From NCBI GenBank assembly GCA_963719515.1, contig CAVRCJ010000003.1:1-64000 (forward strand): a DNA stretch of 64,000 bases, written 5' to 3'. Shown here one piece after another: positions 1 through 64,000 of the stretch. The DNA is from an uncultured cyanobacterium (lineage in GTDB: Bacteria; Cyanobacteriota; Cyanobacteriia; CAKZMO01). The notes under the pieces are model-generated. The model did no database searches. It was not told the DNA's origin and worked only from the letters and a program-made list of their open reading frames with translations. Each line of letters begins with the position of its first letter. Within the stretch, counting starts at the first letter, position 1. A program made the translations under genes and the position numbers.

Positions 1-875
1 TGCTCGAGTGTTGCTGACCGGGGCCGCACTAGCCCGACGACAATAGCGCTGGTGATGAACATAATTAGGCTGTAGATGGCTGCCGGAATGGCCATGACGG
101 GCGCATTGAGAAACGTAGGTGCACTGGCAATTGCGATCGCCAATGTCCCGTTCTGAATTCCCACCTCAACAGCGATCGCCTTTTTACTGCGCAGGTCCAG
201 CTTGGCAAGGGTGGCAATGGCGAAACCCAGAAGCATCGTGCTGACATTCAAAGCCAGCGTCACCCAGCCCACCTGTAGAAAGAAGCTGGCTACGTTAGCC
301 CGCTCTTTAGCCAGCAAGCCAACGATAATCAACGTTAAGAAGGCAATAGACAGCCACTTGACGCCTTTCTCCACCTGCGCAGCAAAGCGAGGAGCGTAAT
401 GGTGTAGCAGCATTCCCAGCGATACAGGAATCAGCGTAATGACAGCAATTTGAATGACGGTGGTTAGGAACGGCAGCTGCAGGGTGGCGGCTTCTCCCAT
501 AAATTGCTGCATAGCGAAATTGACGACCAGAGGAATGGTAAATACCGTGATCAGGCTGCTCAGGGCCGTGAGCGTGATGGACAAGGCAACATTTCCCCGC
601 ACCAGGTAGGTCATGAGGTTGGATGTGGGGCCACCGGGGCAGGCGGCCAAAATCATGACGCCGACGGCTAGCTCTGGAGGGAGGGGAAATAGGCTCGCGA
701 GCAGGATGCCGACGACTGGCAGGACAATGAGCTGGGCGGTCAGCCCAAGGGCGACGGCTTTGGGCTCCACAAGCACTCGCTCGAAGTCTCGGACTGAGAG
801 CCCTAGCCCCATGCCAAGCATAATTACAAAAAGCGCTAGGGGAAGGAAAACGGTTGTTAAAAGGCTAGATTCCAT
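1..875 (-). CDS. Bile acid:sodium symporter (BASS/SBF) family transporter, 3' end runs off the window
   Basis: Manual translation (not in ORF track): MESSLLTTVFLPLALFVIMLGMGLGL...ACPGGPTSNLMTYL...AVEVGIQNGTLA, typical SBF motifs. Confidence 0.9.
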   Translation of the reverse strand, partial: MESSLLTTVFLPLALFVIMLGMGLGLSVRDFERVLVEPKAVALGLTAQLIVLPVVGILLASLFPLPPELAVGVMILAACPGGPTSNLMTYLVRGNVALSITLTALSSLITVFTIPLVVNFAMQQFMGEAATLQLPFLTTVIQIAVITLIPVSLGMLLHHYAPRFAAQVEKGVKWLSIAFLTLIIVGLLAKERANVASFFLQVGWVTLALNVSTMLLGFAIATLAKLDLRSKKAIAVEVGIQNGTLAIAIASAPTFLNAPVMAIPAAIYSLIMFITSAIVVGLVRPRSATLE

Positions 876-1155
876 GGTTTTTTTGGAAGGCTGTGCAGCA
901 TGATGCTTGAGGGGCACCTCATGATAATAGAGGTCAATCTCTCCTACCGCTGCTGCCTACTCCAGCATCTCCAAGCCAGCTTGTTTCGCCTTTTCCTCAA
1001 AACGGAGTTAGCCCTAGCCATAGCAGATGTCCTAGGCATTGGGACATTTGCTATACAGAGTTCGCATAAGAACTCTGCTCAAGCTTCACGGACCCCCTGC
1101 GGAATTCTACCTCACGAGCTACTGGTAAGGAGGACTTCCGCAAAAGTTCCATCTG

Positions 1156-1179
1156 TAGAGTAGGCGATCGCCTACTCTA
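1156..1179. repeat. Perfect 24-bp palindrome centred on a HIP1 site, possible terminator/hairpin
   Basis: TAGAGTAGGCGATCGCCTACTCTA equals its own reverse complement; lies just downstream of the minus-strand surface protein gene. Confidence 0.6.
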
Positions 1180-1235
1180 TGCAACATATAGGGGTAGAAC
1201 AAGAAAAATTGCGTAACTCCTATTTGCTCAGGGCT

Positions 1236-4200
1236 CTAGGCGAAGGTTAGCTTACCAGCGAAATTAGCTGGAGAGAGTTCACTCTCGTTGACGCCAATCA
1301 GGATGCCTAGGTCGTTGCTGCCTCTAGAAAGGACCACGCCTCGATTGGTCTGCTTAAGCGTTAGATCATCGAATCCAAGCTGACCACCGAGCTGAATCCT
1401 GTCCTCCCCAACCGTGAAATCGCGGATGATAGCAAAGTTCTTCGCCCCTCTGACAATAAATGTATCGCTGCCTTGTCCGCCCATAAGAACGTTCCTGCCA
1501 TTGCCTCCGTGAAGGAGATCGTTCCCGTTCCCGCCCCTGAGAGTATCGTCACCCTTACGACCCTTGAGAATATCATCGCCGTCCTCACCCAACAGAAGGT
1601 CTTCGCCTTGACCACCAGCAATAGTATCGTCGCCACCGGCACCCCGCAGAATATCGTTACTGCCGCCGCCAAACATCCTGTTGTTGAGGGCATTACCAGT
1701 CAAGTCATCAGCTTCAGCGGTACCCGCAAACGTCACTTGGTCTTTTGGTTCTGAGCCACCGGGACTGCCTTCAGCGAGATCATTCAGCCTAATAGTCACG
1801 GCCTGAATTGTAGAGGCCCCACTGCTATCAGTGACGCGGACTCTAACTTGGCGAGTAGGGTTTGTCTCAAAATCGAGGTCTGCCCCTTGAGCGACAACGA
1901 TAGAGTTGCCGCTAAGGAAGAATGCGCCGCCTGCGTCATCGACCAATGTATATGTGTGGCTGTCGTCGGTGTCCGGGTCTATGGCAGTGAGCCTTCCAAT
2001 TACCGTGCCCGGCGCTGCGTTCTCATTGGCTACAGTTTCGAATGGAGCAACCCCTGTTGGCGCAAAATTAGCTTTGATCACCCTTGTAGCTGCCTGGGCT
2101 CCATTGGGCGTGGGCTCCATGAGACCGACCTGATCTGTGGCAACGCTATAGAAGCGATAGGAGCTACCGACCTGCCCACCATAAGTTGCTGATGTCGTGG
2201 TGGTGTCGTTTTGCCAGAGCTCAAAGGCGCCGTTGTTGGCGGAGACGAATACGTCGTAGCTGGCAACGCCGCTGCCGCTGTCGCGCCCCGACCACTGGAC
2301 ATTGAAGGCAGGAGAATCGACGGTCGCGGGAAGGGGAGTGACCTCACTATTTGGCGCTTCGGTATCGAAGGTATTGGAAGTGACAGGGGCATCGACAAAA
2401 GCGTTGGTGTCGAAGCTAATTTGAGCAGTGGCGGCAATTTGAGTACCGTTACGATTGGCCTCCGAGGTCGGTTCGACGGTGTAGTTGATGCTGCCTTGGA
2501 CCCCTGGCTTCAAGAATCCTTTGTCGGGGTTGCCAATCACTTCTCCTGTGCTCAGGTCAATGGTGGTTAGCTTCCAGATGACTTCTCTGGTGTCTTTGTT
2601 GAGGGAGCCCTCTAAGTCAACGGCGTAGTTGGCAACTTGACCCTGTTTAACAACCGTTCCCGACTTAGTAATATTGACCCGACCTTCGTAGGTCTGCAGA
2701 CCGCTGGGGACATCAATCGTTAGTGTTGTGAAATTGGGGTCATTCAGGCTGCTGAAGCTGACGTCGCCTAGGGTGAAGGTGTCAAGGTTTAGGTTGGCGT
2801 CTAGGGTCTGGGTTGCGATGATGGAGGTCACGGGAGCTGCGCCATCTTGGTTGGCAAAGTTGACGACGTAGGTTAGCGGCTGGCCATCGAGGTTAATCCA
2901 GTTTGCGCTGCCTACGCCGGTAGGTCCAGTGATGCCGAAGGCTGTGGCTGTGGAAGCGGCTTCAGTGTTAGAGACGGTCCAGAGCTCTGGGTCGCCATTG
3001 ACATTTGTAATGGTAAAGTAAATTTGTTCGCCTACAACAGTTAGATTCCCAGGATTAGAGTCACCTCTGGTGTTTAAGTTGCGAACTAAAGCGGCCTGAT
3101 TGCTGTTGGGATCAACCCTCCACAGTTCGAAGCTATTTGTACCGTCGTCAGCCGTAAAGTAGAGCGTTTTATCTAATGTAACAAGGCTGACTGGATTGGC
3201 GTCGGCGACCCCATTGTTGATCTCAATTCGAACGGGTTTGGGGTCATCCTCACCGGGCGATAGTCTCCACAGCTCTCGGCCATTGATGTTGTCATCTGCC
3301 GTGAAATATAGAAAACCATTGGCGTTAATAAGATTTGCCGGATTAGAGCCCAGTGAATTGACTGTATTGATTCTAATTTGTTCAGGTTGACCTAAAGCAT
3401 TCAGCCTGAATACCTCTGGACCTTGCTGTCCGTTGGTAGCCGTAAAATAGAGCGTGCCGCCAACGTTGATGAGATTTTGAGAGGTGGAGCTGCCAGCGCC
3501 AGGATTAATATCGGCAACGCGATCGACAGTAGTCGTCCCGCGATCAATTCTATAGAGTTCTTCACCTAAACTAGTAGTAGCAGTGAAGTAAAGTGTGCCA
3601 TTAACGTCGACTAGATTGCTTGGATTAGAAGCAGTAAAACCAGGATCAATGTCTGCTACATTGGCAGGCGTATTGGTTGTTGGGTCGATTCTCCAAAGCT
3701 CAAGGCCAGCATTGTTATCAATAGCAGTAAAGTAAAGAACGCCGCCGACGTTAGCCAGATTTGCAGGAGCAGAGCCATTAAAGCCAGGGAAATTGTTGCT
3801 TATCTGCGTAGCCGTGAGCGATCCAGGTAAAATTCTCCAGAGTTCACCACCGCCGTTGTTGTTTGCGGTGAAGTAAAGCGTACCGTTAACGTTCGTTAGG
3901 TTATCAGGATTGAAAATGAAACTAGATCCTGCATCGAGAACCTCTTGTGGTTCGCCATTCGGAAATGGTATTTCCCAGAGCTGAACACCAAAACCATCAT
4001 TTGCTGTGAAGTATACGGTATCTCCGACACGAGTAAAGTTATCTGAGGAGGAACTGCCCGGCCCAGGATTGACGTCGCCCACTAAAGCAGGATTATTTCC
4101 AGGATCTATTTCCTCCCCAGGAATAATTCTTCGAGGCTCACCTCCGTTCAAAGCATCTACCGCAGAGAAATAGAGTATATCGTCAACGTTTACAAAATTG

Positions 4201-4253
4201 CTTGCGGCATCGAACCCAAGATTACTAAACGTATCAATTCTAGTCGTAGTCAT
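1236..4253 (-). CDS. Large secreted/surface protein: ELWxxDGT-like beta-propeller repeats, Ig/FN3-like region, cadherin domain, RTX Ca-binding repeats
   Basis: Repeated LYFTA...G.ELWRI units; ENAAPGTVIGRLTAIDPD...LDFE cadherin motif; GGxGxDxLxG nonapeptides near the C-terminus; likely start MTTTRID at 4253. Confidence 0.85.
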   Translation of the reverse strand: MTTTRIDTFSNLGFDAASNFVNVDDILYFSAVDALNGGEPRRIIPGEEIDPGNNPALVGDVNPGPGSSSSDNFTRVGDTVYFTANDGFGVQLWEIPFPNGEPQEVLDAGSSFIFNPDNLTNVNGTLYFTANNNGGGELWRILPGSLTATQISNNFPGFNGSAPANLANVGGVLYFTAIDNNAGLELWRIDPTTNTPANVADIDPGFTASNPSNLVDVNGTLYFTATTSLGEELYRIDRGTTTVDRVADINPGAGSSTSQNLINVGGTLYFTATNGQQGPEVFRLNALGQPEQIRINTVNSLGSNPANLINANGFLYFTADDNINGRELWRLSPGEDDPKPVRIEINNGVADANPVSLVTLDKTLYFTADDGTNSFELWRVDPNSNQAALVRNLNTRGDSNPGNLTVVGEQIYFTITNVNGDPELWTVSNTEAASTATAFGITGPTGVGSANWINLDGQPLTYVVNFANQDGAAPVTSIIATQTLDANLNLDTFTLGDVSFSSLNDPNFTTLTIDVPSGLQTYEGRVNITKSGTVVKQGQVANYAVDLEGSLNKDTREVIWKLTTIDLSTGEVIGNPDKGFLKPGVQGSINYTVEPTSEANRNGTQIAATAQISFDTNAFVDAPVTSNTFDTEAPNSEVTPLPATVDSPAFNVQWSGRDSGSGVASYDVFVSANNGAFELWQNDTTTTSATYGGQVGSSYRFYSVATDQVGLMEPTPNGAQAATRVIKANFAPTGVAPFETVANENAAPGTVIGRLTAIDPDTDDSHTYTLVDDAGGAFFLSGNSIVVAQGADLDFETNPTRQVRVRVTDSSGASTIQAVTIRLNDLAEGSPGGSEPKDQVTFAGTAEADDLTGNALNNRMFGGGSNDILRGAGGDDTIAGGQGEDLLLGEDGDDILKGRKGDDTLRGGNGNDLLHGGNGRNVLMGGQGSDTFIVRGAKNFAIIRDFTVGEDRIQLGGQLGFDDLTLKQTNRGVVLSRGSNDLGILIGVNESELSPANFAGKLTFA

Positions 4254-5313
4254 GATGTGAATTACCTGCAAAGTCTGACTTCAATGATCAAGAAAAAAGT
4301 TTGGTTTCTTTGTTTTATTCCTAGCGCCCGCGTCTTGAGTAGCTTATAAGTTTGGAATAAAGCTAGCTCTAAGCAACTGAAAGGTTTCGTCGCCCGCTCA
4401 AAGAAAAGGGTAGAAAAACCTGAGCTGCCTATTTCTATAGGTAGATACGAAGCCCAGAATTGTAAAACTTGTCTAGCCGCTTGAAAATACTCATAGCAGT
4501 TAGGAAAGCCAAAGCTTATTTGAGAATGTCGATGGCGACTCGCCTAATTCAAAATATTTGAACCCGTGCTGCGATCGCCATCGACCACAGCGCCGATAAA
4601 ACTGACTCAAATTAGGAAAATGCGGCCACTCTATAGCTCATGGCGTCGAGGCCAACTGCGAAGCTCCTCTGATGCAGTGGTCAGTAGATTCCAGCAGCGC
4701 TGTTCACAGCCCGCCGCTTTTAACAAAACTATTAGCTGCACCACACAAAGCTAATAGCTCAAAAATTTGAGGCTTCGCAGGCGACAGAATGAGTAAATGT
4801 TCACTATTTTTCAGGACGCTTTCTATGGCTTAAGAAGGCAGGCTAATAACTGCGATAGCGGATAGATACAGATGAATCGCTATCGCTCTTTAGCTGAAAT
4901 TTCTAAATGCCTAAAAGCGTTCGTGAAACCACTCGTTCCTGAGGCTAAATGACCTATAAACGAGCTCCAATCTTATAATCCAGTGATTTGCGGAAGATGC
5001 GGAACGCTATATGTCTAACTATACTTTTAGTGAAATCTAATTGTCTACAGTCTGTTTCCAAAGATCCGCCAAGATTTGGTGAAGCTGTGCTTCGTTATTG
5101 TGTAGCTCACGGAGACCTGTGTTGATCACCAAGAAGTATCAGCTTGTCGTGACACGGCAAGCTCCCGAAAATCTCCACCCAGCTCAGCCAAGACGTCAGA
5201 AGGGTTTAGGAGTCCTGTCGCGCTTGGCAACTGCGACGGTGCAGTAGGTTTACCGCACCGTTACAGCCACCCAACCCACAACGGCATAGCGGCAGGGAAC
5301 ATAGGACGACGCT

Positions 5314-5652
5314 CTAGTAGAGCCCAGAGGCTAGCTTGGGGGCTGGAACGTTGATAGGCGTACGGTGCAGCCGGTAGAAGCGATAGCGTGGACCCTGAGC
5401 AGGCGCAATCACATATGGCCCCCAGTAGCCCCGAACGAGCTGACGCTTTTCCAAGCGGCGTAGCACTGGGTTAAGGCGACCTAGGCTGAGTCCAAGTTCT
5501 CTAGAGAGACGAAGATGATGCTTGTCACGGAGCGTCAACAGGGTTAGAACACTTTGACTGTATCGACGATAGTCTTGCCAAGCCTGATATCGCCGAAATC
5601 CGATATAGGAAGCCACGCAGACGGCAGCGCCGCTTAGTATCCAAAAAATCAT
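5314..5652 (-). CDS. Membrane-anchored PadR-like winged-helix protein
   Basis: N-terminal hydrophobic helix, then LGRLNPVLRRLEKRQLVRGYW...PRYRFYRL resembling a PadR wHTH. Confidence 0.55.
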   Translation of the reverse strand: MIFWILSGAAVCVASYIGFRRYQAWQDYRRYSQSVLTLLTLRDKHHLRLSRELGLSLGRLNPVLRRLEKRQLVRGYWGPYVIAPAQGPRYRFYRLHRTPINVPAPKLASGLY

Positions 5653-5811
5653 AGTTGCCACGGAAACACACGACACAATGCACTAGGCCCTTAAATGGAG
5701 GGCTTAGTGCAGTAACATCGCCTATATTCACAGAGGTTGAGGCAGGCTGTCGGCTAAGTAGAACACTATGTCAACTCTATTGTCCTCAAGCCGTAACCTT
5801 GACATTAGCCG

Positions 5812-6504
5812 CTAGAGCCGCTGCAGCAGGCTTAATCCGTGGGTGTCGGTGCCGCAAGTATGGAGCAGGCCATACCGCTCCCCAAGTTCGTGGGCGATCG
5901 CCGTCTGCTTAGGGGAGGGCCGCCAGGGCGAGGGATTGTCGTAGGCGTAGTAAGTCTCAATGCCGTCGATGCCTAAACGGGCCGCTTCGGGCACGAGCTC
6001 TACTGCCGGCTGTCGGTAGCGCGACGGATGGGCCAGCACCGTCAGCCCTCCGGCGTTATGGACCGCCTGAATAACAGCACCCGCTGTGTAGCGCGCCCCC
6101 GTGACGCTGTGACCCTGGGTGTAGGGCTGCATAGCGCTGTGAGCGGGATTGAAGGCATAGCACAAGATATGCACCTCGCAGTTCAGCAAACCCGCATTGA
6201 TTTCGACGCCGCTCCACAGGTGAGGAGCCTCGGCGGGTGCGTTTTCCTTGAGCCACAGCTGCGCTTGGCGAAAGCCGCCGGTGCTGTGGTGGTCGGTAAT
6301 GGCAAAGCCACGCAGACCGTTGCGAACAGCCTGCTCTGCCAGTTCCTCCGGCCGCATGCGTCCGTCGGAGAAAACCGTATGCATATGAAAGTTGTAGTGC
6401 TTCGGGCAGCTCTCAACGTCAGTGGTGCTAAAGACTTGCTGAAGCTTGTGGACGTCTTGAGGAGATTGGGGCGATGCTTGCAGTGGGGCAAGGTCAACAG
6501 CCAT
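5812..6504 (-). CDS. PHP domain metal-dependent phosphoesterase
   Basis: HMHTVFSDG, ITDHH, GVEI, LAHP, GTDTHG motifs. Confidence 0.9.
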   Translation of the reverse strand: MAVDLAPLQASPQSPQDVHKLQQVFSTTDVESCPKHYNFHMHTVFSDGRMRPEELAEQAVRNGLRGFAITDHHSTGGFRQAQLWLKENAPAEAPHLWSGVEINAGLLNCEVHILCYAFNPAHSAMQPYTQGHSVTGARYTAGAVIQAVHNAGGLTVLAHPSRYRQPAVELVPEAARLGIDGIETYYAYDNPSPWRPSPKQTAIAHELGERYGLLHTCGTDTHGLSLLQRL

Positions 6505-6651
6505 AATTTAATATTTCTTTATAGCTTCGTCTCCACTATAGAGCCTAAGTTTCGAAATGTCCTTTGAGGAGGGTGACACTTACCCTTCTGTTTGCTGCAG
6601 CTTTGCTGGGTTTGTCAGAGTTTGAACAACAGATTCAGGAACGTGTTCGCG

Positions 6652-7146
6652 CTAAAGCTGACCGCACTCGTCAATCATCAGCTTGGCAGAAGGCTTACCG
6701 CTGCCCGTTCCGTAGGATTCGAGCTTCTTGACGACATCCATGCCGTCAGTAACCTTGCCAAAGACAACGTGCTTGCCGTCGAGCCAGTCGGTGACAACAG
6801 TGGTGATGAAGAACTGGGAGCCGTTGGTGTTTGGCCCAGCGTTGGCCATCGAGAGGATGCCCGGTTCGGTGTGCTTGAGCGTAAAGTTTTCGTCTTTAAA
6901 CTTGTTGCCGTAGATGGACTTACCGCCCGTGCCGTTGTGGTTGGTGAAATCTCCACCCTGGCACATAAAATTGGGGATAATGCGGTGGAAGCCGCTGCCC
7001 TTGTAGCCAAAGCCGGGCTCGCCGGTGCAGAGCTGGCGAAAGTTCTCGGCGGTTTCAGGGACGGTGTCGGCGAATAGCTCCATGGTGATGCGGCCCAAGG
7101 AGTCTCCATCGGCGCTGACGTCAAAATAAACTTGTGGATTAGCCAT
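6652..7146 (-). CDS. Cyclophilin-type peptidyl-prolyl cis-trans isomerase
   Basis: [42 protein letters not shown]. Confidence 0.97.
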
Positions 7147-7333
7147 GGTGTCAGTAGAGATGCGGCAGGTCTAGCACCTGGTTTAGGTGCCCTGGCATCC
7201 TAGCACGATCGCTAAGCTCACAGACGCTAAGCTGATGGGTGTATGGGGGAGTACCCCTGTGGGGTCCTCAACTGGCCTTACCCAGCCCTAATCTTCACCG
7301 CTAATCGCGAGCGCACTCTTACAAACCCGCACC

Positions 7334-8050
<717 letters not shown>

Positions 8051-8204
8051 TCTCATTGATCTCTAGGGCAAGTTCTGCGGCTCTGTCAGCAGTCGACCCG
8101 CTAAGACAGCTTTATTCTCCGTACACATAGCCCGTTTTGACCATACTGGCCTCCAGCAAAAATGCACTAACGGTATTTCCAAGGTCTCCTCCGTTGCGTA
8201 GCCC

Positions 8205-10196
8205 TTATTCAGAAGGCGGCTCCAAAACTTGGGCCACGCCGCCTTCAAACAGCGTCTTCAAAAAGCTGCCGTACTGAAACTTCACCGCGTCCAGCTGAGA
8301 AAAGATGGTGTGCGGGTCGGCAATGCCATCCCCCGCGTACTGAACGACGCTCCCGGTATAGGGACGGCCATCTTGCGACGTCAGGTTGTTGGCCACGGGG
8401 TAGGCCCCAACGCCGTCGAAGTCTCCCAACGCTAGGGAGGCCTGCAGCTCTGGCCACAGGAGTAGGTCTACTTGTTTGAGGCCGCTGGCCAAGGCCATGG
8501 CGTCGAATATGGGTTCGGGGACTTCGGTATCGCCCTGCCCCACGGGCATGTAGATCGACCGCGCGGGGTGGCCCGCTAGTGGCCGCTGGGCCAGGTAGGG
8601 CACGTAGGTTATCGGGTCGGCCATCTCCCAGGCGGTTTGCAGGAGATTCAGCCCTGGGTAGAGGGGGTCGAGGGGCTGGGTTGCCCCTAAAAGCGCGCCG
8701 GCAGCGGTTGAGAGCTCGGTCTCAGGAACCAGGAGGGACCAAAACCCCGGCGCGCCCGTAGGAATGACGGCTTCGACCTTAGGGTCTATGGCTCCCAGCA
8801 TATTGGCGTATTGGGACCCTAAGGACTGACCCAGCACGGCCACACCAGAGGTATCTATCCGGGCGTCGCTGGAGGACTCTGAAGTGGGCAGGTGCTCAGC
8901 TGAAATAGATAGAGTCTCTAGCGCCTTTAAGAGCAGCCGCAGCTCTAAAACGCCCTGACGAAACGTGTCTGGGTAAGCGGCCAAGTTGGCAAAGTTGAGG
9001 TAGGCGTCGCGGCCTCCGCCGGGGAAGCGCTCTGGATTGAGCGGGGAGCCGCTGCCGACGGTGGCGATGCCGTATTCTGCCACCACGTGGGCGGGCCCGA
9101 GCCCCGGCAGCGGCTCACCCCCCGACTCAACGATTGGCCCCCGGTCTACAACCTGGGTGCTGAGGCCGTTGGAGCCGTGCTGGTAGAGCATCAGAGGGAA
9201 CCCGCCTGCTGGCATCGGCTGATTCTTAGGGATGGTGATCACGATGGGGACATTTTCGGTGCGCTGCTGGATAAGTTCTCCTTCAGGCGTGAAGGCAAAC
9301 CGGCCCTTGGTGTTAAAAGGCGGAGCACCGGTTTGAAACTGGGGCATGGCGATCGCCCCGTGGAATTCCCAGAAGCGCTTGTGGGTGGCCCCATCGTCGG
9401 GGTCGAGCCGCAAGTTGTCGATGGTGAGGTCGTACCGGTCAACAATCTGCTCCGACAGGCGGGCCATCTCCCCCACCGGGTCGCCGGTCGTAAAGACGGT
9501 AGCGGCGGCGATATCCTGGCGGCGCAGCCCAATCAGGGGCAGGGTGTCTCGCAGAGGCTGAAAAATATTGTAGGCTGCTGCGCGCAGCGGGTTGCGGGGC
9601 AGCGGGTCGCGCAGGATGCGCTTGAGGGCAGCGGGGGTGCCCAGGGGCTGGCCGAGGGCATTCCGGAGCGATCGCCGCACTACGAAAGCATACTGGCGGT
9701 TGGGCTGCAGGACGATGCCGGGAGCGGGGGCAACGGCAAGCAAAAAGTCGGGGACGTAATTGGGGTCGGGGAAGGGCGTCGAGGCCACCGTGGGGTAGAG
9801 GGTGCCTCGCTCGGGAGACTCCGGGTCGACATCAATGAGGAGAACGGAGGCATCGACGGTGGCCGGAATGACGTTGCCGGAGCTTTGGGCGGCTAGGGGA
9901 CGATTAAAGCGGAAGTAGCCCCGAGAGAGGGTAGAAAACCCGACCGGGTCGCCGGCAATCTTCCTCAAGCCCACGAGGACGGGATTGTCTTGCCAAATGG
10001 GGTAGCCTGTCAAATCGGCGCGGCCTGATTCGTCCAAGCGCCAGTCAAAGGGATAGGGCAGATCGTAGAAGCGCTTTTCGTCCTGGAGGTCAGCCTTGAG
10101 ATCGAAGGCTGAAGTCGTCTCCCCGAGGAAGTTAACCCCTTCTAGAAATCCTTCAAAGGCTCCGAGTAAGTCGCCGAAGGGCGAACTATTGCGCAT
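8205..10196 (-). CDS. Putative alpha/beta-hydrolase (lipase-like) with N-terminal beta-rich region
   Basis: YQHGS oxyanion-like motif, GQSLG nucleophile elbow, candidate Asp (GDTEVP) and His (DPHT). Confidence 0.65.
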   Translation of the reverse strand: MRNSSPFGDLLGAFEGFLEGVNFLGETTSAFDLKADLQDEKRFYDLPYPFDWRLDESGRADLTGYPIWQDNPVLVGLRKIAGDPVGFSTLSRGYFRFNRPLAAQSSGNVIPATVDASVLLIDVDPESPERGTLYPTVASTPFPDPNYVPDFLLAVAPAPGIVLQPNRQYAFVVRRSLRNALGQPLGTPAALKRILRDPLPRNPLRAAAYNIFQPLRDTLPLIGLRRQDIAAATVFTTGDPVGEMARLSEQIVDRYDLTIDNLRLDPDDGATHKRFWEFHGAIAMPQFQTGAPPFNTKGRFAFTPEGELIQQRTENVPIVITIPKNQPMPAGGFPLMLYQHGSNGLSTQVVDRGPIVESGGEPLPGLGPAHVVAEYGIATVGSGSPLNPERFPGGGRDAYLNFANLAAYPDTFRQGVLELRLLLKALETLSISAEHLPTSESSSDARIDTSGVAVLGQSLGSQYANMLGAIDPKVEAVIPTGAPGFWSLLVPETELSTAAGALLGATQPLDPLYPGLNLLQTAWEMADPITYVPYLAQRPLAGHPARSIYMPVGQGDTEVPEPIFDAMALASGLKQVDLLLWPELQASLALGDFDGVGAYPVANNLTSQDGRPYTGSVVQYAGDGIADPHTIFSQLDAVKFQYGSFLKTLFEGGVAQVLEPPSE

Positions 10197-10468
10197 GATT
10201 TAAATCCCTCTAGCCGCATTGCTGTGACCGCAAAATTAATTGCGCTGTCGAGAGCTTAGCAAGACACTTCAACTTTGAGTAGGGGTTGAATCCTGCTATT
10301 TCTTTACAATTGCTCAAAAGGGGAAAAATATTTGTAAAGTAGTCTGGATACAGCGTTTTTCGCGCTGATGGATTGCGGGGAGTGGCACCCCGCGCCGCCA
10401 CCCGCATCTCAAGCAATTGGCAAGTTGCTACAGTCATCACTGCTAAACCGATAGAAATAGATAGCGCC

Positions 10469-11014
10469 ATGGGTAAGACATACGAAGAAATTACGCCGGA
10501 CCTCGCCGCCTGGATTGCAGCGCAGCAGCTTTTCTTTGTTTCGACTGCTCCCCTCGCCGTAGAGGGGTTGATTAACTGCTCCCCCAAAGGCATGGATACC
10601 TTTCGGGTGCTGGGACCCCATGAGGTAGCCTACCTGGATCTCACCGGCAGCGGCGTAGAGACCATTGCCCACCTGCAGGAAAATGGCCGCATCGTATTTA
10701 TGTTTTGCGCCTTCACCGGAGCGCCGCAGATTGTGCGTCTGCACGGCATGGGCCAGGTGGTGATGCCTGAGCAGCCCGACTACAAGCGCCTGCAGGGACA
10801 AATGCCTGACTACCCCGGCGCTAGGTCAATTATTCGGGCGACCATAACGCGCATTAGCGACTCCTGCGGCTACGCTGTTCCGCAGTACGACTACGTGGGC
10901 GATCGCAATACCCTGGTGCATTGGGCCCAGGCGAAAGGCGCAGATAAGCTAGCGCAGTATCGTCAGGCCAAAAATGCCGCGAGCATCGATGGGCTGCCGG
11001 GGCTACCGCGATAA
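10469..11014 (+). CDS. Pyridoxamine 5'-phosphate oxidase-like FMN-binding protein
   Basis: FFVSTAPL, NCSPKG, YLDLTGSGVET, SCGYAVP; start MGKTYEE. Confidence 0.88.
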   Translation: MGKTYEEITPDLAAWIAAQQLFFVSTAPLAVEGLINCSPKGMDTFRVLGPHEVAYLDLTGSGVETIAHLQENGRIVFMFCAFTGAPQIVRLHGMGQVVMPEQPDYKRLQGQMPDYPGARSIIRATITRISDSCGYAVPQYDYVGDRNTLVHWAQAKGADKLAQYRQAKNAASIDGLPGLPR

Positions 11015-11047
11015 GAGATCTCGTGGCAGAAGCAATCGCGCTCAGCC

Positions 11048-11740
11048 TCAGGCCGACAGCCTGAGCCGACGCTGCTTAAAGTTAAAGGCGTTTTGCTCCG
11101 AAGACAGCGCCGCCGAATCGCTGGGGGGCCGCATATCCCACTGGACCTCCGCTAGAAGGAACAGGCTACCGGACATGACTGCCGCCGTCACCAAAAACTG
11201 ATAGGCCGGCACAACGCTGAGCAGCGGCACCGCAGCGACGTGCAAAGCCATCACCCCAAAAAACGCCCGCGATCGCATGCCCAGCCCCATCGCACCGTAG
11301 CCGATGGCACAGAGGAGTAGCCACAGCGCACATAGATTCGTCAAAACCAGACCTGACCCGGCAAAAATGCCGTAGTCTGTGAGCGCTAAGCCGCCCGCCA
11401 CCAGTTCAGCCCACAGGTAAATCAGCCAGCGCAGACGCTCTACCGCCACCCAAAACCACGCTAGCCAGACCATAACGCCAACGCCAATTGCTGACAGCAG
11501 AGACCACAAGATAGCTTGGTGGACCCAGCTCACCATCGGAAAAAACTGCGGCGTTAGAAAAATCAGGCCGACGATCCAGCCCCACAGCAAAAATACCTGG
11601 TCTATACGGGTGTAGAGCCAGGAAATGACTGTACGCTGCTTGATCCGCCAGCGCCAGCGAATCAGTCCTTTCAAATCCTGAACGTCGAGCTGCGTTTGCT
11701 TGCGGCGTAATATCGGTTCTTGGGTATCGAAAAAGCTCAT
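11048..11740 (-). CDS. Cyanobacterial integral membrane protein of unknown function
   Basis: 230 aa ORF with about six hydrophobic helices. Confidence 0.75.
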   Translation of the reverse strand: MSFFDTQEPILRRKQTQLDVQDLKGLIRWRWRIKQRTVISWLYTRIDQVFLLWGWIVGLIFLTPQFFPMVSWVHQAILWSLLSAIGVGVMVWLAWFWVAVERLRWLIYLWAELVAGGLALTDYGIFAGSGLVLTNLCALWLLLCAIGYGAMGLGMRSRAFFGVMALHVAAVPLLSVVPAYQFLVTAAVMSGSLFLLAEVQWDMRPPSDSAALSSEQNAFNFKQRRLRLSA

Positions 11741-11884
11741 TGATTGTCAGCCCGCTCCGCTGCAATCAATCTTAACAAAGAATTAGGCGGTTTTGATGTG
11801 TGATACCCCAACCGATAGATGACAGATGACTAGAGAGAACCGTACTGAGCTTTCTTTGCGATCGCCCAGCACCACGGCCAGCCC

Positions 11885-12613
11885 CTAATCAGACGGAAAC
11901 TGGGTAATCTGCGCTTCTCCTGAAAGCGTCATCCGATCGCTCTTGACGGTCAGTGCCTCAAGACGCAGCTGCATGCCCTCTAGCTCAAAATTCCTCAAAT
12001 CTAGAAGCTGACTAGACTGCTGCAGGAGCGCCTGGGTCAAGTCTGAAGAGAACTCAGCGCCGTCAGCATACTCTACGTCTTGTAGGACGACCCGGTTATG
12101 GTCCGAACTGACCTGCGGCGTAGCGGCGAAGGCAGTTTTTTGCCGCTCCCCATTCACCTCGACCCAGGCCGTTAGCTCCACTTTGCCGCTGTCCGTCAGC
12201 TCGAACTTGACCGCCTGCACATTGGCCTGAGCGGGTTGCCCCTCAACCGACACGCTTAAACCCTGCATCTTTTTCTGAATAAAGTCAGAATTAAAGGCTC
12301 GGTTGATGTCCTCCTCCGTCAGCACCACTTGAGCTGTAGCGTTGGTCGGCTGCTCCAGCTTCACATCACCAAACACCGTGCTCATGACGTCGAGATCAAC
12401 TACGCCGGTCTGCAGGTGCATTTCCTCCATCCGCAGGCCATCTTTCATCTCCATACCTTGGCCATCAATCTTGACTCCGTCAACCTTACCGGTAACGATG
12501 TCGCTGGAGTCGGCATCGATATCGATGTCGATATTGTCTAACCGCTCTAGCTGGCTCTTGATACCAGCTTCCGCTAAGTTGCTCAGCGCTTCTTCGCCCA
12601 AATCACCGCTCAT
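11885..12613 (-). CDS. DUF2993 / LmeA-like protein
   Basis: GKVDGVKIDG, VVLTEEDINRAFNS, LDLRNFEL pattern typical of cyanobacterial DUF2993 proteins. Confidence 0.8.
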   Translation of the reverse strand: MSGDLGEEALSNLAEAGIKSQLERLDNIDIDIDADSSDIVTGKVDGVKIDGQGMEMKDGLRMEEMHLQTGVVDLDVMSTVFGDVKLEQPTNATAQVVLTEEDINRAFNSDFIQKKMQGLSVSVEGQPAQANVQAVKFELTDSGKVELTAWVEVNGERQKTAFAATPQVSSDHNRVVLQDVEYADGAEFSSDLTQALLQQSSQLLDLRNFELEGMQLRLEALTVKSDRMTLSGEAQITQFPSD

Positions 12614-12757
12614 GTAGCCTAATCCCTAGTTGTGCAGTCCGGTAGTCTGAGCTACCGACAGTTGTAAAGAGAAGTGTAGGCGACAATCACTGCCCGATAT
12701 CCACCCTAACGGGAGACTTTGCTGACTCAAGGTCTACTACAAAAGGTCAGCAAACCG

Positions 12758-13954
12758 CTAGGCGATGCTTCCCCGTTTGCGGGCCTCTTTGTAGGAAGTG
12801 CCAATGTTTTTAAGCCCTGCCCGAATCATTTCTCGCTCTAGCAGCCCAAAAAACTGATGGCGATCGCCACCCCGGACCACCGCCTGGTTGTGGGACTCCG
12901 CCAGGGCCACCGGATAGCCCTGGCCCTTTTGTACCTGCGCCACCGTTAGGGTCAGCGCCCAGTCCAGCAGGTCCGCATCTTCAGCCACCCAGGCGGGCAT
13001 CTCTAGACGGGCAATCTCAGAGCCTACATGGAGATAGCAAAAATAGATAAGATGATCGCCGTAGCGCTGTAAGATAGATGCCCCACTGCGCCACAGTGGG
13101 CTTCGCTGTCCGGGAGCCAGCAGCTGTCCCCACAAAGCGGCGTCTCGCAGGGGGGCAAACACCTGACAAGGCGGCGTAATTTGGCGGGTAGAGGGGGTTT
13201 TGGCACAGTGCCGCTGGCAGTCGGGTAGCTCATAGGGACAGGTGTGCAGCCGCAAAAAGTTGAGGGTCTCGCTGCTGCGGGTAGCGCTGATGTAGCCCAC
13301 TAGGGGCACGCCTTGGTCGCGGAGTCGGTCCCAGGCCTCTAATATAGGCGGCAGCAGCTGGTCTTGGGCCGCTTCGGGAAGGGTATCGAGAAACCAGTAG
13401 ACTAGGGAGCCATCCACCATGGCGAGGGCCGGAGCGCTGAGGGGCTGCGGCAGTGAGTCGGCTGCCAGCTCGCCCAGCATGACGGCCTCCGAGACGGTGC
13501 GCCGATGCCCCATCCACTCATCAGTGCGAATGCCCCACCGATGGGACTGGTAAAGGTCTTCGGGCCGGTAGATGACCTCGGGCAGGCTGTCTAGTAGAGG
13601 GTAGCGACTTTGTCCGTAGTGAAGCACGGTCCGCCCCACGTTAATGAGATAGCAGTAGGCAATTTCATGGTGGCTAGGGGCGATTTGAGAGCCGTCGGTG
13701 GCGATAACCGTGTGGGCAGCGGGGGCAGCGGCGATCGCCTGCCGCAGGGTCAGCGGTTCGAGGGGGGTGGCGCTGGTAAAGATCAGGCCGCTGCTCCAGT
13801 CCTGCTGCTGCTGGGTCAGGATGCTTTGCTGATCGATTGCCGCCTCAAAAATCTTTTGGGCGCGCTCTAGCCGCTTACGGGTGGCAGCGGACTCTTCGCT
13901 GAGGTATTGGCCGATGCCGCGCATTTGGTGGGCAAGCTTTGCAAGGTCTAGCAT
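12758..13954 (-). CDS. nurA: NurA-domain nuclease
   Basis: ATDGSQ, MVDGSL, GYPVALAESHNQAVV motifs. Confidence 0.88.
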   Translation of the reverse strand: MLDLAKLAHQMRGIGQYLSEESAATRKRLERAQKIFEAAIDQQSILTQQQQDWSSGLIFTSATPLEPLTLRQAIAAAPAAHTVIATDGSQIAPSHHEIAYCYLINVGRTVLHYGQSRYPLLDSLPEVIYRPEDLYQSHRWGIRTDEWMGHRRTVSEAVMLGELAADSLPQPLSAPALAMVDGSLVYWFLDTLPEAAQDQLLPPILEAWDRLRDQGVPLVGYISATRSSETLNFLRLHTCPYELPDCQRHCAKTPSTRQITPPCQVFAPLRDAALWGQLLAPGQRSPLWRSGASILQRYGDHLIYFCYLHVGSEIARLEMPAWVAEDADLLDWALTLTVAQVQKGQGYPVALAESHNQAVVRGGDRHQFFGLLEREMIRAGLKNIGTSYKEARKRGSIA

Positions 13955-13995
13955 GGGATAGCGCTACTCTATGCCCACAACAATACAAATGTTTT

Positions 13996-14592
13996 ATGGC
14001 TATGTCTACAACAATGATGGTGAAACTCTGGAGACGATTTGGAATTGGGGCGATCGCCCTAGCGATGGTGGCTTGCTCTCAGCCCACCGAACTTTCCACA
14101 AGCCCGGCGGACGCGCCGTCGGCTGAGGAGACTGAGGCCGCAGCGGAGCCGAGCGAGGTCGCGGCGAGCAGTGGGGAGGCGGGCGGCGCAGAGACCCCGA
14201 GCGAGCTGGCTGAGATCGAAGCCGCGGTGCTAGAGCAGATCAACGCTTACCGCCAAGAGCAGGGGCTAAAACCACTCGCGACCAATGATGCGATCCGAGG
14301 GCAGTCGCGGGAGCACAGTAGCGCCATGGCCCAAGGAACAGCGCCAGTGAGTCACCAGGGATTTGATGGTCGGGTGGAGGCGATCGCCAAGTCGGTTGCC
14401 TACCGCAGCGCCGCCGAAAACGTGGCCTACAACGAGGGCTATGCCGACCCTGGCGAGCAGGCGGTTCAGGGCTGGATCGAGAGTCCAGGGCACTTAGAGA
14501 ATATTCGCGGCGATTATGACCTCACCGGGGTCGGGGTAGCTCGCGACGGCCAGGCCTACTACTTCACCCAAATTTTCATTCAGACGCCTTGA
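13996..14592 (+). CDS. CAP (SCP) domain lipoprotein
   Basis: Lipobox-like MVAC; INAYRQEQGL, AENVA, WIESPGHLENI, YFTQIF; start could also be 14014. Confidence 0.9.
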   Translation: MAMSTTMMVKLWRRFGIGAIALAMVACSQPTELSTSPADAPSAEETEAAAEPSEVAASSGEAGGAETPSELAEIEAAVLEQINAYRQEQGLKPLATNDAIRGQSREHSSAMAQGTAPVSHQGFDGRVEAIAKSVAYRSAAENVAYNEGYADPGEQAVQGWIESPGHLENIRGDYDLTGVGVARDGQAYYFTQIFIQTP

Positions 14593-14601
14593 GCCGCTGG
14601 G

Positions 14602-15903
14602 CTAACGGTGAGAGCAGTAGAGTTCCTGCCGAAGCGTTTCCTGCCGACAAAGTTCCTCAAATAGCTCGGTGATGTAGTCAATTTTTGAGTCCCAGTCAAA
14701 ACGCTGCGATTTGATGCGCTGGCGACCCGCTTGCCCTAGCTGAGCTCGCAGCGTAGGAGACTGTCCCAGGGCGACCATGGCGTTGGCCAGCCCATCGACA
14801 AAGTCAGCAGGAGTCGTAGGGGCAATCTTGATACCGCAGCTCGAGTCGACAATCATTCCTGGCCCCCCCCAGTCAGCGACGATTGCAGGAAGGCCAACGG
14901 CTAGTGCCTCCAAGACAGCGTTTCCACAGCTCTCCCTCAGCGACGGCATCACGAATACATCGCAATTGGCCAGATGGGCTTTCAGCGCGTCGTGCTGCAG
15001 CCAGCCGCAAAACTTGACCCGATCGCTGACCCCAAGCGCTAGTGCCTGAGCTTCAAGGCTTTGGCGTATCCCCGCATCCCCGTCATTGTCGCCAACAATA
15101 TCAAGAAAGGCATCAAGCTTCCCGCAGCTCTGCTTAAAAGCATCGAGAAGATAGTTCACGCCCTTCCAGTCCACTAGGCGTCCCGTGTACACGAAGCGGA
15201 CGGCGGCCCTATCGCCCCGTTTGCTGCTTCGATCGGTGTCCCAGGCACTTAGATCAACGCCGCATTCAAGCATGCCGTCATGAATCGTGCCGGAGCACCC
15301 CTGAGGCAGCATTTCTTTAGTTCTGTGGTTGGCCACCAAGATATGGTCTGCCCTAAGCTTTCCTGGTAGCCAGAAATGCGTTATGTCTGACAGGCTCTGA
15401 CTGACCCTGACGGCGAGGCGGGTAATGACCGAATCTAGCTCGAAGTTAGGCGGAAACGTCATTCCGCCACTGAGCGGCCCGATAACCACAGGAAGGCCCA
15501 AACCGTGCAGTGCGCTGGGCATTAGGGGAGAATTGGGCGTTGGCTGAAACACAATTTGGATGTTTTCCTGCTCAGTCAGGTCTCGGATAGCCTGTTTGGC
15601 ATTGAGCTGAAAAATGATATTGATAATAGTCCCAAAGACGAGTTCACGCAGTCTAATGGGGGCAAAGCGAGCAAACTTCCACAGAAAAATCTGGAAGCCG
15701 GTATCCTCGACAAACCGAACGCGCTCAAACTGATCTGGCGGCAGTATCGTTTTTAGCTCAGCTCTAACTCGATCGTGACAGATGAGCCAAACAGAATGAT
15801 TTCTCTGTTGAAGTTTTTGTAGGTATACGAAGATCTTTTGAGCCTCTCCACCCATTGTTTTGGAGACGTTCTCTACTACCAGCGCAATCTTCAGTCCAGA
15901 CAT
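14602..15903 (-). CDS. Glycosyltransferase family 4 (GT-B fold)
   Basis: YTGRLVDWKG, VFVMPSLRESCGNAVLEALAVGLP; probable start MSGLKIAL. Confidence 0.9.
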   Translation of the reverse strand: MSGLKIALVVENVSKTMGGEAQKIFVYLQKLQQRNHSVWLICHDRVRAELKTILPPDQFERVRFVEDTGFQIFLWKFARFAPIRLRELVFGTIINIIFQLNAKQAIRDLTEQENIQIVFQPTPNSPLMPSALHGLGLPVVIGPLSGGMTFPPNFELDSVITRLAVRVSQSLSDITHFWLPGKLRADHILVANHRTKEMLPQGCSGTIHDGMLECGVDLSAWDTDRSSKRGDRAAVRFVYTGRLVDWKGVNYLLDAFKQSCGKLDAFLDIVGDNDGDAGIRQSLEAQALALGVSDRVKFCGWLQHDALKAHLANCDVFVMPSLRESCGNAVLEALAVGLPAIVADWGGPGMIVDSSCGIKIAPTTPADFVDGLANAMVALGQSPTLRAQLGQAGRQRIKSQRFDWDSKIDYITELFEELCRQETLRQELYCSHR

Positions 15904-16642
15904 TTTAATTCCCCAATTTAATTTTGCTACTTGCTTTCGCTTAGCGGCTGAATCTGTATAGCGATTTTCGAGCGTATAAGGTACAGATTTGAGCTGTGGT
16001 AGCGCTCTGTGCCCTAAGCGCGGGTATTTCATCAGCGCCGATCTGGCCTTTGCGAAGTTATGGGTCAAGCGGCTTAGGTAGACTGTTGTGAATTCAGTTG
16101 TGCCGGACATCCATTCGTCTATGATCTCTCTACCAATAAATTTAAGGTAAGCAACCTGAGGAGGATGATTTAGAAATCAGGACAAATTTCATGAAGTCTT
16201 GATGATGAGCCTCTTTATATTTTGCAGCGGTTGCTTTTTCCGTTCCCGCTTTGAAGCGATAGGGCCAACGGTGGGCTATCGACTTAGCAGTTCAATTTTC
16301 CCCTAAAATCAGATGTTTTAAAGCATCTCCTATGCTAGCGGAGTGCGCAAAAGATGGCGTGGTTGAAAATCACCATCTCAAGCTTTGTCCTATTCCTAAA
16401 GAGCACTCCGCCAAGCTTCAGCTGATATGAGAAGATTATAGATGCCGCAGCTAGGTAGAGGCGTTTGCCGGCTGTAGGTGAGCTACGAAACCCAAGGCCA
16501 GCAAGAGTTTCTGACGCTGACCCATCCCACGTACAATCGAGGCTATCTACCTATCCACTTTAATATTGTGGGTTGAGTCGCCCTTCAAACCTTTGAAAGA
16601 TATTTCACGACTTCAAGACAGATTACAGCAGGGAACTTTAGC

Positions 16643-17572
16643 ATGAACATCGCCGGACTTCGCACTATCTCTACAACAGTGTCTGACCTAGACCGCTCGC
16701 GTGAATTCTACGTTCAGGCTCTCGGCTTTAGCGTCGTCAACGACCTTACAGTTGAGGACGGAAGCTTTTGCCGTCTATCTCAGCTTTCCGGTCGAGTTCG
16801 TCTAGCTACGCTGCAGCTAGGCAATGAGTCCATCGAGCTGGTTCAATATCTCGACGTTGCCCCAAAGCAAATACCCCCAGACTCTCAGAGCAATGATCTC
16901 TGGTTCCAGCACATGGCTATCGTCGTCCGAGATATGGACCAGGCTTATGACCACCTGCGCTCGTTTTCCATCGAGGCGATATCCAGCGGGCCGCAGACGA
17001 TTCCCGAGGATAACCCTATGGCCGGAGGCGTGCGGGCGTTCAAGTTTAAAGATGGCGATCGCCATCCCCTAGAGCTAATTTGGTTTCCGCCAGATAAGCG
17101 CGACGAGAAATGGCAGCACGGCGATGCCCTATTTCTGGGCATCGACCACACGGCGATCGCCGTTTCAGACACTGACAAAAGCCTGAAGTTCTACCGCGAC
17201 CTGCTGGGAATGACGGTGGTAGACAGCAATCTCAACTCAGGAGACATTCAAGCCCAGCTCGATGGACTACCGGTGGCCCAGGTTCAGGTGACGCCTCTAC
17301 AGCCCGGCGAAACTGGAGCGGGCCTAGAGCTGCTGGACTACGTCAAGCCGGGTACAGGCCGCGCCTGGTCCGAGGACTGGAGCGCGGGGGATTTGGCCCA
17401 CAGACATGTAGTTCTTGGGGTCGAGCAGCTCGGTCAGACGATAGACTATCTCCGCGCACAGGGCGTTGACGTCATTTCGCCTCACCCCGTCGACCTCCCT
17501 GATGCCTATGGCTATAGTCAGGGCTGTCTGATCAAAGATCCCGACGGTCACCGTTTGCTGCTCGCATCTTGA
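16643..17572 (+). CDS. VOC/glyoxalase-like protein with tandem VOC domains
   Basis: VSDLDRSREFY, WFQHMAIVV, IDHTAIAVSD, DPDGH. Confidence 0.88.
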   Translation: MNIAGLRTISTTVSDLDRSREFYVQALGFSVVNDLTVEDGSFCRLSQLSGRVRLATLQLGNESIELVQYLDVAPKQIPPDSQSNDLWFQHMAIVVRDMDQAYDHLRSFSIEAISSGPQTIPEDNPMAGGVRAFKFKDGDRHPLELIWFPPDKRDEKWQHGDALFLGIDHTAIAVSDTDKSLKFYRDLLGMTVVDSNLNSGDIQAQLDGLPVAQVQVTPLQPGETGAGLELLDYVKPGTGRAWSEDWSAGDLAHRHVVLGVEQLGQTIDYLRAQGVDVISPHPVDLPDAYGYSQGCLIKDPDGHRLLLAS

Positions 17573-17697
17573 CGACGTCGAATACCTTCGGGTTACAGCC
17601 TTGAGCCGACGCGCTAGGCTAGACGTAGCCTAGCGCCGGAGCCTTAACGTTGGGCTTAGCGCTGCGGCCGAGCCCAGGATTGTCACACGAGGGAGTT

Positions 17698-19083
17698 ATG
17701 GAGAACTGGAGGTTTTTGATTCAGCAAGAGGGCGATCGCGAGTGGCTTCCTTTAGAGCTGCCAGAATCGGAAATCCTGGAGGGCCGTTATCGCCTCGTGG
17801 GTCAGTCGCAGCCGCAGCAGCCTGTTCAAGTTCAACTGGTCTACCGCGACCTAGATACGGCAGCGGTTCCCCGGCACTACCGCCGAACTGCTCAAACCAA
17901 TGCGCAGGGCTTGGTTGGTATCTTTCCGTTCACGCGCCTACAGCCTGGACTTTGGGAGATTAGATGTCACCTTGAGGGAGAGGCCGTGGTGCTGCACCTG
18001 CAGGTTGTTCCCCAGGATGGCGGCTCAGAGCTAGAACCTGAGCTTGATTTGTCGCTCTTCTCCCTGGCTCACGCCTCGCCCAACCGCCCCGCTGCAGACC
18101 CCGGTAAGCGCCCTACGGCCGTCAATGCCCAGTCCACAGCAGAGCCGCCGATATCACCAGACCCTAAGACACCGGATGAGGCCATGGCCTCGGTTGCAGA
18201 GCTGTTTCAGACCGTAGAAGCGATGGCAGATCAGGTCATCAGTGCGATGGCGGAACGGATGAGCGAAGATAGAGCCTTGGAGGAAGCAGCGGCATTGCTG
18301 TCATCGCCACCCCAAATGCCCAAGGCCCAAATGCCCGAGGCCCAAATATCTGAATCACCGGCCTCTGAGGCTCTTGAGTCTCAGACTCAGGCCCCGACAG
18401 TACAGACGCCAGCACCGCAAACGCCAGCATCGCAAACGCCAAAGTCACAGACCCCAGAGTCACAGACCCCAGAACCACAGACCCCAGAACCACAGACGCT
18501 AGAACCACAGACGCTAGAACCGGCCACAATTCAGCTAGACGCCTGCGCCTACACCCTGTATCGCGGCCATCCTCTCACGCTAAAAGGCACAGTTTTAGGT
18601 ACGGATGAGATTTCAGGGCTGCCCGCATTCCTCACCCTAACGCTGATAGAACCCCAGACGGGAGAAGCGATCGCCACCCATACCCGGACTGAGGCGATCG
18701 CCCGTCTGCCCCAGTCCTTTGATTGGGACATCGCGGTCTCACTTCCTCCCCAAACGCAGCTCGTACTGGCGCGGCTGTCACTGCGCACAGGTGCATCAGT
18801 CCAGCTGTGGCCCGTTGCAGAATGCTCATTTGCCGTGATGGTATTGAGCGAGCGGGCTGAGCCTGGCCCCGCGCCCGCTCTTGTGTCTTCTACTCCCCCT
18901 ATAGAATTGCCGTCGTTTTTGCAGGGTAGCGCCACCGTTCCGCCGGAGGCCAAAGCCGCAGCCTTGGCTAAAATAGCTGAGCTTGGTGTTCGACAAGCGG
19001 CTCCCGCCCTAGAGCAGTCTGAGGCTAGCGCAGACGAGCCCCCCAACGAAGTTCCCAATCCGTTTGAGTATCCTGACGTGTGA
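17698..19083 (+). CDS. Hypothetical protein with Pro/Gln/Thr-rich linker
   Basis: GGAG RBS before ATG 17698; N-terminus WRFLIQQEGDREWLPLE...GRYR; its stop codon TGA is supplied by the adjacent mobile element. Confidence 0.75.
   Translation: MENWRFLIQQEGDREWLPLELPESEILEGRYRLVGQSQPQQPVQVQLVYRDLDTAAVPRHYRRTAQTNAQGLVGIFPFTRLQPGLWEIRCHLEGEAVVLHLQVVPQDGGSELEPELDLSLFSLAHASPNRPAADPGKRPTAVNAQSTAEPPISPDPKTPDEAMASVAELFQTVEAMADQVISAMAERMSEDRALEEAAALLSSPPQMPKAQMPEAQISESPASEALESQTQAPTVQTPAPQTPASQTPKSQTPESQTPEPQTPEPQTLEPQTLEPATIQLDACAYTLYRGHPLTLKGTVLGTDEISGLPAFLTLTLIEPQTGEAIATHTRTEAIARLPQSFDWDIAVSLPPQTQLVLARLSLRTGASVQLWPVAECSFAVMVLSERAEPGPAPALVSSTPPIELPSFLQGSATVPPEAKAAALAKIAELGVRQAAPALEQSEASADEPPNEVPNPFEYPDV
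18403..18522 (+). repeat. Coding tandem repeat, 8 x 15 bp (QTPxx pentapeptide)
   Basis: CAGACCCCAGAACCA-like units in tandem. Confidence 0.9.
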
Positions 19084-19389
19084 CATACTCCCGACGCTCA
19101 TCTTTTAGATAGAGCGCGGGCTTCTTGGCTCACGCACCACAATTTAATGGATGCCGCGCAAGAAGGTGTCCTGCTTCATCTGGTCCTGTCTAGTTACGCA
19201 GCAAGCCGTGCAACCCCGATTAGATCCCATCGACAGGCGATTTGTTTAATGTCCAGGCAATGACCAACCCCAGACAGTGACGAGTATTCAATTTCCAGCT
19301 ACGTTTTCTACCGTCTGTACTGTTCACCAGCCAAGGGCTGTACGTTTGTGTCAGGATAGCAGGCCGCCGCCACGAAATAGTTTGAGCTT
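19080..19389 (-). ncRNA. Candidate ~300-nt structured omega-RNA-like transcript inside the element
   Basis: TACAAT -10 box at 19401-19396 (minus); several internal stems; GCCTGT...GAAGCAGGA segment reminiscent of TnpB omega-RNA scaffolds; no credible ORF; 5' end is inferred. Confidence 0.5.
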
Positions 19390-19528
19390 GGTTCAATTGT
19401 ACCCTTTGCTCGCCTCGGCGCTGCCCTTAATTGCCGCCTTCGGCATCCAGTCAAGGGCGCACCTCGACTCGCTCGCTTACATCCCGACGCTGATGCTGCG
19501 CATACAGCGCGGGGCTTTCACGAACTAG
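19080..19528 (-). mobile_element. Non-autonomous, non-coding IS200/IS605-family element (PATE-like), 449 bp
   Basis: Minus strand: TTAG|CTAGTTCGTGA-AAGC + hairpin (19483-19513) at the left end; GAAG + hairpin (19090-19120) ending TATGTCAC at the right end; same end architecture as the tnpB element at 50426-51908. Confidence 0.88.
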
Positions 19529-19711
19529 CTAAAGGGGGAAGTATTTCAGCAAAACATCAAGAGCCTTACGTTGGTTCAACAATGTTAAAAATTCTTAGCA
19601 GATAGGCTGGCGCTGCAGGATTCACAGTACAGTCGTGTCTACAGATACTCGCTACTGTATTGGTTTGCGGTATTTTATAACTTTTTGTTGCGTTCTGCAG
19701 GACATAAACTT

Positions 19712-19828
19712 ATGGCAGCATCCTATTTACCTTCTATCCTAGTGCCCATCGTCGGACTAGTGTTCCCAGCGGTTGCGATGTCTCTTCTGTTCATCTACAT
19801 CGAGCGCGAAGACGCCACGGGCATCTAG
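19712..19828 (+). CDS. psaI: Photosystem I subunit VIII
   Basis: Manual translation [38 protein letters not shown], too short for the ORF track. Confidence 0.96.
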
Positions 19829-19880
19829 CTCTCTACGACATCTCTTGGTCAAGACTAGTCTTTTTGGAGAATAAAGCATA

Positions 19881-20393
19881 ATGACTCAGATCCCTGACGC
19901 GATCAAAACCAATATGAATTCAAACGTCGTCCACCCACCGGGCGATCCTCAGGTCGGCAATCTGGCGACTCCAATCAATTCGTCTGAATTCACGCGCGCC
20001 TTTATCAACAACCTCCCGGCCTACCGCAAAGGGTTGTCTCCCCAACGCCGTGGTCTAGAGGTTGGTATGGCACATGGTTACCTACTTTACGGACCGTTTG
20101 CCGTTTTGGGCCCGCTGCGTGACTCTGACGTGTCTGGATTCACAGGGGCAGCAGCGGCGATCCTGCTGGTACTGATTTTGACAGTCTGTCTGTCGCTCTA
20201 CTCTAGCAGCGGCGTCAATAAGCCCGTAGCGACTCTGACGACTCCCAATCCTCCGGACGCTCTGAGCACGGAAGAAGGTTGGAGTGAATTTGCAGGCGGC
20301 TTCCTTGTCGGCGGCATGGGCGGCGTTGTCTTTGCCTATCTCTTGGTTCAAGTGCTGGATGCGGGCATTTTTGACGTCATCGGTATGGGATAA
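19881..20393 (+). CDS. psaL: Photosystem I subunit XI
   Basis: GNLATPINSS, FINNLPAYR, RRGLEVGMAHGY, GPLR. Confidence 0.97.
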   Translation: MTQIPDAIKTNMNSNVVHPPGDPQVGNLATPINSSEFTRAFINNLPAYRKGLSPQRRGLEVGMAHGYLLYGPFAVLGPLRDSDVSGFTGAAAAILLVLILTVCLSLYSSSGVNKPVATLTTPNPPDALSTEEGWSEFAGGFLVGGMGGVVFAYLLVQVLDAGIFDVIGMG

Positions 20394-20442
20394 GCGTCTG
20401 AATGAGTCTGTCACCGAGCGTGGACAGCCACCTTGGACCCTC

Positions 20443-20494
20443 AAAAGTTAAGCGCCAGAAAGGAACTACAGTTTCTTTCTGGCGCTTAACTTTT
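20443..20494. terminator. Bidirectional intrinsic terminator
   Basis: AAAAGTTAAGCGCCAGAAAG...CTTTCTGGCGCTTAACTTTT between convergent genes. Confidence 0.85.
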
Positions 20495-20532
20495 AGAGTT
20501 TAGCTAAACCCCGCGGGCCCAGACTCAGCAAA

Positions 20533-21162
20533 CTACGACGCCTGCAGCTGGTGTCCCTTAGGGGGGTATAGGGTGTGCTGGGAGGCTAGAGACTGGGGGA
20601 CTGAAGGCGGGGAAATAGAGGGTATTATCGTCGGTGTATTGGCGCTGCCCCTCATCAGTAGATGGGTTAAGCGATCTAAAACCTGAATAAAATCGGCGGC
20701 GATCGCGCTGCAGTTTTTTGGGGTTAGCTTAGGGACATGGACAAACAGGCAGGGCGTTGCTGAAGTGCCCTGTAGATAGTTGAGCACGTCGTAATACAGC
20801 CGATTACACACAAAGCGGCCGGCATCATCGCCAATTTCTGTTGCCGGGAGCCCCGCCGTGAGCTCGGATAGCGGCAGAGTCGAATGTAGCTTCCTTTGTC
20901 CCTGGACAGCAGTGGATTCAAGCCGCAGCTTGTAGCGGGGTTCTACCATCCCGCAGCACACTACGGCAGCAGGGCGATAACTCTCGATAGCCGAAATCAC
21001 CCGCTGAGGAGCTTGCTCAAAGTGAACAGGCAGTCGCCGTAAGAAGCGCAGCTTTGCCAAGTGAGGGTAGCTAGCGGCAACGATCTGCAGCAGCTCATCG
21101 GATGAATTGGAAATCTGATCAGGCTTCCAAACCTGAAACGACGTCAGCAGAATATCTTCCAT
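20533..21162 (-). CDS. Pyroglutamyl peptidase I-like (peptidase C15)
   Basis: ILLTSF, LPV, LES, DAGRFVCNRLYY, FVHVP. Confidence 0.85.
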   Translation of the reverse strand: MEDILLTSFQVWKPDQISNSSDELLQIVAASYPHLAKLRFLRRLPVHFEQAPQRVISAIESYRPAAVVCCGMVEPRYKLRLESTAVQGQRKLHSTLPLSELTAGLPATEIGDDAGRFVCNRLYYDVLNYLQGTSATPCLFVHVPKLTPKNCSAIAADFIQVLDRLTHLLMRGSANTPTIIPSISPPSVPQSLASQHTLYPPKGHQLQAS

Positions 21163-21664
21163 GAAGCAATGTACCTGAACGGATAAAAAAGACGGGGAGC
21201 GATTCTCTAGACGCTCCCGCTGAGGGGGGCTGATGCAAGCTACATTCATACTGGAACGTCAATGCCGTGACGCGCCAGCAAGCCCCTCAAATTGAACGGT
21301 TTCTCTGAGGCAAGATATTCTCGATCCTGGCGATGCCAGGAGCAGTGGTAAAGACTTTACTCGCAGTAGAGCTTTAACAGAAGGATCCTAGAGTTTATCC
21401 AGGCCGACAATATCGCTGCAGCTTGCGAGTAAGCAGTCCGTTGACGCCCAACCGGCGACAAAACTAGTCTATGAATTTTCCGGACACACCCACAGCCCCG
21501 CAGCAAAAAGTTTAATGCTTCTTTAAGGTATTATTGCGGTTGCTTATCTTGACTTTAACCTGTTTTTCACAAGAGGGCCTTCTGGCGACACCGCGGCTGG
21601 TTCTTGTGCAGCAACACCGTACAATACAGGGCTAGCTAGCGAAGTAACACGTGGGGACGCACGC

Positions 21665-22402
21665 ATGAAATCAGTTTCCGGATTTGTCATCAAGCAGCTG
21701 GAGAAAATAGTGCCGTATGTAGAAAGAACGGTGCCAGCCTACTCCAAGGTGGGAGAATCAGTCTTCTTCACCGCTGATCAGTTTCCCTGGACTGCCCTGC
21801 TAGAGGACAACTGGACCACGATTCGACAGGAGCTAGACGAAATTCTAGAGCGGGTCGACGAACTTCCGAACTTTCAGGACATTTCAAAGCGGCAGTACCG
21901 GATTGCCAACGACAATCGCTGGAAGACCTATTTCTTTTGGGCATTTGGCTTTCGGGCCGAGGGTAACTGTCAACGCTGTCCGCAAACAACGAAGTTGTTA
22001 GAGCAAATTCCGGGACTCAAGGTGGCCTTCTTCTCTATTCTTGCCCCCGGAAAGCACATTCCCCGACACCGAGGCAAGCACAAAGGACTAATTCGCTATC
22101 ACCTGGGCCTAAAAGTGCCCGAGCCTATTGAGCAATGCTACATCCAGGTAGACGACCAAATTGCCCACTGGCAAGAAGGCGAAAGTATAATTTTTGACGA
22201 TACCTACTACCACGAGGTCTGGAACAATACAGAGGGATATCGGGCCGTTCTGTTTCTAGACATCGTTCGCCCGATGCGGTTTCCTCTATCGGCAGTCAAT
22301 TGGCTCGTGTGTCGCCTAGTGGCCGCATCGCCCATCGTTCAGGATGCTCGAACAAGTCACGATGCTTGGGAGAAAAAGTTTGAGGCGGCGGGAAAATCCT
22401 AA
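21665..22402 (+). CDS. Aspartyl/asparaginyl beta-hydroxylase family 2OG-Fe(II) dioxygenase (LpxO/OlsC-like)
   Basis: FSILAPGKHIPRHRG, RYHLGLKVP, FDDTYYHEVWN, RAVLFLD. Confidence 0.9.
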   Translation: MKSVSGFVIKQLEKIVPYVERTVPAYSKVGESVFFTADQFPWTALLEDNWTTIRQELDEILERVDELPNFQDISKRQYRIANDNRWKTYFFWAFGFRAEGNCQRCPQTTKLLEQIPGLKVAFFSILAPGKHIPRHRGKHKGLIRYHLGLKVPEPIEQCYIQVDDQIAHWQEGESIIFDDTYYHEVWNNTEGYRAVLFLDIVRPMRFPLSAVNWLVCRLVAASPIVQDARTSHDAWEKKFEAAGKS

Positions 22403-22460
22403 GCCCGGATGATCCTAAGCCCAGACGCTCCTAAGCCCGGCTGCTTCTAAGCCCAGACGC
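22397..22460 (+). repeat. Four 16-bp tandem repeats between convergent genes
   Basis: TCCTAAGCCCGGATGA / TCCTAAGCCCAGACGC / TCCTAAGCCCGGCTGC / TTCTAAGCCCAGACGC. Confidence 0.9.
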
Positions 22461-22489
22461 AGCCAGCAGGCGTTTGCCCCCATAATCAC

Positions 22490-23698
22490 CTAATGGTCTA
22501 CTGATGTGCTCTGCGCCGCGGGCACCGCCCAGCTCAATATCCCCACCCCTACAGCCAGCAAGCCCGCGACGTAGAAGACCGGCGTTAGGCCAGCGAACTT
22601 CCAAACTGGGCCGAGGAACAGCGGCGACAAGAACTGACCCAGGGAGTTTGCGCCCGTGCCGATGGCTAGCACACTAGAGCGAAGCTCTGGGGGAGATAGG
22701 GAGGCTAGACCATCGTAGATATTGGGGATGGTGATGCCAAAGCCCATCCCAAACAGCACCGCTGTCGGGACAATCGCCCACAGATGGTCAAGCAGCGGGA
22801 TGGTACACAGCATCCCCCCCATAACCACGAACCCTAGCCCTACCGTTGGCCCCGTCCCAATAGATTTGGCAAGGCGGCTAGCCGCGATCGCCGACATCAC
22901 GGCAGCGCCTACACCGCGAATGGCCAGCACAAAGCCATTGAGGGCCGGACCTGCGTCGATGGCGTCTTTGAGGTACAAAGGCGTATAGATTACCACCGCG
23001 TAGACCACGGCCGCCGCCAGAGTGATGCCCATATACAGCCGCAGGACAGCAGGCTGGCGCACGACCTGTAGCAGCTCCTTGGGACTCGCAATCATGCTGC
23101 TGGACCGATAGCCCCCCTCCCGCAGGAGCAAGGCGGCCAGTAGTGCAACTGGCACTCCGAATCCGTAAAGGTAAAACGCAAACGACCAGTGCATCGAGCC
23201 GACCCACCCGCCTATCAAAGGGATGAGAATACTGGCGGTCGTCATGGCGCTAGTGGCATAGCCCAAGATGCGGGCGCGGGTCTCGCCCTCGTACATCGTG
23301 CTCAACAGGCCGATGCTAGACGCCGCAATTCCGGCGCTAGAAATGCCGAGCAGTACGCGGCTCAGAAGCAGCGGTGAGAGGGTCGTCATAAACCCGCCTG
23401 CAGCGCCAAAGACGCTATAGCAGAGCAAAGACACCAGCAGGACCGGAAGCTTGCCTACCCGATCCGCAAGGAGGCCAAAGATCGGGGTAAATAGGGCGAT
23501 CGCCAAGGCGTGAATGCTGACCAGAGTGCCCGCCCAGCGAGGGTCAAGCTGGAGCTGCAGCACAATTTCGGGCAGCACAGGGGAGACTACCCCTCCGGTC
23601 ATCGTGGTCAAGCAACCCGCCCCGACCAAGATACACAGCTGCGTGAACCGGCGAGAACTGGGTTGGACAAGAAGCTTGGGCAGCATGGTGCATAGCAT
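22490..23698 (-). CDS. MFS transporter
   Basis: GLLADRVGK motif A; about 12 hydrophobic helices. Confidence 0.92.
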   Translation of the reverse strand: MLCTMLPKLLVQPSSRRFTQLCILVGAGCLTTMTGGVVSPVLPEIVLQLQLDPRWAGTLVSIHALAIALFTPIFGLLADRVGKLPVLLVSLLCYSVFGAAGGFMTTLSPLLLSRVLLGISSAGIAASSIGLLSTMYEGETRARILGYATSAMTTASILIPLIGGWVGSMHWSFAFYLYGFGVPVALLAALLLREGGYRSSSMIASPKELLQVVRQPAVLRLYMGITLAAAVVYAVVIYTPLYLKDAIDAGPALNGFVLAIRGVGAAVMSAIAASRLAKSIGTGPTVGLGFVVMGGMLCTIPLLDHLWAIVPTAVLFGMGFGITIPNIYDGLASLSPPELRSSVLAIGTGANSLGQFLSPLFLGPVWKFAGLTPVFYVAGLLAVGVGILSWAVPAAQSTSVDH

Positions 23699-24108
23699 CG
23701 GATCAAAACTTTAGGGGCGCAGCGGCCCGGATGACGTCATGCGACTATACCACCCCGTCCCGCAGGAGGCATATCCGGCACTCCTATGAGAGCCTCTGGA
23801 GGCGGAGCGAAATGGAGGGTAAAGACGCAGCAAACTCAAAAACGCCGAACCAACAAAGGGTCGATTTACCCTGGTTGTCCACGTATGTCAATCATGCGTT
23901 ACTCTTTATAACATGTTGAATGAGCAGTGACAGTGCCTCAACAGCCTACCTGGCGATCCGCCGATGCTCCTGGTTGAGGTAGTATGCATTACTGCAATCT
24001 TTGTACAGTGCCCATTCCGGCATGACTCTAGCGCGTAGCGGTCTAGCACCACGCTGGCGTGTGTATTGTGGCGGCATGTCAGGTATATAAGGTATAAAAG
24101 GTCAATTC

Positions 24109-25326
24109 ATGGACTTGGCAACAACGCTTAAGAGCGAAACGGTACAAACGGCTGTGCGAGAGATTGGGATTAATCCCAACTATTGGTATCCTTTGGGCTG
24201 GTCGAATCGCCTCAAGCGAGGCCAGGCGATACAGGTCATTGTTTGGCAGCGGCCGCTAGCGGTTTATCGAGACAGCGCGGGCAATCTCCACGCCCTCGAC
24301 GACAGGTGCCCCCATCGCGGCGTTGAGCTTCATCGCGGCAAAGTGAGCGGGGAGAATTTGGCCTGTGCCTACCACGGCTGGGAGTTTGACGGTGACAGTG
24401 GGGACTGCGTTTCTATTCCCTATCTGCCGCCGGAGCAAAAGCGCCCCTGTGTCAGCGTTCGCAGCTATCCGGTTCAAGAGAAATACGGGCTAATGTGGGT
24501 CTTTCCGGGAGAGGCGCACCTAGCGGCGGAGCGATCGCTTCCGGAGGTAGGTGAGTTCGAGCAAGACGGCTGGTTCATGGTGCCGATCACCGCCTACTTC
24601 AAAGCTCACTTCTCGGTCTGCAACGAGAACGCCATGGACGTATTTCATGGTTTTTTGCACCAAGATCTTCAAGGCTGGTTTAACCCTGTACTGCTAGACC
24701 TCAAAGCGACGGACAGCGCTATCCAGGCCAAGTATCAGGTGTCCTACAAAGGAATACTGGCTAAGTTCTTGGGGCTGGCCGAGCGGGCCAATGAGGTTAC
24801 AACGCTGCCTATCTCAATCAACTATCGCTACCCCCACTATGCCAGCTCCCTAGAGGGCATCTCGTCGGTCTACCTCATGCGCCTGCCGGTAGATTCTGAC
24901 GAGAGCCGCTCTTTTGCCCTGTTTTTCTTCAGGCTCAGGCTGCCCCGGCGGCTTATGAAGTTCACCTATCCCGTCCTGAGCCGGATTGTTCGTCGGTTTA
25001 TGCTGCGCCCCTTCCTCGCGCAGGATGTGGAGATGATGGAAAGCGAGCAGCGCCAGTATGTGCGTCAGCCCGAGCGCTACGTGGAGATCAATCCGGCGAT
25101 TATCGCACTTCAGCGGGTTATGGTGCGTCAATATGAACGGTTTGTCGCCCGGTCTACCGCCGAATCTGATCATCACGCTGCTGGGCGGTATGCCGCCGAG
25201 AGGAGCGATCTGGCGACAGCTTGGGCATCACAAGACTCTCAGGCTGTCGTCTCGGTGGCTCAAGAGGGGAACCCAAACTGCGATTCAGACCAGGCTAGAA
25301 CTGTCACAGCCTCATCAGAGGAGTGA
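24109..25326 (+). CDS. Rieske non-heme iron oxygenase, alpha subunit (VanA/PAO-like)
   Basis: CPHR...CAYHGW Rieske motif; ENAMDVFHGFLH mononuclear Fe motif; distal QD. Confidence 0.92.
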   Translation: MDLATTLKSETVQTAVREIGINPNYWYPLGWSNRLKRGQAIQVIVWQRPLAVYRDSAGNLHALDDRCPHRGVELHRGKVSGENLACAYHGWEFDGDSGDCVSIPYLPPEQKRPCVSVRSYPVQEKYGLMWVFPGEAHLAAERSLPEVGEFEQDGWFMVPITAYFKAHFSVCNENAMDVFHGFLHQDLQGWFNPVLLDLKATDSAIQAKYQVSYKGILAKFLGLAERANEVTTLPISINYRYPHYASSLEGISSVYLMRLPVDSDESRSFALFFFRLRLPRRLMKFTYPVLSRIVRRFMLRPFLAQDVEMMESEQRQYVRQPERYVEINPAIIALQRVMVRQYERFVARSTAESDHHAAGRYAAERSDLATAWASQDSQAVVSVAQEGNPNCDSDQARTVTASSEE

Positions 25327-25633
25327 AAGAATGTCTGGCAAAGTGATAGGAGGTTTCACTGTATCAGTCTGCTGGAGTATCCCGTACTGGGACAGCCCCA
25401 TGACACGGGTCAGGAGGACAGGTGGATCCAAATCGCATCATCCTGGCGGTTGGTCCATTTGACCGAAGTACTAGGTGCTCAACGGATAAGCATGTCAGGA
25501 TGAAGAAATGCAACGCCGAAGGTTACAGGTTTCAGATTGAGATGGGATAGACCTATCCGATATCGAGGCCAACAGCGAGAGGCGATCTGCAAACACTCGC
25601 GAGTTAAACAGTTAAGGTGAGGGGAGTTTTACT

Positions 25634-26932
25634 GTGGAAGTTGTTCAAGAATACGTTCAGCGTTGGTACGAAAGTGGCCTTGAGCCTGATGAATACGTCT
25701 GTCTAGGTCGCCAAGGCAATCTGGTCGACATTGAAGACGCTGCCACAGGCGATCGCCATCAGGTCTTGACGTTTTGCACTAATGACGTGCTGGGCTTGGT
25801 GCAAAATCAGGCGGTCCAAGACGCCGCCATCGATGCTATTCGACAGTATGGCACCTCAAATAGTTCCTGCGCGGTACTGAGTGGTCGCATCGATCTGCAC
25901 CGTCAGCTCGAAAAAGAGATCTCAGAGTTCAAGCACCTGCCGCATACTCAACTCTTCCTCAACGCCTGGATGGCTCTCCAAGCGCTCATGGATGCCTTTT
26001 GCCATTTGGCGATTCCGGTTCCCGGTTTTCAGCATACCCGGGAGACGCTGATTCTCAGTGATGTGCTCAACCACGGCTGCATCATCTCTGCGATTACAAA
26101 CGCCGGTACGCGGTCCGGAAAAATGTTTGGCCATAGCCCTCGGGTACGGGTAAGAGCCTACCGCCACTGCAGTAGCGAAGATTTAGCCCGCAAGCTAAAG
26201 CGCTACGCCCAGCCCAACGATCGCATCATGGTCATCTCCGACGCCGTCTTTTCTATGGACGGTGATTTGGCCCCATTACCCGAGATGATCGACGTGATGT
26301 CGGCCTATCCCGGCAGCGTGCTGGTGATGGACGAGGCTCACGCTAGCGGCGCGATTGGGGCGACGGGGCGCGGCATCTATGAGTACTACAACATCACGCC
26401 GCAGGCTGCTTTGGATAAAGGAGTGGTGCCGCTAATCATGACCACCTTCTCTAAGTTCGCTGCCTCTGCCGGGGCCGCTATCAGCTCTCCGGTGGCCGAA
26501 CTCAAGCCGCTGCTACATGTGTCGCCCACCTCTATTGGCACTATTTCGCTACCCGCACCCATCACCGCTGCCGCTTTGGAGAGCCTCCGTCAGGTGCGCA
26601 GTCGCCCAGAGCTTGTGCGTCGCCTGCAGGAGAACACGCGCTACCTGCGATCGCAGCTGCAAGAGCGGGGTTTTGAAACTATCGGTGAAACTAACGTCAT
26701 TCCAGTGATTTTGCCGGACGACGTCGATCCCAAACTGTTCGCCCGGACGCTGATGTACGACTACGGTATTTGGGTGTCGCCGATTTGGTTCATTGCCAAG
26801 CCCCGCCTCCGAATTACGTCTAACGCACTCCATACTCGCGAAGACATGAATCGTCTTGTGGATGCCATGAGCGAGATTCGGGCGGCGCTGCATAAGCCGG
26901 AGTTGACTCAACCTTCTCCTTCAGTCGCCTAA
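25634..26932 (+). CDS. PLP-dependent alpha-oxoamine synthase family enzyme (BioF/SPT/Kbl-like)
   Basis: TNDVLGL, SDVLNHGCII, VFSMDGD, DEAH, TTFSK (PLP lysine); GTG start after GGAG. Confidence 0.88.
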   Translation: MEVVQEYVQRWYESGLEPDEYVCLGRQGNLVDIEDAATGDRHQVLTFCTNDVLGLVQNQAVQDAAIDAIRQYGTSNSSCAVLSGRIDLHRQLEKEISEFKHLPHTQLFLNAWMALQALMDAFCHLAIPVPGFQHTRETLILSDVLNHGCIISAITNAGTRSGKMFGHSPRVRVRAYRHCSSEDLARKLKRYAQPNDRIMVISDAVFSMDGDLAPLPEMIDVMSAYPGSVLVMDEAHASGAIGATGRGIYEYYNITPQAALDKGVVPLIMTTFSKFAASAGAAISSPVAELKPLLHVSPTSIGTISLPAPITAAALESLRQVRSRPELVRRLQENTRYLRSQLQERGFETIGETNVIPVILPDDVDPKLFARTLMYDYGIWVSPIWFIAKPRLRITSNALHTREDMNRLVDAMSEIRAALHKPELTQPSPSVA

Positions 26933-26964
26933 ACGGCACCTGAACGACGCTGAAGTCAATCGAG

Positions 26965-27738
26965 TCACGCGAAGGTGGAGGAGCCAAAATCTGGGGGAAC
27001 GTCTTGAAGCCGCCCAGGACCCACCGCCTTTAGCGCCTCCGCTAGCTGCAAATTACCGCTGTAGAGCGCCCGGCCTACGATGACGCCGCTCACCCCGACA
27101 GGCTCAAGAGCCAGCAAGCCCAGTAAGTCTCTCACCGTGCTGATGCCGCCCGACGCGATCACAGGCACCGAGACGGACTGGGCTATTGCTCTGAGCGCCT
27201 CTTTGTTCGGCCCCTGTAGGGTTCCATCGCGGTAGATGTCGGTATAGATCACGTTGGCGACCCCGCAGTTCGCCATCTGTTGAGCTAGCTCGACGGCATC
27301 TATGCCTGAGGTCTCAACCCAGCCGCGCGTAGCCACCTTGCCGTCACGGGCGTCAATGCCCACAACGATCTGCCCTGGGAAAGCCTGGCATAGGGTCTCA
27401 ACCAGGTCAGGATCCTCTACCGCAGCCGTTCCTAAAATAACTTGGGCAACGCCACGAGATAGCAGGTCTTCAGCAGTCTTCTGGGAGCGGACCCCCCCTC
27501 CCACCTGAACCGGAACGGAGACAGCTTGGACGATGGCTTCGATAGTGCCATAGTTGGTCGGCTGCCCCGTTTTAGCGCCATCTAGGTCAACCAAATGTAG
27601 ACGACCTGCCCCCTGGTCGACCCACTGCTGCGCGACGGCCAAGGGGTCTTCACTAAAAATCTCTGACTGCTGATAGTCCCCTTGATAGAGTCGCACACAG
27701 CGGCCGTCAAGCAAATCGATGGCAGGAATAACGTTCAT
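26965..27738 (-). CDS. hisA: ProFAR isomerase
   Basis: [37 protein letters not shown]. Confidence 0.97.
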
Positions 27739-27993
27739 AGGGCACTTAGAATACGGTGAACAAGGGCTGTTGAAGATGACGAAGCTGCCTGCCCAGACAG
27801 CTTCGAGCCTTTATAGCCCCTCGGTCATGATCAAAGATATCTCAACTGTACGCTCCATTGGGCCACCCAGTGACCATACGGCTGCTGTGGCGCTAAGATC
27901 AGTAAAAGGCAGCGCAATGGTGCCAGCTGAGCTAGGGTGCTCGCTGAGCCCGAGCCCTACCGTCACTGCTCTAATCCTCATAAGACCAATCCT

Positions 27994-28194
27994 ATGTCGG
28001 CGATTCCCAATCAGCGACTGCAGTACTTTAATTGCTGTGGCTATGCATTCATCGGGGCAGGAGGCTTCATGCTGCTGTCCTGGCTGAATCCGGTTGACAC
28101 TCCCCAAAGCGGTGCGGTGCTTGCACTTCTCGTGGTCGGTCTGGTCACCTATCGCCGTCTACGACATCGGTCGCGACAACAGCGGCAGCTTTAA
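27994..28194 (+). CDS. Small membrane protein upstream of the Cu-ATPase
   Basis: 66 aa, two hydrophobic segments, Arg-rich tail, CC pair; 26 bp before the ATPase start. Confidence 0.45.
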   Translation: MSAIPNQRLQYFNCCGYAFIGAGGFMLLSWLNPVDTPQSGAVLALLVVGLVTYRRLRHRSRQQRQL

Positions 28195-28220
28195 CGTGGG
28201 GGCCCACTTAGTCATAATTT

Positions 28221-30641
28221 ATGCAAACCACATCTCCAGATCGCGCTCAACCCGCTGAGGGTCAGTCTACTCAAACCGGCCGCCCTGATTCTCAGACAGA
28301 CACCTTAACCCTGAGGGTGGGTGGCATGAAATGTGCAGGCTGCGCCCAAGTCGTTGAGCGCCGTCTCACGCAGTACGCAGGGATTAATGCCGCAACGGTG
28401 AATCTAGTCACCGAAAAAGCCTGGGTGGAGTACGACCCTGGCCTCGACGATGACAGTTTGGTTCGAGCGCTGAGCGACCATCTGGCTGGCGCCGGCTTTT
28501 CGGCTGAACGGACACTGCCGGGTGCATCAGGCCTAACAGACGAAAATCGCCAGGAGAAGCAGGCTCAGATGAGGCGGCTGGCGATCGCAACGCTGCTGCT
28601 GCTGTTCTCAGCGATAGGACATGCCGGAGAGCTGGAGTGGTTCAGGCTACCGGTCTTGAGCACAATCTGGTTTCACTTTTGGCTGGCGACGGCGGCGCTC
28701 GTCGGGCCGGGCCGGGAGATTTTGCAGGACGGTTGGCAGGGCTTTTGGCGACGACTGCCCAACATGAATTCCTTAGTTGGGTTAGGAATGGTAACGTCCT
28801 ACGGGGCCAGCGCGGTGGCACTGCTCTACCCCTCTCTCCACTGGGAATGCTTTTTCGATGAGCCCGTCATGCTGGTGGGCTTCATTTTGCTGGGTAGAAC
28901 CCTGGAGCATCGCGCCCGCTCCCGTGCGGCATCCTCTCTGCGATCGCTCCTATCGCTGCAGCCCACCCAGGCCCGGCGCCTTTTGACGGACAAAGCCACG
29001 CTGCTGTCTCAGAAGGGCATCCTAAATCTTTCCCAAAGCCAGACGATCCCAGCCGAAGCGCTGCAGACTGGCCAGATTCTGGCGGTGCTGCCGGGAGAAA
29101 AGATTCCGGCGGACGGCTCAATACTGGTGGGCAAAACCACCGTCGATGAGTCGCTGCTGACCGGCGAGTCGTTGCCGGTGGTCAAGGACAAGGGGGATCC
29201 TCTCAGCGCCGGGAGCCTTAACCAAACCGGGGCGATCGCCGTTGAAGTAACCCGCGTCGGCGATCGAACAACGCTCGCCCAAATTATCCAGCTTGTGGAG
29301 ACGGCTCAAATCCGTAAGGCCCCTATTCAGCGGCTTGCTGATACCGCTGCTGGGTACTTTACCTACGGCGTTTTAGCGGTGGCGGCGCTGACGTTTTTGT
29401 TTTGGTACGGCATCGGGACCAGCCTGTTTCCCGAGATACTTCAAGCCGGGGCAGCTCATCTGCACCATATGCCCCATCATGCCCAGATTGCCGCGGCTCC
29501 GCTGATCGTCAGCCTCAAGCTGAGCATTGCGGTATTGGTAGTGGCCTGCCCTTGCGCCCTTGGCCTAGCGACGCCTACTGCGATTCTGGTGGGGTCGGGC
29601 CTCGGGGCAGAGCAGGGCGTCTTGATCCGAGGCGGCGACGTTTTAGAGACGGTGCATCAGCTAGATACCGTCGTGTTCGATAAAACGGGTACCTTGACGG
29701 TCGGTCAGCCCGTACTGGCCCACTGCCAGCTGCTGAGCGATCGCTTTGGGGATAGGGTTGAGCCGGTGACTGAAGCCTATGCGCTCCAGCTGGCCGCTGC
29801 CGCAGAGCAGGGTACTCACCATCCAATCGCGATCGCCCTGCAAAACGCCGCGTCCCGTCAGGCCCTTCCAGCATTAGAGGCACAGGCGTTTCAAACCGCC
29901 CCTGGTGGAGGGGTTTTAGCGGTGGTTGATGGTCATCAGATTCACCTGGGGTCGCCAGATTGGTTGAAAGAGCTGGGGATTGATGCTAGCGACGGCGCAC
30001 CCTCCATCGCCCCCGGGGATACCGCCGTGATGCTAGCGGTAGACCGAATGCCTGTGGCCTCGTTTGCCGTTCGAGACGAAATTCGGGAAAACGCCGCCAA
30101 AACCCTACGCCAGCTTCAGGAGATGGGGCTACAGGTGGTGATGCTGACGGGCGATCGCCTCGAAACGGCAGCCGCTGTTGCTGAGACACTGGGGCTCCCG
30201 ATGAGCCAGGTCCAGGCCCAGGTAAAGCCCGAGCAAAAAGCGGCTACCATCACCCAGCTCCAGACCCAGGGGCAAACCGTCGCGATGGTCGGCGATGGCA
30301 TCAACGACGCCCCTGCCCTGGCCCAGGCTGACGTCGGCATCTCCCTCCACGACGCCACTGATATCGCTGTTGAGACCGCCGACATTATCTTGACTACCGG
30401 CAGGTTGACAGACGTTACCCGCTCCATTCGCCTCAGTCAGCGCGTCTTTAACAAAATTCGCCAAAATTTATTTTGGGCGTTCGCCTACAATATCTTGGGG
30501 ATTCCTGCCGCCGCTGGGCTTTTCTTTCCGCTGACGGGTCTGCTCCTCAGCCCGGCAACAGCGGGAGCGCTGATGGCCCTGAGTTCGGTGAGCGTCGTCA
30601 CCAACTCGCTGCTGTTGAATTACGACAGTGAGGTCTCGTGA
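28221..30641 (+). CDS. ctaA: Copper-translocating P1B-type ATPase (CtaA-like)
   Basis: GMKCAGC metal-binding domain, TGES, CPC, DKTGT, GDGINDAP, YN and MxxSS Cu(I) motifs. Confidence 0.9.
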   Translation: MQTTSPDRAQPAEGQSTQTGRPDSQTDTLTLRVGGMKCAGCAQVVERRLTQYAGINAATVNLVTEKAWVEYDPGLDDDSLVRALSDHLAGAGFSAERTLPGASGLTDENRQEKQAQMRRLAIATLLLLFSAIGHAGELEWFRLPVLSTIWFHFWLATAALVGPGREILQDGWQGFWRRLPNMNSLVGLGMVTSYGASAVALLYPSLHWECFFDEPVMLVGFILLGRTLEHRARSRAASSLRSLLSLQPTQARRLLTDKATLLSQKGILNLSQSQTIPAEALQTGQILAVLPGEKIPADGSILVGKTTVDESLLTGESLPVVKDKGDPLSAGSLNQTGAIAVEVTRVGDRTTLAQIIQLVETAQIRKAPIQRLADTAAGYFTYGVLAVAALTFLFWYGIGTSLFPEILQAGAAHLHHMPHHAQIAAAPLIVSLKLSIAVLVVACPCALGLATPTAILVGSGLGAEQGVLIRGGDVLETVHQLDTVVFDKTGTLTVGQPVLAHCQLLSDRFGDRVEPVTEAYALQLAAAAEQGTHHPIAIALQNAASRQALPALEAQAFQTAPGGGVLAVVDGHQIHLGSPDWLKELGIDASDGAPSIAPGDTAVMLAVDRMPVASFAVRDEIRENAAKTLRQLQEMGLQVVMLTGDRLETAAAVAETLGLPMSQVQAQVKPEQKAATITQLQTQGQTVAMVGDGINDAPALAQADVGISLHDATDIAVETADIILTTGRLTDVTRSIRLSQRVFNKIRQNLFWAFAYNILGIPAAAGLFFPLTGLLLSPATAGALMALSSVSVVTNSLLLNYDSEVS

Positions 30642-30864
30642 GATCTGGCGTCATCTCGAGCGACTCTTACTGGCTGAGCTGACTGGAAAGTTTTCAGAAT
30701 TGAGTTACTCTAGACTAGAACAACTCGGCTCGGTTACAATGAGTCGCCTATCTATCGTAAGTTCTTACGCAAGAATTGTTTTTTCGTAAGGGTGGGTGTA
30801 GCAAGAACCTACAGAGCGTATCTTCAAACGCCATTTCTACACATGTTGATACTGTGAATTAGCA

Positions 30865-31320
30865 ATGCCCTCGGAAGCGCATCAAAATCACCTCCTGATT
30901 ATCGAAGACAACAAGGGCCGTCGAGAGTTCATCCTCGACAGCCCGGTCTACTCAATTGGTCGAGACCCCAAGTGCGATATTCGCCTGGTTTCCCAGTTCG
31001 TCTCTCGCCGCCACGCCACGCTGGTGCAGCTTCCTCATGAGGACGGCGGCCACTACTATCGCATCGTTGACGGCAACCTTAAAGGAAAGACGAGCGCTAA
31101 CGGCTTGCTCATTAACGGTCGCAAGCTCCAGGCCCATGATCTAGAGGATGCCGACAAGATTATCTTCGGCCCTCAGGTTTACGCCATCTACTACATGCTC
31201 AAGCGAGACGCTATCGTTACCATTCCGCCTGTAGACAACGAGTTTGACGATGTTACGCTCATTAGCCCCAACATGGTTGGTGATCCTGAGGACGGAGAGG
31301 ACGAGGCGGACGACGATTAG
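30865..31320 (+). CDS. FHA domain protein
   Basis: IGR, SRRHA, SANG FHA signature residues. Confidence 0.92.
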   Translation: MPSEAHQNHLLIIEDNKGRREFILDSPVYSIGRDPKCDIRLVSQFVSRRHATLVQLPHEDGGHYYRIVDGNLKGKTSANGLLINGRKLQAHDLEDADKIIFGPQVYAIYYMLKRDAIVTIPPVDNEFDDVTLISPNMVGDPEDGEDEADDD

Positions 31321-31357
31321 CCAGAAGTGAAGGATAGGGCCGCTGTGCGTTCTGCCC

Positions 31358-31717
31358 CTAGGCAATCTCGTCGACCAATTCTAGATACTGGTTTTCGGCG
31401 ATCGCTTGGTTGACGAGATTGAACTTTCTGCGGCAGTGATTATCCTGCTGCAGCGGCAGTTCTTCATTTTTAATCACAAAGCTCATCTCGAGATCCCGTT
31501 CTGTCTCAGGCTCAACCACCTGTAGACGACCGGCAATCACGACTTCAACGGTGACCAGCTTGGAGAAATTGACGCCACCAGGCAGCTCCTTCGCCATCAA
31601 GTAGTCGCCTTTTTCATAAATTACGTTGAAATTGCAAGCCTGAAGGACATCTGTAATCAGCTGCCGAAGGTTGTCCAGCGATGTCATCGACCTACAGGCG
31701 CTCACATAACGAGCCAT
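31358..31717 (-). CDS. Cyanobacterial hypothetical protein
   Basis: MARY..., DYLMAKE, LVTVEV, KNEELPL..NHC. Confidence 0.75.
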   Translation of the reverse strand: MARYVSACRSMTSLDNLRQLITDVLQACNFNVIYEKGDYLMAKELPGGVNFSKLVTVEVVIAGRLQVVEPETERDLEMSFVIKNEELPLQQDNHCRRKFNLVNQAIAENQYLELVDEIA

Positions 31718-31969
31718 AGGGAAAAACTGCAGATTCAAGAGTTAGCTTAGGTAAGGGAACGCAAGTCCAGCTGCCCCTAGCTAGGCCAAATATCTGGCCA
31801 TAACAGCATGTAGCGGGTCTAAGAAAAATGCTTGTTCACATACCTTGCCACAAGGCTAGTATAGACAGCTATATTTTTCAAGTCGTTATTCGGCAGTAAA
31901 CTGCAATCAAATGTGGTATTGATAAATCCTTCACATAGACTGGGTAAAGATGTCGCCAGAGTAAAGAAC

Positions 31970-32677
31970 ATGCGAGGCAAGCTGATCGTATTTGAGGGAA
32001 TAGAAGGCTGTGGAAAGACAACGCAGCTGCAGCGGCTGCAGCAGTGGCTGACCCTTGATGCGTCGTCAATGGCATCAGAGGTGACGTCACCCGAGTTAAC
32101 GTCACCCAATAGACGCATCGTGACCACCCGCGAACCCGGCGGAACAGCATTGGGGCAGTCGCTGCGTCAGCTGCTATTGACGCCAGAGGCAGCGGACGGA
32201 CCGGAGATTCATCCGACTGCCGAGCTGCTGCTGTATGCTGCCGATCGCGCTCAGCACGTGATGACTCAGCTTAAACCGGAGCTAGAGGCGGGCGCAATTG
32301 TTCTCTGCGATCGCTTCACCGATTCCACCGTGGCCTATCAAGGATTTGGTCGAGGGCTTGATCGCGCCACTATCGACCACCTCAACCAAATTGCGACAGT
32401 GGGTCTGCAAAGCAATCTCACCCTATGGCTCGACTTGGACGTTGAGCAAAGCCTGAGCAGAACTCAGCAGCGCGGCCAGCGCGATCGCATTGAACGCAGC
32501 AGCGCTGCTTTCCATCAAAGGGTTCGAGAGGGATTTACGGCCCTAGCGGCGGAATATCCAGCTCGCATTGTTCGCATTGACGCTAGCGGCAGCGAAGAGC
32601 ACGTCGCCCGCAGCATAGAGCACGTCGTGCAGCAGCATCTAGACCGCTGGCAGGTCAAGCTTGCTGACTGTCTTTAG
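31970..32677 (+). CDS. tmk: Thymidylate kinase
   Basis: FEGIEGCGKTTQ, REPGGT, CDRFTDSTVAYQG. Confidence 0.96.
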   Translation: MRGKLIVFEGIEGCGKTTQLQRLQQWLTLDASSMASEVTSPELTSPNRRIVTTREPGGTALGQSLRQLLLTPEAADGPEIHPTAELLLYAADRAQHVMTQLKPELEAGAIVLCDRFTDSTVAYQGFGRGLDRATIDHLNQIATVGLQSNLTLWLDLDVEQSLSRTQQRGQRDRIERSSAAFHQRVREGFTALAAEYPARIVRIDASGSEEHVARSIEHVVQQHLDRWQVKLADCL

Positions 32678-32705
32678 CCTAAAGCCTCTCAGTCTCTAAA
32701 GCCCC

Positions 32706-33713
32706 ATGAATTTCTTCTCTAGCGTCATCGGACAACCCCAAGCGACAAGGCTGCTAACTCAGGCGCTCTCCCACAGCCGCATCGCGCCAGCCTATCTGTT
32801 TGTAGGCCCCTCGGGGATTGGCAAGCGGCTCACGGCTCAGCAGTTTGCTCTAGCGCTGCTTACGGGGACTTCCAGCAGCCTCACTCCCCCAAATTCCATC
32901 CCCGCCGATCCCTTAGGGCCAAGTCAACCGTTTCACCCTGACTTACTGTGGGTTGAGCCCACCTACCTCTACCAAGGGCAGCGGCTGACCGCCACCGAAG
33001 CTGAAGCGGCAGGACTCAAACGGCGATCGCCCCCTCAAATTCGCCTAGAGCAGGTGCGGGAGCTAACTCGATTTCTCAGCCGCCCCCCCCTGAAGGCGTC
33101 TCGTTCGGTGGTGGTGATCGATGGCGCAGAGACCATGGCCGAGGCCGCTGCCAATGCTCTACTTAAAACCCTGGAAGAACCTGGCAACGCCACGCTGCTG
33201 CTCGTATCCCATAGCGGCGATCGCCTGCTGCCCACTCTGGTTTCCCGCTGCCAGAGCATTCCGTTTCAACGGCTGAGCGCAGACGCCATGGCCGCTGTAT
33301 TTCAACAGGTCGGGGCAGACGAGCTGCTGAAATACCCAGATTTACTGGCTCTAGCCCAGGGCAGCCCGGGACAAGCGATCGCGGCACTGCGCCAGTGGAA
33401 TGATCTGCCAGCGTCCTTGAGGGAAGTGATGGCGCAGCAGCCTCAAGACGTGAGACAGGCGATGACGCTAGCCCGAGATATTGCAGCGCTAGACGTAGAA
33501 GCCCAGCTGTGGGCAATCGATTATTTGCAGCATCAGTACTATGACTATGGTGCTCAGGGCCATAGCGCCGGAGCTAATTTCAGCCGCAGCTGGGCCCACA
33601 ACCGCCGTCGGCTGCAGATCCTAGAGCAGGCCCGTCAGCAGCTGCAGCGTTATGTGCAGCCTCGCCTCGTATGGGAAGTGGCGCTGATGTCTCTGGCGGG
33701 AGTACTGCCGTAG
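32706..33713 (+). CDS. holB: DNA polymerase III subunit delta'
   Basis: AYLFVGPSGIGK, HPDL, AANALLKTLEEP, SRCQ; follows tmk. Confidence 0.93.
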   Translation: MNFFSSVIGQPQATRLLTQALSHSRIAPAYLFVGPSGIGKRLTAQQFALALLTGTSSSLTPPNSIPADPLGPSQPFHPDLLWVEPTYLYQGQRLTATEAEAAGLKRRSPPQIRLEQVRELTRFLSRPPLKASRSVVVIDGAETMAEAAANALLKTLEEPGNATLLLVSHSGDRLLPTLVSRCQSIPFQRLSADAMAAVFQQVGADELLKYPDLLALAQGSPGQAIAALRQWNDLPASLREVMAQQPQDVRQAMTLARDIAALDVEAQLWAIDYLQHQYYDYGAQGHSAGANFSRSWAHNRRRLQILEQARQQLQRYVQPRLVWEVALMSLAGVLP

Positions 33714-33872
33714 CGCAGCAGCCCTGTTGCCCAGCTGCAGCAAACCATATTGCATCGGTTCAGTTGCTTAGGACATCAGAATCGGCTGAAAGTCTGACGT
33801 TGTCTAGGCAACTGAACGCGCAAATGTCATGCATGAGGCCATTTGCTATAGATCCGCATCAACAGGCTCAGC

Positions 33873-35213
33873 CTAAAAGCGATACGACAGCGATATCTCC
33901 CAGCCGTCGCTCTGCTGCGTTATCCCAATTTGCTGAATAAATTCTCGAAAGTAAAACCGCCGCTCAGCTTCTGACAGATCGAGCCAAAACTGCGGGAGCG
34001 AGACCGTTTGGGCAATGGACAGCAGGCTAGAGGGGGGAAGCTGATCGAGCTGTTTTTGCAGCGTCGCCACTTCGGTTTGCAGCCCATAGGCCCGGAGGGC
34101 AGAAGTCTGCGCGTCTAAAACACCCTGAGCCTCAAGGGCCTCAAGCTGCCCTAGAACTCCTTGCTTAGCGTCTATTTGCTGAGTCAAATTGGCTTCGAGG
34201 GCGGTAAGCGGTGACGGACCCGCCTGATTGACACGGCGGGGAAGTTCGTCACAGATGCGGGCAATAGTTTTCTCCAAAACGTCAGCATAGGGCAATGAAG
34301 AACAGGGGAGGTCCGACGCCTTACCGCTGGGCTGACGGCGATAGGGGCAGTGGTTAGGCCTGACGTACAAATAAGTTTTTGCCGGTTGACGCCCTCGCTT
34401 ACGAGTGGTCTTGCCCACCGTCATGGGCAACTGGCAGCGATCGCAAACCACTAGCCCCGCAAGCGATCGCGGCGCGGTGCTGGTGCGGGGGGCGAACTGT
34501 CGGTTGCGGCGCAGCAGTCGGTCGATTTGAGCCGCCTCATCCCTTGAAAGAATCGGTTTGTGGGCGTTGGGGAGCACATCGCCGTTGTGGTAGGCCAGGT
34601 CCCCGCGATAGACCGGGCTAGAGAGCCAGCGCTTGCCGGTGGACACGGCAATGATTTTGTTGTGGGCTTCAGCCAGGTGACGCACGCTTTGTCGTAAAGA
34701 TCCGTAGAGCAGGAAATGATCGAAAAAAGCTCTGACTACCGCAGCGGCACTGCGGTCAAGGGTATAGCAATCGGGGCCGCGCCGATAGCCATAGGGAGCC
34801 TTACCGGGTGGCGGCCGTCCGTGAATGCGGGTCTTGGCGTGACCCTGTTGGATGCGCCGCTGTCGCTGCTGACGGTCAATCTTTTGAGCCAGCTGTAGGT
34901 CTACCCCATCTCCTGGCTGCACGGCGACGTCTTCAAGCGCGTGAACGACGATATCAAGGTGAGAGAACTCCGCTAGGCGATCGCCCACCTCTTGAAGTGA
35001 TTCGCCTAGGTCGGCCAGCCGCCGGACCCAAACAGCCTCGATCGCCTGCGGATTTTGGCGACAGTCTTGACGCAGCTGCTGTAGCTGGTGGCGCTGCCCC
35101 AAGTCCTGATAGATGCGATCGGCGCAGCGGAAACCGTTATCAACGTCGCTCTTGAAGGCACTGTCAGCACTTGCATCGGCACCATAAGGGCGGTAGTCGT
35201 AGGCAAAAATCAT
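33873..35213 (-). CDS. Large serine recombinase family protein with degenerate catalytic domain
   Basis: GKAPYGY, PVYRG, H.PILS recombinase domain; LAGLVVCDRC zinc ribbon; coiled coil; canonical YxRxS absent. Confidence 0.8.
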   Translation of the reverse strand: MIFAYDYRPYGADASADSAFKSDVDNGFRCADRIYQDLGQRHQLQQLRQDCRQNPQAIEAVWVRRLADLGESLQEVGDRLAEFSHLDIVVHALEDVAVQPGDGVDLQLAQKIDRQQRQRRIQQGHAKTRIHGRPPPGKAPYGYRRGPDCYTLDRSAAAVVRAFFDHFLLYGSLRQSVRHLAEAHNKIIAVSTGKRWLSSPVYRGDLAYHNGDVLPNAHKPILSRDEAAQIDRLLRRNRQFAPRTSTAPRSLAGLVVCDRCQLPMTVGKTTRKRGRQPAKTYLYVRPNHCPYRRQPSGKASDLPCSSLPYADVLEKTIARICDELPRRVNQAGPSPLTALEANLTQQIDAKQGVLGQLEALEAQGVLDAQTSALRAYGLQTEVATLQKQLDQLPPSSLLSIAQTVSLPQFWLDLSEAERRFYFREFIQQIGITQQSDGWEISLSYRF

Positions 35214-35219
35214 AGGGCT

Positions 35220-36053
35220 CTAGCTCGATATCAGTTCGCCCTTGAGGACCGTCACCGCCTGCCCCCGCAGCCCAACGCGATCGCCCCGGCAGTGGACCTG
35301 AATCTCTCCGCCCCGAGGGGAAGCCTGGTAGGCCAACAGAATATCTTTCCCAAGCCGAGATTGCCAAAACGGCCCTAGGGCGCAATGGGCCGAGCCCGTC
35401 ACAGGGTCTTCATCAATGCCGGATCCCGGCGCGAAGAAGCGCGAAACAAAGTCATAGCACGGTTCAGAGCCTTTCCTAGAAGAAACTTCGGCGCGGCTAG
35501 TAACGACTACCCCGCGCACAGGGAGCGATCGCAGCTGGGCAAAGTCGGGCTGCAGCTGCCGCACGGCTGTCTCGGACTCTAACGCCACCAGGTAATCAAA
35601 GCGACTTTTGCCGACAAAGCTGGCCGTGACCCCCAGCGCTTCTAGAAGCCCGTCAGGAGCATCCGCTTGGGAGATTGGCGTCGCGGGAAAATCAAGCTCT
35701 ATCAGTCCGTCAACTCGGCGGGCGGTCAGCAGACCGCTACGGGTATCAAACTCGGCGAGCTCTCCAGGCGACAGGTGTCCCTCGCTCCACAGCACATGGG
35801 CACTTGCCAAGGTAGCGTGGCCACACAGGTCCACCTCGGTGGTGGGCGTAAACCAGCGCAGGCTGAACTGCTGGCCCTGACGGTGAAGAAAAGCTGTCTC
35901 AGACAGATTCATTTCCTGAGCCACCTGCTGCATCCAGCTGTCGGGCTGCGGAGCAGTCAACAGGCACACAGCGGCGGGATTCCCGGCGAAGGGACGGGCG
36001 GTAAAGGCGTCAACTTGGCTAATGGCAATAGCGGGAGTGGGCATCGGGGTCAA
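35220..36053 (-). CDS. PhzF family isomerase
   Basis: VDAF, GNPAAV, LSETAF, LCGHATLA, EDPVTGSAH. Confidence 0.95.
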   Translation of the reverse strand: MTPMPTPAIAISQVDAFTARPFAGNPAAVCLLTAPQPDSWMQQVAQEMNLSETAFLHRQGQQFSLRWFTPTTEVDLCGHATLASAHVLWSEGHLSPGELAEFDTRSGLLTARRVDGLIELDFPATPISQADAPDGLLEALGVTASFVGKSRFDYLVALESETAVRQLQPDFAQLRSLPVRGVVVTSRAEVSSRKGSEPCYDFVSRFFAPGSGIDEDPVTGSAHCALGPFWQSRLGKDILLAYQASPRGGEIQVHCRGDRVGLRGQAVTVLKGELISS

Positions 36054-36075
36054 ACCGGAACAACTGCGATCGCCA

Positions 36076-36804
36076 TTATTGCAGACCAGGCAGGGTCGAC
36101 TGCAGCGGCGGAGACGCCAACGGGGGCAGCGATTCTAGAGGCGGGCCAGAGGCTAGCTTGTGGGCGTGGCGCGTCGTTTCAGGCAGGCGATAGCGCGTCG
36201 TGCAGCGCATCACATAGTTGATGGCGCTCTCCAAGCTGATGCGATGACCCGGAGAAATATAAAGAGGCTTGGTTCCCTGACGGGTGCGTAGCACAGCTCC
36301 GATAGTTTCTTCTCGGTGGACCAAAGGTGTCCAGGCTCCCTTCTCCTCTGGAACTTCGCCGTGGCTGCCCACCAGCCGAGATTTGGCCACGCCGATAGAT
36401 GGAATATTCGTCAGCAAACCTAGGTGGCACCCAATCCCCAATCGCCGCGGGTGGGCTAGCCCCTGACCATCGCACAGCAACAGATCTGGCAGCAGGGTGA
36501 GCTTATTGAGGGCATCTAGAACCGCCGGAATCTCACGAAAGGACAGCAGACCGGGGATGTAGGGAAACGTTGTGGGCCTGCGGGCGATCGCCCGATCTAC
36601 CACGGTCAGCGCGGGAAACGCCAGCACCGCCACCGCCGCCCGCGTGACGCTGCCGCCCTCCTCAAAGCCCACATCGACGCCTGCGACATAGGCAACCTTT
36701 TCTAGCTGGTCTACCAACACAACCTGGTCTTGCAGCTGGCGCTGCAGGGCGATCGCCGCTTCCCGAGTAGCGGGCCAAGAGCCCCTGTTGAAGTGATGCG
36801 CCAT
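36076..36804 (-). CDS. nfi: Endonuclease V
   Basis: [39 protein letters not shown]. Confidence 0.96.
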
Positions 36805-36843
36805 CCCCGACAGCTCGCTTGAAATAAAGGGTAGATAATACAG

Positions 36844-36872
36844 CAAAAGGCAGACCCATTGGGTCTGCCTTT
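36844..36872 (-). terminator. Intrinsic terminator downstream of ugd
   Basis: AAAAGGCAGACCC-ATT-GGGTCTGCCTTT inverted repeat. Confidence 0.75.
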
Positions 36873-36957
36873 CATCCTATCGCGTTTATTAGAGCAGCGT
36901 TTTGCGATCGCTAGAAATGGACCTTGGGCACCCTAAAGCGCCTTTGAAAAACCAGCG

Positions 36958-38340
36958 CTAGCGCCCCATGCCGACGTACTGGAAGCCAGCTTCTTTTAGA
37001 GCCTCTCGGTCCAAGAAGTTGCGACCGTCAATCATCACGGGAGCGTTCATCACCCCAGCAAGCTCTTTAAAGTTGATGTCCTTAAATTGCTTCCAGTCAG
37101 TGACAAGCACCAGAGCGTCGCAGCTGTCAGCAAGCAGCTTGATGTCGGTCTCAACGCTGACGTTAGAGAGGCCGTGGCGCATCCCCGTCTGTGAGACCAG
37201 CGGGTCATACGCCTTCACCTTGGCCCCCAACCGGGTCAGCTGGTCTACCAGCGTCAGCGCCGGAGCATCCCGCATGTCGTCGGTGTCAGGCTTGAAAGTC
37301 AGACCTAAAAGGCCCACGGTTTTACCCTTCAAAATTTTGAGCACCTGCTGCAGCTTCTCAACCACCAGCAGCCGCTGCCGCCCGTTGACGTCTACCGCTG
37401 CCTTGAGCAGTTGAGCATCATACCCATAGTCGTCGGCGGTGTGAATCAGAGCTGCCACATCCTTCGGGAAGCAGGAGCCGCCCCAGCCCAAGCCAGCCTG
37501 CAGGAACTTGTGGCCAATGCGGGAGTCAAGGCCAATCCCTTTGGCGACCTGGGTGACGTCAGCGCCGACGCGATCGCAGATGTTGGCCACTTCGTTGATG
37601 AAGCTGATTTTGGTTGCCAAGAAAGTATTGGCGGCGTACTTCACCATCTCAGCCGAGCTGAGGTCGGTGGTGACGACGGGCACTGTGGGTAGAGATTGAT
37701 CTTCAGCAAACTGGCGGGAAACGATGGGCGCATAGAGATTCTGCATCATTGCAATAGCGCGATCGCTGTTGCCCCCCAGCACGATTCTGTCGGGGTTAAA
37801 GGTGTCATAAACGGCGGACCCTTCCCGCAGGAACTCAGGGTTACTGACCACATCAAAATCAACTTCAGGAGCTGCAGGCTCACTACCGCCGCCGGCAGGC
37901 ACCAGCGCCTTCTGCCGTTCAGCAACGCCGTCCATCACAATCATGCGTACCCAGTCGCCAGACCCGATGGGAACCGTCGACTTGTTGACGATGACCTTGT
38001 ATTCTCCCTCGAGGTGAGAGCCGATTCCGCGCGCCACGGCCTCAACGTAGCGAGTGTCGCTCTCGCCCGTCGGCAGCGCGGGTGTTCCTACCGCAATAAA
38101 CAGAATCTCGCCGTGACCCACGCCAGCGCCCAAGTCAGTAGTGAACTGAATCTGACCGCTTTCGATTGCCTTTTGCATGAGCTCCGACAAACCGGGCTCG
38201 AAAATGGGCGATTGCCCAGACTGCATCAGTCGGACCTTCTCCTCGTTGTTGTCAACGCAAATCACGTCGTGACCAATTCGAGCGAGGCAGACGCCCGTAA
38301 CAAGACCAACATATCCAGTACCAATAACGCAGACGCGCAT
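36958..38340 (-). CDS. ugd: UDP-glucose 6-dehydrogenase
   Basis: GTGYVG, KSTVP, NPEFLREG, GGSCFPKD, FKPDTDDMR. Confidence 0.96.
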   Translation of the reverse strand: MRVCVIGTGYVGLVTGVCLARIGHDVICVDNNEEKVRLMQSGQSPIFEPGLSELMQKAIESGQIQFTTDLGAGVGHGEILFIAVGTPALPTGESDTRYVEAVARGIGSHLEGEYKVIVNKSTVPIGSGDWVRMIVMDGVAERQKALVPAGGGSEPAAPEVDFDVVSNPEFLREGSAVYDTFNPDRIVLGGNSDRAIAMMQNLYAPIVSRQFAEDQSLPTVPVVTTDLSSAEMVKYAANTFLATKISFINEVANICDRVGADVTQVAKGIGLDSRIGHKFLQAGLGWGGSCFPKDVAALIHTADDYGYDAQLLKAAVDVNGRQRLLVVEKLQQVLKILKGKTVGLLGLTFKPDTDDMRDAPALTLVDQLTRLGAKVKAYDPLVSQTGMRHGLSNVSVETDIKLLADSCDALVLVTDWKQFKDINFKELAGVMNAPVMIDGRNFLDREALKEAGFQYVGMGR

Positions 38341-38535
38341 GTATTGTGGCTCCTTAGAATTCCAATAGGTAGTAAAGGTAGAACAAACAGATAGACTAGA
38401 GTCATTTTGGGAAACAGAACTTCCCAATACAGTTAAGAGTCAGATGAGTCAAACTATAGAAGGCTTAGCCAGTCTCAGTAGCCAAGAACAACCAACCTGA
38501 AAGTCGAGTCTTGACTGTTGAGGCCGCTGCCCCAG

Positions 38536-39489
38536 CTAAATCGCTACTTCCTGTCGATTAGAGGCATCGATGCGATTGCGGAAATCGTCAATCGTATGCT
38601 CTAAGCCCTTCGCCAGAGGAATAGTAGGTGTCCAGTCCAAAAGCTCCTTCGCCCGCGTAATATCAGGTTGGCGGCGACGAGGGTCGTCTTGGGGGAGTGG
38701 CTTGTACTGAACCTCTGTATCTGGATTGACCATGCCTTGAATCGACTGAGCGAGTTCTAGAATGGTGTACTCGTCTGGATTCCCCAAATTTATGGGACCA
38801 ATGTGGTCATTGTTCATCAGCCGCATCAATCCCTCAACCAAGTCTGAGACGTAGCAGAAACTGCGCGTCTGCGAACCATCACCATAGACCGTCAGCGGCT
38901 GCCCTCTAAGCGCCTGGACAACAAAGTTGCTAACAACCCGGCCGTCATTCTCCAGCATACGCGGCCCGTAGGTGTTGAAGATCCGAGCAACGCGAATATC
39001 GACGTCGTTTTGGCGGTGATAGTCGAAGGCCAACGTTTCAGCAACGCGTTTCCCTTCGTCGTAACAGCTGCGAATGCCGATAGTGTTCACGTTGCCCCGA
39101 TAGTCTTCAGGCTGGGGATGGACCTCTGGGTCGCCGTACACTTCGGACGTTGAAGCTAGCAAGAAGCGAGCCTTGACCCGCTTGGCTAGCCCCAGCATAT
39201 GGAGCGTCCCTAGGACATTTGTCTTTATAGTCTTGACCGGATTGTACTGGTAATGGACTGGAGAGGCCGGACAGGCCAGGTGGTAAATCTGGTCTACCTC
39301 CAGGCGAATTGGCTCTGTGATGTCGTGGCGAATTAGCTCAAAATAGGGGTGGTCCAGCCACTTAACCACGTTGACTTTGCGCCCTGTGTAGAAATTGTCT
39401 AAACAAACAACTTCCTCTCCAGCTTCCATAAGCCGATCGATAAGGTGAGAGCCAATGAAGCCAGCACCTCCGGTTACCAAAATTCTCAT
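38536..39489 (-). CDS. UDP-glucuronate decarboxylase (UXS-like SDR)
   Basis: [37 protein letters not shown]; upstream of ugd. Confidence 0.95.
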
Positions 39490-40151
39490 AGATTCCGATT
39501 TCCTAAGATAACTTCAAATAGAGCAAGATTAAGGCTTGCGAAAGAACTTATATAATGGTATTCGATAAACTTCAAAGACGCCTTAAGCACGCCAAAGCCT
39601 CCGAGACTTTAGTAGGCGCTAACTCCATGGCCCTGTTGAGGCAAAGCCGATAGAGGTTCCGCGCCCCTGCTGGCCCTGTGCTTAAGCTTCAGACTGACCG
39701 CCGCAAATGTAGTTCCGGCTCTCCACGGTATGACAATGAGCTATGAGACCTTGAGCTGCTCGGCTAAAGTTACATCCACGTAAAAATGTTAAGGGACTGA
39801 CCCGAAGTATTGCGAACGTACTGCACAAGCTTTGCGAGATCTTTGAAGTTCCCGTAGCCTAGTCTAAGATTTGAAGAAGATTGTGCGGTAAGAGCACCTG
39901 AACTCGAACTTGAAGGGTACGTCCTATGGCAAGGGCGAGCCTCTTCTGTTGAGAGGCGCACTCTAGGCAAGGCCTAGGTGGAAATACCTTCAATGGTAGA
40001 TGCTCGATGGTCCTGAGTGCTGATAAAATACAATGGATGGATTCGGTCGGCCCTCTACAAAAGAAATCTAGAGGGTTTTGCATGTGCGGCCCCAATGGAT
40101 TCCCATTGGACACCGGCACGTGGTGCGTACCGATTAGAGTATGGAGAAAAT

Positions 40152-40553
40152 ATGCAGTTTGCAAAGTTATTTCAAAAGTTAGGACTTCTAGTTTCTGTCC
40201 TGTTAGTAGCGATCGCTACTGTCCTGGTCCCGGCATCTCCGGCTGCTGCAGAGACTTTCGAAGTTAAAATGGGCGCTGACTCGGGTCAGCTCAAGTTTGT
40301 TCCCAGCGAATTGGCCGTCAGCCCTGGCGACACGGTTAATTTCGTAATGAACAAGCTTGCCCCCCACAACGTCATCTTTGACAAGACGCCGTCCGGTATC
40401 AACGCAGATTCCCTGTCTGCCAAAAACCTGATGTTTGCACCTGGCGAGTCGGCAACAGTTGATTTCCCTGCGGATGCACCTACGGGCACCTATTCCTACT
40501 ACTGCACGCCTCACCGGGGTGCTGGGATGGCTGGGCAAATTACTGTTCAGTAG
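40152..40553 (+). CDS. petE: Plastocyanin precursor
   Basis: Signal peptide, [17 protein letters not shown] copper ligands. Confidence 0.97.
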
Positions 40554-40639
40554 GCCTGACCTTTGCGATGTGCCTTTAGATAACTGGCGCACTGAGTAGG
40601 GGGGCGGCACGCTGTTTCCCCACCGTAAACGTTAAACAG

Positions 40640-40675
40640 CTAGGGGGCGAGGATGATACCATCCTCGCCCCCTAG
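40640..40675. terminator. Hairpin terminator between petE and speA
   Basis: CTAGGGGGCGAGGATG-ATAC-CATCCTCGCCCCCTAG perfect 16-bp stem followed by TTT. Confidence 0.8.
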
Positions 40676-40712
40676 TTTCGTTCGTCTTGGCGGCGAGGCC
40701 AGCGCAGCTTTT

Positions 40713-42854
40713 CTATAGCTCTGAACCGGCGTTTAGATAGGTGTACCGGCTCAGGGACTGAGCATAGTTCTGCAACAGCTTGCGGGATTCCTGCAGCGTA
40801 ATGTCGCCGTTCTGTAGCGCCGTTTCAGACCGCAGACGAATTTTCTCCAGCAGATCTTCCGCACTGTATTGCACATAGCTCAACACGTCAGCGGTGGCGT
40901 CCCCTTTGACCAAGTGTGTTACTCCATAGCCGCTTGGCGTCAGGTTGACGTGGACCGTGTTGGTATCTCCGAATAGATTGTGCAAGCTTCCCATAATTTC
41001 CTGATACGCGCCGCCTAGAAACAGACTCAAGTAATAGGGCCGGTGCTTTAAGCCCCCTAACCCTGCTCGACCTGAGGGGTCCGAGCCAGCGACGGGTTCA
41101 AGGGGGTGCAGCTCTAGAACAGACTTAGCGTTGCGCCGCTCGATGAACCGCTCGATTCTGCCGTCGCTGTCGCAAGTCAAATCCGCTAAGATACCCCGGT
41201 GAGTTGGCTCTTCGTCAAGGCGGTGAATAGGCAAAATGGGGAAAAGCTGTTCAATGGCCCAGCTGTCGGGAGCCGACTGAAAGATAGACAGATTGATGTA
41301 ATAGATTGCGGCCATGGAGGCCTCTAAATTGGCTAGGTCATCAGGGACATCGTCCTGCTGTTGGGCAATGTGACGAACTTTATGACAGCAGGCCCAGTAC
41401 AGACGCTCCGCCATAGCTCGCTCAGCTAAGCTCAGGTATCCGAAGTTGAACAGGCTGAGCGCTTCTTGCTTAAACTGCACCGCATCGTGATAGGCCTCCT
41501 GATAGTTTTGCTCGCAGATGAGCCGGTAGGTTTCATGCAGGTTACGCAAAATCAAATGGGCACCCGCATCAGGGCCGACTGCGTCTTTAGGCTCAGGGGG
41601 CTGACTGACGCCAAGTACGTCGAAGACCAGCACCGACTGGTGGGAGGCGATCGCCCGTCCGCTTTCACTCACCAAGGTAGGTGGCGCAACCCCTGCCTCG
41701 TCGCAGGCCTCCTTGACCTCCGCCACGACGTCGTTGGCGTAGTTCTGCATCGTGTAGTTTTTGGAGGCGTGGAAATTGGTCTTAGAGCCGTCGTAATCTA
41801 CGGCGAGGCCACCCCCCACGTCGAGGTAGCCCATGGCAGCGCCAAGCTTGGCTAGCTCAACGTAAATTTGGCTGGCCTCCCGCAGAGCGTCCTTGATGAC
41901 GCTGATGGAGGAGATCTGCGAACCAATATGGAAGTGCAGCAGCTGGAGACAGTCCAGCATCCCGGCTTTTTCGAGCCGCTCTAGGGCCGTCAAAATATCG
42001 GGTACGGTAAGGCCGAACTTGGCGCGATCGCCCGTCGTGGCCTGCCAGCGCCCTTCTCCTGAGACGCTTAGCTTGGCGCGAATGCCCAGCACGGGAGAAA
42101 TTTGCAGCTGCTGACTCTCCTCAATGACAACATCTACCTCTTCCAGCTGCTCTATCACAATGATGGATTGATGCCCTAGCCGCCGCGCCAAGATAGCCGT
42201 CTCAATGTACTCTCTGTCTTTGTAGCCGTTGCAGAGCAGCAGCGCCCCCGGCGTATCCAGCATCGCTAGGGCAATCATCAGTTCAGGTTTCGACCCCGCC
42301 TCGAGCCCAAATTGGTACCCCTTGCCAAAGCGCACGATGTCCTGAACTAGGTGGCGCTGCTGGTTGCACTTGACGGGAAATACGCCTTGGTAGCGACCGC
42401 CATATCCATAGCGGGCGATCGCTTGGGCGAAGCAGGCATTCAGCCGCTCGATACGGTCTTCCAAAATGTCGGAAAATCGGATGAGTAGGGGGAGGTCTAG
42501 ATTACGCGCCTTGAGCGACTGTACCAGCTCGTAGAGGTCAAGGGTGCCGCCGCGATCGCCTCTTGGGGAAACCGTAATGTGGCCCGCCGCGTTGATAGAA
42601 AAGTAGGGGTCGCCCCAGTCCTGAATGCGATAGAGGCGCTCGCTATCCTCAATGGTCCAGCTCGCCCGACTAGCGACGGGACTAGCGGCGGCGCTGCGAT
42701 CGCTGGGCGCTGACCCGGCGATTCTAGAACTATCGGCTGTCCTGGAAAGATTTGAATGCTCCGAATCTGATAGGTTGTTGCCGACGTCCCATGACTTGTC
42801 CAAAGTAATTTCCTCACAGTCCTGCGCATTGATCGGCTGAGAATCAGGATCCAT
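40713..42854 (-). CDS. speA: Biosynthetic arginine decarboxylase
   Basis: FPVKCNQ, GLEAGSKPEL, HFHIGSQ, DVGGGL, TCDSDG, HNLFG. Confidence 0.96.
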   Translation of the reverse strand: MDPDSQPINAQDCEEITLDKSWDVGNNLSDSEHSNLSRTADSSRIAGSAPSDRSAAASPVASRASWTIEDSERLYRIQDWGDPYFSINAAGHITVSPRGDRGGTLDLYELVQSLKARNLDLPLLIRFSDILEDRIERLNACFAQAIARYGYGGRYQGVFPVKCNQQRHLVQDIVRFGKGYQFGLEAGSKPELMIALAMLDTPGALLLCNGYKDREYIETAILARRLGHQSIIVIEQLEEVDVVIEESQQLQISPVLGIRAKLSVSGEGRWQATTGDRAKFGLTVPDILTALERLEKAGMLDCLQLLHFHIGSQISSISVIKDALREASQIYVELAKLGAAMGYLDVGGGLAVDYDGSKTNFHASKNYTMQNYANDVVAEVKEACDEAGVAPPTLVSESGRAIASHQSVLVFDVLGVSQPPEPKDAVGPDAGAHLILRNLHETYRLICEQNYQEAYHDAVQFKQEALSLFNFGYLSLAERAMAERLYWACCHKVRHIAQQQDDVPDDLANLEASMAAIYYINLSIFQSAPDSWAIEQLFPILPIHRLDEEPTHRGILADLTCDSDGRIERFIERRNAKSVLELHPLEPVAGSDPSGRAGLGGLKHRPYYLSLFLGGAYQEIMGSLHNLFGDTNTVHVNLTPSGYGVTHLVKGDATADVLSYVQYSAEDLLEKIRLRSETALQNGDITLQESRKLLQNYAQSLSRYTYLNAGSEL

Positions 42855-42932
42855 CGAGAACAGCCTCACCCCTATCGCTCCGTCGCTCAGCCAGTCTATC
42901 TTAATTGTTGACGATACTCTAACTTCCTGCCG

Positions 42933-43322
42933 ATGAGCGACAATCAGGCTCTCCTTGAGACCAACCGATCTTTCTACCGCGCCTTCGAGCGCAAAGACCT
43001 CGACGCCATGTCATCTGTCTGGTCCCAGGGCACCGGTGTCCTCTGTATCCATCCGGGGCGGCAGAGCCTCAAGGGGTGGCAAGACGTGCGGGCGTCGTGG
43101 CAAATGATCTTTAAGAATACAGAGTACTTCGAGATTGAGCTACAGGTCATCTCGGCGGAAGTGAGCGGGACTCTGGGGTACGTTGTTCTGGTCGAACAGC
43201 TGTTTCAGGTGGTGCGCGGACAGCGCGTCGAGGCCAAATCCATGGCCACCAATGTCTTTGAGAAGCTGGGCGATCGCTGGTATTTGGTTCACCACCACGG
43301 CAGCCCGGTGGCGGGGCGATAG
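42933..43322 (+). CDS. SnoaL/NTF2-like protein
   Basis: FYRAFE, CIHPG, ATNVF, HHHGS. Confidence 0.88.
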   Translation: MSDNQALLETNRSFYRAFERKDLDAMSSVWSQGTGVLCIHPGRQSLKGWQDVRASWQMIFKNTEYFEIELQVISAEVSGTLGYVVLVEQLFQVVRGQRVEAKSMATNVFEKLGDRWYLVHHHGSPVAGR

Positions 43323-43408
43323 GCGGGACAAGTAACCCGGATGTAAGGACACCGTATGCTGCGCCCTTACTGTAGAGCCCTTACTGTAGAGTAGGAAAGC
43401 CGTTCCTC

Positions 43409-45031
43409 ATGCCCTACCCTGTGCCCAAGGCTCCCAACTCTCGCTCCCTCGTCAACATCGCTAGTATTGTCGCCATTGCCACACTGATCAGCAAAGTGTT
43501 CGGTCTGGTGCGGCAGCAGGCGATCGCCGCCATCTTCGGGGTAGGAGCCGCAGCTGACGCATACAACTACGCCTATGTCGTTCCGGGTTTCCTGCTAATT
43601 TTGCTGGGGGGCATCAACGGGCCATTTCACAGCGCTATGGTGAGTGCCTTAGCAAAGCGCGATCGCGAAGAGGCTGAGCCTCTAGTCGAAACCATGACCA
43701 CCCTGGTGGGGGCCGCACTGCTGGGGGTGACGCTGCTGATTTTTGTATTTGCCCACATTTTGATTGATTTAGTGGCCCCTGGGCTGAGCCAAACCGAAGC
43801 GGGGCTAGAAATTCGAGCGATCGCCATTGCCCAGCTGCGCATTATGTCGCCTATGGCGCTATTCGCGGGGTTGATTGGGATCGGCTTTGGCACCCTTAAC
43901 GCCGCCGACCACTATTGGCTCCCCTCAATTAGCCCACTGTTTTCTAGCTCGGTGGTGCTGCTGGGTTTGGGCTGGTTGGCCCTGAGTCTAGGGGAAGACA
44001 TCACGGCTCCGCAGTACGCGCTGCTGGGAGGGGTGGTGCTGGCTTGGGGTACCCTCGGAGGCGCAGCGCTGCAGTGGCTGGTTCAAATTCCGGTGCAGTG
44101 GCGCTCGGGGCTGGGAAAGCTGCGGCTGCGGTTCAACCTCAATCAGCCTGGCATCAGCGATGTGCTGAGGGTGATGGGACCGGCCACCTTCTCCTCCGGA
44201 ATGATGCAGATCAATGTCTATACAGACCTGTTTTTTGCCTCATTTATTCCTCAGGCTGCCGCTGCCCTTAGCTACGCCAATTTGCTGGTTCAAACCCCGT
44301 TGGGCATTGTCTCCAACGTCATTTTAGTTCCCTTGCTGCCTGTATTCTCTCGGCTTGCGGCCCCAGAACATCGCGAAGAGCTTAAAGACCGAGTTCGTCA
44401 GGGGCTCATGCTGACCGCCGTCACCATGCTGCCCCTCAGTGCCCTGATTATGACCTTGGCGCTACCGGCGGTGCGGGTAGTCTACGAGCGATTTGCCTTT
44501 GATCAAGAGGCGTCGCGGTTGGTGACAAGCGTGCTGATTGCCTACGGCGCGGGCATGTTTGTCTACCTAGGGAGAGACGTGCTGGTGCGGGTTTTTTATG
44601 GCCTAGGCGATGGGGCAACGCCGTTCCGTATCAGCATCGCCAACATTTTCCTCAATGCGGTGCTTGACTACTGGCTGGTTGACGCCTTCGGAGCTCCGGG
44701 TTTAGTTCTGGCAACCGTGGGCGTCAACGCCGTGTCAATGGTGCTCCTGCTGGGGCTGCTTGACCGCCGGCTCGGGGGACTGCCCTGGCGCAGCTGGCTG
44801 CGGCCCTTTTCGGGGCTGCTCCTCGCCAGCGCTGCGGCGGGTGGCGCCAGCTGGACGGCGAGGCTTGGGTTAGAGCAGATGCTGGGGACCGACGGCTTTG
44901 GCTCTCAACTTCTGGCGCTGATGGGCGGCGGCTTTGTCGGACTGGCGGCGTTTAGCGCGATCGCTCTGCGATTAGAAATACCTGAGGTCCGCCTGCTGGC
45001 CGACCAGATTCGCCGCAAGCTCGGGCGGTAG
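43409..45031 (+). CDS. murJ: Lipid II flippase
   Basis: SKVFGLVR, ADAYNYAY, GGINGPFHS, RVFYGLGD. Confidence 0.95.
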   Translation: MPYPVPKAPNSRSLVNIASIVAIATLISKVFGLVRQQAIAAIFGVGAAADAYNYAYVVPGFLLILLGGINGPFHSAMVSALAKRDREEAEPLVETMTTLVGAALLGVTLLIFVFAHILIDLVAPGLSQTEAGLEIRAIAIAQLRIMSPMALFAGLIGIGFGTLNAADHYWLPSISPLFSSSVVLLGLGWLALSLGEDITAPQYALLGGVVLAWGTLGGAALQWLVQIPVQWRSGLGKLRLRFNLNQPGISDVLRVMGPATFSSGMMQINVYTDLFFASFIPQAAAALSYANLLVQTPLGIVSNVILVPLLPVFSRLAAPEHREELKDRVRQGLMLTAVTMLPLSALIMTLALPAVRVVYERFAFDQEASRLVTSVLIAYGAGMFVYLGRDVLVRVFYGLGDGATPFRISIANIFLNAVLDYWLVDAFGAPGLVLATVGVNAVSMVLLLGLLDRRLGGLPWRSWLRPFSGLLLASAAAGGASWTARLGLEQMLGTDGFGSQLLALMGGGFVGLAAFSAIALRLEIPEVRLLADQIRRKLGR

Positions 45032-45065
45032 CGGCTCGTGGGTTACGCCAACAGGCTGCGCTTAC

Positions 45066-45371
45066 CTACAGACTTCGCTGATATTCCGTTAGCACAGCCA
45101 TAAGTTCACGGTGGCCCGCGTCAGGAATCAGTTCGCTCAGAGGCAGAGACTGCTTGCCGCCCCCCAGCTTAACCGAAATGCTGTTGAGTACTGCCTTTAC
45201 GCGACCTTCGTCCATGGAATCGGAGAGCATGGGGTAAAGTTGCTCTGCGATCGCCGTATGCAGATGGGCATCCTGTAAATAGAGGTGCCAATTGGCTACA
45301 TCAATGTAGACTTTATCGCCAATTTCAGCCGCTAAGGCTTCGACCGCTTCGCTGGTGCTGGAGTAAGCCAT
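45066..45371 (-). CDS. DUF3181 family protein
   Basis: LAAEIGDKVYIDVANWHLYL, VKLGGG. Confidence 0.8.
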   Translation of the reverse strand: MAYSSTSEAVEALAAEIGDKVYIDVANWHLYLQDAHLHTAIAEQLYPMLSDSMDEGRVKAVLNSISVKLGGGKQSLPLSELIPDAGHRELMAVLTEYQRSL

Positions 45372-45440
45372 GATCCTTCTCAGTCGCTATATCTGTGCAG
45401 CTCCTTTATCTCGGATGAAGGGCTGCTAGCTCAACGGTCC

Positions 45441-45731
45441 CTAGGGAGATTTTTCCCTCGCAAACCCTTTGCCCCCGGTTGCTGGTGGGGGTGCATCTGA
45501 GTAGTCTGCGATCGCAAAAACATACATGGCGTGGCTTACCAACACCGCCAGCCAAATCAAGCTAACCCCTCGGACCCAGTCCCAGTCGGGGAAGCGAAAC
45601 AGGTGGAAGAACCACAGGCCCGAGTTCACGGCGGCAGTTAGAGCAACATGAGTTGCAAAAGTTATGCGGTCGTCTAGGCGACGGAACGCAGGATCCTTAC
45701 GGTCGGGTTTGCGAGGCCAACGAGGGGGCAT
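45441..45731 (-). CDS. 2TM domain protein
   Basis: MPPRWPRKPDR.DP, two hydrophobic helices, IADYS. Confidence 0.8.
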   Translation of the reverse strand: MPPRWPRKPDRKDPAFRRLDDRITFATHVALTAAVNSGLWFFHLFRFPDWDWVRGVSLIWLAVLVSHAMYVFAIADYSDAPPPATGGKGFAREKSP

Positions 45732-45954
45732 ATCGATTAATCAGATTTTAAGTTTAGACGGACGGTGGTCATATTACTTACTTTAACGCTGGTGTGTCTT
45801 TAGTGCTGACGGATTGACTGTTCGCCTGAAGCACCCGCCGCCAGCGTCCGTCGTAATCGACATAGCGCCAAAAAATCACGCAGGTTCAGCACAGGGATTG
45901 GGGGCGTCTACCAACAGTCCACCCTTTATCGTCATCCAATCACTACTGCAATCC

Positions 45955-46659
45955 ATGAAACTAACGGTAACTAGCGACACTATCTTCAAGCAGCGTCCTC
46001 GCCAGTCGCGCGAACTCTCTGGAAATGAGAAATTCTTGGTCAAAAAGCACACGACTTTTGACCTGAAGGCCCACAGCGCCGCGCCCCTGAAACACGTCCG
46101 CGTCACCTTTGAGACCCCCATCGGGCCGCAGCTCAAAGCCTCCTGGTATGTCTTTGGTGAGCATGTTTCCATTGAGGGTAACGAGCCCGGTAACAGCCCC
46201 CAGGAAACTACACCTGGGGACAGGCGCGCCGGGGGCTTTAAGCTGCCGGGGTATCGCAGTACGTTCTACTTAGAAAACCCGGTGCTGTCGGGGGGGAATT
46301 TCACCTGGGCTGAGGTCACCAAAAATGGACAGCGAATGCCAGCGACCAAGAGCCTAGTGACCGAGATCATGCGGATTGCGGATACCCTCCAAGATATCCG
46401 CGAACTCTTTGGCGATCGCCCCATGATTGTGACCTCTTGGTACCGTGATCCAGCCACCAATCGCCGGGTGGGTGGGGCAAGAAAAAGCCGCCACCTTACC
46501 GGAGGTGCCGTCGACTTTAAAATTTCTGGGGTGTCTCCCGCTGAAGTACAGCGGCGGCTCGACCCCTGGTGGGGACAGCGTGGCGGATTAGCCAGCGCCA
46601 GCACGTTTACCCACATCGACAACCGGGGGTATCGGGCGCGCTGGCGCTACGGGCGCTAG
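45955..46659 (+). CDS. Peptidase M15A family (D-Ala-D-Ala carboxypeptidase-like)
   Basis: TSWYR, NRRVGGA, SRHLTGGAVD, FTHID. Confidence 0.9.
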   Translation: MKLTVTSDTIFKQRPRQSRELSGNEKFLVKKHTTFDLKAHSAAPLKHVRVTFETPIGPQLKASWYVFGEHVSIEGNEPGNSPQETTPGDRRAGGFKLPGYRSTFYLENPVLSGGNFTWAEVTKNGQRMPATKSLVTEIMRIADTLQDIRELFGDRPMIVTSWYRDPATNRRVGGARKSRHLTGGAVDFKISGVSPAEVQRRLDPWWGQRGGLASASTFTHIDNRGYRARWRYGR

Positions 46660-46700
46660 CGGAAACCGCTGCGCAGCTGGGACGAGGAAATTTCTGAGAG

Positions 46701-47216
46701 TTAGGGGCGATCGCTAGCAGCGCGATAGTCCCCTGACTTGCCCCCTATCTTACTCACCAGGTGAATCCCTTCAATGGTCATAGATTTTTCCAGGGCTTTC
46801 ACCATGTCGTACAGCGTCAGGGCCGCCACAGCGACGGCGGTCAACGCTTCCATCTCCACGCCGGTTTCGGCGGTTGTCTTCGCCATCGCCTCAATTCGAT
46901 ATCCTGGCAGGGTCCTATCGGCAACAATTTGGACCTCGACGGTCTTTAGAGGCAGCGGATGGCATAGGGGAATCAGCTGCGCGGTCTGCTTGGCCGCCAT
47001 GATACCCGCTAGCCGAGCGGTGCCCAACACGTCCCCTTTGGGCGCGTTGCCGGTCTCAACAGCCTCCAGCGTTTGGGGCTGCATGCGCACCTGCCCTGCG
47101 GCGATCGCCTGCCGCAGGGTAGCAGTTTTCTGTGAGACATCTACCATCTGCGCCTGCCCTTGGCTGTCGAGATGGGAGAGCGACCCGTCAGCGGATGGCC
47201 CCTGGGAGTTGTTCAT
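46701..47216 (-). CDS. moaC: Cyclic pyranopterin monophosphate synthase
   Basis: [37 protein letters not shown]. Confidence 0.96.
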
Positions 47217-47248
47217 AGACAATTTTGGGCTAGAGGACAAACTTTAGG

Positions 47249-47276
47249 TTGCATTTTCATCAGGCTATGATACTAT
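47249..47276 (+). promoter_or_regulatory. Sigma70-type promoter of the tRNA
   Basis: TTGCAT-16 nt-TACTAT with extended TGn, ending 13 nt before the tRNA. Confidence 0.65.
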
Positions 47277-47289
47277 AGAAATCCTGTGA

Positions 47290-47363
47290 GGGCTTGTAGC
47301 TCAGTGGACTAGAGCACGTGGCTACGGACCACGGTGTCGGGGGTTCGAATCCCTCCTAGCCCG
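47290..47363 (+). tRNA. trnR: tRNA-Arg (anticodon ACG)
   Basis: GGGCTTG acceptor stem, TAGCTCAGTGG D-arm, CGTGG-CTACGGA-CCACG anticodon arm, GGTTCGAATCC T-arm. Confidence 0.97.
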
Positions 47364-47366
47364 TTC

Positions 47367-47403
47367 AAGAGAGGTAAGGGTATTTTCCCCTTGCCTCTTT
47401 TTT
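47367..47403 (+). terminator. Intrinsic terminator after the tRNA
   Basis: AGAGGTAAGGG...CCCTTGCCTCT followed by a T-run. Confidence 0.8.
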
Positions 47404-47628
47404 AAATGCCCGGATACCTGATTGTATTGGACTACCCTGTTTATGGCCTTACCGCATGGCCCTACCGCTAAGCCGCGACAGCACAGCGCGATTTCTCAGC
47501 CGCTTCTTGAAAAGCTGTGCGCTCTTCAACATCTGAATTAAACTAGATTAAGGTATAAGGGGCCTCGCTGACGGGTCCTCATTAACATACTTGTTTGTTT
47601 GTTTGAAAACCCGACAGGATGAAGACCC

Positions 47629-48402
47629 ATGGGATTGTTTGACCGTGTGAGCCGGGTTGTCCGGTCTAACCTTAATGCAATGGTTGGTGCTGCTGAAGAT
47701 CCTGAAAAGATCTTGGATCAAGCCCTTGAGGATATGAGGGAAGACTTGATTCAGATGCGGCAGGCTGTCGCTCGGGCGATCGCCAGCCAAAAGCGGGTGC
47801 AGCAGCAGTACAACCAAGCTGACTCTGAGGCGGGCAAGTGGCAGCAAAGAGCCCAGCTGGCCCTACAGAAAGGCGACGAAGATCTAGCCCGGCAGGCATT
47901 GAGCCGTAAGAAGGTCCAGGCGGAGACGGCCAACGCGCTCAAAGGACAGCTCGACCAGCAGGCCGGTCAGGTCGAAACTCTAAAGCGCAATCTGATTGCC
48001 CTAGAGGGCAAGATTTCTGAAGCTAAAACCAAAAAAGACATGCTCAAAGCCCGGGCCAGCGCGGCCAAGGCCAACGAGCAGCTGCAGAACACCATCGGCC
48101 AAACCAGCACGGGCTCCTCCATGGCCGCTTTTGAGCGCATGGAAGAGAAGGTGCAAATGATGGAAGCTCGCTCAGAGGCGGCAGCAGAGATTGCAGGCTC
48201 CGATCTAGACAGCCAGTTTAACCAGCTTGAGGCCGGTTCTGACGTCGACGACGAGCTAGCGGCTATGAAGCAGCAAATGCTGGGCGGGGCTCCCGAAAGC
48301 CAAGGGCAGCTGCCGGCGGCAAGCGATTCGACGCCCAAGGGCACCGACGCCACGACCGACGCTGAGCTAGAGGAGCTGAGGAAACAAATCGACCAGCTCT
48401 AG
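47629..48402 (+). CDS. vipp1: Vipp1/IM30 (PspA family)
   Basis: MGLFDRVSRVVRSNLN, EDPEKIL, AFERMEEKV, plus C-terminal extra helix ELEELRKQIDQL. Confidence 0.92.
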   Translation: MGLFDRVSRVVRSNLNAMVGAAEDPEKILDQALEDMREDLIQMRQAVARAIASQKRVQQQYNQADSEAGKWQQRAQLALQKGDEDLARQALSRKKVQAETANALKGQLDQQAGQVETLKRNLIALEGKISEAKTKKDMLKARASAAKANEQLQNTIGQTSTGSSMAAFERMEEKVQMMEARSEAAAEIAGSDLDSQFNQLEAGSDVDDELAAMKQQMLGGAPESQGQLPAASDSTPKGTDATTDAELEELRKQIDQL

Positions 48403-48431
48403 GCGCGGGCCTCTTGGAGGAATAGCGCCCT

Positions 48432-49634
48432 GTGTTTGCCAAGCGCTCTATTCTGGTGGGCGTCAGCGGTGGTATCGCAGCGTACAAGGTCTGTGAGATT
48501 GTCTCTACTTTGGCGAAGGCCGGAGCGTCTGTCCAGGTCATCCTCAGCGGCGGGGCGCAGCAGTTTATCTCTCCGCTGACCTTCGCGACCCTAGCTCGTC
48601 AGCCCGCCTACACCGATGCAGACTTCTGGCAACCCCACGCTCGGCCCCTTCACATCGCGCTGGGTGAGCAGGCGGATGTCTTTGTAATTGCCCCTGCCAC
48701 GGCCAATACCCTCGGCAAACTGGCCCATGGACTGGCCGATAGTTTGCTGACCAACGCAGTTTTGGCGTCCACCTGCCCGCTGCTGCTGGCCCCCGCCATG
48801 AACACCGATATGTGGCAGCAGGATGCCGTACAGCGCAACTGGAAACAGCTCCAGGGGGGCCGCTATCACGCGGCGGGACCGGGAGCGGGACGCCTGGCCT
48901 GCGATCGCGTCGGCGATGGGCGGATGGCGGAGCCCGCCCAAATTCTGGCTCACTTGGCGTCTCTGCTGCAGACCGGCGGGCAAAGAGATCTGGCGGGGAA
49001 GCGCGTTCTCATCAGCGCGGGCAGCACCCGAGAGCATTTAGACCCGGTGCGCTTTATCGGCAATCCCGCCACGGGCAAAATGGGCGTCGCCCTGGCCCAG
49101 GCAGCGCTGCACCGGGGGGCGCAGGTAACGCTGGTGCATGGCCCTGCGGAGATGGCCGTATTGGACGGGCTGTCGGGGGTGACCCGGGTCCCTGTAACTA
49201 CCGCTGAGCAGATGCAGACTGCCCTTCTGGCCCACAGCCCGCAGGCCGACTGGGTGGTGATGGCAGCGGCGGTTGCCGACGTCAAGCCCGCTCAGCGCCA
49301 TCCCCATAAGCTGCCTAAGTCAGCGATTCCCGAACAGCTCCCCCTAGCGGCAGTGCCTGACATCTTGAGCCAGCTGAGCCAGCGCCGCCACCCAGGCCAA
49401 AGGCTCGTCGGGTTTGCCGCGCAGACGGGAGATATCTACCCCCCTGCCAAAGAGAAGCTTGAGCGCAAGGGCCTAGACCTGATCGTGGCCAATCCTATCG
49501 ACCAGCCGGACGCTGGATTCGGGAGCGATCGCAATCGGGCGCTCATCATCAGCAAGGACGGCACCGTGAAACAGATTCCGCCCTGCCACAAGCTTGAGCT
49601 CGCTCACCAAATATTCGACCAAGGACTGGGTTAA
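48432..49634 (+). CDS. coaBC: Bifunctional phosphopantothenoylcysteine decarboxylase/ligase
   Basis: [39 protein letters not shown]. Confidence 0.96.
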
Positions 49635-49732
49635 CCTGCCCTTAACGAATTGTAACGATAGGTCAGCTATTCTGATAGGAGCCAAATTTTTGAAATAGGC
49701 CGCGTATGCCCGTCCTTTTGGTCTCCTTTCCC

Positions 49733-50425
49733 ATGTTCGACCTCCTGATAAAAGGGGGGATCGTCATGATTCCGCTGCTGCTGCTGTCCATACTGACCAT
49801 CGCCACGTCGCTAGAGCGGCTGATATTTTGGTACCGATTGTTGAGCAAAGAAGATCGCATCGTCCAGGATGTGGTCGACGCTGCTCACCATAGCCTCACA
49901 GAAGCCCGCCACATTGCCGAGCGCGCCAGCGACCTTGCCATTGGCCGGTTTTTGCTGTCTCCCCTGAGACTGCATCAGCCTTCTCCCGAGACGTTTCGGC
50001 TCGCCATGGAGTCTGCCGCCGACAAAGAGTTTGTCCGTATGCGGCGGGGCGATAAGTTTTTAGAAACGGTGGTGGCCCTTTCGCCGCTCATTGGCCTTTT
50101 GGGAACCGTGACGGGACTGATCCGGACCTTCAACAACCTCGACATCGGCGGTCAGGGGTCGGGAGAGAGCGGTGAACTGGCGGCGGCGGGAATTGGTGAA
50201 GCGCTGATCACGACGGCGGCAGGGATGTTTGTAGCTATCTTAGCGCTGGTATTTTTCCGCGTCTTTGTGACGCTGCAGTCGCGGCAGATGGACTACTTTT
50301 CTGAGGTGGGTAGTGAGCTAGAGCTAATTTATCGTCAGGAGTGGTACGAAAAGGACAGCGTGAGTCATGAGGACGTGAGTTACGAGGACAGGCGGCTTCC
50401 TTCTGAAGCCCCCACCTCAATTTAG
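49733..50425 (+). CDS. exbB: MotA/TolQ/ExbB proton channel protein
   Basis: SPLIGLLGTVTG, GIGEALITTAAG. Confidence 0.92.
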   Translation: MFDLLIKGGIVMIPLLLLSILTIATSLERLIFWYRLLSKEDRIVQDVVDAAHHSLTEARHIAERASDLAIGRFLLSPLRLHQPSPETFRLAMESAADKEFVRMRRGDKFLETVVALSPLIGLLGTVTGLIRTFNNLDIGGQGSGESGELAAAGIGEALITTAAGMFVAILALVFFRVFVTLQSRQMDYFSEVGSELELIYRQEWYEKDSVSHEDVSYEDRRLPSEAPTSI

Positions 50426-50449
50426 CTACTAGACAGGAAGCCCCGCGCT

Positions 50450-50632
50450 CTACCCGTCAGGGTGAGCGTCGGGATGAGAGTCGCGGTCGTCGATGGGGCT
50501 CAATGCCCCGGAGACGGCCAAACTTCGGATGTACTCCCTAAGGACATCGTTGATAGTTCTTTCGGTCATCTCACAATACTTGTCAAGATGCTGCTTTTCT
50601 CTGTCAGCGGCTCTAATAGTTATTTGCTGCAT
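50450..50632 (-). CDS. Small ribbon-helix-helix (CopG-like) DNA-binding protein inside the IS
   Basis: MQQITIR beta-strand pattern followed by two helices (EKQHLDKYC; TINDVLREYIRSL); divergent from tnpB. Confidence 0.7.
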   Translation of the reverse strand: MQQITIRAADREKQHLDKYCEMTERTINDVLREYIRSLAVSGALSPIDDRDSHPDAHPDG

Positions 50633-50665
50633 GTCGTTCTGATGTCAATATGCTATCATTATTGC

Positions 50666-51862
50666 ATGAAAGTCACTTATCAGTACAAGTTGCGTCCAGC
50701 GGCTGAGCAAACGGTTACCATGACCCGATGGCTAGACATGCTTCGGGCACAGTACAACTGGTTGCTGGCTGAGCGATTCGACTGGTGGGAGATGAACCGC
50801 TGTTCGGTCAACGCCTGCCCACTCACCTGTAGCCTTGCGCCACTCAAAGATAATCCTAATTACTACAGCCAGAAGGCTAGCCTAGTACCTCTCAAGCGAG
50901 AGCGACCCTGGTACAAAGATTTGCACTCACAAGCGCTTCAGGAGGTGACGAAGCAGGTAAAGCAGACGTTCGAGCGTTTCATCAAAGGTGATAAAAACGG
51001 TAAGCGTAGCGGCAAGCCTCGGTTCAAAGGCGCGGGGCGCTACAGGACGTTCACGTTCCCGCAGATGAAACCTGACTGCATCGATGGAAGTCGTATTACC
51101 CTGCCTAAGATTGGCCAGGTGAAGCTAATCCTTCATCGCCCGATACCTGATGGGTTTACTGTCAAAACCGCCAAGGTGACTCGCAAAGCAGATGGTTGGT
51201 ATGTGAGCCTGTTACTGGAAAACAATGCCGTTCCGATGCTTACTCCGGATGTCGATAGGGCTAAGTCTGTCGGTGTTGACGTTGGGCTGAAGGATTTCTT
51301 GGTTACCAGTGACGGTGAGAGCGTTCCTATCCCTCAGTTCTTTCGACGCTCAGAGCGGCAGCTATCCAAGCTGCAGCGGCAGCTATCGAGACAGAAGAAG
51401 GGCTCTAACCGCTGGCGTAAGCAGGTGAATCGTATCGCCAAACTACACCTAAAGATATCGCGTCAGCGTCGTGATTTCTTTTCTAAGGTGTGGGATTGGC
51501 TGTTTTCAAAGTACGATGTTGTCGCTCATGAAAAGCTCAACATCAAAGGACTTGCTCGAACCAGACTGGTAAAGTCAATCGCTGATGCCGCATGGGGTAC
51601 ATTCTTGGAGATAGGCTCTTTCAAAGCCGCGAAAGCTGGAAAGATGACCATCGCTGAGAACCCACGCGGAACCAGCATTGATTGCTCGGGTTGTGGTGAG
51701 CGGGTACCAAAGACGCTGGCCGATCGGGTCCATAGTTGCCCGTCATGCGGCTTAACGATCTGTCGCGACCACAACGCGGCTATCAACCTATTGAATAGGG
51801 CTGTGGGACATCAAGCCCTTAATCTCTCAGGAAATGTCTCAGCAGTAGCTGGGAGTCACTGA
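50666..51862 (+). CDS. tnpB: RNA-guided endonuclease TnpB
   Basis: YQYKLRP N-terminus, GKPRFK, RuvC-I GVDVG, RuvC-II HEKLN, Zn finger CSGC/CPSC, RuvC-III RDHNAA. Confidence 0.95.
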   Translation: MKVTYQYKLRPAAEQTVTMTRWLDMLRAQYNWLLAERFDWWEMNRCSVNACPLTCSLAPLKDNPNYYSQKASLVPLKRERPWYKDLHSQALQEVTKQVKQTFERFIKGDKNGKRSGKPRFKGAGRYRTFTFPQMKPDCIDGSRITLPKIGQVKLILHRPIPDGFTVKTAKVTRKADGWYVSLLLENNAVPMLTPDVDRAKSVGVDVGLKDFLVTSDGESVPIPQFFRRSERQLSKLQRQLSRQKKGSNRWRKQVNRIAKLHLKISRQRRDFFSKVWDWLFSKYDVVAHEKLNIKGLARTRLVKSIADAAWGTFLEIGSFKAAKAGKMTIAENPRGTSIDCSGCGERVPKTLADRVHSCPSCGLTICRDHNAAINLLNRAVGHQALNLSGNVSAVAGSH

Positions 51863-51940
51863 GGAAGCCCGCGCTGTATGCGTAGCATCAGCGTCGGGAG
51901 GATGTCACGCGCTAACCCAGATCTAAGCGGAACCAGTCCT

Positions 51941-52357
51941 ATGCCACTCCACAAGCGTAAAGAGCCCGCCATCCCGACGGTAAATCTCATTCCGATGCTC
52001 AACGTTATGCTGGGCATTCTGGCATTTTTTGTGTTGATTACCATGTCGCTGACCCTGCCCACGGGCTTAGAGGTCCAGCTTCCCGCCCGCTCAGACTCGC
52101 CGTCCCCCGCCGCTCCTGAAGACGGCGAGCCTCCTCTAATCGTCACGCTAGAAGCAGAGGACCGGATTTTGATTAAAGAGACCCGGCTCTCTCAAGAGGA
52201 GGCTAGGGCGCAGGTGCAGCAGTACCTGGCTGGCAGTGAAGAGCGACTGGTCTACATCAAGGCAGAACCAGAGGCGGCCTACTTAGATGTAGTTCAGTTC
52301 GTGCTGCAGATGAAGGAAGCAGGAGGCGATCGCGTTTCCCTGGCTATTGAGGAGTAA
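51941..52357 (+). CDS. exbD: ExbD/TolR family protein
   Basis: NLIPMLNVMLGILAFF, IKAE; Asn in place of the usual TM Asp. Confidence 0.85.
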   Translation: MPLHKRKEPAIPTVNLIPMLNVMLGILAFFVLITMSLTLPTGLEVQLPARSDSPSPAAPEDGEPPLIVTLEAEDRILIKETRLSQEEARAQVQQYLAGSEERLVYIKAEPEAAYLDVVQFVLQMKEAGGDRVSLAIEE

Positions 52358-52428
52358 GCGCAGGGGATTGGTCGGGGCGCAGCCTGCCGTGCCCCCCAGC
52401 AGCAGAAAGTTCTTAAAGGGTAAATGTT

Positions 52429-52830
52429 ATGGGCTTCAGGCAAAATAGACCCCCAGAGGTTCCCGAGGTAAACCTGGTGCCCATGATGGACGTGCTGATG
52501 TCTGTCCTGACATTCTTCATCATCATCTCGATGAATCTAACCAGCGAGGATATTCGCTCAGTTGAGCTGCCGACAGTCAGCGGTAGAGGCGAAGAAGATA
52601 CCGGCGCTCCTTTTGTAGTCGGTCTAGATGCCGACGGTCGAATTTTACGGGTTGATGAAGTTGTCAGTGAAGCAGAACTTAGCGAGAGCTTGGGGGCGTA
52701 TTTGGCGGAAAATCCGGAAGGCTACGTTCGCCTCAAGGCTGACCGTGACCTGGACTACGCGGATATTTCGCAGCTGTTGCTCACGATTCGCGACATCGGG
52801 GGGGGCCGCGTGTCGCTAGCGGTGGAATAG
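52429..52830 (+). CDS. exbD: ExbD/TolR family protein
   Basis: NLVPMMDVLMSVLTFF, LKADR. Confidence 0.9.
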   Translation: MGFRQNRPPEVPEVNLVPMMDVLMSVLTFFIIISMNLTSEDIRSVELPTVSGRGEEDTGAPFVVGLDADGRILRVDEVVSEAELSESLGAYLAENPEGYVRLKADRDLDYADISQLLLTIRDIGGGRVSLAVE

Positions 52831-52848
52831 GACTTTACAAACGAGCCG

Positions 52849-54086
52849 CTAGGTAAACTGCTGGTCAACCCAGGGCAGGTTGAAAATTTCTCGATACAGC
52901 GGATTGGCGACCCACAGCTCTCTCCTCGCGGTAGGTGACCAAGCCCAGAGAGCAGCAGCTCGCTCTGCTCAACGCTGCCGTCGGCGGCAACCGTGCCGCA
53001 GCTCAGAATGGCTCGGTAAATCTCGAGCGGACCGCTACGGTGCTCGAACTTCAAAAGGCGATCGCTAATCGTCTTGAAATGGGTAGGTTCGTCGTAGTGC
53101 TCCCAGTGAGAGATAAAATCGTGTCTAACCAGGTGGTCAACCCAGTGGGCGGCCCACAAGTCATCGCGGCGGTAGGAGCTCAGCCAGGGATCTAGGTATT
53201 GGTGGTTCTGACCCAAAACGCGGTCTTGCTCGGTGACGTCAGTCTGATCTTCTAGCTGACGGGCTAGGTGATTAGCGCTAGCAACGAGAAGCTGACATAG
53301 CTTCTGTGTCAAAAAGGGCTGACCGTTGGTCCAAAACAAAATTGTCTGCAGGGCCGCATCGGCATCGGGCACAATTCGCCTGAGGCCAGTCAGCAGCGGC
53401 TGCACCTCACCCCAGCTAAACCCCCGCATCTGAATTGCCTTGCCAAAATTGAAGGGAGAGTGCCCCGAGTCGCCCATCAGTGCGTCAGGCGTTGCTACCC
53501 CCAGCATCGCAAACGTCAACTGTCGGTAGGCAGGCTGCTCCGCTCTGCGTTCGTAGCACGAGTGGACAAAGGCAAAAAATTCGTCAACGGGAAATGACAG
53601 CCCCAGCACGCTGTCGATTTCGTCTAAAAAAATTGTGATGGGCTGCTGGACATGGGCGAGGAGTACGGTGGTGAAGAACTCGTCTAGCCGCTCAATCAAA
53701 GAGAGGTGATGGCGATCGCGCCACCAAGAGGCCAGCTTCACCGGCAGATCGAAGCTATTGATCAAGCACCGCAGCAGGCTGGCGTACCACTGTTCAGTCG
53801 TCAACCCATAGCTGCCCACGGCGGTCAGATCGACAACCCCACAGACTACACCGGCCTGGTGCAAGCGCTGCGTCGTTTTGACCCGCAGTGACGATTTTCC
53901 CATTTGGCGCGTTGTCAACACGTAGCAAAATTCGCCTGCCACAAGTGCGTTATAGACCTCATGGTCCGCGCTGCGGTAAACGTAGCTCGGAGAGTCAACG
54001 GGCAGGCTGCCGCCAACCTGATAGAGTTCTGGCCGGTAGGGCGATTGCTTAGCTACAGCCTCTTCACCCGGAATCTCCTCACCCAT
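52849..54086 (-). CDS. AAA-like (AAA_35/STAND-type) ATPase with two apparent +1 frameshifts near the 3' end
   Basis: YQVGGSL, RQMGKSS, FLDEID, WTNGQPFLTQKLC; expected C-terminus VTYRE / ELWVANPLYREIFNLPWVDQQFT* lies in shifted frames at about 52946-52849. Confidence 0.8.
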
Positions 54087-55608
54087 GCTCGTTGTTTGCA
54101 GTCGGCACGACCTCATCTGTTGCGACAGGCTCCGGGGTTGTCACAGGCTCCGGGCCAGGTTCTTCAAACTCAAGCCACCGGGAAAATCGGTTGCGGAAGA
54201 ACTCGCGGTAGAGCCCACAGCTGGGAACAGCGCCCTGTGTGGTCGGGGTGACAAACCCTAGACTATGCAGCTCAGAGGTAGTCCGGTAGTTGAGCGCCAC
54301 CGGGCTGAGGGACTGGACTACGCCAGCGTAGGCGGTGAGCAGGTCAGGGCGCCTTTGGAGGCGTTGCCACTGCTGATTGAGGTGGTCAGTGTAGACGCTG
54401 GTGTCTTCGGTGCCTGCCTTGAGAATGCCATTGAGGCTGATGTCTCCGTGGGCCAGATGATAGAGCGCTAGCCGGAGTCGATAGGGATTTCCCCCTAAAT
54501 AGGCCAGCAGCGAGATTAGGCGCTCGTTGCTGCCGCTTTGGAGCCACTCTAGTCCATGACGCTTGACCAAGTATTGAAGCTGAGGTAACTCAAAGTTCGG
54601 CAGCTCTACCGACAGGCCAACGTTGAACGGAGACTGGTGGATGTTTAAGGGCAGTGCAGCATCTGTAGAGTGAACGATGATCAGCCGCAGGCGCTGCCAG
54701 TTCTCGCTACTGCTGATGCCATAGCGCGATCGCTCGTACCACGCCCGCAGCAGACCTAGGAAGTTTGAGGCCACTGTGGGATAGTCGAACAGAATATCGA
54801 CGTCGTCTATGGCAAGCACTAGGGGCGTCTGGATTTCGGTTAAAAGGTAGCGCTCGAAGTAGTCGGTACTATCGGCCAGAGGACTACAGATTTCGTCCTG
54901 GTAGTCGCTGAAGCGGTTAGGAAGCCCGAGCTGCCGGGTCACCATCGTGCAAAAGCAGCCTAAAAATGCGTCGATGCTGTCGAGGAACTCATGGCCAATT
55001 TGACGCATGTTTAGCGCCACCGTCGCAAACTCTGCCTGTTGCGCTTGGTAGAGTAACCTCGCCATCAGCGATGTCTTGCCAACCTGTTTGGTTCCTTTGA
55101 TGCGCAGCAGCGCCCCGGGTTGATGAATTGCAGCGTAGCAGCGAGTCTCAATCGCCTCACGCTCTACGTATAGCTTGGAGCCCAGCGGAACTTGACCCAT
55201 GGGCAGCTCTAGTTCAGCAGCCCGCAGGGGAGGTTGCCACTGATGACGATTGTCCGCGTTCTCCGGCTCCTGCAGCCTGATACGGGGCGGGACAGAGAAC
55301 GCGGGGTCGCTGGCCTCCTCCAGCCTTGTGACGTAGTGCCTGAAGCTCATCCGTAGATTGCTTTTGGTGACTTTTCTGCCAATAATTCGCGAGAGGGTCT
55401 GCCAAAGCTGGGACCCCGTAATGCGAATATAGTCCGTCGTGTAGCTGGAGTTCCCCGACATGTCCTGGTAGGTCTTCCCCAACCAGGCCTCCTTAAATAC
55501 GAGCTCTTGGATTGGCGTCAGCTGCCTGGGAGCAAGTAACTTGTCAACAAGAGCAACAGCGTCTTCGAGATTTGAAGCCAGGTCGGGTTCGATCGCCTTA
55601 TTTACCAT
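54079..55608 (-). CDS. AAA-like (AAA_35/STAND-type) ATPase with N-terminal helix-turn-helix-like domain
   Basis: WLGKTYQDM...GSQLWQTLS...KVTKSN N-domain; YVERE, KQVGKTSL, LAIDDVD, QSPFNVG, GGNPY. Confidence 0.88.
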   Translation of the reverse strand: MVNKAIEPDLASNLEDAVALVDKLLAPRQLTPIQELVFKEAWLGKTYQDMSGNSSYTTDYIRITGSQLWQTLSRIIGRKVTKSNLRMSFRHYVTRLEEASDPAFSVPPRIRLQEPENADNRHQWQPPLRAAELELPMGQVPLGSKLYVEREAIETRCYAAIHQPGALLRIKGTKQVGKTSLMARLLYQAQQAEFATVALNMRQIGHEFLDSIDAFLGCFCTMVTRQLGLPNRFSDYQDEICSPLADSTDYFERYLLTEIQTPLVLAIDDVDILFDYPTVASNFLGLLRAWYERSRYGISSSENWQRLRLIIVHSTDAALPLNIHQSPFNVGLSVELPNFELPQLQYLVKRHGLEWLQSGSNERLISLLAYLGGNPYRLRLALYHLAHGDISLNGILKAGTEDTSVYTDHLNQQWQRLQRRPDLLTAYAGVVQSLSPVALNYRTTSELHSLGFVTPTTQGAVPSCGLYREFFRNRFSRWLEFEEPGPEPVTTPEPVATDEVVPTANNEHG

Positions 55609-55775
55609 TTGAACTTAGTACAACTACGGCAGGACTTTCAGAGAGATTGTGCTAGATGTTGCTCGTAAGAATTGTTCGGCATTGCACCCGCTGGAGTGCA
55701 ACCTCGTCCCTAGCACCCTGTGAGAGAGGACGTTATTTTGTTGCTATTCTTACAACGCTAGCTTTTTTCGGCCAT

Positions 55776-55837
55776 CTTAACCCAAAAATAATTTCCAGAT
55801 AACCGCTTCATCATCACTTAACCATCAGCTCTTAACA
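55776..55837 (+). promoter_or_regulatory. Candidate Pho box (SphR/PhoB) upstream of pstS
   Basis: CTTAACC at 55776 and 55817, CTTCATC at 55806 (11 bp before 55817), CTTAACA at 55831; resembles PyTTAAPyPy repeats. Confidence 0.55.
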
Positions 55838-55915
55838 CTAATTCGGTAGGTTACAGCTGGCCTGTGTTCGCGCAGGCCGCTTGATTATGCGGTCCCTTAC
55901 CCTCGGAGAAAATTT

Positions 55916-56881
55916 ATGTTGGTCAATAAAGGTAGCAATACCCATAGCCGTGCCGTGCTTGCACTGGGTGCGATCGCGGCAGTTGCGGCGGTGGTCGGCG
56001 CGTCCACCGTTCCGGCGTCTGCGCAAGATGCAATCGTGCAAGTTGACGGTTCCAGCACCGTTTTTCCCATCACCGAAGCAATGGCTGAGGAATTCCAAGC
56101 TGATAACCCTGGAACTGCAGTTGTTGTCGGCGTTTCCGGCACCGGTGGTGGCTTCAAAAAGTTTTGCGCGGGCGAGACTGACATCTCAGGTGCATCTCGC
56201 CCCATCAAAGATAGTGAAAGAGAGCTTTGCGCTGAGGCCGGCATCAACTTTATAGAAGTTCCTGTTGCTTACGACGCGTTGACCGTTGTTATCAACCCTG
56301 AAAACGACTGGGCAACAACGATGACCACCGACCAGCTGCGCGCCATCTGGGAAGCTAGCGCTGAAGGTGAAATCACCAGCTGGAGTCAAGTTGACCCTAG
56401 CTTCCCAGATCAGGAGCTGGCGCTATATGCACCTGGAACTGACTCTGGCACGTTTGACTACTTCAACGAAGCCATCCTAGAGGACGACGCGGGTGAAGAG
56501 CTGGGTCACCGGGGGGATTACACCGCTAGCGAGGACGACAACATTCTCGTGCTAGGCGTTCAAGGGTCTCCGGGGGGGATTGCTTACTTCGGTCTTGCCT
56601 ACTACCTAGAGAACTCAGAGACCCTAAGCGCGGTCGGTATCGACAGTGGTGAAGGCCCTGTCTTCCCCTCTGCTGAGACCGTTGAGGCCGGAACCTACAC
56701 TCCCCTGTCTCGCCCTATCTTCATCTATGTCCGTGAGGACGCTCTAGAGAAGCCTGAAGTGGCTAACTTCGTTGAGTTCTATCTGACCCAAGAGAACATC
56801 GATACCCTCATCCCTGAGGTGGGGTATGTGCCTCTACCCAGCGAAATGTACGAAGAGGGCCGCGTCAGCGTGGGCCTATAG
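55916..56881 (+). CDS. pstS: Phosphate-binding periplasmic protein (PstS/SphX family)
   Basis: [43 protein letters not shown]. Confidence 0.95.
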
Positions 56882-57089
56882 GCTCGCTCGCTGATCGACT
56901 CGCTCCGTTGGCCATAGTCATCACTGCCGCGACGTTTGCCGTAGGGTAGGCTACCGGCAGCGCTGACTCAAACCACTCGGCTAGCTGGTTTGCTGCGCGA
57001 GCGCACATCTGATGAGGAACAATCTCACAATGTGCGCTTTCCGCATGGTATCCCGTTCACCTGTACGCTCGAACGCTTCTACAAACGCC

Positions 57090-57927
57090 ATGACTCAGTC
57101 CTCTACGCGCTCCGACCAGCGTCCTTTGTGGCGGCGAGCATTGTTTCACCCCATGCTTTACGCTTCTATTGTTTTGCACGGGCTGTTTTTCGCCATTCCT
57201 GGGGCATCGGAAGAGGAGGTTCCAGAAGAGCTAGTGGAGGAGCAGAAAATCGAAATCACCATGCTGTCGCCGATTGTTGAAGCTGAGCCCGAGCCAGAAC
57301 CCATTCCCCCCGCACCGCCGCCCCGACAGGCCCCTCCCCAGCCGGCCCCACAAGCCGCTGCGCCACCGCCCGCCCCACAGCCAGCCCCGCAGCCGCAAGC
57401 GCCGCCCCCCAACCCTCAGGCTGAAGCCCGAGCCGCCCGAGCCCCTGCAGCCGCCCGTGCAGTCTGAGGCGATCGCTCCCCCACCAGAAGCCCAACCCGC
57501 ACCCTATGACCCCACCCGCGATCGCTCAACGATTGCCGGCAACCTTACCAACGTCCAGGGTTATCTCGCGGCTCAGGCGGCTCAACTGCCCCTATTCCTT
57601 GAATCCTCAGCAGAAGCCTTGTTTTTGGAGAACGGCAATCCCAGATCGGGCATTGAGGGATTTGCCGTGCTGAACGACATCAAACTTCAGGGCGGCGGCG
57701 GCAATGCTGTCACAAACGCATTCGACCCGCAGGTCCATATTCCGCTTCAGCCCGAGATGACCGCAGATCGGCTGGACCAGGGCTATGGTGGCGGGCAGCT
57801 TTACGAGGTTAAAACCGCTGAAGGAGAGACCGTCTTTTTCGCCAACGCAGTTCCGTCTAAGTCTGGCGGCTCATCCACCGTCCTTTTTCTTTGGACCTAC
57901 AATCCCAACAGTCCTCCGAACTCTTGA
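57090..57927 (+). CDS. TonB-like membrane-anchored Pro-rich protein with an apparent +1 frameshift at about 57424-57427
   Basis: ASIVLHGL transmembrane segment (SxxxH), Pro/Glu-rich spacer continuing as PEPPEPLQPP in the next frame, then a globular C-terminal domain. Confidence 0.6.
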
Positions 57928-57968
57928 GTGTAGACATCGCCACCCGCCGCCGATGCTATGCTCGGGGC

Positions 57969-58916
57969 ATGCGAACCCTCTACCCCGAAATTCAACCCTA
58001 CGACACCGGCAGACTACAGGTGTCTCCTCGCCACACCCTCTACTATGAGCAGGTAGGCAATCCCGACGGCAAGCCCGCTGTTTTTCTGCACGGCGGCCCC
58101 GGCGGCGGCAGCATCCCCAACTATCGCCGCTATTTTGATCCCCAGCGCTGGCGCGTGGTCCTGTTTGACCAGCGCGGCTGTGGCCGCAGTACCCCCTACG
58201 CGGAGCTACAGGAGAACACCACCTGGGATCTGGTAGCCGATATCGAGGCGCTGCGATCGCATCTTGGCATAGACCGATGGGCCGTGTTTGGGGGCTCCTG
58301 GGGGAGCACCCTGGCTCTGGCCTACAGCCAAACCCATCCTGCCGTCTGCAGCGAACTAATTTTGCGAGGCATCTTTATGCTGCGGGCTAAGGAAATCCGC
58401 TGGTTTTATCAGGAGGGGGCGAGCTACATCTTTCCCGACGCTTGGGAGGACTATCTACAGCCCATTCCGCCCAACGAGCGCCACGACTTAGTTGCGGCAT
58501 ACCACAAACGGCTCACGTCCACCGACGCGGCCGTCCGCCGTAGAGCAGCCCAAGCCTGGGCCATATGGGAAGGAAGCACCAGCCACCTGATTCCCGCTGC
58601 CGATACAAAAACGCGATTTGGCAGGGAACAGTTTGCTGAGGCCTTCGCCCGTATTGAATGTCACTACTTTATCAATCGCGGTTTTCTTGACCAAGAAGAC
58701 CAGCTGCTGAAGAACGTCGAGCGCATCCGCCATATTCCCGGCGTCATCGTTCAGGGACGCTACGACGTGGTGTGCCCCATGGGAACGGCGTGGGAGCTAC
58801 ACCGCGTCTGGCCAGAGGCGGAGTTTGTGGTCGTTTCCAATGCGGGCCATTCAGCCTCTGAGGTGGGCATCGTCGATGCGCTGGTTCAGGCAACGGACAA
58901 ATTTTCTCAGACCTAG
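57969..58916 (+). CDS. pip: Proline iminopeptidase
   Basis: HGGPGGG, FDQRGCGRS, GGSWGS, GRYD, AGHS. Confidence 0.96.
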   Translation: MRTLYPEIQPYDTGRLQVSPRHTLYYEQVGNPDGKPAVFLHGGPGGGSIPNYRRYFDPQRWRVVLFDQRGCGRSTPYAELQENTTWDLVADIEALRSHLGIDRWAVFGGSWGSTLALAYSQTHPAVCSELILRGIFMLRAKEIRWFYQEGASYIFPDAWEDYLQPIPPNERHDLVAAYHKRLTSTDAAVRRRAAQAWAIWEGSTSHLIPAADTKTRFGREQFAEAFARIECHYFINRGFLDQEDQLLKNVERIRHIPGVIVQGRYDVVCPMGTAWELHRVWPEAEFVVVSNAGHSASEVGIVDALVQATDKFSQT

Positions 58917-59557
58917 AGCTCTTCAGAGCCACGGGACTTCGCCTTCGCCTTGGCTTTAGCTGCGCTCTTTTTCAGCGCCTGCAGCCGCGATTCGTAGCGC
59001 TTCCGCATCTTTTTCTTCGGCGTCTGCTCAATCAAAAACTTGAGGGCGCTGCCCAGGCTCTTATAAGCGTTGGGCAGCGTGTAGCCAAATCGCGTGGCCA
59101 GGGCGATCGCTTTTTCGTCGGCGGCGATCGCCTCTTCCTGAGTTTTGTACATGTTGTTGCGCTTGTAGAGCCGCCAGCCCGACACGCCGCACAGGGTCAG
59201 CGCCAGCAGCAGTAGCAGCCCATCTTGGACCCAAAGCTCTCCCACCGCGCCGCCAAGGCCGATGGCCAGCGCCGCCATCTCCCAGCCATCTCGAGGAATG
59301 GTGTCGTTTTGGATGCGGGCCACCTCGTGCCAAAACATCAGGTTGCGCTGGTCTAGAGCGAGCTGCTCCCAACGAACTAGGTCAATCTGAATTTCGACCT
59401 GGTCGCGGCTCAGCTCCTCGCAGGTGATCAGCGGCGGATTGACCGCCGTCGTGCTCTCGATGGTCACCCAGCTTTTCAGCTCGGGCGGCAGCAGCGTCTT
59501 GAGACGCCGCAGTTCGGTTAGGTCTGACCGGACGGTGGAGGTGGCAAAGGAGGTCAT
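58913..59557 (-). CDS. DUF3318 family protein
   Basis: ELRRLKTLLPPEL, DQRNLMFWHEV, GWEMAALAIGLGG. Confidence 0.85.
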   Translation of the reverse strand: MTSFATSTVRSDLTELRRLKTLLPPELKSWVTIESTTAVNPPLITCEELSRDQVEIQIDLVRWEQLALDQRNLMFWHEVARIQNDTIPRDGWEMAALAIGLGGAVGELWVQDGLLLLLALTLCGVSGWRLYKRNNMYKTQEEAIAADEKAIALATRFGYTLPNAYKSLGSALKFLIEQTPKKKMRKRYESRLQALKKSAAKAKAKAKSRGSEEL

Positions 59558-60075
59558 CGGCGAAGCCCTCAGCAATTTTGACAGAAACAGCAGGTCTATT
59601 TTCTATACTAGCTCACGACTAAGCTTCGCCTAGGGTGAGACGTAGGTGCCAGTCGCAACATAGGTCCAAGGGCTGAAGCGATCGCAGGAGACAACCTTTG
59701 GGGTGTGACGTCAGTGCTGGCGGGCCTCTGCAGCGCCTCCCGCTGCCGGAGGTCCGTCTTGCTGGTGTTGTCCCCAAATCTATGCCAGTTGCGCAACTAG
59801 GCTGTAAGGCCCACCCTTTCACCGCTCTAGGCATTTTGATGATAACTGTGGAGCTGCACCTGCGGCAACGCACCTATTCTCTAGCCGGCAGGCCCCTGTT
59901 ACTGATCGCAACGCTCAGCTATAGTACAAATAAACCATCAACCATTTTGCAAGCCTACGTCAGTCTATGCACTGCGGCTCGGCAATGGTCAATGATTTTA
60001 GAACTAATGGCTGATATCGCACTATATTGTTGCGACGCATCATCACAGTGGGAAGTCATCAGCAGAGGCTAGACA

Positions 60076-61215
60076 ATGCTGTTAAGACGTAGAGATGTTG
60101 TGACTATGTTGATGTCTTCTGTGGTTTCTGCAATCGTCACGGTAAGCGTACCGCTAGCGTTTAACCTTTCTATCCTTCAGCCCTCCCCTCCCCTGCTGCC
60201 TCAGCCGGCATCGCAGTCCGCATCCGATGAGCTTCAAGGTACCCCCTCTACGCCTGACAATGGGGCAAGAGCTGGTCAGATTATCGCCAGCACCCCCACC
60301 GGCACCGTCAACGTTCGTTACGCTCCGACGGTGGTTTCTCGCAGGCTAGGGCGGCTTCGAGCGGGCGATCGCATCACAATCTTGGGTCAAGACGTAGCCC
60401 GAGGCGACCAGTGGTACGAGATCCAGTCTGAGGGGCCCAACCCGTCACTACGGGGCTGGGTTCGAAGCGATTTTGTCAAGGTCGCGGCCGGCCTTGAGAT
60501 GCCCACGGTAAGCGTTTCTACGCGCCGTAGTTCAGCCCCACGAGGGCAGGCGGACCCGGTCCTAGAGCCTGCTTCTAACGAAACGATTGCCCTGCAGCGG
60601 CCAGAGCCCTTTGCCGAGAGGTATAGCCAAGCAGATCTCGATTACTTCTTAGAAATTGCTACGGGTTCAGAATTTACCCGGGCAAGCTTACCGATTCGCA
60701 AGTGGGAGCAGGACATCACGATCAAAGTTCATGGGACACCAACCTCAGGAGATCGGCAGACCCTCGACGCTGTCGTTGGGGAGCTTGAGAATCTCGTAGG
60801 CAGCATTGATGTTCGGGTTGTGAATGAGCCCGCCGCCCGCGGAAACATCGACGTCTATTTTGTAGACCCCACGGAATTCTCCAGGTATGTCCCCCACACA
60901 AATCCTGGCCGGGGCGGTTTTGTGTGGATACGAGCGCCTAGGGGGGCGATCGATGAAGCAACCGTCTTGATCGCCAGCAACGGACTGACCCAGCCGCAGC
61001 GAAACCACATTATTCGAGAAGAGGTGACACAGGCCCTTGGACTACTCAACGACTCTTTTCAATACCGCGACAGCATCTTCTTTCAGCTTTGGAACGCCGT
61101 GACGCAATATTCCCCAAGAGATGAGCGGGTAATCCAGCTGCTATATCACCCAGAGGTGAAGCCTGGTATGAGTCAGGACGAAGCGCTGAAGGCGCTGAGC
61201 CCGCTCGTATCTTGA
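60076..61215 (+). CDS. SH3b + DUF2927-like putative zinc metallopeptidase
   Basis: VNVR...GWVRSDFV SH3b; RKWEQ, IREEVTQALGL.ND, SIF, LLYHP. Confidence 0.8.
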   Translation: MLLRRRDVVTMLMSSVVSAIVTVSVPLAFNLSILQPSPPLLPQPASQSASDELQGTPSTPDNGARAGQIIASTPTGTVNVRYAPTVVSRRLGRLRAGDRITILGQDVARGDQWYEIQSEGPNPSLRGWVRSDFVKVAAGLEMPTVSVSTRRSSAPRGQADPVLEPASNETIALQRPEPFAERYSQADLDYFLEIATGSEFTRASLPIRKWEQDITIKVHGTPTSGDRQTLDAVVGELENLVGSIDVRVVNEPAARGNIDVYFVDPTEFSRYVPHTNPGRGGFVWIRAPRGAIDEATVLIASNGLTQPQRNHIIREEVTQALGLLNDSFQYRDSIFFQLWNAVTQYSPRDERVIQLLYHPEVKPGMSQDEALKALSPLVS

Positions 61216-61250
61216 GGTGGCCTCAATCGGCTAGCCGTTAGAACAGATCG

Positions 61251-61284
61251 GGTCAAAGTCCTTCAGTTCTGAAGGACTTTGACC
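61251..61284. terminator. Perfect hairpin between convergent genes
   Basis: GGTCAAAGTCCTTCAG-TT-CTGAAGGACTTTGACC. Confidence 0.75.
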
Positions 61285-61308
61285 GCTAGTACGCTGGTCT
61301 GATTGGGT

Positions 61309-62127
61309 CTAGATAATAAAGTCGGACGAAACCCAGCCGCCGCTCGACAGCTCAACCCAGCCTCCCAACGTCTCCCCGGTGACGCCAGCAACAGCGCCAT
61401 TGCTGAGGGTATCGCTGACGGAAAACTGGACACCAGGCCCCGAGCGCACGTTGAGCGGGCTGCCGCTGGTGCTCACCTGAACAGTTTGCGGATCGTTGGG
61501 GCTAGGATTGGTGGACCCATCAAACAGCAGACCCTGAGTTGAAGGTCCGGCAACGCCATCGGCCGTCAGGCTATTTTCCGCTTGGAAATCTCGAACGGCC
61601 TGCACTGTCACCGTGCCGTAGAAACCGGTTGAAGCAACGCTTGTCGGGAAGAACCCTAGCGCCTTCAGCGCATCTTGAATGGCGGTAACGGTCTGCCCCG
61701 AATCGCCCTGCTGGACGAGGGGACCGATATCCGTTCCGATATCACCAGGGTTCGTGCCATCTCTCAACCCCAGCACGGTCTCAGTCGCAGGTCCGGCAAT
61801 GCCGTCGACCACAAGAGCAGGCACCGAGGATTGAAAGCTCCTGACGGCAAGCTCAGTTGAAGGTCCGAAGACACCGTCAACTGGCCCTGGCTCAAAGCCC
61901 AGGTCTGTCAGAACCTGCTGGATAGCGGTCACCTCGGCGCCCGTATCCCCCAGGCGTGCGGCCATGGCGCTGGGCGCGGTACCGACAAGGGATAGACCAA
62001 CGGCCAGGGCAGCGATTCCCATCCAGGCTGAATTGGGGAGCTTAATGTTTATCTTCACCTGCTGCTGCGGGGCAGGCGAGGGATCTTCGTACGTGCTAGC
62101 AGCGTGGGTAAAAGCAAGAATTTCCAT
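61309..62127 (-). CDS. Peptidoglycan-binding domain protein (2x PG_binding_1 + SH3b)
   Basis: VDGVFGPSTELAVRSFQ, GFYGTVTVQAVRDFQ..L.ADGVAGP, LNVRSGPG...GWVS. Confidence 0.9.
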   Translation of the reverse strand: MEILAFTHAASTYEDPSPAPQQQVKINIKLPNSAWMGIAALAVGLSLVGTAPSAMAARLGDTGAEVTAIQQVLTDLGFEPGPVDGVFGPSTELAVRSFQSSVPALVVDGIAGPATETVLGLRDGTNPGDIGTDIGPLVQQGDSGQTVTAIQDALKALGFFPTSVASTGFYGTVTVQAVRDFQAENSLTADGVAGPSTQGLLFDGSTNPSPNDPQTVQVSTSGSPLNVRSGPGVQFSVSDTLSNGAVAGVTGETLGGWVELSSGGWVSSDFII

Positions 62128-62816
62128 AGGGCATTATCTGGAATAAAGGGCAGTGGGGGGTTGAGCTGCTGAATAAGCCGTCAGATTGCCTCTGCTTAGG
62201 AGCAGGGGACCAATCGACGTCTCTGCCTCTCAACGGGGCCGACTCAAACTTAAATGGGAGCCTGACGGTAAGACCTCAAGCAGCCCATAGCCTCGGCGAA
62301 GCTCCAGCACAACCTGCAGTCGGACAAGTGGGAACAAACGGTATATAGAGTATTACGTAGCTCTAGCTAGGCTCGGAACTCAGTTAGATACATTTAGATG
62401 AATCTACCTACATAAGTAAGCCAAATCTAGGGCGATCGCCACTAATTTAATATTTCTGCAACATTATTTCCGGGCCACGCCCTGAATGAATGAAGGTGCA
62501 GCCGCGATCGCAGATCTCCAGGGGCCGTCAGGACAACTCTCTGACCGTCCTACGGTAGTGTCACAATAGCCCGAGGCCGCTCGAAGTAAAAAATCAAGTC
62601 AATTCCTTACGGAGAGAGCCTTTCAGGCGCTAAATTTCGTTCTCCGGTTTTCGGCTCTCGTAGCCCAGTTAAATAACTCGAACGACCCCAAGCGCAATTT
62701 TGAGGGGGCTGGCCGACGATGAATATGTCGAACAGCGCGCCAGGGTGGATGTCTTTAGCTCCTTTATAGACCTGTGACTGACGACGCCTCACACTATTCG
62801 CAAGGGACAACGAGCA

Positions 62817-64000
62817 ATGAAATCTTTTGGACTCCGCTTTTTGGCATTGACAGCGCTTCTCAGTCTGGCTGGTTTTGGACAAAGCCCAGCCGCTGCTGCA
62901 GAATTCGGTAACCAGGAACTTGACTCCAACAAAGTCATTACCGTTGCCTCTCCGATTGGCAACCGCGCCCATCAGCTGCTCGTGCTAGAGCAGCTCAGCA
63001 ATAGCCGTCAGTGCTGGGAAGAGAGCGAAGATAACGTAAAGCCCCTGCTGCTGCAGTTTGACTTCACGGGCATCTGTGGCCGAGGCACCGACAGTAACGG
63101 CTACTCGGTGCGGGTGGGGGGCGAAGATTTGGGGTGGCGCTATGACCTAAGAATGCTGAGAGACGGTGACGACCTCAAGCTTGTAGCTCGCTCGGTCTCA
63201 GACCGCAGCAAGCCTGACATTGAGGTCGGTCGAGCCAGCAATCAGTCTGGAGAATTCACTGCTGTTGAGCTCAACCCGGGCTGGCGCGTGACTAAGCGCA
63301 CCTACAATGGTCAGGTCTTGGGACATTACTACCTCACCCATAACCAAGACCTCAACACGCTAGCCGCCGCCGCTCCCTCTACGCCAGCGGCCAGCCCCGT
63401 AACCCCATCAGAGTCCCCCACGGCCCTAATGCCCGGACCCGGCTCAATCACGCTGCCAACCGTTCCGCTTCCAGGCCGCCCGTCTATTCCAACCCGTACC
63501 CCCACTCCCAGCGGCCCTCCGGCACCGCCGTCAAACCAAGCCGCACTGCTGGGCTTCCGCTATCGCGTCATTGTTCCTGTCAGCTCCACCAGCGTACAGG
63601 CCAAGGTCCGCTCTGTGGTGCCCGACGCATTCCGTACCCTAATCAACGGCGAGGTGGTCATGCAGGCTGGACTGTTCCGCGATCGCCTCACGGCTGACTC
63701 TATTCGGCAACAGCTCCGAGCTGAGGGACTGCGGGCCTCTATTCTCGAAATTGAAAGCAGCGGCGTGGTTTCCCCCGCTCCCAGCCCCTCGCCGTCACCA
63801 CTCCCCTCGCCGTCCCCTAGCCCTCGACCCACGCCCCGCCCCGCTCCCGTTGGCCGGCTGCTAGTCGCTATTGACGCCGGTCACGGTGGCCGAGATCCTG
63901 GCGCGGTAGGCATCGGCGGACTGCAGGAGAAGGAAGTGGTGCTCGATATCTCTCAGCAGGTGGCGCAGATTCTAGAAGGTCAGGGTATCGGCGTCTTGAT
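62817..64000 (+). CDS. N-acetylmuramoyl-L-alanine amidase with N-terminal DUF3747 and SPOR-like region, truncated by the window edge
   Basis: Manual translation: signal peptide, FDFTGICGRGTDSNGYS, VMQAGLF, then in frame IDAGHGGRDPGAVG...EK. Confidence 0.88.
   Translation, partial: MKSFGLRFLALTALLSLAGFGQSPAAAAEFGNQELDSNKVITVASPIGNRAHQLLVLEQLSNSRQCWEESEDNVKPLLLQFDFTGICGRGTDSNGYSVRVGGEDLGWRYDLRMLRDGDDLKLVARSVSDRSKPDIEVGRASNQSGEFTAVELNPGWRVTKRTYNGQVLGHYYLTHNQDLNTLAAAAPSTPAASPVTPSESPTALMPGPGSITLPTVPLPGRPSIPTRTPTPSGPPAPPSNQAALLGFRYRVIVPVSSTSVQAKVRSVVPDAFRTLINGEVVMQAGLFRDRLTADSIRQQLRAEGLRASILEIESSGVVSPAPSPSPSPLPSPSPSPRPTPRPAPVGRLLVAIDAGHGGRDPGAVGIGGLQEKEVVLDISQQVAQILEGQGIGVL

Follow-up and report, generated by a model that had tools for sequence, protein, structure and literature searches.

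Short, non-autonomous derivatives of IS200/IS605 elements with subterminal palindromes, termed PATEs, reportedly occur in many copies in Haloquadratum walsbyi, and the cyanobacterial MITE 'Nezha' is likewise said to be a short, multicopy, non-autonomous IS200/IS605 derivative with subterminal palindromes. Both groups were delimited solely by their ends, at a time when omegaRNAs had not yet been recognised. PATEs that encode an omegaRNA have been described for the ISGst families of Geobacillus stearothermophilus (Meers et al., PMC10055086), and standalone mobilised omegaRNAs were reported by Altae-Tran et al. (2021), as summarised in PMC10691335. Because both are already in print, going by the sections of these two sources consulted here, the concept of a mobile element carrying a guide RNA and no nuclease gene is not new. 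In the parts of PMC10097598 consulted, the guide of known TnpB omegaRNAs is located 3' of the scaffold, and the 5' sequence ahead of the 116-nt scaffold of ISDra2 is described as dispensable.

In this study, a 449-bp gene-less element of a cyanobacterium was analysed within a 64,000-nucleotide stretch of one contig (the window) and compared with the remainder of the 5.28-Mb genome, other genomes and metagenomes. The original prediction had described, on the minus strand, a TTAG followed by a left-end (LE) hairpin, a second stem, a TACAAT box, a right-end (RE) hairpin and a terminal TCAC, and this anatomy is present as claimed in 19532..19080 (Table 1).

Table 1. Coordinates of the features of the gene-less element and of the tnpB-bearing element in the window
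Feature	Position	Strand	Description
Gene-less IS200/IS605 derivative (PATE, family 'S1')	19080..19528	-	449 bp; protein-free; near-identical copies and no coding match
TTAG target / transposon-adjacent motif (TAM)	19529..19532	-	Flanks the left end, outside the element; precedes 17/18 copies
Left-end (LE) subterminal hairpin	19483..19513	-	CCCGCGCT..loop..AGCG-T-CGGG with bulged T; CCCGCGCT..AGCGTCGGG; presumed TnpA binding site
Second left-end stem-loop	19423..19458	-	GCCCTTGA..TTAAGGGC; 5' of the -10 box
TACAAT -10-like box, putative promoter	19396..19401	-	Predicted start near 19389; position conserved in relatives
5' accessory RNA domain	19303..19377	-	75 nt; long hairpin with invariant 7x7 internal loop, core GACACAAACGUA[hairpin]GUGAACAGUGC; alignment A2, model R2
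omegaRNA scaffold	19080..19279	-	Stem 1, stem 2 around compound stem 3, extra hairpin, RE hairpin, tail; model R1
Right-end (RE) subterminal hairpin	19090..19120	-	Also equivalent to omegaRNA stem 4
TCAC right-end cleavage motif (TEM)	19080..19083	-	Element terminus ...GTATGTCAC; present in 17/18 copies
Putative guide	19060..19079	-	16-20 nt ACGTCAGGATACTCAAACGG from the flank; antisense to the final codons of ORF 17650-19083; position by analogy with TnpB omegaRNAs
tnpB-only IS of the window, other TnpB family	50426..51908	+	TTAG target, same hairpin stem; PF07282 at 51593-51790; R1 at 51795-51908, 50 bits

Copies elsewhere in the genome were recovered by blastn. Nineteen alignments of at least 440 nt were obtained, namely, 18 near-identical copies (98.4-100% identity, 19080..19528 included), each with its own distinct flanks, and one alignment at 68%. 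The preceding tetranucleotide was TTAG in 17 of the 18 copies and CTAG in the other, the 3' terminus was TCAC in 17 and TCGC in one, and the target tetranucleotide was not repeated in the 3' flanks. This pattern points to insertion in a single orientation, 3' of a fixed tetranucleotide and without target duplication. TTAG also flanks the tnpB element of the window and a tnpA-bearing IS605. The near-identity of the 18 copies reflects recent spread, not selection; as far as genome sequence can tell, their occurrence at TTAG sites shows that the element is mobile and was recently amplified.

The element has subterminal hairpins in place of terminal inverted repeats, and its LE and RE hairpins share the same stem and the same bulged T. 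The LE hairpin is identical at 31 of 32 nt to the RE hairpin at 51868-51899 in the tnpB element of the window, and the single mismatch originally noted between the two was thereby recovered; that tnpB element ends at 51908, not at 51898 as first given. Genome-wide, the hairpin stem was found at 111 LE-type and 102 RE-type sites. The second left-end stem is retained in an alignment with the diverged copies C1 and C4 through a compensatory change from T-A to C-G.

The right end was analysed using two covariance models, R1 (from nine gene-less copies, RE hairpin included) and R3 (from ten gene-less copies, RE hairpin left out). The R1 match at 19080-19279 terminates at the final base of the element, and the hairpin part of R1 also matches the LE locally at 19483-19513. 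Full-length R1 matches were obtained at the 3' ends of resident tnpB genes, beginning 0-5 nt past the PF07282 matches (for example, C10:348979-349137 after PF07282 at 348794-348976). These scored 39-67 bits against 225 bits for the element itself, a divergence that leaves cross-loading not guaranteed; matches in other genomes reached 85 bits. At E<=0.01, R3 gave ten matches besides 26 gene-less copies: eight adjoin TnpB zinc-ribbon (TNB) matches, two are further diverged gene-less elements and none lie elsewhere. The scaffold of the element and the resident tnpB 3' ends align helix for helix.

Alignment A3 contained 32 sequences, with 16 from gene-less elements and 16 that are tnpB-linked or of unclear linkage. 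In total, 94.6% of cells were paired compared with at most 44% when the alignment was slid, and 48 of 58 pairs showed compensatory (double) changes, a number reached by none of 500 shuffles; the fold common to these sequences thus shows strong covariation. Helices 7 and 8, which form the RE hairpin, were 96% paired, with double changes in 11 of 13 pairs. The evidence for structure is covariation and not folding energy, because the single-sequence fold of the element RNA showed no unusual stability (z = -0.86). The CCTGTC/GACAGG stem drawn earlier is not the covarying one; CCUGU pairs with GCAGG further downstream, with compensation from G-C to A-U. No curated Rfam family matches the element: no match was obtained in it when the whole window was searched at gathering thresholds, and the region 18900-19700 at E<=10 gave three chance-level matches (E 2.6-5.7), none relevant, with ribozymes, HEARO/IscB omegaRNA and group I introns covered. 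The original prediction had allowed for an undescribed RNA class, and this option falls away because the scaffold matches TnpB omegaRNA 3' ends with both R1 and R3. Judged from these alignments, the terminal 200 nt form a TnpB omegaRNA scaffold, with a fold in common with the 3'-terminal region of a resident TnpB family.

The genome holds 81 TnpB-domain matches and 14 Y1_Tnp matches. The proposed partner is the TnpB family 'MLTLNYSYRIYP...' (419-445 aa; domains HTH_OrfB_IS605, OrfB_IS605 and Cas12f1-like_TNB), for which open frames of 419-445 aa starting MLTLNY were present in at least 3 of 12 loci examined. Its copies include C10:892619-894041 (TTAG flank, intact, 445 aa) and C10:347737-349137 (TTAA flank), and the TTAG-flanked variant is 92-97% identical to the element over left-end positions 1-64. 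The scaffold matches the 3' ends of this family, which accords with the earlier view that the partner is not the tnpB family of the window. The ends of the tnpB element at 50426..51908 match a 392-bp gene-less family of 53 copies; by this resemblance it is the parent of a second gene-less family, not the proposed partner. An IS605 copy at C10:~312171-313990 encodes a TnpA of 159 aa (Y1_Tnp, E 7.5e-41, 139.5 bits), has a TTAG flank and carries the same CCCGCG..CGTCGGG hairpin stem as the element, with different loops.

The position of the TACAAT box corresponds to that of the TATAAT ahead of tnpB in the parent IS, and a hairpin is also located immediately 5' of the TATAAT in tnpB-bearing relatives. 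The hexamers TAGAAT, TATGCT, TATAGT, TATAAT and TAAAAT occupy the equivalent place in diverged relatives. No -35/-10 pair was found at the box by a consensus promoter scan. An RNA of about 310 nt would be produced from this putative promoter. In six public RNA runs, 4-6% of sampled words were present. Metatranscriptome contigs from four runs represent relatives only (about 85-99% alike), and none spans the whole element. These contigs also cover the left end 5' of the putative start, so they could stem from DNA carry-over or read-through and are uninformative on transcription, ends and strand.

We consider it probable that the element arose by internal deletion from a tnpB-only IS200/IS605 element, kept the end hairpins, the left-end promoter and the right-end omegaRNA scaffold, gained a 75-nt 5' hairpin and is served by TnpA and TnpB in trans. 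A Y1 TnpA encoded by IS605 copies of the genome would excise and insert the element as single-stranded DNA 3' of TTAG. Transcription from TACAAT would yield an RNA of about 310 nt extending across the right end and into the flank, and we propose that each copy thereby carries its own 16-20-nt guide. A TTAG-type TnpB from elsewhere, such as that at C10:892619-894041 (445 aa), would load the element RNA in trans and cut the element-free allele, consisting of TTAG plus the flank. Recombination with the sister chromosome, using the element-bearing copy as template, would then restore the copy, and the element would parasitise TnpA and TnpB alike. The central proposal made at the outset, a non-autonomous IS200/IS605 element that is moved in trans and brings a promoter together with an omegaRNA-like RNA for a nuclease whose gene lies elsewhere, agrees with the in silico evidence from the scaffold fold, the position of the -10 box and the TTAG-flanked IS605 with tnpA.

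The flank sequence ACGTCAGGATACTCAAACGG is as the earlier description gave it. No TTAG-adjacent off-site match was found genome-wide for any of the 18 guides (16 nt, <=2 mismatches). The TCAC terminus reads GTGA on the plus strand and provides the TGA stop of ORF 17650-19083.

The element might also be mobile yet functionally empty, a deletion derivative with a fossil RNA inside that is not used by any nuclease. IS200/IS605 transposition needs the ends only, as established for IS608 in the consulted part of PMC10055086, and the 18 copies are too alike to reveal selection inside the genome. The divergence of the scaffold from the TnpB-linked version and the lack of transcript evidence in the metatranscriptome contigs of relatives are also in keeping with a fossil. 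We regard this as unlikely, because a fossil interior would be expected to degenerate more quickly than the ends. Gene-less elements of several other cyanobacterial families and of metagenomes, however, retain the fold of the scaffold together with the -10 box and the 5' domain, with compensatory changes; this holds even for elements with different end hairpins, as in AT-rich metagenome contigs in which these hairpins have changed. Such relatives had to be sought with covariance models, because similarity at the DNA level extends over too short a range; when the element was compared by BLAST with 60 relatives, end hairpins of at most 65 nt matched in 12 of the 60 genomes, together with one 32-nt interior match and nothing more. 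A scan of the genome collection with a 17-nt degenerate motif gave at least 115 loci, mostly in unrelated bacteria, and the motif is too unspecific; of four cyanobacterial loci inspected, two (in an Aphanocapsa MAG) are full elements. Within the genome itself, at least 80 gene-less cassettes were counted, comprising 18+3 of the S1 family, 6 of subfamily 2, for which the target appears to be TTAA, and 53 of a third family.

The 5' domain was supported by 14 distinct sequences, in which 91.2% of cells were paired compared with at most 45% when slid, and double changes occurred in 14 of 22 pairs, matched by none of 500 shuffles. A private G-to-A change at 19318 breaks one pair of this domain in the copy at 19080..19528. 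Model R2 gave 21 matches in the genome, all in gene-less copies, and all of its matches in four other genomes and 13 metagenome loci also sit in gene-less elements. No tnpB-bearing IS containing the domain was detected with R2 among the 81 tnpB loci of the genome or in 150 class-level genomes, nor in 13 loci of other lineages searched with filters off. To our knowledge, the invariant loop fits none of the hammerhead, K-turn and sarcin-ricin motifs. An origin of the domain from the RuvC-III (D-x-N-A-A) coding region was considered and found unsupported by eye inspection. A 9-nt complementarity between the guide and the 5' domain of the same copy, seen in a single-sequence fold, is absent in other copies and was attributed to chance. 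A further complementarity, of 5 nt, links UGACA of the 5' domain to UGUCA of the tail; these bases are invariant, so this pairing is beyond the reach of covariation.

The 5' domain is more conserved than the scaffold, and the homing model leaves this unexplained. Our leading guess is that the domain stabilises the RNA or helps it to compete for TnpB. It is possible, though we hold this only tentatively, that the invariant 75-nt hairpin is a new accessory module of the RNA and arose solely in gene-less guide-RNA elements, with roles in 5'-end protection or self-processing, as a tertiary contact or pseudoknot strand, or in raising affinity so that the element guide out-competes the cis-encoded omegaRNA. 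If so, the gene-less elements would be specialised TnpB hyperparasites and not passive deletion products.

The conservation of this domain bears on another explanation, in which the RNA is functional but not for TnpB homing. The RNA could guide a nuclease-dead or different TnpB/Cas12-like protein that regulates a neighbouring gene, or the 5' domain could be the functional unit (a sRNA, protein sponge or self-cleaving RNA), with the scaffold secondary. The core of the domain is invariant where scaffold stems and end hairpins vary, the domain was never found beside tnpB, and the guides are directed at the ends of genes, in the present copy antisense to the final codons of ORF 17650-19083. We consider this explanation quite improbable, given that gene-less lineages with the scaffold and without the 5' domain exist (subfamily 2 and the G132 and G066 elements), which makes the scaffold the common denominator. 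Furthermore, the Rfam search at E<=10, ribozymes included, was negative, and a genome-wide search for complements of the invariant core at <=2 mismatches yielded none.

On the minus strand, the longest ORFs in the element encode 58 and 48 aa, and on the plus strand the longest encodes 83 aa. None of these three had a Pfam match at E<=0.01, and tblastx of the element against the 81 TnpB loci of the genome gave no match at E<=10. The element evidently encodes no protein, consistent with the initial statement that it lacks a credible ORF, and the translated search revealed no tnpB similarity. That the interior is merely decayed tnpB coding sequence with no RNA-level meaning is highly implausible: the omegaRNA region of the parent IS overlaps the last ~45 codons of tnpB (the ORF ends within the RE hairpin), so part of the interior does descend from once-coding sequence, but the translated search was blank, base pairs and not codons are conserved, and homologues differ by indels whose lengths are not multiples of three.

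The element would represent a clear natural example of a guide-RNA cassette without a nuclease gene, with its RNA fold under selection. Loss of the nuclease gene from the cassette while the fold remains selected favours a picture in which TnpA, TnpB and omegaRNA can be separated as modules. With at least 80 gene-less cassettes against 81 TnpB-domain matches, much of the guide repertoire would sit outside tnpB-bearing elements. The 5' domain raises the question of whether an omegaRNA that acts in trans requires additional RNA parts in order to compete for the nuclease, and omegaRNA engineering for compact TnpB editors could draw on the natural scaffold variants. Since the principle has been published before, the advance is an incremental one; the core of the finding is a well-documented new example of mobile omegaRNA-only elements.

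Compared with the resident 'MLTLNYSYRIYP...' IS, the element has the TTAG target, promoter position, hairpin stem and omegaRNA fold in common, and the right ends are 82-89% identical over the last 45-54 nt. It differs in the absence of the 1.26-kb tnpB, in a 40-nt hairpin inserted in the left end, in the 5' domain, which the resident tnpB-linked omegaRNAs do not have, and in expanded scaffold helices, and its interior is not alignable to that IS by BLAST.

The ISDra2 TnpB omegaRNA, as presented in the consulted sections of PMC10097598 on its cryo-EM structure, has its elements in the same order: stem 1, then stem 2 with stem 3 inside it, stem 4 where the transposon ends, a short tail and a 16-nt guide. 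There is no detectable sequence similarity to it, and the scaffold here, at 200 nt, has a longer stem 1 and an additional hairpin. The longer stem 1 and the extra hairpin, together with a tail of GUCAC instead of UUCAC, also distinguish the element from the TnpB-linked scaffolds. The ISDra2 pseudoknot between the tail and the stem-1 loop is plausible in the TnpB-linked relatives (GAA loop, UUC tail), where the loop GGAAU with the tail AUUCAC, or GGAC with GUCAC, would fit; the gene-less element, with the loop GGUCAU and the tail GUCAC, gives no clean fit, and a complementarity scan of A3 found no covarying partner for the tail. The region 5' of the scaffold codes for protein in ISDra2; its counterpart here is a hairpin that is conserved and non-coding.

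The omegaRNA-bearing PATEs, in the passages of PMC10055086 and PMC10691335 considered, are likewise protein-free, retain both ends, carry a right-end omegaRNA with a flank-derived guide and coexist with effector-bearing copies in the genome; action in trans has been proposed for these precedents and reported for some cases. Unlike them, the present element has a cyanobacterial host, its own conserved -10 box, a predicted RNA of ~310 nt and a 75-nt 5' hairpin with an invariant internal loop. This 5' domain is the sole new feature, undescribed within the literature searched.

The 449-bp element is mobile and was recently active. A blastn search of the 5.28-Mb, 21-contig genome for further copies, as suggested in the original prediction, returned 19 alignments spanning 440 nt or more, of which 18 were at 98.4–100% identity and one at 68%. 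The 18 near-identical copies occupied 18 different flanks, were preceded by TTAG (17/18) or CTAG (1/18), ended in TCAC (17/18) or TCGC (1/18) and showed no target duplication. This combination of fixed target and ends, different flanks and no target duplication characterises IS200/IS605 peel-and-paste insertion. The family abounds in this genome, with 81 matches to PF07282 (TnpB zinc-ribbon domain), 14 to PF01797 (Y1 transposase), and hairpins sharing the stem of the element at 111 left-end-type and 102 right-end-type sites. One IS605 copy (contig C10, ~312171–313990) encoded a 159-aa Y1 TnpA (139.5 bits) and tnpB, and had both a TTAG flank and the hairpin stem of the element; thus, a transposase able to move the element in trans is present.

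The coordinates, −10 box and flank sequence previously read from the minus strand were all correct, and the left-end hairpin matched the right-end hairpin of the tnpB element in the window at 31 of 32 nt. The element has no coding capacity, as had been claimed: its three longest ORFs (58, 48 and 83 aa) had no Pfam match at E ≤ 0.01. Decayed coding sequence was ruled out as the origin of the interior, given that translated searching (tblastx, E ≤ 10) revealed no similarity at any tnpB locus and matched solely the DNA-level relatives of the element, across all frames, and that indels between diverged homologues were not multiples of three.

Features of the element in window coordinates
Feature	Position	Strand	Basis or location
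TTAG preceding the element	19532–19529	minus	sequence
Element	19528 to 19080	minus	sequence
First subterminal (left-end) hairpin, CCCGCGCT..AGCG-T-CGGG	19513–19483	minus	sequence
Second stem-loop of the left region	19458–19423	minus	sequence
TACAAT box	19401–19396	minus	sequence
75-nt 5' hairpin domain	19377–19303	minus	between −10 box and scaffold
~310 nt without credible ORF	after TACAAT box	minus	sequence
Second subterminal (right-end) hairpin	19120–19090	minus	sequence
Element terminus, ...GTATGTCAC	end at 19080	minus	sequence

Homology identifies the last 200 nt of the element as a TnpB omegaRNA scaffold. This module is common to the element and its diverged copies on contigs C1 and C4, and also occurs in a second gene-less subfamily (415 bp, 6 copies) whose 5' half differs. 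A covariance model built from 9 gene-less copies (R1) recovered the 26 gene-less copies at 141–246 bits, and its full-length matches at 39–67 bits began 0–5 nt past the PF07282 matches of tnpB genes (for example, C10:348979–349137 behind 348794–348976). The element and the tnpB 3' ends aligned helix for helix with compensated stems, and shared the single-stranded motifs AAAUUGCCUGUGGA, CGGGG, CUAG and GAAGCAGGAA. Because the right-end hairpin by itself scores 25–29 bits, a further model (R3) was built from 10 gene-less copies with hairpin and tail removed. Across the whole genome, R3 yielded 10 matches at E ≤ 0.01 beyond the 26 gene-less copies; eight adjoined TnpB zinc-ribbon matches, two were further diverged gene-less elements (C4:98204 and C7:179916), and none lay elsewhere.

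The single-sequence fold of the element RNA was unexceptional (z = −0.86). In 32 sequences aligned to R1, comprising gene-less and tnpB-linked RNAs from this and other genomes, 94.6% of cells were paired, compared with at most 44% when partners were slid; 48 of 58 pairs had changed on both sides, and none of 500 shuffles reached the observed values. An alignment fitted to the model is biased in favour of structure, and the fold is convincing nonetheless in view of the slid controls and of how many pair types occur.

The tnpB genes matched by the models form one family (N-terminus MLTLNYSYRIYP; 419–445 aa; HTH_OrfB_IS605, OrfB_IS605 and Cas12f1-like TNB domains), which is the likely partner of the element. 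Its left ends are of two kinds: one, apparently TTAA-flanked, shares 95% identity with its counterpart in the 415-bp subfamily, and the other, TTAG-flanked, is 92–97% identical to the left end of the element over positions 1–64. Full open frames from MLTLNY were found in 3 of 12 loci examined, namely two of TTAA type (419 aa) and one of TTAG type (445 aa, C10:892619–894041); the others were truncated, interrupted or carried an insertion at the RuvC-II motif (a motif assigned by eye). One TTAG-type gene (C11:131200–132760) was broken at locus positions ~861–905 by insertion of a GC-rich palindrome of ~45 nt (…CCCCGCGCCGTCGCACGGCGCTAGGG…), which may be another tiny mobile repeat. Among five other genomes carrying the gene-less RNA, three had partner orthologues at 72–73% identity, a fourth had a 55% relative and the fifth had none at E ≤ 1e-30; this co-occurrence is weak evidence, since TnpBs are common in cyanobacteria.

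The 5' domain is more strongly constrained than the scaffold. Its core, GACACAAACGUA[variable hairpin]GUGAACAGUGC, is invariant and lies between covarying stems. The variable hairpin holds 4 to 14 nt between closing CAG/CUG, which are swapped to GGC/GCC in one genome. Across 14 distinct sequences, 91.2% of cells were paired (at most 45% when slid), with double changes in 14/22 pairs matched by 0/500 shuffles. In the window's copy, one pair is lost to a private G-to-A change at 19318. A model of this domain (R2) had 21 matches in the genome, every one in gene-less copies (the 18, those on C1 and C4, and a truncated copy on C6), and detected it in 4 of 150 other genomes sampled at class level; at the loci checked there, the scaffold came immediately afterwards, and no ORF on the same strand separated the two. 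A scan for the exact pattern in metagenome contigs turned up 13 loci (10 with full gene-less architecture, two cut by contig ends, one truncated), including two AT-rich contigs with quite different end hairpins. With filters off, R2 found nothing (E > 1) in the tnpB-bearing ISs or other gene-less lineages examined. Thus, the domain is confined to a single successful gene-less lineage. No Rfam family matched it, and a search allowing up to 2 mismatches found no complementary target in the genome.

Every diverged member has a −10-like hexamer where the element has its TACAAT box, and the hexamer corresponds to the TATAAT before tnpB in the parent IS; a simple sigma-70 scan found no −35/−10 pair at that box. 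Public RNA data were uninformative: they consisted solely of metatranscriptome contigs of relatives, in which the left end before the putative start is covered as well. We therefore infer transcription, with the TACAAT box as the putative promoter. A resident Y1 TnpA would bring the element to TTAG sites in the form of single-stranded DNA, and RNA from this promoter would read into the flank. A TTAG-type TnpB would load the RNA in trans and cut element-free alleles, after which recombination would restore the copy. The 18 inferred guides had no other TTAG-adjacent matches in the genome, which fits a pure homing role. The 5' domain is not explained by this homing model.

The element is inserted precisely at the stop codon of a convergently oriented ORF of 477 aa (17650–19083, plus strand; junctions 19079–19083 and 19529–19532). 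The pre-insertion end would be GAC GTC TAA, with TAA the complement of the TTAG target, and the present end is GAC GTG TGA, with TGA from the GTGA end of the element, so that the protein end ..PDV* is unchanged. The copy at C4:158530–158082 likewise lies behind a 499-codon open frame, and most of the other 16 copies look intergenic. A neighbouring 170-aa ORF (19881–20393, plus strand), which resembles photosystem I subunit PsaL, is consistent with a cyanobacterial host.

Other gene-less elements were also observed, and the genome holds at least 80 such guide-RNA cassettes, the 415-bp subfamily included. A second, more abundant family (392 bp; 53 full-length copies, 96.4–100% identity; for example, C1:23689–24080) matched the tnpB IS at 50426–51908 of the window at both ends, with 95.6% identity over the initial 68 nt and 86–88% over the final 85 nt. 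Besides a TATGAT box, this family has an interior of ~250 nt that is non-coding and ends in the omegaRNA 3' part of that IS, which is its parent as judged by these matches. The window's tnpB family (50426–51908) was correctly dismissed by the original prediction as the source of the element's interior, and has this gene-less derivative of its own. Diverged relatives of the element at C4:97986–98358 and C7:179717–180070 (R3, 54.7 and 48.5 bits) were 82% identical in part of the left region, had a different right end without a TCAC terminus, and may be old, immobilised copies. At C11:289850–292000, a small IS605-type pile-up beside a tRNA-like gene (recognised by eye) comprised a tnpB pseudogene with an in-frame TAA and, inserted directly behind it, a 415-bp-subfamily element. 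A further lineage in other cyanobacteria (loci L068, L052, L070 and L071; genomes G018, G007 and G012) combined a 180-nt omegaRNA-like module, which scored 59–70 bits with R1 and ended in TCAA, with end hairpins of another kind and a conserved ~120-nt leader of its own; no tnpB frame lay upstream.

Overall, the original observation stands, and the reading of a non-autonomous element carrying an omegaRNA-like RNA for a nuclease encoded elsewhere is supported by its mobility, its lack of coding capacity, and the homology and covariation of its scaffold with tnpB-linked omegaRNAs. Searches of full-text literature revealed no cyanobacterial case, nor any omegaRNA carried by a PATE and extended by a conserved 5' domain. 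The invariant 5' hairpin is the one new feature of the element and merits experimental study. Elements of this kind have been described before, and this is a well-documented cyanobacterial example; prior work includes PATE-like elements in Geobacillus (Meers et al., preprint, PMC10055086) and the study of Altae-Tran et al. (summary in PMC10691335). No pseudoknot between tail and stem-1 loop could be assigned in the scaffold. In the ISDra2 omegaRNA (PMC10097598), stem 1 is followed by stem 2, which encloses stem 3, and then by the end hairpin, tail and guide; the stems, end hairpin, tail and putative guide of the element follow the same order.
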